Origin: Eledone cirrhosa | Taxonomy: Eukaryota | Direction: 5' to 3' | NCBI GenBank assembly: GCA_964016885.1 | Contig: OZ024743.1 | Span: forward strand, 252,836,001 to 252,900,000 | Length of the DNA: 64,000 nt | Shown: positions 1-64,000 of the stretch, piece after piece | How the letters are laid out: each line of letters opens with the position of its first letter | Numbering within the stretch: position 1 is the stretch's first letter | The notes under the pieces: model-generated | What the model saw: the letters and a program-made list of their open reading frames with translations, nothing else | Database searches by the model: none | Told to the model about the DNA's origin: nothing | Program-made: the position numbers and the translations under genes

Positions 1-224
1 GTTTACAATTGTTTCGCTATTCCATATAATATTTCTGGATCAGATGACTATATATCATAATTGATCTGGTTCAGTTGAAAATAATTAACATATATTCCTT
101 TGAAGTTCCGATCAGCCGCTCTGTCTTTTAAATATGTTAATTATTTTCAACTGAACCAGATCAATTATGATATATAGTCATCTGATCCAGAAATATTATA
201 TGGAGTAGCGAAACAAATGTAAAC
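1..224. repeat. Long inverted repeat (93-bp arms, 38-nt spacer); Penelope-like fold-back remnant
   Basis: 1-93 is the reverse complement of 132-224 with about 2 mismatches. The arm ends read GCGAAACAA(T/A)TGTAAAC. Confidence 0.85.
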
Positions 225-544
225 GGGCATTATTATTATTAATATTATTATTATTATTATTCTCTACATTCAAACTAAAATATGTTGACAATCTTTGTGA
301 AATGTGTGGTCTTGCTTTGCTTAACTAATGGATATTTCCAGCTCTGCGCACCTAACTTCTGCATGAACCCAGCCACCTAGCTGCTTTATACTGCATATTG
401 CACATTGAGCACATGCCTTTACGCTTTGGCTTCTTACTAATTCACCAAACTCACCTCTCATATGTCCTCTCCTATCTCCATCTCTCTCTTTAAGATTGGT
501 TACTCTTGAACTGTGTATATATATATATGTATATATATATATAT

Positions 545-945
545 AAGTATGTATACGTACATACATATATGTACAGTAGTATGTATATATATACATACAT
601 GCACACATATATATATATGTACGTATGGGTTTACTGAACATTTATTATGATGTTCGGTTTGTTTGTAAACAAACAGCCCGAATTACGTATACATACTTAT
701 ATTTAAGTATCAGCCGTACTAAGAGTGAGAAATGAAATTTCGTTTCATTCTTTTCCTTTTATCGTTTTCGGTACGCCCAGCCGACTAACTCACTTGATAT
801 GCAAATTAGGCTGCTCAGCTGTTAATATGCATAAGGAAAGTATATACTTTCAAACGTTCAATCATCTGACAGGAAGGTATACGATGCTGATGATAGCTAA
901 TAAGCTTGAAACTAGTTCATCATTCCTTTGTCAGTGTTGATTCTG
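545..945 (+). mobile_element. Non-coding Penelope-like/ribozyme-bearing repeat, copy 1
   Basis: Shares blocks with 58395-58730 (GTACGTATGG..TTTAC.GAACATTTATTAT..., CAGCCGTACT.AGAGTGAGAAATGAAATTTCG). The 820-940 block is inverted in that copy. Confidence 0.6.
881..923 (+). ncRNA. Minimal type I hammerhead ribozyme motif
   Basis: Reads acGATG-CTGATGA-tAGCtaataaGCTt-GAAA-CTAG-TT-CATCat: core boxes, stem I GATG/CATC, short stem II and palindromic stem III (ACTAGT). Confidence 0.7.
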
Positions 946-1564
946 CTACAATATGAATCCGTTATCACTATAACTGTGATGTATCAGGTCAACTCTGGCA
1001 GTCCCTTGGATAAAAAATCCCCTGCTTAGATAAAGACCAAAATCCTGCTGATGATAACTTACATCAATCAACATTTGTAATATTTGGAAATACTGCATAA
1101 CTTTTGTGAGTAACACTTACTGATGCAACTGTTGTGCATAGAACATTGTATTAAAACTGTAGAGTTTGACTCTCTTTATTGTATCCACACTAAACCATTT
1201 ATTTACTAATTAACGTATAGTGACCACTCTGGGCTACAAATTCATACTTACAACATATGGTTTTTGTAAATTCACTGAGTGAGTAGATAGCAACTTAGCT
1301 AGATGGACTGTAAATAAATAGGTTCGTTAAACTTAATTTATATATGTATAAATATATATATATATATATACACACACACATATACATTTCTATATATGTC
1401 AATATATATTTCTGTATATGATGTTCATTATCTTTTCAATTCAAAATGAAATTCGTATTTTCTAGCATGTTAACATGCCTATGTATTAAATTTGTATATA
1501 TATATTTATACACGTTGGTGCAGTCTTGGTTATGCATTCTATATTTATACAGATATAACTTCAT

Positions 1565-1597
<33 letters not shown>

Positions 1598-1623
1598 TAT
1601 ATTATATATATATATGTATATAA

Positions 1624-4190
1624 ACATCATCCCCATTTAATGTTCATTCTCCATGCTAGTATGGATTAGTTGAGCTAATCCATTGTGAGAGAAACCAGGC
1701 TGGATGACTGTCTTGCTCATACAGAACTGATTTTGGTTTGGTTTCTACGACTGGATGCTTTTCCTAACACCAATCACATTTACAGTGTGTACTGGGTGCT
1801 TTTTGTTGTGATACCTACATTTTGTTGTGATACCTACATTAACACTTTACAGTGTGGACTAAGTGCTTTTTGTTGTGATACCTACATGAACACTTTACAG
1901 TGTGGACTGGGTGCTTTTTGTCATGACACCTTCACAACCACTTTATAGTATAGATTGTTTTTTTTTTTACCATGACACCTTTACAGTGTGGATTGGGGAT
2001 TTGTGATGGGGAGGTGCATGGGTATTGGGAAGGTAGATCTCAAAGTTTGGTGGAGTGTTATGACATGGGGAGGGGTTACAAAATGGGAGGTGTAGGGATG
2101 GGGTGATAGAGGGTAAGGTGCTGCATACGAGATGCTTGCCTCAACTCATGGAAGGCGGGTTTTCTGTATTACTGCATAACACCACGGATCACTGTCCCCT
2201 GTCATCACCTTTCAGAAGTGCAATTGTGCAAGGTCAGCTTTTATCACCTAATCTCAATTCTTCCTGGGTCTTCCTACTCCAGAGCTTCCATCAACATTGA
2301 GTACTTTGAAAATATTTATATAGCTGTCATCCTTCATACACATCCCATGCCTATACCAACACAATTTCTCCTGCACTCTGCATCTGACTCCTCTTAATAC
2401 CCAATTTCTCACTTAGTTCATTTACAATTTGCTGTCCATGCATATGACTATTACACACTCATCGGAGCATTCAGGCTCCATTTCTTTCCAATCTTGGCAG
2501 GTCCTCTGCACACAGCACCTAGTTCTCACTACCATGCAACATTGTTGTTTGTATACATGCATCATATAATCTGCCCTTAATTTTGAGGAAAACAGTTTTT
2601 GTAGTTCGCAGCGGTAGTAGCCCCTTAAATTTTTCCAACCCATTCTCACTCTGGATACTCACTTCCACTGCTAATTTGGTCACCAATGTAACAGAAATTA
2701 TCTACTACTTCTACAAAGCCCTCTGAGCATTTGAAGGCACTTGTATCCTGTGGTATCTTGCTATTTACTGCTCCTGTGTATCAGCCAGATGTAAAACCTA
2801 CGTTCTTTGCTAGCCTGTCTGAGATCCCACTGCATCTCTTGTGTAACAATAGTTTGCATTTTGGACAGGGGATAGAAGACCATTTTCCTGAGGGAATCTG
2901 GGCCTTGTTTTCCTTCTACATACTTGAACTTTGGTCGTTGAAAAATTATCTTTAAGACCATTTGATTCTAGGCCATGCTTCCAGGTTTGGACTTTCTTCT
3001 TTAATTCTGCCATAGAGTAAGCTATAAGGGTTAGGTCATCTGCATGCAGAAGTTCCTATGGGCAGCCAGTCTTAAACCTCTCTGTTATAGTCTGCAGGAC
3101 GATAATAAACAGGGGAAGGTTAAGAACAGAGGCCAGTTGGACATATACTTATATGCTAAATTCTTTGCTATAGTAATTGTTAATTCTTACCTTACTGACT
3201 GTTCCTCTATACATGGCTTCTACTGCCTTCCCAAGACATTTGTCTACTTATTTTCTAAGAGCCCATCAGATAATGGAATAGGAGACTCTGTCAAAAGCTT
3301 TCTCCGGGTCAACAAATGCCACGTAGAGGGGTTTACCTTTACCTAGGTACTTCTCCTGCAGTTGCCATAAAAGGGAGAGGGCATCAGTAGTACTTTTAAC
3401 TGTCATCTAGCTTAACTTGGTCCCTAATCAGCTGTGCTATAACTCTTTCTGTGACATTCATCACCTGGTCAACCAACTTGATGCCTCTATACTTTTCTCT
3501 GTCTAGTACATCTCCTTTGCCTTTGTAACAGTTGATGACGATGATGTTATGCAAGTCATCGGGTATGACACAATTTTGTATTACTTGGTTTACAATAACC
3601 GTGACTTTGGTATGACCTACCATTCCTGATGCCTACAGCACCATGGCAACTATCCTCGAAGATCCAGCTGCTCTGCCTGTCTTCATATCTTTGATTGCCT
3701 TACTTAATATACTACAGCTGACTTGTACAGCCAGTCCCTTTGCTGGGTCCACTTGGGGAAAACCATCTCCTTCCCATGCATTCTGCTCGTTCATTAATCT
3801 TCCATAGCAGTGCTTCCATGCTACTTTCTTCTTAGTGTCAGTGATGGCAAATATGCCAATATCATCCCAGACACACTTCTCTCCATCAACATCACAATTT
3901 TCCCTGACACACTACTTTGTAATCCTGAACACCTCATGCCTTTGGTCCTCACGCTGCAAAACAAGCTTCATTTTTTTTTATTTTCTGCTTCCATTCTTGC
4001 AAAGTATACTTGCTGCCTAACTTCTCTCCTAGCATTCTGGTAGACTTCTATGCTTCCCCCATTCTGCCATTCTTCCCATGCCTGTCTTTTGACCTACATT
4101 CTCTCATCTACCTTATTATTCCACCACTGAGCCTCTCTCCTTCTTCCTAGATAGCTGCTCCAGCCAGAGATTTCGTTTGTTTTTCACTAG
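1624..4190 (-). mobile_element. Decayed 5'-truncated RTE LINE
   Basis: Minus-strand fragments match the RTE ORF at 15-18 kb (VGHTKVTVIVNQVIQN, INCYKGKGDVLDREKYRGIKLVDQVM, QTWKHGLES). It has 3' UTR sub-repeats and a tail next to (TA)n at about 1620. Confidence 0.9.
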
Positions 4191-4617
4191 ATATATATGT
4201 ACAGGAAACATGTAACTGAGACTGCATAAATGTCTACATAAATGTCAACTTTTTAGTATAAACAAACATGCCATCACCACCATCATTTTATATCTGCTTT
4301 TTCATGCTTGCAAGGGTGGGACAGGTCCTCTTCAGCACAGCATCCCTCCATTTGTCACAGTGCTTGTCATCTCCTCTGTGAGCTTCAGTGGTATATACAT
4401 TTCCCCTAAATTGAAAAAAATGTGATACACCTTTAATTGGTTTTCAAGTTGAATTCTGCTTTCATGAAAAGGCATGTATATCACCAAAACAACTAGAAGG
4501 AAATACCTAATTGATGGACTCTGTCGCTTGTAGTAGTATCCGAAAATAAACATTAATTTAAATGAACGCTCAACTGGGCTTCAAAACTTGTTAAAGATGC
4601 TTATATGTTTCTCTGCA

Positions 4618-4679
<62 letters not shown>

Positions 4680-4879
4680 TTTGTTGGTTTACCACTGGAT
4701 AGAACTGCTCATTCCGTATGTTCAACCTTGATGTAATATTATGGAGAGCACTCAACGTAATGCAACTCACCCGTCTTCGTTTGAGTAGTTAGTGGTGTGA
4801 GTACGGAGTTAATTATTATAAAATAACAGGAGGCAGGACTGGTGTAATTCCTTTCAGTTGAAATATGGTAATAAAATAA

Positions 4880-5085
4880 TTAACCCTTTAGCATTTACAT
4901 TACTATATATTTACTATTGTATTTTCATGTTAAAGGGTTTACCTCCAATCTATGAGATTTTGATATTATTTATTTTGAGAACAATACCTTAACATTAGTA
5001 TGAGTGGCTTGTTACAGCCAGTTTGAACAGAAAGAGGTGAGAGAATTCCGGCTGGATGTGGCCGGTTTAAATGCTAAAGGGTTAA
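4880..5085. mobile_element. piggyBac-type MITE
   Basis: TTAA-CCCTTTAGCATTTA ... TAAATGCTAAAGGG-TTAA terminal inverted repeats with TTAA flanks. A related copy lies at 48879-49259. Confidence 0.75.
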
Positions 5086-6359
5086 TATGTTCATACATAT
5101 TTTTTTAAGCCTACGACCATAATTTCACTTAAAAATCTATTTGTAAGTTATGTTTGTAACAACAACTTAACAAAGAGAAAGTTGTATTACTAAATCTCTT
5201 TAATTCTCACCTATGTTGAACATCACTTGAAAATCATAGGCAGTGTCTTTCATTAGCAAGTATATGGTAATGAAAGGGTTAAACATTGTTCTGCATTTTA
5301 TTTTCATATCTAAACCAGCAGGTACTAAACAGCTAACATATCAGACAGCAATGAGGCATTATAAACTCTTAAGTTTCAAACGATTTAGAAACCTATTGAC
5401 TAAAACAGCTCCATTATTGACAGGAAAACTAACAATTCTAACAGCTATGCCCTCAATACTTATCAGGTGATGACATTTCACCTAAAGGGATTGATCATAT
5501 CAGTATCTTTGAACCATTGAGCAAATTATCTGGAAACTAAATGTACTCATTCTGTCAGATTTCAAATGCAGCAAAAAATTTGCCCTTTTTCCTACTACCG
5601 GAATATCACCCAACCAAATTCTTTGGCCCACAAGCAATATAAGAATTATACAATGTTTTAAAGTTCTTTCATAACACATAGCTAATTTCTTTAGTTACTT
5701 AGTTATTTTTTGTTTATATCTTTTTTTTTTCACTCCTCTTTATCTTTTATGTTTTCAGTCTTTTTCATTCTTTTATCCTGCAGTTCTGTTTACTTCCTCT
5801 CTGCAGTAAATAGTAATAGAGCAGAAAACAACAAGAATAACAAAATAAAATGAAATAATAAAAAATAATAAAATATACAAATAATCGTATTTTTCTTCTT
5901 TAGTTCACCGATAACAACTTGATTTCAGCTAAATGCCTGCTATCAGAAGAAAGATTTCAAACTCCAAATGTTTTAAACTAATCAATGAAAGTTGTCAGCC
6001 ATTTTGCTTTCAGACTCTGCTGTAATGAAACAGACTTTATTTGTTTGTTGTTGTTGTTGACGTTCCATAATACAGTGGGTCCATATATTATGCAATCAAT
6101 GGGTTCTCCACCTAACTCTCTGTCACCAATGCTGCAATATTAAAAAGAAAAATCATGTACGTTCAAGAAACTTATATGAATGTGTATCTGTTTGTTGATT
6201 GTTCTGGCTTCTAGCATTCTGAGTTCAAATTGCAGAATAGCCTAAGTAGGAAATGTTACAATTAATCAGTTGCCTGGTTTAATGACCTCCCCTGATTCTT
6301 GAAGGCCTTTCCTAGTACCAAAACCACTGCAAGCATTTGGTCCAGGTCTCCAGTTTGAG

Positions 6360-6845
6360 AATACTTCCTCCCTCCATCCCCCATGACTTGGAGACCATGA
6401 AATAATTGGAGGCATTGCTGTTATCCCCTCCTTCATACTCTATCAGAGTCCCTAAAAAAGGTCTTATGCATTGCTCTTCCTTCCCTACCTTATACAAACT
6501 CAGAGACCCCGAGAAGAGGTCATAGACACTGCTCTTCCAAACACCCTCTTACCATCTCAGAAAGCCTAAAAGTGGGCCTTATCCACTGCTCCTCCCTCCC
6601 TCCCAGCATATCAGAGGCCTTGAGATGGTGGTCATAGATATTGGTATTCCAAAATCCCTCATACCCTCTCAGAGGCCCTGAGAGAAGATCATAACCTCCT
6701 ACTATATCAGAAATCCAGCTTTTCCCTCTCTCCCTCCTACTTATCTTGGAAGCCCTGACAGAGTTAATAGGTGCTGCTCCACTTTCTCCCTCCTATCCTT
6801 AGAGACCATGAATGGAGACATAGCCACTGCTGATATCTCCCTGAC
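6360..6845. repeat. Degenerate ~56-bp tandem repeat (about 8 units)
   Basis: TCAGAG/TCAGAA..CC recurs at about 6443, 6499, 6557, 6611 and 6668, each followed by CAT.G.CACTGCT-like and C-rich segments. Confidence 0.6.
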
Positions 6846-8023
6846 TTGACAGCAAAAGTAAAATAGAAAGAGAAAATAGTCAAAAAATCATTTTAAAAAA
6901 AGCAAATGTCTCAGAAATGTTCTCCACCCACAGGAGAAGCTGCTTCAAAAAGTCACATTCCAGCCCATGCAAGCATGGAAAACGCTGACAGTCGTCTCTT
7001 AATAAGGCACAAAGAGAAGAATATTTAGAGATAGGGGAAAATTGATTAAACCAACTGCAGTAGTTTACTGGTACTTTATTCTATTAATCTAGGAAGGATG
7101 AAAGGCAAAGTCAACATCAGAGGGCTGTAATAAAGTACAAAAATATCTAAAACTATTGGCAATATCTAAAACTATTGGCAATAGAATTCCTCAGTGAATA
7201 AAGTTACAGTTAGCTTGCCAACAGTATACTATTGAAGCAAGCTTGCCAATGAAAGAGGCTACCTTATCATAAAATATAATGTCATAAAAATAGTGATTCT
7301 ATAATACATCCTATGATTTAAAAAAGAAAGTATACATACACACACATATACATGCACACACACACACATATATTTATATATGTGCATATATATATATATA
7401 TATACAGATACATACATATATAAATAAACACACCAACAAATATATATAAATATACATATATATATATATATTAATGAAATCTTTCAGTAAATCATTTACA
7501 TGAAGAAACTATAACATGAATTACTTTTTTGTGGGAGGGGGAGAAATTTAAGGAGAATTACACAACTTTTTGAACATCACCTGTTTATCAAGATTTAGTT
7601 TAAAGTTGTACACCAAATAAACCTGTACAAATACATGGAGCCAGGAGATTTTATGTAATCCATTTGAATGTATATAAGTTATTAATCCTAGAGGGACGTC
7701 ATAAAATGTTGGTATAGTAAGCCAACAATTTTAGTGTTATATGGAAAACAACAACAATATCAAACAAAATACTCCCATCTTAAATATTAATAAATTTTAT
7801 AAAATGGTGAAGATTTTTTTATTCTTTTAATGCTTTCTGTCATTAGACTGTTGCCATGCTGAAGCATCACCTCATATGATTTTAATAAATTATGTTGATA
7901 CCAGTACATACTTTTTCAAGCATGTTACTTATTTTTATCAATCTTTGTTTGTTGAACTACCAATTTAAGGAGGATAAACAGTAAGAATAATTACAAACAA
8001 AGAAACGGACCCCCACCCCCTCC

Positions 8024-8072
<49 letters not shown>

Positions 8073-8384
8073 CACAATGGAATTCAATACAATTTTCGTT
8101 TAGCTAAATTCAATCACAAAGAAGTGGGTGTAGTAGAAATTTACTTGACACTGTTTCAGAAATGATGATAATGGGTTCTGGTTTAGGCACACATTTTGGT
8201 GGAAGGCGAAAGTCAATTTAATCGATTCAGTGCATTATTGGTGTTTTATTTTATCCACTCTGTAATGATGAAAGGCAAAGCAAACATAGGCAGAATTTGA
8301 ACTCAGACTGTAAAAAGCTATATGCTGTAAAGCATGTTATCCGATGTCCTATCGATAATGCAAATCCACAGCCCTCTTAATAAT

Positions 8385-8927
8385 AAACCCGTAAACTGCA
8401 TTGCCAAGTATGTGCACAGGAAGCTCTGCCAATCTAATGACATCCAAATCTCCAACAAATGGTATGAACATCAACCAAAAACAGTTATGGAAAATGGCAA
8501 CATACTCATTCTGTGGGATATGTCTGCTAAATACTGCCCAAATATTATTATAAAAACAAAACAGATAAGAGCTGTAACCTGATAGATATTGCTCTACCAG
8601 CTGACAAGAAAGAATGCCTTGTAAAAAAATGGAAAAACTGTTAAAGTACAAAGACCTAAAAACGTAGATCAACTCCCTGTGGAGGATGACCACAAACCCT
8701 ATTCCTGTGGAACTAGGAGCACTGGGTTAAATACACAAATCATCAGACCTGCACATTAACGCCCTTTCCTGCAAGATTACCAAATATGAGTTACAGAATA
8801 TTGAGCTACTAGGAATAGGAACAGCACATGTTCTCAGATGAGCTCTCTCTCGTTCAACAATGAAAACTTCTATTACCAATGCCTGAACCCGGCAACAGGA
8901 AACAGAACAGAACTGAGCGAAATAAGA
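8385..8927 (+). mobile_element. Dong/R4-clade non-LTR retrotransposon, 3' fragment (family B, decayed)
   Basis: IAKYVHRKLCQ..SNKWYEHQPKTVMENGNILILWDM, KYKDL, IPVELGALG and GTAHVLR motifs of the RLE domain. It ends at (TAA)n. Confidence 0.8.
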
Positions 8928-8928
8928 C

Positions 8929-8982
<54 letters not shown>

Positions 8983-9025
8983 AATAATGATAATAATAAT
9001 AATAATGATAATGATAATAATAATA
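8928..9025. repeat. (TAA)n/(TAATGA)n microsatellite
   Basis: Seen directly in the sequence. Confidence 0.95.
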
Positions 9026-9027
9026 AA

Positions 9028-9145
9028 ACAGCAAGAACCCTCCGATACGTCCTGAATATCTGAGGCTGCAGGTAGTGGCTTGATATTCAATCCAACGGAC
9101 TTTCCAGTTAACCAACATCAATGACTGAGATTCAAGGAATAACAA
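9028..9145 (+). mobile_element. Extreme 3' end of Dong/R4 family A
   Basis: AGCAAGAACCCTCCGATACGTCCTGAATATCTGAGGCTGCAGGTAGTGGCTTGATATTCA is identical to 12480-12539. Confidence 0.9.
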
Positions 9146-9170
9146 CAACAATGATAATGATAATGATTAT

Positions 9171-11048
9171 ACCAGGCCCAGAGGGTGTGCAGGGGTATTG
9201 GATTAAAAATATAACATCCCTCAACCCAAAACTGACAACCATGTTCAATGACTGCTTGATGTCAGGTGAGGTACCAGAGTGGTTGACAAAAGGTACCACA
9301 GTTCTGGTAATGAAAGACCGAATCAAGGGTAATGATGTTACCAACTATAGACCTATTACATGTCTGTCCGTAATGTGGAAACTGTTGCCAAGCATTGTGT
9401 CTGAGGAAATCTACCATCACCTCCACACAAACAACTTGTTACCGGACGAACAAGAAGGATGCCGAAAGAAGTCCCGTGGTACAAATGACCAGTTACTTAT
9501 GGATAAGATGGCAATGAGGAATTGCAAGAGGAGACACACTGGTCTTGCCATGGGATGGATAGAGTACAAAAAGGCATTTGACATGGTGCCTCATTCTTGG
9601 ATCACCAAAAGCCTAGAGATCTTCAAGGTGGCAGATAACATCAGACAGTTGTTGAGCAAAGGTATGAAGTCCGGGAAAACAGAGTTAACATCAGCTGGAG
9701 AATCCTTGGAAGGCGTGAAGATCAAGAGAGGTATCTTCCAGCGAGATACTCTGTCCCCTCTGTTGTTTTTCCTTGCCCTGGTGCCCCTGACAATTATACT
9801 GCGAAAAGTGAGAGCAGGATACAAGTTGGGAAAGGGACAGCTTACCATCAATCACCTCCTCTTCATTGACGATCTTAAGCTCTTTGGGAAGAGTGAGAAG
9901 GAGTTGGCTATGCTTGTTGAGACTGTCCATATTTTCAGCAATGATATATGTATGCAATTTGGTATTAGTAAGTGTGGAGTCCTTGTGATGAAGAGGGGTA
10001 AATTGAGCAGAAGCAACGGAATCCAGGTAAAAACAGGTAAGATGATAAAGGAAATTGACATTGAAGAAGGATACGAGTATTTGGGTGTTCTGGAGGCTGA
10101 TGACATCAAGAACCAAAAAATGAAGGAATTGATAAGATCTGAATACATTTTGAGAGTAAGGAGTGTATTAAATTCACATCTGAACAGTAGGAATGCCATA
10201 AGTGCAGTAAATTCCCAAGCTGTGTCTATTATTAGGTTAAGTGCGGGAAGTCTGAGATGGAATGTTGCTGAACAAAAAGAAATGGATAGGAAGACTAGGA
10301 AGCTATTGACTATCTACAACATGTTTCACAAGAGGAGTGATGTCGATATACTCTACTTAAGGAGATCTGAAGGTGGAAGAGGTCTTATCAGCATAGAGGA
10401 TTGTGTTCAGATGGAGAAAAACAACCTACATAAATACGTGACTGATAGTAAGGGGCCAATGCTCAGAATTGTAGTGAAGGAGAGGACAATAAACCAAGGG
10501 ATGCCCAAGGAGGAAATAACAACAAGGAGAAAGAGCACCTTTCATGAAAAATCCCTTCATAGTACCTTCTTTGAGAAAACTGAATTCAGAGATCCACAGA
10601 CATGGAACTGGTTGAATAGGGGAGACCTTGAAAAGTCTACAGAAGGAATGCTAATGGCTGCGCAAGAGCAGGCCCTCAAAACGAAGAGGCTGAAACACCA
10701 TATTTACAAGGAAGAGGCTAGCCCACTGTGCAGGATCTGTGGAGAGAGAGAGAAGACTCTGGTTCACATTGTATCCGAGTGTAAACACCTAGCCCAGACT
10801 CACTATAAAGGCTGGAGACATGATGTGATGGGCAGGGTGATCCGCTGGCACCTATGCAAAGTAAACAATTTACCTCATTCTGAGAAGTGGTATGAGCATA
10901 AGCCAGAGTCGGTGTAAGAAAACGATCAGGTGAAGGTGCTGTTGGATTTTAGGATACAGACGGACAAGAAACTGGCACACAATAGACCTGACCTGGTGGT
11001 TTTGGACAAGGAAAAAAGATTGTGCCTGATTGTAGATGTAGCCTCCAT
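9171..11048 (+). mobile_element. Dong/R4 family A, copy 1: RT, CCHC knuckle and start of RLE; truncated at both ends
   Basis: Open frame to 10917 with NYRPITCL, KKAFDMVPH, GIFQRDTLSPLLF, LLFIDDLKL, GGRGL, CRICGEREKTLVHIVSEC and RHD, followed by NRPDLVV. Confidence 0.95.
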
Positions 11049-11082
11049 CAATGGATGGTAAAAGAAAATTGGCCCGCCCCGC

Positions 11083-12560
11083 AGATCAAGAGAGTTATCT
11101 TCCAGGGAGATAGTTTGTCCCATCTGTTGTTTTTCCTTTCCCTGATACCCCTGACCATTGTATTGCGAAAAGTGACAGCAGGATACAAGTTGGAAAAAGA
11201 GAGCTTACCATCAACCACCTCCTCTTCATGGACGATCTTAAACTCTTTGGGAAGAGTGAGAAGAAGTTGGATGTACTTGTTGACACTGTCCGTATTTTCA
11301 GCAATGATATATGTATGCAATTTGGTATTAATAAATGTGGGGTCCTAGTGATAAAGAGGGGTAAATTGAGCAGAAGCAACGGAATCCAGGTACCAACAGG
11401 TGAGATGATAAAGGAAATTGACACTGAAGAAGGATACAAATATTTAGGTGTTCTGGAGGCAGATGACATCAAGAACTAAAAAATGAAGGAATTGATAAGG
11501 TCTGAGTACATTAGGAGAGTAAGGAGCGTATTAAAATCACATCTAAATAGTAGGAATGTCATAAGTGCAGTGCATTGCCGAGCGGTGTCTATTATTAGGT
11601 ACAGTGCGGGACTGTGTTCAGATGGAGAAAAACAACCTGCACAAATACGTGACTGACAGTAGGGAGCCAATGTTCAGAATTGTAATGAAGGAGGGGACAA
11701 TAGACCAGGGGATGTCCAAGGAGGAAATAACAGCAAGGAGGAAGAGCAACCTTCATGAAAAATCCCTTCATAGTACCTTCTTTGAGAAAACTGAATTAAG
11801 AAATCCACAGACATGGAACTGGTTAAAAAGAGGAGACCTTAAAAAGGCTACAGAAGGAATGCTAATGGTTGCGCAGGAGCAGGCACTCAAAACGAAGTGG
11901 GTGAAACACCATATTTACAAGTGGAGGCTAGCCCACTGTGTAGGATCTGTGGAGAGAGAGAGAGGAGACTGTGATTCACATTGTATCCGAGTGTAAACAC
12001 CTAGCCCAGACTCACTATAAAGGCTGGAGACATGATGTGATGGGCAGGGTGATCCACTGGCACCTATGCAAAGTAAACAATTTACCACATTCTGAGAAGT
12101 GGTATGAGCATAAGCCAGAGTCGGTGATAGAAAACGATCAGATAAAGGTGCTGTGGGACTTTAGGATACAGACGGACAAGTAAGTGGAACAGAATAGGCC
12201 TGACCTGGTGATTTTGGACAAGGAAAAAAAATTGTGCCTGATTGTAGATGTAGCCTGCCCATTTGACACAAGAGAGCAAGAAAAGGAGAGTGAGAAAATT
12301 AACCGATGCCAGGACTTAAAATGGGAGGTAAAAAGGATTTGGGACTGCCAGGAAGTCAGAGTTGTGCCGATTGTCATAGGAGCACTAGGTACTATCTCAA
12401 AGAGTTTCCAAGGATGGTTAAAGAAAATTAGTCCAGCCCCGCTTTTTGGAACACTTCAAAAGGCATGCTTGCTGGGAACAGCAAGAACCCTCCGATACGT
12501 CCTGAATATCTGAGGCTGCAGGTAGTGGCTTGATATTCATTTCAACAAACTTTCAAAGAA
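11083..12560 (+). mobile_element. Dong/R4 family A, copy 2 (RT C-half, RLE and 3' UTR; frameshifts and internal deletion)
   Basis: Repeats 9719 onward. Carries MDDLKLFGK and NRPDLVILDKEKKLCLIVDVACPFD..VPIVIGALG..LQKACLLGTARTLR. Followed by an AAT-rich tail. Confidence 0.95.
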
Positions 12561-12609
12561 TAATATTAATAATAATAATAATAAATGAATAAATAAATAT
12601 GTGAGTGGT

Positions 12610-14990
12610 GCGATCTTATCTTAAACCTTACATTCTCGCTATCACTATTATATATTCCTTTAAATATAATTTGTTAAACTTGCTAAGTTTTACGCAAATC
12701 TTCGAGTACCTATTAAACTTTTAACCTCTGCTCCATCCCATATTCTACCCCCTACCCATCCATCATGCTGGTTCCTGCCCCCCCCCCTCCCTCTCTATAC
12801 ATATAAGATAAAACCCTACCAAAATTAATCAAAATCGCCAACTCGCTATTTCTGGGATGGCTGTTCCCTTCGGTATAAAGTAACGTTCAAATTTTTCTCG
12901 ATTCTTCTCTCCATTCGAACCCATTCATTCAATCACTTCTATGTCCTAATTTCACACTATATCATATTTTCACCATTATATATCATATTTTCCCTATCAC
13001 CGCATTTTCTCTATCGTAATTTCTTAAACAAAACAAATCTTGTATTTTCGTTTATTGTTAAATTATGCCCAATTTTTTCTCGATTCTTCTCTCCATTCGA
13101 ACCCATTCATTCAATCACTTCTATGTCCTAATTTCACACTATATCGTATTTTCACCATTATATATCATATCTTTTCTCTAAAAATCATATTTTCCCTATC
13201 ACCGCATTTTCTCTATTGTAATTTCTTAAACAAAACAAATCTTGTATTTTCGTTTATTGTTAAATTATGCCCAATTTTTTCTCGATTCTTCTCTCCATTC
13301 GAACCCATTCATTCAATCACTTCTATGTCCTAATTTCACACTATATCGTATTTTCACCATTATATATCATATCTTTTCTCTAAAAATCATATTTTCCCTA
13401 TCACCGCATTTTCTCTATTGTAATTTCTTAAACAAAACAAATCTTGTATTTTCGTTTATTGTTAAATTATGCCCAATTTTTTCTCGATTCTTTTCTCCAT
13501 TCGAACCCATTCATTCAATCACTTCTATGTCCTAATTTCACACTATATCGTATTTTCACCTTTATATATCATATCTTTTCTCTAAAAATCATATTTTCCC
13601 TATCACCGCATTTTCTCTATTGTAATTTCTTAAACAAAACAAATCTTGTATTTTCGTTTATTGTTAAATCATGCCCAAAATACGGCGATCTTATCTTAAA
13701 CCTTACATTCTCGCTATCACTATTATATATTCCTTTAAATATAATTTGTTAAACTTGCTAAGTTTTACGCAAATCTTCGAGTACCTATTAAACTTTTAAC
13801 CTCTGCTCCAACCCATATTCTACCCCCTACCCATCCATCATGCTGGTTCCTGCCCCCCCTCCCTCTCTATACATATAAGATAAAACCCTACCAAAATTAA
13901 TCAAAATCGCCAACTCGCTATTTCTGGGATGGCTGTTCCCTTCGGTATAAAGTAACGTTCACATTTTTCTCGATTCTTCTCTCCATTCGAACCCATTCAT
14001 TCAATCACTTCTATGTCCTAATTTCACACTATATCATATTTTCACCATTATATATCATATTTTCCCTATCACCGCATTTTCTCTATCGTAATTTCTTAAA
14101 CAAAACAAATCTTGTATTTTCGTTTATTGTTAAATTATGCCCAATTTTTTCTCGATTCTTCTCTCCATTCGAACCCATTCATTCAATCACTTCTATGTCC
14201 TAATTTCACACTATATCGTATTTTCACCATTATATATCATATCTTTTCTCTAAAAATCATATTTTCCCTATCACCGCATTTTCTCTATCGTAATTTCTTA
14301 AACAAAACAAATCTTGTATATTCGTTTATTGTTAAATTATGCCCAATTTTTTCTCGATTCTTCTCTCCATTCGAACCCATTCATTCAATCACTTCTATGT
14401 CCTAATTTCACACTATATCGTATTTTCACCATTATATATCATATCTTTTCTCTAAAAATCATATTTTCCCTATCACCGCATTTTCTCTATTGTAATTTCT
14501 TAAACAAAACAAATCTTGTATTTTCGTTTATTGTTAAATTATGCCCAATTTTTTCTCGATTCTTCTCTCCATTCGAACCCATTCATTCAATCACTTCTAT
14601 GTCCTAATTTCACACTATATCGTATTTTCACCATTATATATCATATCTTTTCTCTAAAAATCATATTTTCCCTATCACCGCATTTTCTCTATTGTAATTT
14701 CTTAAACAAAACAAATCTTGTATTTTCGTTTATTGTTAAATTATGCCCAATTTTTTCTCGATTCTTTTCTCCATTCGAACCCATTCATTCAATCACTTCT
14801 ATGTCCTAATTTCACACTATATCGTATTTTCACCATTATATATCATATCTTTTCTCTAAAAACCATATTTTCCCTATCACCGCATTTTCTCTATTGTAAT
14901 TTCTTAAACAAAACAAATCTTGTATTTTCGTTTATTGTTAAATCATGCCCAAAATACGGCGATCTTATCTTAAACCTTACATTCTCGCTA
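12610..14990 (+). repeat. Higher-order tandem array: 2 x [~280-bp leader + 4 or 5 monomers of 202 bp], ending in a third 31-bp leader start fused to the RTE
   Basis: GCGATCTTATCTTAAACCTTACATTCTCGCTA occurs at 12610, 13685 and 14959. The monomer marker CTCGATTC occurs at 12897, 13079, 13281, 13483 and at 13969, 14151, 14353, 14555, 14757. Confidence 0.95.
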
Positions 14991-15240
14991 ACAACCCATC
15001 ATCCCTCCCCCCCGCCCCCACGCACCACCATTATTACGTGGACCAATCATAAGTCAGAGGCCCATACTATCGCTTAACTGGTTGCTTTTCGATATGATGG
15101 ATGGACTACGGAATTCTGGAGAGTTGAAGAGAGAAAAATGTGGACGCTCAGCGACAATGCCAAAGATAAAGCCAAATTCACCTCGTGGACGAGAATGCAA
15201 GCACTCCTCCTTGTTTCGGCCCAGGATGGCTAACATAACC
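14981..15240 (+). ncRNA. Candidate HDV-like self-cleaving ribozyme at the RTE 5' end
   Basis: P1 ATTCTCG (14981-87)/CGAGAAT (15190-96); P3 TTC/GGA around L3 ACCTCGT (15180-86); P4 CA(C)TCCT/AGGATG; J4/2 G-CTAA with C15230. P2 is not canonical. Confidence 0.55.
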
Positions 15241-18200
15241 CCATCCCCCCCCGCGCCCCACCGCTCCCACCCTCCAAACGCAATCCAAAACTTCAGAGTT
15301 GGTACCATGAATGTAGGCACCTTAAAGGGTCGCTCTAACGAGGTTGTAGAAATGCTTGAACGTAAGGAGGTCGATGTTTGTTGTATTCAAGAGACCAGGT
15401 GGAGGGGAGGGTCGGCTAGATTCATCGTGGGTAAAGAGCGATGCTATAAGCTTTTCTGGGTGGGAAATGACAATGGGTTGGGTGGGGTAGGAATCATGGT
15501 AGCAGAAAAGTGGGCAGATAAGATAATAGACGTAAATAGAGTGAACGACAGAATAATTAAAATAAGACTTGTCCTCAATAAAACTACGGTGACAGTAATA
15601 TCTGCGTACGCACCCCAATCCGGACAGCCCCGCGCTATAAAAGACAGATTCTACGAGACACTGATGCTCGCTACCTCCCAAATAACCGACAGTGACTATA
15701 TAGTTATTGCAGGCGACCTAAATGGTCACGTTGGACAACATTGTGACGGCTATGACGGAATCCATGGAGGCTATGGGTTGCGTACTAGAAATGAGGAAGG
15801 CTCCAGAATCCTGGAATTCTGCGACGCAAATAACTTAACTATCTGTAACACTAACTTCAAAAAACGAGACAATCACTTGATCACCTATAGATCGGGGGAA
15901 CACACAAGCCAGGTAGATTATATCCTTACCAGAAGACGTGACAGAGTGTCTGTTGTTAACACTAAATCCCACCCCCATGAAGAATTCACCTCCCAACATA
16001 GACTGATAATTAGCGACCTCATAGTCAGGACGAGACGTACTAGACAGCGAAAGAGGACTATCCTCAGGAGAAAAATATGGAAGCTAAAGGACCCCATAGC
16101 CAGAAATAAATTTCAAAGCAAATTACTTGACGCTTTCGACAGTAAGGAAGAGCAATTAGAGTCGTATAATATAGAGGAACAGTGGGAATTCCTGAGAGCA
16201 AACCTGCTGACGGCGGCAGACGAAGTCTGTGGCTGGAGCAGGCCTGTAGGTAGGAGGAGAGTAACATGGTGGTGGAACAGTAAGGTGGAGGAGTCAATTA
16301 AGGCCAAAAAGCAGGCTTGGAAAGTATGGCGGGATGGGGGAAGTAGAGAAGACTATCAAGTGGCCAGGAGGGAAGCTAGGAGACAAGTGTACTTCGCAAG
16401 AAGGGAAGCAGAGGAAAGAAAGTTCAAGCATGTTCTACAACGGGAGGACCAAAAACGTGAGGTGTTCAGGATTGCCAGGCAATGTGTCAAGGAAAACCGT
16501 GATATTGTCGGGGAGAAGTGTGTACTTAACGATGATGGCATACTTGCCATCACCGACGCTGATAAGAAGGTAGCTTGGAAGTGTCACTACGAAAGGCTTC
16601 TAAATGAGGAGAACAAATGGGAGAAAGACAGTCTCCCCCAGATCGATCCAATAGAGGGACCAGCAGTGTTAGTTAAAGGTAGTATAATAAGTAAGGCAAT
16701 CAAAGATATGAAGACGGGTAAGGCGGCTGGGCCTTCGGAAATAGTTGCTGAGATGCTGAAGGCATCTGGTTCGGTGGGACACACCATGGTCACCCGGATA
16801 GTTAACCAAGTCGTACAGAATGGGGTTGTTCCGAAGTAATGGCGTAGCAGCATCATCGTTAACTGCTATAAGGGAAAAGGAGATGCCCTAGATAGGAGTA
16901 ACTATAGAGGCATTAAATTAATCGACCAGGTCATGAAGGTCACGGAAAAAGTAATAGCGCAACTAATCAGAGAGAGAATTGATCTAGATGAAATGCAGTT
17001 CGGGTTTGTGTCAGGCAAAAGTACCACAGACGCTCTTTTCATTGTACGACAACTACAGGAGAAGTACCTAGCTAAAAGTAAACCCCTATACTTAGCTTTT
17101 GTCGACTTGGAGAAAGCCTTCGACAGAGTCCCCCGTTCCATTATCTGGTGGTCTCTTAGAAAACTAGGTGTTGACGAATGGCTTGTGAGAGCTATACAAG
17201 CCATGTATAAAGAAACAGTCAGTAAGGTTAGAATTAACAACGAATATAGTGAAGAGTTTAGCGTAAAAGTTGGTGTCCATCAGGGCTCTGTACTTAGCCC
17301 CCTACTATTTATTATTGCCCTTCAGGCTATAACAGAGGAGTTCAAGACCGGCTGCCCATGGGAACTCCTATACGCAGATGATCTAACGCTCATAGCTGAA
17401 TCAATGACCGAACTAGAGAAGAAATTCCAAACGTGGAAGCACGGCCTAGAATCAAAAGGCCTTAAAATTAACCTGGCTAAGACTAAAGTTCTAGTTTGTA
17501 GGAAAGAAAATAAGGCGGCGGTCCCATCGGGGAAATGGCCATGCTCAGTGTGTAGGAAAGGCGTAGGTAGAAACTCCATTTTATGTCCCAAATGCAAAGT
17601 ATGGGTGCATAAAAGATGTAGTGGGATCACAGGTAAGCTAACTAAGAACATAGATTTTACATGTGGCCGGTGCTCTGGTGCAATAAGTAGCAGCAAGTGC
17701 CCACAAAATACTAGCTCCTTCAACTGCGCAGAGGGTTCTATAGAAATAGTGGACAGCTTCCGTTATCTGGGTGACAAAATCAGCAGTGGGGGAGGGTGCT
17801 CTGAAAGTACAGTAGCTAGAGTCAGAACTGGATGGAAAAAGTTCAGAGAGCTTATACCACTATTAGCCGCTAGAGGGTTCTCCCTAAAAATGAAAGGCAG
17901 GTTATACGATGCCTGCATACGAACAGCAATGCTGCATGGCGGTGAGACCTGGGCATTGTGTGCAGAGGATATACGCAGACTAGAGAGGAACGAAGCTTGC
18001 ATGCTCCGCTGGATGTGCAATAGTAATATACGTAAACGGCAAAGCATAAACGAACTAAGGAAAAAATTAGAAATAAGAGGGATCAGATGTTGTTTACTCG
18101 AGAGAAGGCTATGTTGGTACGGTCACGTGATGCGCATGAAAGACGACAGCTGTATAACAAAGTGCAGGGCAATAAAGATAGACGGTAGCCACGGAGTAGG

Positions 18201-18327
18201 CAGACCCAGAAAAACATGGGACGAGCTGATAAATTCCGACCTCACACGCTTACACCTCTCCAAGACAATGTCACTGGACCGAGACCTTTGGCGGTACTCA
18301 GTAATAGAGAAGACCCGCCTTACCTAA
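15226..18327 (+). pseudogene. RTE polyprotein: APE endonuclease, reverse transcriptase and PHD-type C4HC3 finger; one in-frame TAA at 16837-16839
   Basis: ORFs 15082-16839 and 16933-18327 are in the same frame. Motifs: RVGTMNVGTL, IQETRW, IAGDLNGH, SQVDYIL, SQHRL, FVDLEKAFD, GVHQGSVLSPLLF, LLYADD, GRPRKTW. The ATG at 15226 is an inferred start. Confidence 0.93.
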
Positions 18328-18495
18328 ATACAAAGTAAAAACCTACTACAGTCAGTAGGCACCTCTATCAAAACACACCCACGTCCCACCACCTCCACCC
18401 CACCCACACCGCCCCTTTCAATGTAAAGTTATGTTGGTCCCACAACATCCAGGCCGAAACAAATGAGATCGTGTAGGTGTCACGACAAAAAACAC

Positions 18496-18839
18496 ACAGT
18501 CCACGCTGTAAATGTGGCCGTGTAGGCAACACGGTAAAAACCTCCCAGCCCCACACTGTAAATGTGGTTGGTGTTAGGAAGGGCATCCAGCTGTAGAAAA
18601 CCCGCCAGACAGTCCACGCTGTAATGTGGCCGTGTAGGCAACACGGTAAAAACCTCCCAGCCCCACACTGTAAATGTGGTTGGTGTTAGGAAGGGCATCC
18701 AACTGTAGAAAACCCGCCAGACAGTCCACGCTGTAATGTGGCCGTGTAGGCAACACGGTAAAAACCTCCCAGACCCACACTGTAAATGTGGTTGGTGTTA
18801 GGAAGGGAATCCAACTGTAGAAAACCCGCCAGACAGTCC
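18496..18839 (+). repeat. Three ~112-bp tandem units in the RTE 3' UTR
   Basis: ACAGTCC at 18496, 18609, 18721 and 18833. Confidence 0.95.
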
Positions 18840-19438
18840 TATGCGAGCAAGACAACCACTCTTGCCTCAAGTGGGAAAACCCCCGTCCAAACCCATGCAA
18901 GCATGGAACACGGACGCTAAACCTGATGATGATGATGATGATGATGATATATATATATATATATATATCTACATGCTTTCTAATAATTAGGACCAGATAT
19001 ATAATACAGGTGAAAGAAATTAGTCATCTGTGAGTAATAATCTTGGCTATGAGGAGAGGAGAGTGCAGTATGGAATGTCAATTAACTCCAATAGTGATGC
19101 TTGTTGAAGCAGCACTGATAGAAGTTGCAGAAAAAACTGACAATAAAATGGCAAAAGTGGTCTGCAATTCCAGATTGATAAAAAATAAAACTAAAGAAAT
19201 ATATAAACAACAAAAAAATTGCTTACATTGAAAAAAAACCGAAACAAAAATAAAATGAAAAATAATTTAAAAAGTAAAACATACTAAAATGAGCTATAAA
19301 AGAATAAATAAATTATGTAACGCATTAATTAATGAAACAAAAAATATAAAAAATTGCAAAATAAAATATTTATTTTTAGTTTTACATGCTAATATTTTTC
19401 ATTTGAATGATTGTTTTTTTAAATATTTATTGTTGTTG

Positions 19439-19488
<50 letters not shown>

Positions 19489-20944
19489 TTGCAATTTGCA
19501 TTTGAGTGTGTTCTATTATGTTTTAATGACACACCTGCATACTCTATTTAGCAGGATTAACAGTGGAAAGTCAATTTCTTCTCTTTGATAACATGAATTG
19601 AATAGAATATTAGGAACGTCCACTTCCAATTTCAATAAACTGTTGCTAATTCTATTTCTCCTGCTCTTATTCATCATCATCTATCTTATATCCATTTTTC
19701 TATGCTTGCATCGAGAAGACAAATTATTGTGTGTATAAAGTGGCAGGGAAAATGAGTGCAAGATGCAACAACATTCAAATGGCAACAGAATTTAATACAA
19801 AAGATAAAAACTTATAAAGCATGAACATTTTTAAAAGTAATACAAAATATTATTTATTTTTGTTTAGAGCATAACTAAAACTTTTTTGCATAAAAGTATG
19901 ATAGAAGGTTTTTGATATATATAAACGCTTAAGCCTTTGTATCAACATATGTCTAATGGCCTGAATATAATCAAGAATTTGAAGAGATAACTGATTTTCT
20001 CATTATTAAATTTGTATTTTGAAAGCTAGAATAATATTTCAGTGAAAAATATTTTTTTAGCAGTCCAAGGATGTCTGATAAACAAATATTACACACTGAA
20101 ATTTACATTAATACATTTTTCAAATATATTCCAATCGTTGTTAGGTGGTGTGTTTATCAGAAATGCTATGTGCACCTAAGTTAGAATAGATACACTGTAT
20201 TCCTGAGTGTTGTAAGAAGCAACTAAAAATGTTGGTGCCAAGAATGACATCCTACCATAAAACATTGCCACAATAAGAATCATGAAGCTTTCATAGGATC
20301 CGCAGACACAAACCTGATCCCCACTTTAGCAGGGGAAATGGCCTTAAATGCGTGTTGTTGTTTCTAGAAGATTGAGAAATATTGTGTCTCATTATAATAT
20401 TGGCATTTTCTTTTATTTAAAAAAAAATGACAAAAAATAGAGTAAACTTTCATTTAATAATCTTAAAAAATTTAAATATCAAAATGAGAGGTTAAAACCA
20501 TTATATAGAACTGAATCAATAAACTCAAGTGAAACTTAAAATACTAGAGCCATTTTATCCACATAAACATCATCTGTGTGTCTCCAAATGTTTGACCATT
20601 CTCCACTTTAGAATATAAATTGTTTGTTTTGTCATAATAAAAGATTACAATAAAAAACTATTGATTTAATGTTATGCAGATTTTTCACCTAATAGATAAG
20701 ATGGAAGCAGGGAATGGTCTCACTAAAAGCCAAGAGATTGATGTTGTGTTGGAAACAAAAATAAAATGGATAATGAATACACAAGAATTTTTTTGTGTGT
20801 TTGTGTGTTGTTTTTAAAGAATGTATCTAAAAAAGTATTTCTTCAGGTTCAGTAGTCATAATCCATAAATTCCTGTCAAGTGTGGCAATTTTAACATGAG
20901 ATTTAAATAGTAATAAGGATACGAAGGAAAAAAAAAAGACTATA

Positions 20945-21465
20945 ATAATTGTTTCTACTTTTGGCACAAGACCAGCAATTATCCCAGTGCATTACTGGTA
21001 CTTTATTTTATCGACCCCATAAGGATGAAAGGCAAAGTTAACCTCGGCGGGATTTGAACTCAGAATGTAAAGGGTCGTAATTCTATGCTGTAAAGCATGT
21101 TGTCCGACCCTATACCAATACTGCCAATCCAACCGACTATAATAACAAAGAGTAATTCTTGTATCATTCACAAAGGCTGGTGACACTGGAAGCAATACAA
21201 GTACAAAAAACAAGTTAAAGTGGGATTTGCATCAAGTAGGGTAATCAATAAAAATAGGAATATAATAATGATCTGTATTTTAGACACAAGGCTAATAATT
21301 TAGAAGTGGAAATATGTTGTTTAAACTGACTCCAGTACTTGACTGGTACTTTATCAATCTAGGAGGATGAAAGGCAAAGCTGACCTCAGTGGAATTTGAA
21401 CTCAGAATGTAAAGAACCAGAAAAAAAACTGCAAATATTCTACCAATTCTGCCAATCCACTGCCC
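20945..21465 (-). mobile_element. Two Nin/Deu-domain-type tRNA-derived SINEs
   Basis: Reverse complement of GGATTGGCAG...GAGTTCAAATCCCGCCGAGGTTAACTTTGCCTTTCATCC...GGTCGATAAAATAAAGTACCAG, at about 20945-21138 and 21270-21465. Confidence 0.8.
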
Positions 21466-21511
21466 AACTACTACTACTACAACTACTACTATTACTACTA
21501 CTACTAATAAT

Positions 21512-21870
21512 AAAAAAGATTGTACCCGATTGTAGATGTAGCCTGCCCCTTTGACACAAGAGTGCAAGAAGGAAAAAAATTAACTTATACCAGGATTTAA
21601 AGTGGGAATTAAAAAGGTTTTGGGACTGTCAAGAGATCAGGGTTGTCCTGATTGTCATAGAAGCACTAGGTACTATCTTGAAGAGTTTTCAAGAATAGTT
21701 AAAGAACATTAGTCTAGACCCCTTTTTTGCAACACTTCAAAAGGCATGCTTGCTGGGAACAGCAAGAACCCTTCGATATGTCCTGAATATCTGAGGCTGC
21801 AGGTAGCGACTTGATGTTCATTTGAACAAATTTTCCAGTTAAATCACATCAATGACTGAGACATCAAGAA
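21512..21870 (+). mobile_element. Dong/R4 family A 3' fragment
   Basis: Matches 12226-12550 (IVDVACPFD..LQKACLLGTART) and the 3' UTR of 9060-9140. Confidence 0.9.
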
Positions 21871-22080
21871 TAACAATAACAATCAAAATAATCTAAACTA
21901 TAATAAAGGAAGGTCTGCTGGATTGCGTACGGTTTATTTATTTTTATCCCGTTTGTAAAATAAGTTGGATTACTTTGAATAAATGATGAATGAATATTAC
22001 ATAATTTATCTACTCAATTTTGTAAATAAAAATAATTTCGTAAAAATAAATAATTTAAAATTGACTTCTTTTCAAAGTTA

Positions 22081-22166
22081 CACTTCCGGTATATTGTCGC
22101 CACCACAACCACTTCAACTACCATATATATATAGAAAGAGAGAATGTGTGACGTCAACACTTCCGG
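22081..22166. promoter_or_regulatory. Possible promoter-like motif cluster (2 ETS sites and a CRE)
   Basis: CACTTCCGG at 22081 and 22158, and TGACGTCA at 22149, in a non-repeat-looking stretch with several CpGs. Confidence 0.35.
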
Positions 22167-22529
22167 TGGTGATTGCTTACATAAACATACTAATTTTCTG
22201 TCAGTAATTTTCTCCTAATGCAGTTTATATATAATATCGTCTTTTTTAAAGTATCAGGGATTACGTTACTGATTACATAACACAGTGTAACGCAGTCTTC
22301 GTTCAATTTCTGTGTATATTGTCAATTACGATTTTATTTGATGTATCATATCTACATGTATATATATACACACTACACATGCTAGCAGAAAACCATCCGA
22401 AGGGTGGTTTTTCTGCTAGTAATAATAATTACCACCATGATGACGGTAATGATGATGGTGGTGATGATGGTTGTAATGTTTTCATTTATTAACCACATGA
22501 ATAAAACATTGAATACAGTACCAATAATA

Positions 22530-23910
22530 AAATCCTTGACCAAGAATTAATTGGCTGGTGCCCAATGGGATAGCTGTGCCTCATGGGCAGGATGAGCTCA
22601 CTTATCTTGGTTGATAATTGTCTTAGTGGTGGTATCTCATGAACAAAATTACCCCTCAGTGGTGAAGGATAAAATGCATAAAGAAACAAAAAAATCCCCA
22701 CAATGTCTACAGACAAAAGCACATACCGGATCAGTGATTACCTGGATCAACAAGGGCCAATGTCCCTCGCGGAGGAATCAGCCTTGGGTTGAAAAGTCTG
22801 GAGCTGAAACAAGCTCTTCTCTAAATACATGTCTTGAATGGTCATTTGAAAGAGAATAATCTCAACCCAAGCCTTTGAGGTTGAGCACCAGAAGGAAGAC
22901 AAAGAAACTCAACATACCAAATGAACTTGATAAGAGTGCAAAGAAGTAATATACACATTCTATCACTTATTGGGCAAACCATCAGCATCAAAACACACAG
23001 TAAATTATTTTAAGTTATGGATGGAAAGAATCCCAGAAATGAGACCAAACCATGATGGAAACGAACTTTCAAACGTAAGAAGAGATATTTTTAGAAACAT
23101 GAGATTAACAGATGCAGAGTTAAATGAAATTAAAAAGAATGTTGAAAAAGATTTGAGAATACAAATATCAGAATGAGAGAGAAATGAATATGTGACAGGA
23201 TAGACACCACAAAATGTATTGACTATGTTGTCACGAGGAGAGATTTCACAGAGCATTGAAAGTATCAGAAACACAACAGAGCAGGGTCAAACAGAAAAGT
23301 AGATTGACAATATGGAAGAGGATATTACTACTCATGGACACAAAGATCAGATAGAACAAACAAAACAATGAAATGGGAAAAAAAACAAAAGAAAAAAAAA
23401 CATTAATATGGGTGAAAAAGAGTTGTAAAATTTGACAAGCAACAACCAGAACAAAAGACACATAAGAACTGGAAATCAGTCCGTTAAAGCAATAATTGAA
23501 CAGATAGAGCCTAGTGTATTAGAATTGAATGAGTTTATGTAGCAGCAATTGTAATAGAAAGGAAATGTGGGTTAAGGAAAAAAATGAAAAGGAAACAACA
23601 CTCACAAAAAACCACCCTGAAAGATAAAAATTGAGAAAGAATTTGAAATGATGAGGGGAGAAAATCGCTCTTGGATGAAATATGTGCTGGGAAACCTGTC
23701 AAGTCAAGAAAGGGAAGGAAGGGGATTATGAATTATAAAGTAACTTCAAACTTAATATTTCACCCCTCAAAGAAACCCTAAAAGAGAAAGTGCAACTGGA
23801 AGATTTGAAAAGCAAACATTTTACAGAAAAAATGCACTGTTTATGTCAGATGCAAAAAGGTTTTACAGGAAAATTGGGACACAGACAATTCAAGTAAAGG
23901 AAACTCCTTT
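22530..23910 (+). mobile_element. Decayed 5' half (UTR and N-terminal domain) of a Dong/R4 element
   Basis: CKEVIYTFYH, FKLWMERIPEMRPNHDGNELSNVRRDIFRNMRLTDAELNEIK, KIKIEKEFEMMRG, LKETLKEKVQ and DAKRFYRKIG resemble R4/Dong N-terminal regions. Confidence 0.7.
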
Positions 23911-24599
23911 ATATATTTTTCTATTTTTTCTATGCTAGCATCGGTTAGACGAGTTGTCCTGTTGTGGACAGTGCTAGGTCATGTGACCATGTCTTGCTCA
24001 CACACACACACATATATATATATATATAGTAATAATAATAAATTTGAAGACTAAAATCCAAAGAGCTAATCAGATTAAGGATTACATGATAACATGAAAT
24101 GACCCAATCAAATCAAACCTTATATAATGATTTAAAAATGAACATATCACATCAAACTTCACCTGATAACATTTACAGAAATATGGCTGAGGGGCAAAAT
24201 AACATATTTTTCCATTTTAATTTCATTTTACTCTTTATTACACAAATAACTAGTGATTTAAACCTTCTAATGGAAGACACTAGCTACAATTTTGAAATCC
24301 ATTTGAAAATAATCATGAATTTATAGGGATTTAGTACTATAATTAACTTTTTTTTTTTACACTGTTTTTTGAAACATGACTTAACATAGGTTCTTACATA
24401 AAATTATGATGGAAATTGTAGATAAATATCAACACTTTAACCCTTTCGTTTCCAGTTTTCTAATAAAAGACACTACCTATTATTTTAAAATCATTTTGAA
24501 AATAATCAAGAATTTGGATGGATTTAGTAATGTAACATTTTTAAAGTATCTTGGGGCCATTTTTATCAGTGACGTGAGACAGGAATCTAAAATAAATGC

Positions 24600-25140
24600 A
24601 TGAATTGCTGGAGCTGATGTGGAACTGTGCCAGCTTCAACACTCTGACATCTGTAGAAGGGAGACAGGTATAAAAGCCAATCTTGCTATCTTCAGCCTAC
24701 CCTTACCTATGGTCATGAATGATCATAGGTAATGGTAGGGGGAAAAATATTATTGTGAATACAAGCATCTGAAATGGGGATTCTCTGAAGGGGTTTTTGG
24801 AGTAACATTACTCGATGCATGCATAGCTTAGAGATCTGGGAGTCACTCCTGGTAGAGCTATTACTTCACTTCAAGACACAGCTCCAGTATTATAGAAATA
24901 TGATTAGAATGCCTAAGAAAAGAACTACTCAACAGATTTTATTAACAATGCCAACAATCAGGAAATGAACAAGATGGTTGGCTAGTATTCATAAGCTCTG
25001 TTGGCTTTGCTTGGGGGTAAGCCGGGTATATTTCGAGTGTTTCTTCTGATTAGACCTTGTTGAATGTACATCAGGGGACTCTCTCGCTCTTCCTAGAAGA
25101 AGAAGAAGGAGAAGAAGAAGAAGAAGAAGAAGAAGAGCGA
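24600..25140 (+). mobile_element. Old Rex3/Expander-like RTE 3' end with (GAA)n tail
   Basis: PTLTYGHE, IQASEMGF and IRMPKKRTTQQIL relics. Homologous to 61560-62030. Confidence 0.65.
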
Positions 25141-26040
25141 GATAGAGAAGTGATGGTTCTTACATAAAATTATGGTGGAAAGATTTTAGATGTATGTAAA
25201 CACTTTAAAATATATAGCCTAATATCCTAGGGATAGTTTGGTATTAAAGTCTTAATGACATTTTACCTGTTGAAGTAAGGACAAGCATTGTGTTTCCTGT
25301 GATAGATTTCATATTGGTCATGGGGATTTGTATGAGTCAATGCTTTATAGTCAGATACCTTTCCTTGTGTCAAACATTTTAGTCACCTCTTACAAAATGC
25401 AGGGATACAGTGTATTACACACAGGAACAAGTACTTCAGATTATAGCAGGGAAAAGGGATTGAAAATATTTGTTGTTTTTGTTACTAGTTTTGAGGTTGC
25501 TGTTGCTATTGTTGCTGATGTAAATGAAGTAGAAACATTTAAGATTATTTTTATTTCTAATATGCTTTCTCTGTATGTCCAGTTTAGTATAGGTGTATTG
25601 TATGCCTGCATGATATAAGAGGTAGTTAAAAATGTTGGTGCCAGGAAGGGCATCAGGCTGTAAAATATTACCCCCAAAAGAAACAATGATGAGTATGAAA
25701 GTTATGTATGAATTCCACCCTCCAACACACATAGCACTAACCTCTGTTAACTCTGGCCAGACAATAGGTGACTTGTGTGTGATGGTGAGACAACTTTGCA
25801 ATGCTTGGAAGGTAAGATGTCACCCTGGTGTGCATGGAAGTTGTAGACATGAGACCAGATGAAGTTAATGTGTGTGCAGATCTTGATGGTAGTACCAAAT
25901 ATTTGAAGCAGGGAAAATGGCCTTAAAATACTTGTTGCATTCTTTATATGTATATATATATATATATATAAATATTATAAATATATTAGAATGTGAGGTT
26001 TTTTTTACAAAATGAAAAATAACCGAGGTGTCTTACACAC

Positions 26041-26252
26041 GATGAAATCGAAAATGCAACTGCAGTCTTATTTTTTAAAAATATATATATATTTATTTGG
26101 TTCCTTTACCAGTTTTGCAGAGACAAACCACAGACCCTCCATCTCAACTCTACTTTTGAAAAGAAGAAGAACTGCGAAACCGGTAAAGGAACCAAATAAA
26201 TATATATATATATTTTTTTAAATAAGACTCCAGTTGCATTTTCGATTTCATC
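26041..26252. repeat. Inverted repeat (~80-bp arms, 51-nt spacer); Penelope-like fold-back
   Basis: 26041-26120 pairs with 26172-26252. The right arm contains GCGAAACCGGTAAAGG. Confidence 0.85.
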
Positions 26253-26268
26253 TTTTTTTCTTTATATT

Positions 26269-26315
<47 letters not shown>

Positions 26316-26397
26316 GCAAGCAGGGAAAAGCGGGCGTAAAATAATAATGATGATGAAATGATGATGATATTTATTTATATATCTATCTATCTATCTA

Positions 26398-26435
<38 letters not shown>

Positions 26436-26461
26436 GCAGTGATTTTTGGTTATCGTGTTGA

Positions 26462-26542
26462 GCTCTACTGATGAACGACTCCAACCGTGACTAACCCCAC
26501 TGAAAAGTTTCGTGTAATAGTCTTTTTAAGACTATATAGAGC
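26462..26542 (+). ncRNA. Type I hammerhead motif with one core mutation (GAAA to GTAA)
   Basis: GCTCTA-CTGATGA-ACGA[31 nt]TCGT-GTAA-TAGTCTT[ttt]AAGACTA-TA-TAGAGC. All three stems pair. Confidence 0.7.
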
Positions 26543-26559
26543 ATTTGTAGATTTTTCCA

Positions 26560-26800
26560 AATTGAAGGAAAAGTATTTACTCTTAATTATATTTACTCTT
26601 AATTTTATTCTGAGTTAAGATCCTATTGGTTTTTTCGCTGGATTACACAAAATCTGTGGATAAAATTTCTGTCTTGACTTTTTTTGAATTGGGATTGAAT
26701 TATTTTCCCATATCTTACGTTAAATATTTTCCATCTTGACGTAATAGTCACTTATATGTATGAATTACTGTTGGCTTCTTCCTCACATTAATTTCTCTAT
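26560..26800 (-). mobile_element. Highly decayed Penelope-like GIY-YIG C-terminal relic
   Basis: The minus strand reads IWE..., ILCNPAKK..., resembling the CxLCxxEK..LN tail of PLE endonucleases. Weak match. Confidence 0.35.
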
Positions 26801-26804
26801 TTTC

Positions 26805-26836
<32 letters not shown>

Positions 26837-26840
<4 letters not shown>

Positions 26841-27010
26841 AAGTATGACCCCGACGGCAGAGCTCAAACCGTTTCGACGGTTATTTCAGTCCAGAAATAG
26901 CCGTCGAAACGGCTTGAACTCTGCCATCGGGGTCATACTTTTTCCTATCACCCACTCTCCTACCCTAAGTATTGAGTACTCTGGTGCATTATGGTCCATC
27001 TGGTTCCTTC
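26837..27010. mobile_element. Fold-back repeat (51-bp arms, 6-nt loop) plus shared terminus; family also at 45880-45970 and 58201-58355
   Basis: 26837-26887 pairs with 26894-26944. CCCTAAGTATTGAGTACTCT.GTGC.TTATGGTCCATCTGGTTC is shared by all three loci. Confidence 0.75.
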
Positions 27011-27069
27011 GCTATATATATATATATAAATAAATATATATATATATATATATCAACAACAATATATAT

Positions 27070-27785
27070 CAACAACAACAACATTTTACGTCCGCTTTTC
27101 CCTGCTTGCAAGGGTGGGACGGGAACTGTTTCTGGCTTGATTTCTACAGCTGGATGCTGCCCTTCCTAACACCAACCTCATTTACAGTGAGTGCTCGGTG
27201 CTTTTTTGCCGTGGCACCTCCACGACCACTTTGCAGTGGAATGATATGGACCCCAGTCCTATCATCTCATTTCTACACCTGAGTAAACTGGAACAGTGTG
27301 AAATAAAGTGTCTTGCTCAAGGGAACCACACATCACCCCGTCTGAGAATTGAACTCGCTACCTTTCGATTGCAAGCCCAATGCTCTAACCACTAAGCCAT
27401 GTGCCTCCATGTGTGTGTGTCTGTATATATATATATATATATCATTTCATCATCATTTCATTTTACGTCCGCTTTTTCCCTGCTTGCAAGGGTGGGACGG
27501 GAACTGATTCTGGCTTGATTTCTACAGCTGGATGCCCTTCCTAACACCAACCTCATTTACAGTGAGAGCTGGGTGCTTTTTTTGCCATGGCACCTGCACG
27601 ACCACATTGCAGTGGAATGATATGGACCCCAGTCCCTATCATCTCATTTCTACAGCTAAGTAAACTGGAGCAATCTGAAATAAAGTGTCTTGCTCAAGGA
27701 AACAACACATCACCCGGTCTGAGAATTGAACTCACAACCTTTCGATTGCAAGGCGAATGCTCTAACCACTAAGCCATGTGCCTCC
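27070..27785 (-). mobile_element. Two tandem tRNA-headed SINEs with RTE-derived 3' tail
   Basis: Heads GGAGGCACATGGCTTAGTGG (A box) and GAGTTCAATTC (B box) end at 27408 and 27785. The tail shares GTTGGTGTTAGGAAGGGCATCCAGCTGTAGAAA with the RTE 3' UTR. Confidence 0.85.
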
Positions 27786-27832
<47 letters not shown>

Positions 27833-27869
<37 letters not shown>

Positions 27870-30039
27870 GGTTTAGCGTCCGTGTTCCACGCTTGCATGG
27901 GTTTGGATGGGGGTTTTCCCACTTGAGGCAATAGTGGTTGTCTTGCTCGCATAGGACTGTCTGGCGGGTTTTCTACAGTTGGATGCCCTTCCTAACACCA
28001 ACCACATTTACAGTGTGGTACTGGGAGGTTTTTACTGTGTTGCCTACACGGCCACATTACAGCATGGACTGTCTGGCGGGTTTTCTACAGCTGGATGCCC
28101 TTCCTAACACCAATCACATTTACAGTGTGGGGCTGGGAGGTTTTTACCGTGTTGCCTACACGGCCACATTTACAGCGTGGACTGTGTGTTTTTTGTTGTG
28201 ACACCTACACGATCTCATTTGTTTCGGCCTGGATGTTGTGGGACCAACATAACTTTACATTGAAAGGGGCGGTGTGGATGGGGTGGAGGTGGTGGGACGG
28301 GGGTGTGTTTTGATAGAGATGCCTACTGACTGTAGTAGGTTTTTACTTTGTATTTAGGTAAGGCGGGTCTTCTCTATTACTGAGTACCGCCAAAGGTCTC
28401 GGTCCAGTGACATTGTCTTGGAGAGGTGTAAGAGTGTGAGGTCAGAATTTATCATGTCGCCCCAGGTTTTTCTGGGTCTGCCTACTCCGTGGCTACCGTC
28501 TATCTTTATTGCCCTGCATTTGTTATACAGCTGTCGTCTTACATGCGCATCACGTGACCGTACCAACGTAGCCTTCTCTCGAGTAAACAACATCTGATCC
28601 CTCTTATTTCTAATTTTTTCTTAGTTCGTTTATGCTTAGCCGTTCACGTATATTACTATTGCACATCCAGCGGAGCATGCAAGCTTCGTTCCTCTCTAGT
28701 CTGCGTATATCCTCTGCACACAATACCCAGGTCTCACTGCCATGCAGCATTGCTGTTCGTATGCAGGCATCGTATAACCTGCCTTTCATTTTTAGGGAGA
28801 ACCCTCTAGCGGCTAATAGTGGTATAAGCTCTCTGAACTTTTTCCATCCAGTTCTGACTCTAGCTACCGTACTTTCAGAGCACCCTCCCCCACTGCTGAT
28901 TTTGTCACCCAGGTAACGGAAGCTGTCCACTAATTCTATAGAACCCTCTGAGCAATTGAAAGAGCTAGTATTTAGTGGGCACTTGCTGCTACTTATTGCA
29001 CCAGAGCACTGGCCACATGTAAAATCTATGTTCTTAGTTAGCTTACCTGTGATCCCACTACATCTTTTATGCACCCATACTTTGCATTGGGGACATAAAA
29101 TGGAGTTTCTACCTACGCCTTTCCTACACACTGAGCATGGCCATTTCCCGGAAAGGACCGCCGCCTTATTTTCTTTCCTACAAATTAGAACTTTAGTCTT
29201 AGCCAGGTTAATTTTAAGGCCTTTTGATTCTAGACCGTGCTTCCATGTTTGGAATTTCTTCTCTAGTTCGGTCATTGATTCAGCTATGAGCGTTAGATCA
29301 TCTGTGTATAGGAGTTCCCATGGGCAGCCGGTCTTGAACTCCTCTGTTATAGCCTGAAGGGCAATAATAAATAGTAGGGGGCTAAGAACAGAGCCCTGAT
29401 GGACACCAACTTTTACGCTAAACTCTTCACTATATTCGTTGTTAATTCTAACCTTACTGACTGTTTCTTTATACATGGCTTGTATAGCTCTCACAAGCCA
29501 TTCGTCAACACCTAGTTTTCTAAGAGCCCACCAGATAATGGAACGGGGGACTCTGTCGAAGGCTTTCTCCAAGTCGACAAAAGCTAAGTATAGGGGTTTA
29601 CTTTTAGCTAGGTACTTCTCCTGTAGTTGTCGTACATTGAAAAGAGCATCTGTGGTACTTTTGCTTGACACAAACCCGAACTGCATTTCATCAAGATCAA
29701 TTCTCTCTCTGATTAGTTGCGCTATTACTTTTTCCGTGACCTTCATGACCTGGTCAATTAATTTAATGCCTCTATAGTTACTCCTATCTAGGGCATCTCC
29801 TTTTCCCTTATAGCAGTTAACGATGATGCTGCTATGCCAGTCCTTCAGAACAACCCCATTCTGTATGACTTGGTTAACTATCCGGGTGACCATGGCGTGT
29901 CCCACCGAACCAGATGCCTTCAGCATCTCAGCAACTATTTCCGAAGGCCCAGCCGCCTTACCCGTCTTCATATCTTTGATTGCCTTACTTATTGTGCTAC
30001 CCTCGACTAACACTGCTGGTCCCTCTATTGGGTCAATGT

Positions 30040-30042
<3 letters not shown>
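27833..30042 (-). mobile_element. Young 5'-truncated RTE copy (RT-PHD; YADD mutated to YTDD; frameshift near 28610)
   Basis: ORF 28610-30013 is nearly identical to 16670-18060. It has a (GAT)n tail and two 112-bp 3' units. Confidence 0.95.
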
Positions 30043-30082
<40 letters not shown>

Positions 30083-30099
30083 TTATATATATATATATA

Positions 30100-31821
30100 G
30101 AGAGACGAAATGCAGTTCGGGTTTGTGTCATGTAAAAGTACAACAGACGCTCTTTTCATTGTATGACAACTACAGGAGAAGTACCTAGCTAAAAGTAAAC
30201 CCCTATACTTAGCTTTTGTTGACTTGGAGAAAGCCTTTGACAGATTATCTGGTGGGCCCTTAGAAAATTAGGTGTTGATGAATGGCTTGTGAGAGCTATA
30301 CAAGCCATGTATAAAGAAACAGTCAGCAAGGTTAGAATTAACAACGAATATAGTGAAGAGTTTAGCGTAAAAGTTGGTGTTCATCAGGGCTCCGTCCTTA
30401 GCCCCCTACTATTTATTATTGCCCTTCAGGCTATAACAGAGGAGTTCAAGAGCGGCTGCCCATGGGAACTCCTATATGCAGATGATCTAACGCTCATAGC
30501 TGAATCAATGGCTGAACTAGAGAAGAAATTCCAAACATGGAAGCATGGCCTAGAATCAAAAGGCCTTAAAGTTAACTTGTCTAAGACTAAATTTCTAGTT
30601 TATAGGAAGGAAAATAGGGCACCGGTCCCATCTGCGAAATGGCCATGCTCAGTGTGTAGGAAAGGAGTAGGTAGAACCTCCATTTTATGTCCCAAATGCA
30701 AAGTATGGGTACATTAAAGATGTAGTGGGATCACAGGTAAGCTAACTAAGAATATAGATTTTATAAGTGGCGGGTGCTCTGGTGCAATAAGTAGCAGCAA
30801 GTGCCCACAGAATACTATCTCATTCCATTGCACAGATGGTTCTATAGAAATAGTGAACAGCTTCCGTTACCTGGGTGATAAAATCAGCAGTGGGGTGGGT
30901 GCTCTGAAAGTACAGTAGCTAGAGTCAGAATGGGATGGAGAAAGTTCAGAGAGCTTATACCAATATTGGCCGCTAAAGGGTTCTCTCTAAAAATGAAAGG
31001 CAGGCTGTATGATGCCTGCATACGAACAGCAATGTTACATAGCAGTGAGACCTGGGCATTGTGTGCAGAGGATATACGCAGACTGGAGAGAAACGAAGCT
31101 TGCATGCTCCGCTGGATGTGTAATAGTAATATACGTGAACGGCAAAGCATAAACGAACTAAGGGAGAAATTAGGAATAAGAGGGATCAGATGTTGTTTAC
31201 TCGAGAGAAGACTACGTTGGTATGGTCACGTGATGAGCATGAAAGACGACAGCAGTATAAAAAAGTGCAGGGCAATAAAAATAGACGGTAGCCATGGAGT
31301 AGGCAGACCCAGAAAAACCTGGGACGACTTGATAAATTCCGACCTCACACACTTACACCTCTCCAAGACAATATCACTAGACCGAGATCTTTGGCGCTAC
31401 ACAGTAATAGAGAAGACCCACCTTACCTAAGTGCAAAGTGAAACCTACTACAGTCAGTAGGCACCTCTAACAAAATACACCCCGTCCCACTACCCCCACC
31501 CCATCCACACCACCCCTTTCAATGTAAAGTTATGTTGGTACCACAACATCCAGCCCGAAACAAACGAGGTCGTGTAGGTGTCACGACAAAAAAACACACA
31601 GTCCACGCTGTCATGTGGCCGTGTAGGCAACACGGTAAAAACCTCCCAGTTCCATACTGTAAACGTGGTTGGTGTTAGGAAGGGCATCCAGCCGTAGAAA
31701 ACCCGCCAGACAGTCCTATGCGAGCAGGACAACAAATCTTGCCTCAAGTGGGAAAACTCCCGTCCAAACCCATGTGAGCATGGAACATGGACGTTAAACG
31801 ATGATGATGATGATGATGATG

Positions 31822-31823
<2 letters not shown>
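30100..31823 (+). mobile_element. 5'-truncated RTE copy with frameshifts
   Basis: ORFs 30289-30717 and 30930-31430 match the RTE C-terminal half. It has one 112-bp 3' unit and a (GAT)n tail followed by (TA)n. Confidence 0.95.
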
Positions 31824-31852
<29 letters not shown>

Positions 31853-32059
31853 GAGAGAGAGAGTGAGAGAAAGAAAGAGTGTCAGTGAATTCCTTTCTGC
31901 TCATCAGCACATCTTCGCAATTTCATTTTTTTATTTTAGTAGTAAAACAACTAAAATTGAAGCCTAGAATCACCCCCCCCCCCCCCACCCCACCTTGAAA
32001 CTGACTCCCTCTCTCTCGCATCTCTCAGTATTATAGGCAAATGAGGGCCCATGCACTGA

Positions 32060-32305
32060 CTCTGCCATAGCCATGGCGGATAGAACAGAGAAGGCATTTC
32101 CCATGAGGATGGTGAGGGAAAGACATTGGAAGAGCCATTCCAGCTTGCAAGGCTCACACCTGCAGGTAGCCAACTCTGTGCCATTGGTGGTTTGAAGGAA
32201 GGTTTTTCTAGGGCCCAAGTACCACAGAAGTCTCCACAGCTATGGGATCAACCACAAACCTGTCGGAGAGTGACCGATATTTGGAGAATTTAACCTCCTC
32301 AGCTC
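32060..32305 (-). mobile_element. CRE-clade non-LTR retrotransposon relic (RLE C-terminus)
   Basis: The minus strand reads AEEVKFSKYRSLSDRFVVDPIAVETSVVLGP ... EPCKLEWLFQCLSLTILMGNAFSVL, matching the CRE pattern K..KY..PIAVETSG..G..QRLS.AI.RGNA.SV. Confidence 0.75.
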
Positions 32306-33350
32306 AAAGTAAAATATGTTTACTTGGAAACATTGCCAGTTGTAATGAAAACCATCTTTAGTTGGATTTTTTCATTTCATTAGGTTAGAAGATAAAAACA
32401 AATATATAGAGTTAAATATTGCAGTGTAAACTGATATATGATTGACATTACTGATAATGATGTTGATGATGATTATAATGATGATAATGGTGGTGGTGGT
32501 GGTGGTGGTAGATGTGGTGATGGATGGGGTGATGCAATGGTGGTGGTGGCAATCATGATAGATGTGGTGATGGTGGTGGTTGTTGAAATGATGATGATGG
32601 TAATGGATATGACAAATGTGGTGATTATAATGATGGAGGTGTGGATGGATGGATGTAGCATTTGAGGTGGTGATGGTTTATATGATGATGATAGTGATGG
32701 TGGTGGATGTGGTGGTGATGGGCTTCTACACAGTTTCCATCAACCAGATTTCCTCTGCAAACAATAATTAACCCAACACTATAGTAACAACCCACACTTG
32801 CCCAATGTGCCACTCTGGAGTAGGACCAAGCCCAAAACCACATGTTTGTGAAACACATTTCTTATCAGACAGCTATATTTTTTTCCACTTAAAAAAAAAA
32901 TATGTACCTAATCTTTCTATAATGTCCATTGATAATAATATCATCTGATATAATCTAATACCAGTTGATATGAGATATCATATGACACAGATCAAAAGTC
33001 TAATTAGTATTCTAGAAGCAATTGTGTAATTTAAAACCATATATAGAATTTCAGAATTCCCTTGGTGGCAATTTCTGCAGGAAGTCAAACCAGTTAAGTT
33101 AATCATTGCTATGAAACACAATAGGAAAGATGACAGTCAGAGGATATGAATTAATAAAAGGAAAATACAATTTTAAGCCATATTATAATATATGGAGGGT
33201 ATGGCTGTGTGGTTAAGAAGTTTGTTTATCAACTGTATGGTCATGAGTTCATTCCCATTGCAAGGTGGCGATCACAGCACTGGGTTGACTCATACTTTAT
33301 GAGTAAAATTTATTAGACTGAAATTGTGTGGAAGCCTATTATATATATAC

Positions 33351-33390
<40 letters not shown>

Positions 33391-33795
33391 TTTTACTTGA
33401 GAATCCATCATTAATTTTACACACACAGACACATACACTCATATATATTTGTTTCGTGTTATGTATTTCCATAGAAAAGATAAAGGAACGAAGAATGCTC
33501 TATGAATAGTACAGAGCTATTTTATTATATAATAAACAACACAATATAATTATTCCATTAATCCATGCATGTATGTATATCTAATTCTGTATTTTTTTCG
33601 TTATTTTAATTCAGCCTCACTTTCATTTTTAATAGATTTTAATTTCAAATGTTATATCCATAACATAAATATTTCATCTGATGAGGGAACTGAAAGTTTC
33701 TGTTAGAATCATCTAATTTTGTGAAACTTTGAGTAATGGAATATTTATATTGTGTGTGTTTATTATATATAAAATATATATATATATATATATAA

Positions 33796-33937
33796 TATGG
33801 AAAAGGTAGAATCAGTGATGCATCAGAAAACAATTTATTACATATTACAATTGTTTCTCCGGTGAACAGCTCGAGGTGTGATCTGTTTGTGGATTGAACC
33901 TGACTCTGGATGCATCACTGATTCTTCGTTTTCCATA
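33796..33937. repeat. Inverted repeat (~29-bp arms) enclosing TTTATT..ACAATTGTTTC; Penelope-like end
   Basis: 33796-33824 pairs with 33909-33937. Confidence 0.65.
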
Positions 33938-34079
33938 ATATTATTATACTCTGCTCCGAAAGAGCATAGAGTGCTCACCCGGCATACCGCCTATGGACGC
34001 ATCCAAGCAACCTTACTACAAATATATATCTATATACATGTGGACATGGAAATACTCAGTTTGGTACACGAGCACATGG

Positions 34080-34295
34080 TTAGCCCACCAGGAATGATGG
34101 ACCCCTACTTCTTGTTAGGAAATCATTCTAGGAGAAGGAAAACTCTGATGTAAAGCCTGCGGCTCGATGGCAGCCAATGATGTTGACCTGTTCTTCTCTT
34201 TTGATAACTGTCACTGTTGTTCAGAGACTGAAGTTAGGCCAGGGCAAGGCCTTTCTTCACTTAAAATAACTTTAAGCATATGCATTACTTGATCT
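34080..34295 (+). mobile_element. RTE-type 5'-UTR relic
   Basis: Contains the CTAGGAGAAGGAAAACTCTGA motif typical of RTE leaders. Homologous to 63070-63240. Confidence 0.55.
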
Positions 34296-36915
34296 AAATG
34301 ACTTTCACATTCGTTTTGTAAGCATAGCCTTTAGTTTTTTCTTTCACTGTAGTATATGCATAAAGGAATCTAAGTATTTGGCAGGGCTAGATATCATGTT
34401 CATGCCACTCATATGTGAGAAAATTGTCAAGGGATGAGAATTCTCGAAACTGAGATGCATCTATTATATATATATATATATATTATATATATATATATAA
34501 TCTATTATTTATAGCAATCGACCATCAATACCTCTTTTGTTCAGATGCTTTAGTACACTCTTCTGAAAATGAGTACCAATAGCAGTAGCTGGGAGGGAGC
34601 TAACCCAGTAATGGACTATGTTCCTGACAAAGGGAAAGTTTTTACTCTCAGTTGCTTATGAAACCAAAAGTTCCTGGATAAAAAATCTCTAGACATGGGA
34701 GAGAAGCTTCCATTTTTTACACTAAATATTAGACCACCAGAATATAACTATTAGACAGATATAATACAAGATTGTTATTGATTAAGTTAAAATAAATATC
34801 CACCTTTAACCTAAACAATATTTTCCTTCTTAACCTGGGAAATATTCTAACAATAAAACGTTATTTATCATTCAATGTCTTTTATTGTTATATTTGATTC
34901 AGTTGCCCTTATTTCAAATGACTGTGGTCATATCTGCAATGTCTAGGTTATAACATTTTATTACTTGTATATCTGTTATATTATATCCCTCATGTGATAA
35001 GCCAATGTTATATCTTTTATGTTACATTTATTATATTAACAATTTTTTTTTATTGATCTCAAAACTCTAGCTATCTGAGAATTTGCTGTTCTTGTTAAAA
35101 ATAGTGTTCAACAACAAAACACTTATATATCAAATATCAGGGTATCCCCGTTAAACCTATGTAGGTACAAGATACAGGTGATAAACATGGAGTAGCAGAG
35201 AAGGCTGGAAAAAATGGAAATGAGAATGATTCAATAGATGAACAGAGTATCAGTGAGAGAGAGGGCGAGAGAGAGGGCGAGAGAGATGGCGAGAGAGAGA
35301 GAGAGAGAAAGAGGAGGGATTGCAGAGATCGATGAATATTGTGAAGAGAAATTAAATGGGATAGCTGGGCCATGTATTGAGGAAGAATGAATGAAATGAA
35401 TGAGAGGAATACAGCCACCAATGAATGTTGTGACTCATCTTATGATATACCCAGCCTAACTACATTTCAATTATGTTATAAATATCAGGGTCTCCCCTGA
35501 TAATATATTTTAAATCAGGGGTGAGTCTAGCTGATTCCATCACACCAATTCACATAAAACCATTTATGTTTCTATGAAACAAAATCAGCCTTTTTAAAGA
35601 GATCCTATTTTAATTAAAAGCATCCAGCATAATTTATATGAGAAAATTTTGTTATGTTACAAATACCAACTTAATGAAATTATATTTTTGGTAAATCTTT
35701 ACCCTATTCTTAATTAATTAATTAAAATACAAATATTACATTAGAAATATAGTAATGAAAAAATGAATTGTCAGGTCGTTTTGAATCAATGTTTTATGGC
35801 TGGATACCCTTCCTAGTGCTAATCCTTTTAGTTGTCTCTTATGACATACATGGATACAGTTCACTTGTTGTTGGACCTTCATTGCTTCCTATACCAAGTG
35901 TTCCAATTGATCGAACAATGGAACAGTCGGCTCGTGAAATTAATATAGAAGTTGTTGAGCATTCCACAGTGCATTCCACCTTTATTCTTAGTTCTCAAGG
36001 AGATTCAGTTTTGAGACAAGGTGTGACAAGGCTGGCTTTTTGAATTACAAATACAACTCATTTTTGCCAGCTGAGTGAACGGGAGCAACACGAAATAAAG
36101 TGTCTCAAGGACGCAAAGTGTCACCAGAAATCAAACTGACAACTTTAGGATCATAAGCCAAACACTCTAACTAATAAACCACATTCCTTCTCACTGTGTA
36201 TTTTATTCTATACCAGGTACACACTGTGATATAGGAATTAATATAGTATATTATTCTATCTTTGCTAAGGTTGTCAATTTGGCAGAGTCATTAGAGCATC
36301 GGATATTTGTTCCGGGTCTCCGCTTTCTGGGTTCAAAACCTGCCAAAATTCACTTGCAGGGTCAATAAATAAAGTACAAGCCAAGTGCTGGTGCAGTTTT
36401 CTCTGCTTCCAGGTGTCACATCTTAGATGCTCCACTGGATTAAAAGAGGGAGGGTTGAGAGGTTGTTTGTGTCTGCTTGTGATTGCATGGGCATCTAAAT
36501 CCCATTGTGAAAGCATGCAACACACTACCAAGTCATATTGAATTGTGAATGACAATTGTAGTTTTCTCTCTCTTTGCAATATTTGCTGAGTAATAACTAC
36601 TATGTTAAAGTGTTCAAACGAAATATCTTTATACAATATCTGATATTTTAGATCAAACTTTCAAAGTGAAATCAAAAATAATAATGCAATATTCGATTGT
36701 ATAGTTCTGGATACACTATGTGCAAAAAGAATACAGGGTTGTCATAGATGGAACTCCATTGATCATATGTATGCTCAATAATGGCTGACTGGGGGGGGGG
36801 GGATTAGAAACAACAATAGCTTCAATTGTAAGAGAAAATGAGAGGATGTGTACCTCTCCACTTAATATGCTAGAAATAACTGTAAGATATTCTCTCCAAC
36901 ACATCCTATCTTTTG

Positions 36916-36988
36916 ACAAAAACAAAGACAGAACACAAAAACAAAGACAGAACACAAAAACAAAGACAGAACACAAAAACAAAGACAG
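36916..36988. repeat. 19-bp minisatellite, ~3.8 copies
   Basis: ACAAAAACAAAGACAGAAC repeated. Confidence 0.9.
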
Positions 36989-37724
36989 ATAGTGTTGTCC
37001 TAAAGAACAAAACACACATATATAAGATGGTCCCAACTGGAAAGTCTTTGAAACTGAAAGAAATAGCAGTCAAATCCCATTTAAGTCTTGCCCTAAAATT
37101 TAAAAAATAGAAAGAACACATTAGATAATGTAATCCTAAACAACAATAACACAGTGGGATGATTATGGTTGGAATGCTTTAGAACCTGTTAGAAATAGGA
37201 GGTTCTGAGAGATCTTCATCAACCTCATTGAAGTCCTTGAGGCAAGTTTGTTACATTGACTATCTTAAGCCAACTCAGATTTTAATTGTTAAATTCTTTG
37301 CCTCATCAACAGTCAGGTTTAGAATTTCTGCATACTTCAACCATGAATTCCAATAATATCTTCTGGTTGGTTTGGCAAACAATAATTTCTTTGTATTTAT
37401 TGTATTTTCTGCTCGACATACATGTCTGATGTACTTGAAGTGTTGTGCATAGATGAAAGTTCATAAGTGGAAAGTCTTGACAATATTTTGTATTTCTGTT
37501 AGTGTATACAAAATTATCTTCTCTAGTCATACCCTTGTAAAATCGTATAAAATGAGAAAATATATCAAGTAATATAGTACTATTTAGATGAGATGGCCAT
37601 AGAAGGAAGAACAAAAAAGACATGGCTAATGATAATGAAGACGAAGGAGTGCAGAGAATAGGATAACATAGAGAAGTTCGTCCAGAAGCCATGCTTTACT
37701 TAGCAAAGAAAATGGCCTTAAAGC

Positions 37725-38105
37725 TTTTGATGGCAGTTTCTTTTACAATATACTCTTGAGAGACAGATCCTTCTCTACAAACCAGCTGGGATATAATAAT
37801 AGCTGGCTGGTGGCAGTTTCTTCTATAATATGTACATGAGAGAGATCTTTGCCCACAAATCAGGTGGGATTTAGTGCTGGCTGATGGCAGTTTATTCTAC
37901 AATATACACATCAGAGGAAGATCTTTTTCAACACACCAGGTAGCATTTAATAATGGCTGGCTGGTGGTGGTTCATTGTACAATATACATGTGAGATACAG
38001 ATCTTTCTTTAGAAATCTGGTGAGATCTAATAAAGGCTGGCTGGTGGTAGTCTATCCTACTATACATCTATAAGCCACAGATTTCTCTCCTCATAAAGCC
38101 AGGAA
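37725..38105. repeat. Degenerate ~79-bp tandem repeat (5 units)
   Basis: GGCTG.TGG..GT...CTACAATATAC...CAGATC recurs at about 37730, 37810, 37885, 37965 and 38045. Confidence 0.75.
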
Positions 38106-38574
38106 GAATATCTAGCTTTAATATGAGAGGGGATATAATGAGGACTATATTAAACATATATACCAATGAACACCAAGTTTGCAGAAGGATTATCCTTTCT
38201 GTGAATAATATATAAGCTGCTGCATCTGTCTCCATTGATTTCAATTTCTAGTGTGATCGCTTTCTCTCAATTAATGAAACTTTCTTTTCATAATAGTCAG
38301 TTTTTCCCCATTGCTGTACATAATGTTAATCCTTTCATCTTATCATACCTCAATTCCCAATAACCCTCTCCACCACCATAACCACCACCACCACCACTTC
38401 CATTTACATTACTACCACATCTATTCATCTCTTCTTACAGTCATTGATAATTGAGCTTTTAATCATTGCATAAGCAGTGGCCGTTCTATTGATGCAGTTT
38501 CATATAATATTACATGATCCTTTTTCCCTATACATGCCACTACTTTTAATGGAATCTATTACTGACATTAACTG

Positions 38575-39370
38575 TTAACCCTTTTCATACCAAACTGCTT
38601 GCTGAAACTGGCTCCTCTTTCTGTAATACTAAGATGTTTATTTTAAAGTGTTCATATTTATCTAAAACCTTCCACCATACTTTTACGTAAGAAATTTTGT
38701 TAAATTATGTTCCAGATAACCGATAAAAACGGAGAAAGTTAGTTTTATTTCTAAATCTCTCAAAAATTCTTGACTATTTTCAAAATAATTTGAAAATCAT
38801 AGGTAGTGTCTTTCATTAAACACATGGTAATGAAAGGTTTAAAATGTTTATATTTAACTAAAAGTCTTCTGTCATAATTCTATTATTGGAGCACATCTTT
38901 GTTGTGCTACAGATCCCAGCTTAATAATGAGAAAGTTAGTTATATCACTAAGACTCTCCAAATTGTTGATTATTTTCAACATTATTTGAAGCAGTTCTCA
39001 TTAGAAATATGGCAAAGAATGGGTTAAATATATGTTACAGGTTCTATCTTTCTTTATGGAGATTTGTGTTAACCATTCCTTATTTTAGATTAAATTCTAT
39101 AAACCTGTTCATTATCATATTTCTAATGAAACATACAGCCAATGTATTTCAATTAATTTTGAAAATAATCAATAATTTGGAGAGATTTAGTAATATACAC
39201 ATAACCAACTTTCTCTATATTAATCTATTGTGTAGAACATAGCTAAACAAAAGGTTCTTACATAAAATTATAATGGAAGGTTTTAATATAAGTATGAACT
39301 CTTTAAAACAGGCTGTTTTGGACCATAGATCAAGGAGCTATTTCAGACAGATTGGTTTCAAAGGGATTAA
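38575..39370. mobile_element. Cluster of decayed piggyBac-type MITEs
   Basis: TTAACCCTTT ... AAAGG(G/T)TTAA-type ends and a shared internal block (TTTGAAAATCATAGG.AGTGTCTTTCATTAG..ATATGGTAATGAAAGGGTTAA) also seen at 5230-5282. Confidence 0.5.
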
Positions 39371-39648
39371 TGTAGGTTAACTTAAATATGTATTAGCAAC
39401 TTTGGGATATTATGTATGATTCAGAGGTGGTTTCAGGTGGGATGTTATCAAAAGGGTTAAATTAGTAAAATATTATTCAGATGGTGATTTGGCAGTCATT
39501 GGAATGTCAGATAGGAGGCATTTCTTCCAGCTCTCTTACTGCTGACTTCAAATATCAATGAGGTAAACTTTCCCTTTCATTCTTTGAAGTCAGTAAATAA
39601 AGTACCAGTCTAATACTGGGTCAATTCTTCCTTTTATCTCTTTCTCAC

Positions 39649-39735
<87 letters not shown>

Positions 39736-40393
39736 ACTCACTCTCTCTCTCTCTCTCTGTTCCTCCCTCTCTCTCTTGCTCTCTGAATGAAATAAGCTGT
39801 GTTCAAGCCCAAGACACAGTATCTCATGATGGCACCCATATGATTCCATCAGATTTATACATTCATACATACAAAATATTATCGTCAGTCATGCTATTAT
39901 TGTATAAACATTTTTTACATACTGTATTTGTTGTTATTGGTTAAAAAACATTTTTTATTCTCTTTTGAAATTAAAAAAGAAATGTCCATTAACTTAACCA
40001 ATATTGGATAGTTTGGTCAGCTAAAGGAAATATATATCAACTGGCATTTTAACAGCGGAAACAGTTGAAATATTGCAGCTTTGGTTATTGACAGGAGGTG
40101 AAAATGATATTGGTCTAATCTTAACTAGAATTAATGGAACTCTTCTAGAGCTGTCATCTAAGAGTTCTTTCAATTATGATCAAAATCAATAAATATTCCG
40201 TTAATTGCCGTTAGTTAAACACCTATTCATCCAAGTAGCCATTTTCTGCAGCAGAAAGCTACTTGAATAAACTGTGTCGGAAGGATTTCTAATATTCTAT
40301 ATTTTCTAATATCAACAGATGACTATCTTTGAGGAATTCTCAACGACATTATAACATTCATTCTCTGCTAGTTTTCTTACAAACATTATAGTA

Positions 40394-40432
<39 letters not shown>

Positions 40433-41197
40433 ATATATAGTATTCAGCGAAATAACTCATAACCATAAAATACTTTAATCTTTTCACAAACCAGTAAAGT
40501 CCATTAAGCAAGATTGTATTTCCAATTTTAGATAGGCCTTTTTCCAGCTGAGAAACAATATTTCTCTTGGCTCGAGAGACTGTTATTTACATAGTATTAC
40601 TTTCCAATTTAAAGTAACAACAACAACATCAATAACCCAACCAAGTATTTTGATGCTATTTTCTCTACTGAAGCAGAAATGAGCCTTGAAAGCTCTATGA
40701 CAAGCTTAATACCCAACATGGGGTGCTTTCTGAATCAATGTTTAACAGCCTTTTTCTCTTTCTGGTACTAATATTTTTTTATATACCTCATACAACATAC
40801 CATGTACCTATTTTAAACTGGGTACACACAGTAAAAAAACAAAAAAATAAAAAACATAATGAGGAAAGACAACAAGCATTTTAAAGCCATTTTCCTTAGT
40901 AAAGCGATTCATTAAGATTTTGGATAGACAATTTGACACTACAGTGATACCTTGCAGTACTAGTTCAATTCATTCCATGACCAAGCTTGTTTTATGATAT
41001 ATTCCTTTAACAAATCAATTTTTCATGTTGAAATTAATAAAAATATAAATAATCCGTTCCAGCCCAAACACTCAAAAAACAATTTTTGTGGGTTTTAAAA
41101 TAGAAAAGGTGCAGTTACAAGGAAAATGATAATTATAAAAACATAATAAAAGAGAATGCAAAAGAAATATGCAAATTGATTTTATTATTTATATGAA

Positions 41198-41965
41198 AGC
41201 GGTGGATTGGCAGAAATCGGTAGAGGGTCGGATGCTATGCTTTGCAGCACAGTTATGTCCCTTTATGGACTGAGTTCAAATCCTGCCGAGGTTAACTTTG
41301 CCTTTCATCCTTACAGGGTCGATAAAATAAAGTACCAGTAATACACTGGGATAATTGCTGGCCTTGTGCCAAAAGTAGAAACAATTATTTATATGAAACT
41401 CACTCGTACATCATATTTCCACTTGTACTACAAGACAAACATTTGCACAAGCCTCGCCTTGTACGGCAAATTACTCATACAATAGGGTATTCATACTGTG
41501 AGGTTCTACTCTATTTGTTCTGACTGCTTCGAGCACAGATCATGCCTTGGTCAATTTTGCTTTCATTATTTGGTGGATTGGCAGTATCAGTAGAGGGTCG
41601 GATGCCATGCTTTCCAGCATAGTTAAGTCCCTTTGCGGTCTGAGTTCAAATCCCGCCGAGGTTAACTTTGCCTTTCATCCTTACGGGGTCGATAAAATAA
41701 AGTACCAGTATTGTACTCGGTATTTGATGGCCTTGTGCCAAAAGTAGGAACAATTATTTTGAGATCGAAAAGGTGGTGAATTGGCAGTATCGCTAGAGGG
41801 TTGGATGCAATGCTTTGACGTATGGAGTTACGGTTCTTGCCATTCTGAGCTAAAATCCCACCGACGTTAACTTTGCCTTTCATCCTTACGGGATCGATAA
41901 AATAAAGTACCAGTAATGTACTGGGAAATTGCTGGCCTTGTGCCAAAAGTAGAAATAATTATTTT
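41198..41965 (+). mobile_element. Three Nin/Deu-domain-type SINEs
   Basis: Copies at about 41198-41390, 41570-41760 and 41770-41965 with B box GAGTTCAAATCC and GCCTTTCATCCTTACGGGGTCGATAAAATAAAGTACCAG. Confidence 0.85.
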
Positions 41966-42834
41966 GAGATTGATAGAAAAAAGTACCAGTCTAGTACTAG
42001 GATCAATTCTTCCCCAATATCTCTTCTTAAGACCCTCTGTATCCCTCTCTCTACTTTGGTAGAAATTATTTATATTCAGATCTATAGAGGAGATGGTTCT
42101 CCTGGGTTTAAACTTCTCATGAAACGTTGACTGTCAGTACAGCAAACCTACTACTCCGTCAGGTGTTACTGGTCCATACATACAGTCACACATACCTAAA
42201 TACAGGCATACATATGACTGTAAATACATACATGAACACATACACACATACATACATAATGCATACATGCATCTCTGCAAAAAAATGGGCTAGCATTGCA
42301 AGCCCCATGACAGGTATTTTGAGGCAATGTTTTACAGCTAGATGTCCTTTCTGATGCCAAACCTTTTAATCTCATTTTTTACAACACATAGGAATAAAAT
42401 GTATCTATTCTACTGTGGATACATGATAATTAAAGTAAACAGTAGAGTTAAAGAATCTCAGTAGTGTTGGCCAACACTACTTAAGTATGGTTCAATGAAG
42501 TAGCTCAGGTAGAATATATACTGAAGACCTGACGTTTGCAAATCCCAAAAACCATGTCATATTTTAAAAACATATTCTACTTCATATTTGGGTGGTAGAC
42601 TTAACAGTTTAACACCAACAGCAGATTCTTGGGTACCATTAGAAGAGTCCACTCTGTTGCAAAGTGGGCCAGGTCTCCAGTTCAAGATGACCCTGTTTTG
42701 TTTCAGTGCTATATTACTGTATCATACAATACATCTAAAGGTTTTAGCCAACAGTGTATGGAGGACTGTAGGGACCTCCATCACTGATTTATAGGTACAC
42801 ACAGTAATAAACAGGAAGGGAAACACTATTCACA

Positions 42835-42885
<51 letters not shown>

Positions 42886-44579
42886 AACACTCACATATAC
42901 ATACCGACTGACATAAACACATCTGATATCTATAATTGTACAGACATAAAGACTCCTGACTTTAAAGTTCATACCAAGATTCTTTATCGATAGTTCTAGA
43001 TTCAAAGCCATGCTTTATACATTGAAATTTACTTATTTTGATGTTGTTTTGCTTCATTGAGCTGACCTATGATAAAATCTTTGCTGACCATTCCATGCCC
43101 ATTCCATATTATTATTGTATACATAGCTCTATAGCTTTGAAAATGTTCTTCCTTTTGTTTTTAAAAGCCACCAAGATGTGATTTAAAGGAAGATTTGGTT
43201 GTAGTTTAAAGCAGGTTGAATGAGTGCCTAGAGGGCATCATCACTTGAATCGATTACATTATTTTTTATGACAGTGTACATAAAGTTCTAAACATCTCCC
43301 GCCAGACTCAATCGGTTATAAACTAGAGCTAAACAACAGCAATAACAACTTCATCATCATCAACTACACAAAGAGATCTAAAAAGAATATCAACAATGAG
43401 TCATAAAAACGGTGGTTTGATCTATAGTGTCATAACTTTAAGCAGATTATGAAGCATTAACCTTGTTATGATGCCAGTCTTTCTTTCGCAGGTCTGAGAG
43501 AAAAACTTCTGAGACAATTTCAATTTAACTCTGGCAGCAGTTTGTGAAATCTAGCATGTAGATGCAGAATTAAGTGTGCAGTCAATAGAGACACAGTCAA
43601 AATGTCTACTGCAGGTTTCATCTGAGGATATTTTATCTTCTTTCTGAGTATTTCCCTCATTCACATTAATGGTAGATATATCAGAAAGACACAACTTTGT
43701 CTAAACATGGCAACTCTTAGAAATAGAATGACATAAGCTATTGTAAATTTTTACCATTATTCAAATGAAGTATTGTGCCAGTCAAAAATATGGTTTATAA
43801 TTTAATAAGTAAATAGAAATGGAATTACTGATTCTTTAATGGCATTTAGATTTGATGCTACACTAGTGTAGTTGACTCCATAGGCAAACATTCTCAAGCA
43901 GTCAGCTGCATGAGATATGGTTCATCATAAGGTGAGCCACACTACTAAAAGAATTCAAAGTCATTTTTTGTTAGGTGTGCCATTTAAAAAACCAAACAGG
44001 CCACAGTTTAACCTTTATTAGCATAGACTGTGAAAACCTGCAACAGTGATCTAAAAATGTTATTGTCATTGATCCTCTTTTAATTTCAATGCTGTATGTT
44101 CCAGTTGTCTGATCAGAGGAGCAGCTTGCACATGAAAATAATATGCAAATGGTTGAGTATTCCTTTCATAGTAGGGAGAACATATGTTAAATGATGAAGA
44201 TGATAATCATCCAGTATGACACTGTGTGTAACAAGGCTGACCCTTTAAATTACAGCTACAACTGATTATTTCCATCAGAATGGTCTGAAAGAACATGAGA
44301 GAAAGTGTATTGCTCAAGAGAACAACAAGCCACTGGAAATAAAATTCACAACCTTACAATCGTGAGCCAAACACTATAACCTCTAAGCTAGGTACCTTAA
44401 ATTATTTATAGATATATACTTTAATACGATATAATATTGAAGTAAAACATTGTTAATACATAAGTTGTATATATGTGATGAGTAATTACAACATATGCTT
44501 TTTTCCTGTCTAACTTTTCCCTATTTTCCCTCATTTTTATACTCTTATGTGACTGAAGGGTTCTGCTAATCCTTTGTTT

Positions 44580-45845
44580 GGTAAGCCCTCCACAGCTGGA
44601 TGCCCTTCACATCACCCACCACCTCACAAAAGGCAGCAGCTAGGAACGTATATAGGGAGGGGTCATGGAATATGTGTGTGTGTGGTGAGTGAGTGTAGGG
44701 GGTGTTGAGGGTGTGGAGAGTGATTGTAGGGGGTGCTAGTAAGCAGTTGTAGGAAGGGGAGGTCAGGCCACATTGTATATTGCAGATCAGGCCTTCAGGA
44801 CCTCATAGCATCAGCTCTTATGGTTTTTAGCCATTTCTGTTGGGAGGTTTAGTGTTTTAAGGTCAATCTTCTCAACCTCATCCAATGTCCCATGTCTTCC
44901 TGGATCTGTCTCTTCCATGGGTCCCAGCCAATGGGGTTCCTCTACATTTCATTATGCAGCTGTTATCTTCCATGTGCATCACATGTCCATAAGATCGCAG
45001 TCTCCTCTTTTGCACACTATATCCAATTCTTCTTATGCCAAGATTTTCTCTTAGTTTGCTTATGCTATGTCACTCATGCGCACTATCATTACACATCCAT
45101 CGGAACATACTCAACTAATTTCTTTGTAGCCTCCACAGGTCTTCTGCAGTCAAGGCCCTTGTTTCACTGTCATGTAACATTTCTGTTCACACAGACATCA
45201 TACAGTCTACTCTTTACTCTAAGAGAAAAAGCATTTTCTTGTTAGCAGCAGTAATAGATCTAAAAACTTCTTCCAGCCTGTTCTAATCCTAGCTATCGCA
45301 CATTCGGCACATCCACCCCGTTGCTAATTTGTTCGCCTAGGTACCGAAAGCTGTCATCAATTTCTATGGAGCTTCCCTGGAAGCTAAGAGAATCTATTTC
45401 ACATGAGCTCTTTGTGTTTACTTACCTGATGTATCTGTAAAGTCTATCTTTTCCATTAGACTACATGCAATCCCACTACATCTTTTGTGTGTCCATAATT
45501 TATATTGAATGCACCTTATGGATATTCTGCCCACCTTTCTGACATATTGAAGAAGCCACTTTCCTGATGGTGTAACCTTCCTGTCTTCTTTCCCACATAT
45601 TAGGACTTTCGTCTTTGCTAAATTTACTTTTAGGCCTTTCATTTCTAGGTTCTTCTTCCATGCTTGAAATTTTGCATCCAATTCTCCTGCAGTTTCAGCT
45701 AAGAGGACTAGTTCATCAGTGTATAGGACCTCCCATGGAGTGCCAGTTTTGAACTCCTCAGTGATGGCCTGGCAGACGATGTTAAACATGAGTAGGCTGA
45801 AGACTGATCCCTGGTGGAGCCCCATCTGCAATTCAAATTACTCAC
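44580..45845 (-). mobile_element. Older RTE subfamily fragment
   Basis: MGLHQGSVFSLLMF..ITEEFKTGTPWEVLYTDELVL..GLKVNLAKTKVLIC..WTHKRCSGI. Confidence 0.85.
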
Positions 45846-45984
45846 TATACTTATTATCAAATATATATATATATATATAACGAAGGAATTGTGGTAAGGA
45901 ACCAGATGGACCATAAAGCACCAGAGTACTCAATACTTAGGGTAGTAGAGTGGGTAATAATACTTTTTCCTATATATATATATA

Positions 45985-46090
45985 TAATAAATGCAATATT
46001 GGAGAAAGCTTTTTAGCGATACTCCGGCCAAATTCCAACTCACTCAACAAACATTAGGAAATAAGTGATTATATTCCCAATTATGTGTTT
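45985..46090 (+). mobile_element. Penelope-like GIY-YIG C-terminal relic
   Basis: Reads CN..EK.LAILRPNSNSLNKH*EISDYIP with frameshifts, matching the PLE tail LCxxEK..I...LNKR.E. Confidence 0.55.
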
Positions 46091-46164
46091 GGGGTGCTAA
46101 CTAAAAGTATTGCATGGAAAATTGGCTGTATTATTTCATATGAGACATATCTAATATATCTCTT

Positions 46165-46291
46165 CCCAGACGGACGTCTCGTTTCATTATAGGATTCCTA
46201 CAATTTGGGTGAAATTATACCAATTTATGTAGGAGCTTGTATACCATCAATAGATATATATTCAAGTGGGCTCCTATAATTCATCAGTGGG
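46165..46291 (-). ncRNA. Type I hammerhead ribozyme with intact core and 77-nt loop II
   Basis: Minus strand: CCCA-CTGATGA-ATTATAGGA[77 nt]TCCTATAAT-GAAA-CG(A)GACGTCCG-TC-TGGG. It has a 9-bp perfect stem II and a GUC cleavage triplet. Confidence 0.8.
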
Positions 46292-46295
46292 TGCC

Positions 46296-46332
<37 letters not shown>

Positions 46333-46604
46333 TCATCATCATTGTTTTCCTCAACATTTAACACCTATTTTTCAAACTATCATGAGTTAGACAGTGTGTC
46401 ATATCATTAGACTAGACAAGTCAGGTAACCACATCTTACTCATATGATCTATTTTTGGCAAGGTTTTCTACAGTTGGATGCTCTTACTAAAACCAACCAC
46501 CATACAGAATGAAGTGGATGCATTTTCCCCTGACACCTATATGATAACTTTTCAGATTAGATTGGGTGCTTTTGTCATAGCACCAGCATAACCATCTTAC
46601 TGGG

Positions 46605-47145
46605 TGGATGGGAGAGAAACTGGGCATAAGAGGGATCAGATGCAGTGTGCAGGAGAGGAAATTGCATTGCTATGGACATGTGATGTGTATTAAGGATGGC
46701 AGCTGCATAAAAAATTGCATGGCACTCAAAGTTAATGGAAGCTATGGTGTAAGTAGACCTAGGAAGACTTGGGTTGAGGTGATAAAAGTTGACTTTACAC
46801 AATTCCCACTCACCTCCCCTAAGTCCCCAGCCACACAGTAAAGTGGGCATGATGGTTATATAACAAAAAGCGACCAGCCCACACTGTAAAGTGGTCATGT
46901 AGGTGGCACAACAAAAATCGCCTAGTCCATGCTCTAAAGTGGTCATGTAGGAGTCGTGGCTAAAATCACCCAGCACAAACTGTAAATGTGGTTTGTGTTG
47001 GGAAGCGCATCCAGCCATAAAAACATACCCAGAAAAAGTCCTATATGAGTAAGACACGGTAACCTGACCCAACTTACCAGAAATGGGACAACCCGTCTAA
47101 CCCTGGAAAATGGGTGTTAAATGATGATGATGATGATAATGATGA
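46605..47145 (+). mobile_element. RTE 3' fragment with sub-repeated 3' UTR and (GAT)n tail
   Basis: EKLGIRGIRCSVQERKLHCYGHVM..SRPRKTW. Confidence 0.85.
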
Positions 47146-47660
47146 TATATATATATCATCATCAACATCACCACTCTTTGTCCCCTTTCCATGCCTGCAC
47201 AGCCAGATAGGCTATCACAGTGGAACAGTCCATCATGTATCATAGGGTAAGTGGCTGAGTATTCCATAGACTTATCTACCCCAAATGTTTTTGTTTTTGA
47301 GATTCAGCTTCAGACAGGGTGTAACAAGGCTGACTCTTTGAATTACAGTTATAATTTATCTGGCAAGCTTTTAAACAGTTCTCCTGTAGCCAAATTCCCT
47401 CACAAAACTTGGTTGAGTCCAAAGCAATGATAAATGGTACTTGATCAAGATGCCCCACAGTGGCATTGAACCCAGGACTTATGATTATGAAACAAACTTC
47501 TTAACCATTGAACCATGCAGCACTCACACCTTTATATAATTCTTATAACAAATTATTATACACAGGTGAGAAATAATGGCTGGTGTAGCCTATTACTAAA
47601 GGAAAGGCAATTACACCTGAAATATATATATGTACATATAAGTGTATATATCTATATATC

Positions 47661-47749
<89 letters not shown>

Positions 47750-48878
47750 CATCATCATCATCTTCGTTTAACGGCCATCTTCCATGCTAGCATGGGGTAT
47801 GTATGTATGTATATATATATCTATATATATGTGTGTGTGTATACACATTCATATATATGCTCATACATACATTTGGGAGATATATGCTTACCTTTTCAAA
47901 GATAAATATATCTTACACCAGCAAAATGGCTTAAGAAAATGGGCCACATTGTGATAATATTGGTAAATTGTAGTGAAAGAATTGAAGAAGATAACACGTG
48001 AATTTATTCTCATTTCTTTGAAGTTGCTTAACATCTTGAACCGAACTAAAATTTTCAGATGTTTTTATCAAGTTGATTTCTTTTCTTTTATATTTTCTTT
48101 ATAACTTAAATTGGTCTGGCTTCTGTAAATTTACGTTTCAATGGTAGGCGTGTTTTATAGAGCTTACAGCTCACCCACCCTCACATAACATAAATGTGTA
48201 TGTTCTAACTAAAAGCAACTTTAACTACTAAGCTCCTATCTAACACATTGCACAGAAAAAAAATGTATAATGTTGAAAGTAGGGAAAGTAAAAGGAAGGA
48301 AACGTTACTTTATAAATTTGAATATGAATGTTTCAAATTTTTCAGATAAATCTCTACTTATAGTGAAGCTGTGTCATTGAATATATTAAGAGACATTTGT
48401 TTGGAGAACCTATATTGAAGACAAATTTCTAATATACTACTAATGTGAAATAGTATTTACTATTTCACATATACTACTAATGTAAATACTATATATACTA
48501 CTAATACATATTTTAGCTTGCCTACAATAATATCCAGAAACTACTAATACACATAATAGACCAATATTACAAATACAAGTTTTGGGTGGTGTATATTAAA
48601 GGCAGTCTACTTATACATAAATATTACTTTATGAATTATTGAGCACTATGAGCACCTGAGAAACCCAAATATAGAAAATAACTATAATAACAGTCGATCA
48701 CTGTAAAAAATAGTTAAGAAATTTGGGTTACTTAATATTAGAAGTTCCCAGATAATTACATTAAGCACACCCATGTCTGTGGAATACTCATTTACATTAT
48801 GATAAAAGACTATATCTTTAATTCAAATATCTAGTCTTGTCACACATTGTGGTTTGTAGAATTTCTCTTAGAAGTATG

Positions 48879-49259
48879 TTAACACTTTAGCATTTAAACC
48901 AGCCATATCCAGTCAGAATTTTCTCACCTCTTTCTGTTCAAACTGGCCGCAACAAGCTGCTCATACTGATGTTAAGGAATTGTTCTCAAAATATATATCC
49001 AAATATCATAGATTCGTTATTATGTGAAGTAATGCCTTTACCATGAAAATACACCAGTACCATATTTTCCGGCACCGAAGATCTTTCTACTCGAAGACAC
49101 ATCCTAAATTTGACAACCAAAAATTTGAAAAATATAAAAAGCAACCTTTGGCCTCCAGGTTGCATGGTAGATTTTTGAGATTTATTTTAGGAAAAAAGTA
49201 GCGCCTTTGATGGTGTGAAATACAGTATTTATAGAGTAATGATAATGCTAAAGGGTTAA
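48879..49259. mobile_element. piggyBac-type MITE with a nested ~165-bp Tc1/pogo-like MITE (49058-49226)
   Basis: Reverse-complement match to 4975-5085 with TTAA ends. The inner element is bounded by TACCATATTT/AAATACAGTA. Confidence 0.6.
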
Positions 49260-49261
49260 AG

Positions 49262-49303
<42 letters not shown>

Positions 49304-50462
49304 AATACATGCTTCAGCCATGAGAAAGTTAATTATATTACTAAATCCTTGATTATTTTCAAAGTTAATTGAAAATCAGGTAGTGTCTATCATAAAAGAA
49401 TCTGGTAACTGTAAGGGACTAATACCTGAATACAGGATTTCTGACCAATTAAAATATAAGTTCAACCTGTAGAGGTGGAGACATTCTGTCTTCTGGGTCC
49501 CTAGACCACTTCTTTACTCACGCCTATCAGGGTGGAGTGGCCCACCTGCATGAGTGAACCCCTCAAGTTGAAATGGTTATTTCAATGCATCTCTCTCACT
49601 ATCCTTCAGGGCAAAACTTTCTCTATTCTGTTTGCTGGGACTGCAAGGCAGCTTGTATTTGGGGTTCTGCACAGCTGAGAGCATTTGCCCATACAATCCA
49701 GGTTCATATCATTGGGGGTAGTGATGTTTGAGTATTCTTTCGTATTTTTGTTGTATTCAGACTCACACCACAGTAGGGAGCGTGTCAACCTCATAATCAA
49801 ATATAATAAAGAAATCATTATTTACTTTCTATGAGAAAGTTAGTTATTTGATAGTTACTGTTCCAAATAGCAATTGTCAACTTCAGCAAAACATATATAT
49901 TGATATACACTTATATATATCTCAATAGTCTTAGGGGTGTTGTTGATGAATTCACATGGCATAGTGTTTAGTGTATTTGGCTTATAATCCGAAGGTGATG
50001 AGTTTGATTCCCAGCAGCGCATTGTGACCTTGAGAGAGATGTTTATTTCACATTGCTCCAGGCCACAAAGCTAGAAAAATATTAGTTGTTCATATAATTC
50101 CAAGGGCCATCTTTATCACAGACTGTGATATTGTCTTGCTAAAAGACTCAATATACTGCCTGATCCAGGAATTGAATTCATGATCTTATGATGCTGAGCA
50201 GAATACCTTAATCAGTAAGTCACGTGCCTTCACATACTCATAATAATCCATTAGGAAACACATAATAGCCATTAACAGAATAAATATTGAAACTATAACA
50301 ATTATAAGGGGGCTGGATTGGCAGTACTGGTACAGTATCAGAGAAAATGTTTTGCATTATTTAGTTATGGCTTTCTATCTTCCGAGTTCCAATCCTACTG
50401 AGATCAATTCTACCTTTCATCCTTTCCAGGTCAATAAAAAAGTACCAGTCTAGTACTGCTAT

Positions 50463-50526
<64 letters not shown>

Positions 50527-52683
50527 TCTTCTCTGAAAGAAAATACCTGTATTCAGACCTGGAGAAGGATGGACTCCACCAAGCTTAAAATTTGCAAGAT
50601 ATGCCATATGTTATGATGGTGACTCTAAGTCTCCCTCAGTAATTATGTGTTCATACATACATAACAGTTCTGCTGATTCATATAGAAACAGCATTCAGTC
50701 ATAAGATTCAGTAATATCAAAACTTTCACTCTCAAGTTTAAATCATTTGAAGTAATCCAAACCAAATTAGTAAGGTACTGGCTTTTCAACGAATCAGTGA
50801 AGCAAAAGAACAATTTAGTTGCCTAAAAGTATGTATTTCAAGATTGTGTAATCATAGCACTGCTATCGCTACTGCTGTCACTGCTGCATTATTATTGAAG
50901 AGGAGGATGAGAAAGAGGAAGAGGAGTAGGAGCTAGTATGACATAAGTGCACAGTAAAACCAATAAGTTGAAGAAAGAGTTCAAAATGTCTAGCTGTGAA
51001 AGATGTGTACAGAATGTCTAACCTTATCTGATCTTTGCAATTTACAGAACAGAATCTAACATTACCACACTGTGTGTGTCAATAGTTGAAAGAAATATAA
51101 ATCTGATCATAATTACAGGATTTAATTGGGTGGCTGATGAGAGCAGGGATAAAACTAAAGATAGTTTTATGTGATTTTGTTGTTAATTTCTCTGATATCA
51201 ATCAATTCCTACTCCGTCTATATTTTCACATCCATGAATGCTGTCAATTAATTTTTCACTGTGGTCCAAGTTATAAATATTTTTACTGTTTTAGTTTCAT
51301 CTTATTTTCAAATGTTTGCGAGAGATTAATATTTAGTTTACATCAATCAAACAGCAATGAAAACACGTTCTGTGAAGATATTACAAAATCTGATCAGCTA
51401 ACTGAAAGCATATAATTTATTGACTCATATTATTCGCATTTACCATTCCTCTCTCTCTTTCTCTCTTTCTCTTACTTGTTCTTTCTCTCTCTTACTCTCA
51501 TTGTCTATGTCCTCCTCTCTTTCTAACTGTTTCTCTATCAATCTCATACCATTCCTCTCAATATTTCTTTCTCTCTCACTGTTTCTGTCTCTTCCACTGA
51601 TTGCTTATCTTAATTTCTCCTCCCGTTTTAATCCTTATCTCTCTCATGTTATTCATTTATCTCTCTCTCTCTCTCTCGTTCCCTATCCCCATCTCCATCT
51701 TACTCATTATTTCTTTCTTCCTCATCGGTAGGTTTTATTTTCAATAAATAAACTTTCACTTCCAACTTTCCTGGATATTTAATAGCATTGGAATTTCTTT
51801 CTCTTTTCCCCTTTCTCATGTGTTGATAGAAGAGGGATATATAAATGCAAGGCTTTTAATACAACAACAACAACAACTAGATGCCCTTTCAATCTGCAAC
51901 TTTGGTTTTTATTGAATGTACACTGTCTTCCATTTAACACCAGTTTATGGAACACAAAACATACCAGACACATTTCTTTATGCCAGTGGAGCATAAAGTT
52001 GTAGATGCTTACAATCTCTCACTAATAATCAGAATGGATTCTTATGTGGTAACGATAATTAATGGCTTTGCTCTAAAGTCACATAATTTGGTCATTGGAT
52101 GGTATATAGAATTTTCAGCAAATTAGGTATAACCATATGTGTATATATATATATATATACATATACAAAGAGAGAGAGTTACTTACATACACATAGACAT
52201 GAGCTTACATTTGTGAACATATATGTAGCCATATGCATGTACAAAGGTGTGCAGTCATGTTTATCGTTTGTGCATATGTTAGTATGTTCATATACTTTGT
52301 GAAGTTTTGTGGCTTAGTGTTTAGTGTGTTGGACTCAGAATCGTGTGTTTGATTCTCAGGGCAGGTAGTATGTTGTGTCCCTGAGCATAACACTTTATTT
52401 CACATTGTTCCACTCTATTCAGCTGGCAAAAAAATGAGATAGAGCTGTATTCAAGGGGTCAACCTTGAAACATATTGTGTTATGCTAAATTTCCTCCAAA
52501 GAATAATGTGAAGAGTACACATGTCTGTGAAATGCTCAGCCACATACATTATAATGCAAGATGAAGGTACTCATAATTCAAAGGACCAGCGTTATTTCTT
52601 TTTTTATTATTAGAAATATGGTAATGAATGTTTTGAATTGTTTACCTAAAAAATCTTCCAGCATTATTTTATGTTGTGGATTT

Positions 52684-52868
52684 AGGCGGTGGATTGGCAG
52701 TATCAGTAGAGGGTCAGATGACATGCTTTGATGATAGAGTTATGGCCCTTGCCATTCAAATCCTGCCGAGGTTAACTTTGCCTTTCATCCTTACGGGATC
52801 GATAAAATAAAGTACCAGTAATGCACTGGTTAATTGTGGCCTTGTGCCAAAAGTAGAAACAATTATTT
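52684..52868 (+). mobile_element. Nin/Deu-domain-type SINE
   Basis: Same family as 41198-41390. Confidence 0.8.
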
Positions 52869-53684
52869 TATGTTGTTTCAAAAACCATTCTAATGAGAAG
52901 GACAGCTCCATTACTAAATCACTCCAAATTCATGATTATTTGCAAAATCATTTAAAAGCACTTGGAAATATCTTTCATTGTAAATATGGTAATTAAATGG
53001 CTAACATACTCAAAAATATCCTTAAAATAATTTTCAGGAGATGGCTCTGTGATTAACATTTAAGGGAAATGTTTCAAGCCGAGATCTTAACATTCTTATT
53101 AAGTCTTCACAGAACCTAGAGATTTTATAGAATATGTAAAGATATTTGTAATGCTCTAGTCTGGTCTCAGTCCAAGGACTGAAACCAGTGGAAGAATAAA
53201 TGACTAATCTAGCATTTTTAATTGGTAAACATAATTCTAAATGTCAAAATATCACTTACATTTCTACTAGTCTTTTGTTTTTATCTTGAAATAGCATTTT
53301 ACTGGCGGCATTCATTTCTTTCTTCTTCCCCCTCTCTCTCTTCTCCTGAAGTCTGATGCCATTAGTGTCAGAGACTGGTTAGTCACTGTCAAAATGTCTT
53401 TGATGACAGAGCCAATGGATCTGGAAGACTTGAGACTAAAACAATAACAGCAACAATATAGCTATTGCTTCATTTATCATCATTACCATTTAATATATAT
53501 TTGTCCACATATGCATGGGTTAGATGAGTTAACACGTTATGAGGTTAGACAATTGGGGTGCAAACATTTTGATCATACAACTGTTTTTCACTTAGAATCC
53601 TACAACTTGATGCCCTTACTAATGCCAATGACATTTCAATGTGACCACCTGACAGGGTATGGTGGGTGCTTTTTCTCATATATA

Positions 53685-53732
<48 letters not shown>

Positions 53733-53734
53733 CA

Positions 53735-54095
53735 TCATCACCGTTTTACGTGCATTCTTCCACGCTAGCATGGGTTAGATGGGTTGTCCTGTTGTGGGTA
53801 GTGTCCAGTCGGCTGACCTTGTCTTGCTCATACGGGAACTGATTTTGGCTTGATTTCTACAGCTGGATGCCCTTCCTAACACCAATCTCATTTACAGTGA
53901 GTGCTGGGTGCTTTGTTGCTGTGGCACCTCCACGACCAGTTTGCAGTGGATTGATATGGACCTATCATCTCATTTCCACAGCTGAGTAAACTGGAGCAAT
54001 GTGAAATAAAGTGTCTTGCTCAAGGAAACAACACATCACCCGGTCCGAGAATTGAACTCACAACCTTTCGATTGCAAGCCCAATGCCCTGTGCCT
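53735..54095 (-). mobile_element. tRNA-headed SINE with RTE-type tail
   Basis: Matches 27443-27785. Confidence 0.8.
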
Positions 54096-54166
54096 TCACA
54101 CACACACACATATATATACATATATACACATATATATATATACATATATATACACATATACATATA

Positions 54167-54220
<54 letters not shown>

Positions 54221-54225
<5 letters not shown>

Positions 54226-54536
54226 CATTATAAAGAAAGAAGAAACATTAGATATAATTAATAAGATATACCATACCCAAATTCCTTCAATACGTAGTTT
54301 CGTGGCATATTATGCAAAAACACTACATCGCAGAGATACAGTATTTTTGTGAGGTTTGCCGACTTATCAAGAGGATCCCTCATTTAGAGTTTCAAAACAC
54401 ATCTGTAGGACGCGAGATAAAATCCCGAAAGGCAGAGCGGGAGTCAATCACGTGATGCAGCAGTCAAGAAACAGAGCTAAGTATGGTATATCTTATTAAT
54501 TATATCTAATGTTTCTTCTTTCTTTATAATGTATTA
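54221..54536. repeat. Inverted repeat with 56-bp perfect arms and a 204-nt CpG-richer spacer; Penelope-like
   Basis: 54221-54276 is the reverse complement of 54481-54536. Confidence 0.85.
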
Positions 54537-54696
54537 TATAGCTCTGATACTGAATCAATCTAATCCATTTGGATTATTTTGTCCCAGTTATACATAGATC
54601 AACAACGGTTGAGGTTGGCACCACAAATTCAAGGATATATGTGGATATATTCATGTATATGTATGTGTTCGCATGTATCTGTGTATTTCTTTATAT

Positions 54697-54748
<52 letters not shown>

Positions 54749-54751
<3 letters not shown>

Positions 54752-55633
54752 GGTGCGGACGATATTTGTTCGCAATTTTCAACTGCTAATTTTATGCCAA
54801 CTTTTTTTACTTCCATTGTCACTCTTGTCTTCATAAAAACAGTGACTATATTTCCATTATTTATTTTCAGAATAATAATTGATTATGAATAATTTTGAAC
54901 CTCCAAATTTGTAGAAGAGACACGGAATTCTTCTTGGAATCCACGCCGGGAGGACAAATAAGACCAGAAGATCAACTCCCGGAATAACAGGTGGCTCGCT
55001 GTCTCATCCAAAGACATGCCCAGAGTCATGCAGACAAAGTTTCCAGCGACAACATTGGTATTAGGTGTCGTCAGCAGTCAAGGTGACGTGATGCCACCTC
55101 ACTTCTTCCCTGAGGGCCTCGAGCTGAACACCGATGGCTACATCCGTGTTCTGAGCGAGGTAGTAAAGCCCTGGATAGACCAGGTAGCTGCAGGTAGGCC
55201 ATACGTGTGGCAGCAAGACTCAGCGCCCTGCCATACCAGCCGAAAGACCCAAGCCTGGCTGTCAGAGAACTTTGTCGACCACACTTCACCTGACATCTGG
55301 CCTCCCAGCTCGCCTGACTGCAACCGCCTCGACATCTTTGTGTGGGGCACAGTGGAACGAGACACCAACAGATCTAGCTGCAATACAAAAGACGACCTGA
55401 AGGCCAGGATCACAAGTGCCTAAATCGGGGGACAGTGACGAAGGCCTGTAGCCGGTTCCGAGGCCGCCTTGAGGCCTTCATCAAAGCTAATGGCGGGTTT
55501 ATCAAGTGAGATCGAAAGAACTAGTCATGAAGACAAATTGACCCAAGTTTGATAAATAAATCTTAAAAAATAAAACTACTCTGTTATTTTTTCCTAGACA
55601 GTAATCTTGCGAACAGATATCGTCCTCACCCTG
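54749..55633 (+). mobile_element. Internally deleted Tc1/mariner-superfamily transposon, DD37D (maT) family
   Basis: 27-bp TIRs CAGGGTG(C/A)GGACGATAT(T/C)TGTTCGCAA with TA flanks, inserted in (TA)n. Confidence 0.92.
54962..55423 (+). pseudogene. Truncated DD37D transposase (C-terminal catalytic part)
   Basis: WQQDSAPCH...WPPSSPDCNRLD has 37 residues between the second and third Asp. The first Asp and the DNA-binding domain are missing. Confidence 0.88.
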
Positions 55634-55650
55634 TATATATATATACACAT

Positions 55651-55931
55651 GGAGGCACATGGCTAAGTGGTTAACGCATTGGGATTGCAATCGAAAGGTT
55701 GTGAGTTCAATTCTCAGATCGAGTGATGTGTTGTTTCTTTGGGCAAGGCACTTTATTTCACATTGATCCAGTTTACTCAGCTGTAGAAATGAGAGGATAG
55801 GGACTGGGGTCCCTATCATTCCACTGTAAAGTGGACGTGTAGGGGCCACGGACAAAAAAGCACCCAACACTCACTGTAAATGAGGTTGGTGTTAGGAAGG
55901 GCATCCAGCTGTAGAAATCAAGCCAGATGAT
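55651..55931 (+). mobile_element. tRNA-headed SINE with RTE-type tail
   Basis: A box TGGCTAAGTGG, B box GAGTTCAATTC and tail GTTGGTGTTAGGAAGGGCATCCAGCTGTAGAAA. Confidence 0.85.
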
Positions 55932-56022
55932 ACAGATATACATATATATACATATATATATACATATATATATACATATATATATATATAATATATATAT
56001 ACACACATATATACATATATAT

Positions 56023-56053
<31 letters not shown>

Positions 56054-56335
56054 ATATTTTGTGTATATGTTGATATTGTATGTCAAATAAGAAATAAGAG
56101 AGGAAATAGATTGTTGGCAATACATTATCACTTCCTTGTAGAAATAATGCAGAAGGAAGTTGAGGAATTGAAAGGATATTTGATAAATTATTAAATAAGT
56201 CTTTATCTGTGTCTCTATCTCCTCTTTGATTTCTAGATTCTTCTACCAAATTCAAAGCACACACTTGCTCATTCACTGCTGCTGCTGCTACTACTACTAT
56301 TACTACTGCTGCTTCACATATTTATATATATATAT

Positions 56336-57035
56336 ATACAAATTTAAGCACAGCATCAACAAAGCTTTTGGTGGCAGCCAAGCTAATGAATGCAGTTTCG
56401 GTGTACAGCTAAGCACTCAATAATGAATATTACCCTAGAGTTATAACATTATGTTTAGACAGCTTTGCAAATCAAATACAGCGACCATAACGACGAAGAA
56501 AACCGAACTCAGGAACATTTTTTATCTGACCTGGACCATCGCGTTAATATGATAGACTACACATAATATATACCATACAATATACATCACATAATATATA
56601 TAACATCTCCGCTAGGTTTCTGTAAATCCGAAATCGACAAAATCCACTTGCAGGGGTCTGCAAGTTAATGGTTTTTGACGACAGATCAAAGGAGTTAACT
56701 TTATCAACAAGTTTTTCGTTCTGGACCTCGCGGGTGTGCGTTCTTGCAGTAAACACCGCTAAAAGACACATGGTTTTCCCAAAGGGAGGTAAACCCCGGC
56801 TTTGGCGGTCAATTCGAAATTTGGAACAAAGGAATATAATTCCCTTACACAAACCAAATTAAGCACTCAACTAGAAATTTTCAAACAAACATAAACAATT
56901 ATTCAATCAATAGAATTGTCTAATTAAATTAATCAATTAATCGTTAATTCTAGGAGTTAATAATACAAATTTAAGCACAGCATCAACGAAGCTTTTGGTT
57001 GCAGCCAAGATAACGAATGCAGTTTCGGTGTGCAG

Positions 57036-57036
<1 letters not shown>
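56336..57036 (-). mobile_element. Penelope-like relic: GIY-YIG C-terminal coding remnant between two ~75-bp direct repeats
   Basis: 56336-56410 is similar to 56963-57036. The minus strand reads AKAGVYLP..CLLQE..KNLLIKLTPLICRQK across frameshifts. Confidence 0.55.
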
Positions 57037-57132
<96 letters not shown>

Positions 57133-57215
57133 ATAATAATAAATTTGAAGACTAAAATCCAAAGAGGGCTCGATAAGGATAAATATATATCAAATATATA
57201 AGAACCGTAGAGCAA

Positions 57216-57318
57216 ATATTTATTAAAATAACAGATTAAAGTTTACGCAAAGAATCGCTGCTTTCCCGTTAAGGGTGAAAGTAGCGATTCTTTGCTTAAA
57301 CTTTAATCTGTTATTTTA

Positions 57319-57377
<59 letters not shown>

Positions 57378-57567
57378 AATGTGTATCCTGGGTTCAATCA
57401 GGGGTAACCACAGAAGGTAAGGTACTCAATACATAGCAGAGTATAAATATTTAATATAGAAATGGCTTCTACAGGACTAGAACTATTTCACTCATCAGGA
57501 AAGCCCTGGTGATTTCCTTCAAATGAAACAGTTCTGTTCCTGTAGAAACCATTTCTATATTAAACAT

Positions 57568-57624
<57 letters not shown>

Positions 57625-57781
57625 TAACAGATTAAAGTTTAAGCAAAGAATCGCTGCTTTCACCCTTAAAAATCACAAGCCAAAAAAGCCACAAGCTAAA
57701 AAAAACAGGCAAAAAATTATAAGCTTATAATTTTTAGCCTGTTTTTTTAGCTTGTATATTTTTTTTGCTTGTGATTTTTTA
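57216..57781. repeat. Three adjacent long hairpins separated by (TA)n
   Basis: Hairpins at 57216-57326, 57450-57564 and 57667-57781. The arm of the first is repeated at 57618-57669. Confidence 0.85.
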
Positions 57782-58169
57782 CTTATACCTATTACACTTT
57801 CAACCAGTGCTGCCTGTAATTGTGTTCTTTCAAGCAGAACATTTTTTTAACTCCTGACTCTCCCCATGATGCCTTTGACACTAATAACAATTATGTACCA
57901 TAAATGTTCTAAATGACTGGGATTTTAGTTACATGTTTCGACATTCCTTATGCTCTGATGATATCAGACTTCCCTCTGGAAGAAACAATTGTCAGCTAAT
58001 AAATTTTCTGAACTAAAATTTGATCGTTTTAACACTTTGTATCTCGGCTCTGTAAAACACTTGAAAATAGGCATTGAGCCTTTGTCCTACCGGTAAACGG
58101 ATAGTACTTAGTACTACCCTACATATTTATAGTTATATCAAACATATATAAATATAAATATTACTCTTA

Positions 58170-58200
<31 letters not shown>

Positions 58201-58354
58201 GGAAAAAGTAAGACCCCGACGGCAGAGCTCAAGCCGTTTTGACGGCTATTTCTAGAATAAATTATAATTTTTTCCTATTTCCCACTCTACTACCCTAAGT
58301 ATTGAGTACTCTTGTGCGTTATGGTCCATCTGGTTCTTTACCACAATTCCTTTG

Positions 58355-58394
<40 letters not shown>

Positions 58395-58401
<7 letters not shown>

Positions 58402-58730
58402 TATGTATACGTACAGTAGTATGTATATATATATATACATACATTCACACATATATATATGTACGTATGGATTTACCGAACATTTATTATAATGTTCGGT
58501 TTGTTTGTAAACAAACATCCCGAATTAAGCCGTACAGTGTTTAGCAACCATCGTTGTCCGTTTGTTCAACACTGGCAAAGGAACGATGTACTAGTTTCAA
58601 GCTCATTAGGTATCGTCAGTACCGTATACCTTTCTGCCAGATGATTGAACGTCTGAAAGTATATACTTTTGTTATGCATATTAAGTAACAGCCGTACTGA
58701 GAGTGAGAAATGAAATTTCGTTTCATTTTA
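58395..58730. mobile_element. Ribozyme-bearing repeat, copy 2 (internal block inverted relative to 545-945)
   Basis: 58565-58684 is approximately the reverse complement of 821-940. The flanking blocks are in direct orientation. Confidence 0.7.
58583..58625 (-). ncRNA. Minimal type I hammerhead motif
   Basis: Minus strand: ACGGTA-CTGACGA-TACCTAATGAGCTT-GAAA-CTAG-TA-CATCGT, with a GUA triplet. Confidence 0.65.
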
Positions 58731-58732
58731 TC

Positions 58733-58808
<76 letters not shown>

Positions 58809-59169
58809 AACATTTTTGCATTACGTCTCGTTTGTTTCAGAATTGATAATTATCAGGATACTTATCAATTGATTGTTCTGCAAAGACACTGGAAATAATT
58901 TAATGTTTTCAACTTGAAGTATAATAGAATAAAGCAGTATAGTTTATATGAAAGCTTGTGAAATGTGTGATGCTTTGTACAAATGTAGTGATTCAGTCAT
59001 TGGAAAGATAATCAGCAAACTACACAAATGTATCAAAAATACATCTACATAAGTGCTTTCTCCCCTCGAATTGTTAGAAATAACAATTATTATCTTCATC
59101 ATCCTTATCATCGTTATCTTCATAAACCTTATTATCATTAACAGTATTCCTGTTATCATGCTTAATGAG

Positions 59170-60830
59170 TAAGATGGTGGATTGGTAAAGTCATTAGAGC
59201 ATTAGACATATTCTTAGCAGTATTTGTTTCTGTTCTTTATGTTCTGATTTCAAACCCCAACAAGGTTAACAAAGTCTTTTTTATCTTTACAGGATCATTA
59301 AAACAAAGTATCTGTACTGGGTGTGATTTAATCAGCATTCCTTTCCTCCAAATTTTCTGACATTGTACCTAAACTAGAAATCATTATTCGGTGGATTGGC
59401 AGTATCGGTAGAGGGTCGGACGCCATGCTTTCCAGCATAGTTACGTCCCTTTACGGTCTGAGTTCAAATCCCACTGAGGTTGACTTTGCCTTTCATCCTT
59501 ACGGGGTCGATAAAATAAAGTACCAGTAATGCACTGGGTATTTTCTGGCCTTGTGCCAAAAGTAGAAACAATTATTATTATCATTATTAGGGCAGTGGAT
59601 TGGTAATATCGATAGAGCATCAAATACCACACCTTTACATTCTAAGTTCAAATCCTTCTATGGTTATCTTAACCTTTCATCCTGATTGGGTTGATAAAAT
59701 AAGCACCAGTAATGCACTGGGGTCAATTTAATTGACTTTCCCCTCCCCCAAAATTGTTGGCCTTGTGCCTAAATCAGAAAACATTATTATCATCATCATC
59801 ATCATCATCATCATCGATAGTATTATGCTTATGGGTGAATTTTTAGTGAGCGCTGGGAAGTATATAATAGATGGTTTGTGAGCAGAGATATTAAGTGCTC
59901 AGGCTCAACAAATGGTTTCCCATCCATGTGGATAACCTTAAATGTTTTCTATTATTACATCTTGTGTTATTTTATGATTTATAACAATCTTGTCTTTCAA
60001 CTTTTCAGGGATCAGGTGTTGGCAGAATTATTAATAAGTTCGTATCTGATCTGGCATTGTACATCCTGAGTTTAAGCACACCCATCTTTTTTCAGATGTT
60101 GTGACAAGCAAATAATTGTTTCTACTTTTGGCACAAGGCCAACAATTATCCCAGCACAGTACTGGTATTTTATTTTATCAACCACGTCAGAATCAAAGTC
60201 AAAGTTAACCTTGGCGGGATTTGAACTCAGCAAATAATACCAGCAAAAACATTGTTTCTTTGGTCTGTTCTGACAATCAACTCCTTTCATTTTTGAAACA
60301 ATAATCTAATACTTGTATCATGCTTTCTAAAAATTTCTCTGTCTATTCTATTCTAACATCTTTTCCCCTACCAGCTTTATATAACTTTGTTTGTCCAACC
60401 CCACATGTATTGTAACTACTGTCTATGTCTATAATGCTTACTGTTTTATATGTGCAAACTTTTGTGGCTAAAAATGAAATCATTATTATCACCATACCAG
60501 TAGAGGGTCGGACACCATGCTTTGACGCATAGAGTTACGGCCCTTTCCATTCTGAGTTCAAATCCCGCCGAGGTTACATTTGCCTTTCATCATTACGGAG
60601 TCGATAAAAGAAAGTACCAGTAATATACTTGTTAGAGCATCCAAAGAAATGTCTTACTACATTTAGTTATGGCCCTTTACGTTCTGAGTTAAAATTCCAC
60701 TGAGGTTAGCTTTGCTTTTCATCTTTTCAGGATCGAGAAAATACAGCACCAGTAATGCACTGGGGTCGATTTAATCGATTTTCCTCCCCCCAAATTGCTG
60801 GCTTTGAGCCTATAGTAGAAATCATTATCA
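59170..60830. mobile_element. Dense cluster of Nin/Deu-domain-type SINEs
   Basis: Plus-strand copies at about 59170-59388, 59389-59580, 59590-59790, 60495-60625 and 60630-60830, and a minus-strand copy at about 60113-60230. Confidence 0.8.
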
Positions 60831-61559
60831 TCATCATCATTATCATCATCATCATAAATTAAATATAAATTTGAAATAAGCTAAGAAAAAAATATATTAA
60901 ACGTTTTTTTTTTAACGAAATACACAATTGTGTAAAAAGTAAATAAGTATACAGCTGAAATATCTCATGGGATCTCAACAGCCTTAACAGAAATTCCATC
61001 ACAACAGATATTGTGGTTTGCAATTCATTAAAGAAAGAAATTTAAAAATTTCAAACTGAAAATATTTCTCTAAGTTATTTTTAAAAATATACTTGAGGAA
61101 TAAAAAAAAGACATGAAATTAAAAATATAATACAGCCCTTTCTTTCTTCTATTTCCTTTGTTTGTTATTTTAGATTGTTTTTCTTTTTAATTTCTAGTTC
61201 TTTCTAATTCACAATATATTTCATACACTTGTGTGCTAATGTACATTTACACATGTGCACATGCATTAATTAGCATACTGTTGCAAACCATTTATCTATG
61301 CAAAACATCAGTTCACACATGCTACACACACATTCACACTCACACACACAATATATATATGTGTGTGTGTGCGTGTGTGTGTGTGTGTGTGCATGTGTGT
61401 ATGTATGCATATATATGTGTGTGTGTGTGTTTGTTTATATATATATAGTTTAGTGTAATTTAGTAGAGAATAGCAAAAATTGATACCACCATACATACCT
61501 ATAGATAGATTTACTACACTAACTATGCTGTCAGTAGAAATTAGATTAATCAACATTAT

Positions 61560-62030
61560 CCTCATCATGATGTTACATATAATCAATGATGTTACATGTA
61601 ATCTTGGATAATGATTGGAAGAATATATTTGCGAATACAAGCATCCAAAATGGGGATCCTCTGAACGGTCTTTGGAGTAACGTTACTCAATAAAGTACAT
61701 AACTTGGGGATCAGAGTCACTCCAGGTAGTACCACTAGTTCTCCAAATTGAGAGATCATAACTCTGATATTACAGATATGAGGTTAGAATGTTTCAGGAA
61801 AGAATTGTTGGACATATTTTACAGGCAAAACAAAACCATCAGGAAGGAGGCACAAATGTAGAACCTGAGCAAGATGGTTGAATGACATCTATGAGTCTGA
61901 CTAGTCTTGCTTGGGGATCCAGCCAGATTAATTGAGAATGGCTGCATCTGACAGGATTTGCTGGAAGATATGTTTGAGGAGTGTACCCCCACAACTTTCC
62001 CAGGAATAAGTGAGTGAAGAAGAAGGAGGA
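61560..62030 (+). mobile_element. Old Rex3/Expander-like RTE 3' end
   Basis: WIMIGRIYLRIQASKMGIL..FGVTLL..VRMFQERIVGHILQAK relics, followed by a (GAA/GGA)n tail. Confidence 0.65.
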
Positions 62031-62859
62031 GGAGGGTAAGTTATTCAGCTGGTTTTCTTAACATAACTTAATGGTTCTTATATGAAATTATGGTGGAAAG
62101 ATTTTAGATGTATGTAAACACTTTAAAATATAGAGCCTGATATCCTAGGGCTGGTTTCAGATAGTTTGGTATTAAAGTCTTAATGGCATTTTACCTGTTG
62201 AAGTAAGGACGAGCATTGTGTTTCCCATGATAGATTTCATATTGGTCATGGGGATTTGTATGAGTCAATGCTTTATAGTCAGATACCTTTCCTGGTGTCA
62301 AACATTTTAGTCACCTCTTACAAAATGCAGGGATACAGTGTATTACACATATATATATATATAAAAATTAGAATTGGCGCTCTGAAATAGCTATATATAT
62401 ATGAATGTATATATAGTGTATTTTGCAATACACTGTATGCTTCATTAAAAGCATTTCGAAGACCTTATGCTATTGTTTTAGAGTAGTGACAGACTTAGTA
62501 TTGGTGATCTACATGATAAACACACCCAGTACATGCTGTAAAGTGATTGGTGATAGGAAGGGCATCCATCCTTATGAGGTTCATTGAACAAAAGGTTTGG
62601 AAGACACTTCAGTCATGTGAAGGAAATGACAGCCTCCGCTGTGCATATGATAGAATGTCAGACTATATGTAAGTAAGATGCAAACTCTGAGCCTGCTTGG
62701 TAGGTCAGTAGCCCTACTTTAGTACTGACTTGTAAGCCCATACAACACTTGCAAGCAGGGAAAGTGGGCCTTAAACAATGACCATGAAGATATATATGTG
62801 TGTGGATATATATATATATATTATGTCAGTTTGCTCTTCAGTGCTCCTGGTAGCATGTA

Positions 62860-63340
62860 ACCCAGTAAAACCTCTGCATGGTCAGGTCATTGGCGACTGC
62901 ACCAGCAACCTCACTGAACTTGCTTGGTGAGGAGAGTGATTTTGGATGCCCTGCAGGATGAAAAACAAAACCCGTGAAAGGGTGGAGTAACTCAGGAGAG
63001 TCAACAGCCAACCAATAATTTCTTTTTTTTTTTTTCACTACGAGAGACTCTTAGTCTTCAATAAGACATCTCTCTAGGAGAAGGTCACTCGGATATAAAA
63101 GCTGTGAGTCCGTCTGCATCCAATGATGTAGACTTGTTTTTTTTTTGTGCAAATGCATTCAATGTTCAGATAGTGGGATTGGCCCTGTCCAAAGCCTTTC
63201 CTCACTTAAAAAAGTTTCAAGCTCAGACATCGCTTGATATATGACATTTTTTGCGATGCATTGTATTGCTGGCAATAGGCAACTCCCTAGCAAGACTAAA
63301 AAGCCTCATCCTTGATGCTCGTGCTTAAGTATCAACCGAT
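62860..63340 (+). mobile_element. RTE-type 5'-UTR or non-autonomous relic
   Basis: Contains CTAGGAGAAGG..ACTC.GAT and a downstream block homologous to 34125-34295. Confidence 0.5.
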
Positions 63341-63872
63341 CGTATTACTCAAAATCGAGTTGCAGCCATCATGTATATATATATATATATACACACACAT
63401 ACAAATATATACACATATATATTTTTATATGTGTATGTGGTTTTGTATTTGAATAACCTGCTATTCTCCATTAAGATTACCATTCTTTTAGATCTATAAA
63501 TAAGTTGGCTTTACTACTTTTTACCTTACTGAAATTTCATATTCACTTAGATAATGTATTATCTCTTAGGGTCTTTCCTCATATTTCATTACTTGCAAAT
63601 TATTCTAAAGAAAATAGAAATTTCTTTTTAAATGTGTTCCCAAGATACAGAAGCTCATATTGGAATTTATTTAAAGTCGTTTCAGTGCCGACTGCAAAGA
63701 TTTGTCTGAACTTAATTACATTTACTGTTGTGCTTGGGTTGTTCGGTGGAGCATTTGGTTTACACACCACCATCGCGACTGAGCTGTGTATTTAAATATA
63801 TTCTCTGAGCAGAAAATATGTATTGTAGTTTAATTTATCATGTTTTCTTAATATTTGTGCAGCTTAGAGATA

Positions 63873-64000
63873 GCCATTGGTAGGCACAATTGGCTGTGAC
63901 AGACAAAAATTGGCAGTGACATACACAACTGGAAATTGCATGTACAATTGGTGTTGAAAGGCTAAATTGGCCATGGCAAGCACAATTGGCAGTGAAAGGT
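63873..64000. repeat. Degenerate ~20-bp tandem repeat with an AATTGG core; runs off the window end
   Basis: (C)AATTGG(C) recurs roughly every 20 bp. Confidence 0.65.

Follow-up and report, generated by a model that had tools for sequence, protein, structure and literature searches.

An array of tandem repeats placed directly ahead of a LINE raises the question whether the repeats belong to the element and, if they do, what they contribute to it. In the 64,000-nucleotide stretch of DNA analysed here (the window), the ORF of an RTE-type element is preceded by two super-units, each made of a leader followed by four or five monomers. The preliminary description of the locus had reported these super-units, interpreted the array as a modular and expandable promoter cassette, and placed the 5′ end of an HDV-like ribozyme at 14981. 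The array was mapped from the sequence with Tandem Repeats Finder and alignment (Table 1). Both super-units were recovered in this way and are 99.07% identical to each other over 1069 aligned bp. The finer points of the description were also recovered: the first monomer has 182 bp in both super-units, the last monomers share private variants, and ATTCTCG stands at 12632 and 13707 as well as at 14981. A third leader start is truncated before the sequence switches, as was said, but its length is 32 bp (14959–14990) rather than 31. The 5′ junction of the insertion, at 12610, is no natural start of the element, for another copy with the same 182-bp first monomer (L070) runs upstream into a further monomer end. 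No pieces spanning the array were found among the short contigs of four sequencing runs of one study.

Table 1. Features of the element and its host side, in window coordinates
Feature	Position	Strand	Remarks
Host side: 3′ remnant of a different, broken LINE, ending in (TAA)n	11500–12600 (5′ limit nominal)	+	RTE inserted in its tail
Leader 1 with tag	12610–12891	+	282 bp; opens with the 32-bp tag that recurs at 14959–14990
TATA-like stretch of leader 1, predicted core promoter	12796–12813	+	aligned with TATAAATA of the sister subfamily; putative function
Predicted transcription start zone of leader 1 (positions 217–234)	12826–12843	+	5′ ends of copies pile up
Four monomers	12892–13684	+	182, 202, 202, 207 bp
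Leader 2	13685–13963	+	279 bp
TATA-like stretch of leader 2	13868–13885	+	predicted start zone 13898–13915
Five monomers	13964–14958	+	182, 202, 202, 202, 207 bp
Third tag (unit boundary)	14959–14990	+	32 bp, equal to the first 32 bp of both leaders
Non-repeated segment	14991–15240	+	shares the ORF frame from 14992 on; ATG codons at 15094, 15157, 15226
HDV-core look-alike (P3, L3, P1 3′ strand)	15177–15198	+	P1 5′ strand 14981–14987; J4/2-like 15229–15233
Single RTE-type ORF	14992–18327	+	APE endonuclease, reverse transcriptase, PHD finger
3′ UTR	18328–18948	+	3.1 copies of a 112-bp repeat (18496–18839), (TGA)n tail (18924–18948), then (TA)n

The APE endonuclease and the reverse transcriptase (RT) of the window element lie in one ORF, and there is no ORF1. 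The assignment to the RTE clade is made by this architecture together with the 3′ tail, the RT relatives at 41–54% identity carrying no clade names and the matches in the structure library being L1, R2 and group II RTs only. One in-frame stop (TAA, 16837–16839) interrupts the ORF of the window copy, while 10 of the 20 best-matching copies keep a stop-free frame of 1097–1120 codons. The segment 14991–15240 is likely to comprise 5′ UTR and then a coding N-terminal extension; extensions ahead of the endonuclease are also present in relatives. The PHD finger (17542–17673), placed after the RT domain, is likewise listed for many relatives in the range of 41–54% identity. The (TGA)n tail is found in 21/21 elements. 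The 112-bp repeat of the 3′ UTR is one unit shorter in most other copies, and related pieces occur at many SINE-like flank places. A clean target-site duplication of the window copy was looked for and none was found, the flanks being microsatellites. From its motifs, the broken LINE on the host side is probably Dong/R4-like. Tandem pieces of it, with (TAA)n tails between them, occupy 8929–12600 (RT domain 9112–10917); the sequence 12477–12554 is repeated at 9027–9104, and 12400–12554 at 21681–21835. More truncated pieces of the present RTE family lie on both strands at 28610–31430.

The 3.0-Gb genome was searched for other copies. A 34-mer of the non-repeated UTR segment, chosen as an unbiased sample, has 236 exact copies, and 94 were read among the first 100 in genome order. 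Their 5′ ends lie in the array (78), beyond the fetched flank (4), in the tag (7), inside the UTR (4) and near 14981 (1); 89 of the 94 extend 5′ of 14981 and stop at scattered points of the array. The median upstream length is 353 bp in a table of 95 copies, from which five of the first 100 places are omitted. In this table, one intact leader core is present in 37/95 copies and two or more in 7/95, the window copy having two. An older leader form, with about 43 extra, monomer-segment-like bases past the tag, was seen in 15/95 copies (including L149, L162, L176 and L193). A query of 14900–15300 gave 40 scored best matches, all spanning the monomer–tag–UTR junction at 99–100%, a sample that favours the junction.

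A 25-mer of the monomer has 756 matches in the genome and a 20-mer of the leader has 356. Monomer arrays unlinked to the RTE would have spoken against the preliminary description, and no such array was found: the first 100 of the 756 matches represent 23 loci, and at 23/23 an RTE body follows immediately, always in the one orientation. Among 13 further stretches, 11 are linked to the RTE, one consists of 51 bp of leader next to an inverted fragment of the ORF, and one is an array reaching beyond the fetched stretch. No array was seen 3′ of an element among the elements examined. The array 5′ ends abut microsatellite targets, and a simple-repeat string of at least 12 nt is common to both flanks in 16/21 whole elements. 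Linkage, scattered 5′ ends and matching flanks are what is seen when a 5′ region undergoes reverse transcription and truncation together with its element. The array belongs to a young LINE family of the RTE type, whose 5′ end it forms, and is not a local accident; it travels with the element, 5′-truncated like any LINE.

The number of monomers per array varies from 1 to over 39. Ten long arrays were mapped. The longest measure at least 26.5 kb (C1), 24.6 kb (C21) and 10.1 kb (C5), and they are followed by arrays of 9.8 kb, 7.9 kb and, in several cases, 3–5.5 kb; the array at 365.7 Mb of C1 stops at an assembly gap. A further array on C2, in which a deleted super-unit variant occurs, covers at least 33 kb (G000:C2:362287761-362321000, L306), neither end having been read. 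Identical multi-kb blocks, recognised by their monomer variants, recur inside arrays, and one array has 37 identical monomers. An exponential truncation fit leads to an expectation of 0.25 of the 236 copies above 4 kb, and at least 11 loci exceed that length. Nested tandem duplication expands the arrays; duplication at the DNA level is the likely cause of the long ones, probably after insertion. Other forms of repetition were encountered as well. At G000:C27:17284498-17299000 (L310, L311) three whole elements stand head to tail with the same 5′ flank and a period of about 5.1–5.4 kb. At G000:C1:7294800-7308000 (L211, L212) about 50 monomers are joined directly to base 225 of the ORF, with no leader, tag or UTR, and both flanks are the same minisatellite. 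Upstream of L133 and L195, the target microsatellites consist of a single compound unit repeated many times, as though insertion had expanded them.

The positions at which copies end inside the leader bear on where transcription may start. Of 30 such ends in the 95 copies, 11 fall in a single 18-nt interval, leader positions 217–234 (scan-permutation p 0.0005–0.0008, the ends of L112, L118 and L128 being taken without their flanking-repeat extensions). The pile-up lies about 25–41 nt past a TATA-like motif (12796–12813), its near edge being 25–31 nt away from that stretch. A genome-wide pattern test was also carried out, in which a (TA)3 flank had to lie within 20 nt of a fixed anchor and three identical junctions on C27 were entered once. 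It gave 19 loci at leader positions 215–235 versus 4 independent ones (6 places) at 243–263 and none at about 132–152 (p 0.0013); outside the discovery region the counts were 9 versus 2 (p 0.033), the first interval having been chosen after the data were seen. A strict TATA pattern matched leader positions 40 and 265 and not 193, showing that the TATA-like motif is imperfect in the window subfamily. A contig of run X4, from a second sample, starts at leader position 217 (window 12826) after a (TA)n flank, at the edge of the hot spot; it may represent a copy that the assembly contains too.

A sister subfamily, with 157 pattern matches in the genome and 14 copies read, provides an independent test. 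It is about 80% identical to the window subfamily in the non-repeated segment and 90–95% in the ORF. BLASTN of its upstream region against the leader or the monomer gave no match. Alignment nevertheless reveals a colinear cassette, with 174/261 aligned bases identical in the leader and 145/204 in monomer plus tag (67–71%), at z scores of 3.8 and 4.1, respectively, above all of 200 shuffles. The sister units are tandem too and switch directly past the tag; the repeat unit of the copies read contains one monomer-like segment. At the place homologous to the TATA-like motif stands TATAAATA, with TCAG at +31, in 5/5 intact leaders. This TCAG fits the TCA core of the Drosophila initiator (PMC1636488). 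The interval for counting sister ends was set by homology before the search. It holds 29 places, of which five were left out (one internal deletion and four repeats of an identical junction), giving 24 independent ends versus 4 in a downstream control (p 9e-5); the control anchor is absent from about 2/8 units read, so the control is undercounted, and the contrast remains. Of the 24 ends, eight begin within +31 to +34; the positions +27 to +30, though allowed, hold no end.

The array makes up the 5′ end of this LINE family and is copied along with it, and we consider it probable that each leader of about 282 bp holds a TATA-plus-initiator promoter, the TATA box of which would stay outside the transcript that it directs. 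RNA polymerase II would start at about leader position 217–222, and the TATA box, lying upstream of the start, would be left behind by its own transcript. Transcription starts leave a trace of this kind in LINE insertions, namely a sharp upstream edge, here at an initiator about 30 nt past a TATA box, and behind it a tail of short truncations; if the pile-up is such a trace, the TATA box lies outside the transcript. There is a precedent for reading ends as starts in mouse L1, where clustered 5′ ends matched 5′-RACE sites (PMC10620060). Most non-LTR elements are reported to have internal promoters, and HeT-A to use the promoter of its neighbour (PMC1636488). As for the cassette of the preliminary description, the array is linked to the LINE, modular and expandable, and is likely to act as a promoter cassette, but the start-site signal falls in the leader rather than in the 202-bp monomers, which makes the super-unit the likely repeated unit of promotion. 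The monomers, downstream of the start, would most likely be amplified UTR segments that may add regulatory strength.

A transcript from the innermost leader should yield a daughter without a TATA box, while one from an outer leader should yield a daughter with its inner leaders intact, which can in turn be a donor. Since the leader's own transcript could not copy the promoter, only multi-unit elements would pass it on, and the cost of each jump would be at least one super-unit. The stack would be refilled when unequal exchange or slippage occurs between direct repeats on either side of a leader (monomers and tags), and the refilling may sometimes run on to arrays of satellite size. On balance we lean towards this fuller account, in which the element carries a magazine of upstream TATA promoters, one being spent per jump and replaced by duplication, and runaway refilling seeds the dispersed arrays of 10 to >33 kb.

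Could the array instead be a passenger, a slippage-prone 5′ UTR in an element that relies on host read-through transcription, with the pile-up produced by RT stops or by microhomology joining to (TA)n? A (TA)3 lies within 20 nt at 69/93 junctions, AT microhomology with the target is present at several ends of the hot spot, which is 18 nt wide, and smaller clusters fall on homopolymers and elsewhere (a poly-C tract at 169–176, the tag start, and five ends at monomer position 1–2). Ribozyme-bearing RTEs are also described in a review as lacking promoters of their own (PMC6765202). We regard this explanation as unlikely, because the hot spot recurs at homologous positions in both subfamilies, between which a third of the leader sequence differs, its upstream edge is sharp at the initiator-like TCAG 31 nt past TATAAATA, target microhomology is absent at many of the ends, and the multi-unit structure is kept in both subfamilies.

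It is quite unlikely, too, that the 202-bp monomers are additive internal promoters as in mouse L1, the leader being secondary. Their variable number, their length of about 200 bp, the CpG observed/expected ratio of 2.15 in the window copy and the five ends at the monomer start would suit such promoters. The density of 5′ ends does not, as it amounts to 0.96 per kb in monomers, where no bin exceeds 1.5, versus 2.76 in leaders, although long arrays depress the monomer rate. Nor does the sister unit, with its one monomer-like segment, or the composition of the window monomers, which have 28% GC, 5% G and 5 CpG. A Pol III upstream promoter was rejected on account of the runs of five or more T inside the monomers.

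The ribozyme proposal, with cleavage at 14981 by an HDV-like ribozyme and with the length of array kept on the RNA set by alternative pairing of P1 to the copies at 12632 and 13707, is very improbable. HDV-like ribozymes are known in RTEs (PMC6765202). A descriptor scan of 12400–15500 found one core, at 15177, with P1 reaching to 14981 and P1, P3 and L3 in order, followed by a GCTAA motif. Shuffling gave a core with a 7-bp P1 in at most 6 of 4000 trials (0.15%), so that the motif is rarer than expected by chance, and this is the sole such match in the window. The unit switch at 14990/14991, 10 nt past the would-be cut site at 14980/14981, also comes just past the P1-like strand in both subfamilies. 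However, an Rfam scan of 11000–20000 returned no ribozyme and one chance match. P2 of R2 ribozymes has at least 5 bp (PMC3774820), and in 0/44 distinct contexts could 4 of 5 pairs be reached after J4/2. The P1 pair probability is 0.001–0.003, by a fold method that cannot show pseudoknots, and the first P1 pair is mismatched in seven copies. Only 1/94 copies ends within 5 nt of 14981, and one copy in the 95-copy table (L133) ends near an inner P1 copy. In the sister subfamily, where 13/14 copies have the region, the core is not conserved: it has six extra bases, an in-frame indel, and there is no P1 complement and an altered J4/2; indels near the look-alike mostly comprise whole codons and leave the frame from ATG 15157 intact. 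The ribozyme end at 14981 is thus not supported, and neither is the switch by alternative P1 pairing, because copies end elsewhere, P2 cannot form, the sister is without the core and the motif lies in a reading frame. We take the look-alike to be a ribozyme-like stretch of coding sequence or, at the very most, a dead relic. A hammerhead-type retrozyme monomer was considered and rejected, there being no Rfam match and no core motif by eye. In a metagenome scan for distant relatives, 79 loci were found, four with the endonuclease start and two with upstream DNA; an HDV core or a long array is present in neither of the two, a sample too small for a verdict. One distant relative (L222:304-421) has 2.5 copies of a 48-bp repeat directly before the endonuclease.

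That the array is a host satellite targeted by the RTE, or a local duplication in the assembly, is hardly credible: arrays of 10 to >33 kb are satellite-like, and of these one runs into an assembly gap and another was followed for part of its length, but every sampled monomer locus lies 5′ of an RTE body and none 3′, the arrays end 5′ at microsatellite targets, and the two units of the window differ.

The array is real and family-wide. Tandem promoter units are already known from mouse and rat L1; for RTE a cassette of this kind appears to be new, none having been found in the open-access literature, supplements and Repbase aside. The transcription of RTE elements is poorly known and is usually put down to internal promoters or to release from host transcripts by a ribozyme. 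If the promoter reading is true, the family would represent a third route, with a start site predicted to the base, and a convergence on the logic of mouse L1 and HeT-A in another clade. If the stack is indeed spent and refilled, its depth would set the fitness of a copy, and the design would have outlasted the turnover of one third of its own sequence. The family also shows the 5′ end of a LINE turning into arrays of satellite size, which would escape assemblies made from short reads as well as repeat pipelines in which tandem repeats are removed, such as that of PMC10294476. If the host is a cephalopod, as its repeat features suggest, the family bears on what drives RTE expression in the octopus brain (PMC9115989).

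Among known systems, the body of the element is like that of HmRTE-e01 and octopus RTE-2_OV, with one ORF for APE and RT, a 3′ simple-repeat tail and many truncated copies; those elements differ in their reported 5′ UTRs of 276 bp and about 600 nt (PMC2887409, PMC9115989). The word "tandem" is absent from the main text of the octopus paper (PMC9115989). The look-alike resembles the HDV-like ribozymes of R2, L1Tc and RTE in that its P1, P3, L3 and J4/2-like motifs are correctly ordered and lie ahead of the endonuclease, and differs in the missing P2, the lack of conservation and of ends at the cut site, and its location in a reading frame. A modular 5′ UTR with promoter activity, the A-module, is found in another non-LTR element, Dictyostelium TRE5-A (PMC5911963). 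TRE5-A differs in its two ORFs and its targeting of tRNA genes. Its A-modules repeat.

Closer parallels are offered by mouse L1 (TF) and rat L1, in which a variable number of tandem units of about 200 bp lies upstream of a non-repeated segment and is copied with the element; in mouse L1 the copies have their 5′ ends concentrated at a single position within the repeat unit, and daughters lose units (PMC10620060, PMC5381506). Those elements belong to the L1 clade, possess ORF1 and have GC-rich monomers each initiating near a YY1 site, whereas the window family has a two-level AT-rich array, a leader hot spot past a TATA-like motif and arrays of tens of kb. Its 5′ ends cluster in the leader, not in each monomer, and the monomers are not GC-rich CpG islands. 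On the promoter reading, the window family would also be like Drosophila HeT-A, "promoting in tandem", and TART, where the promoter lies upstream of the template and comes from the preceding repeat (PMC1636488). As far as sequence can tell, the motif spacing and the 5′-end pile-up fit a tandem promoter of the HeT-A type. In HeT-A the promoter is provided by the 3′ end of a whole neighbouring telomeric element; the copies of the window family are dispersed along chromosomes, not arranged as whole elements head to tail at telomeres, and the corresponding unit would be a dedicated 5′ cassette inside one dispersed element.
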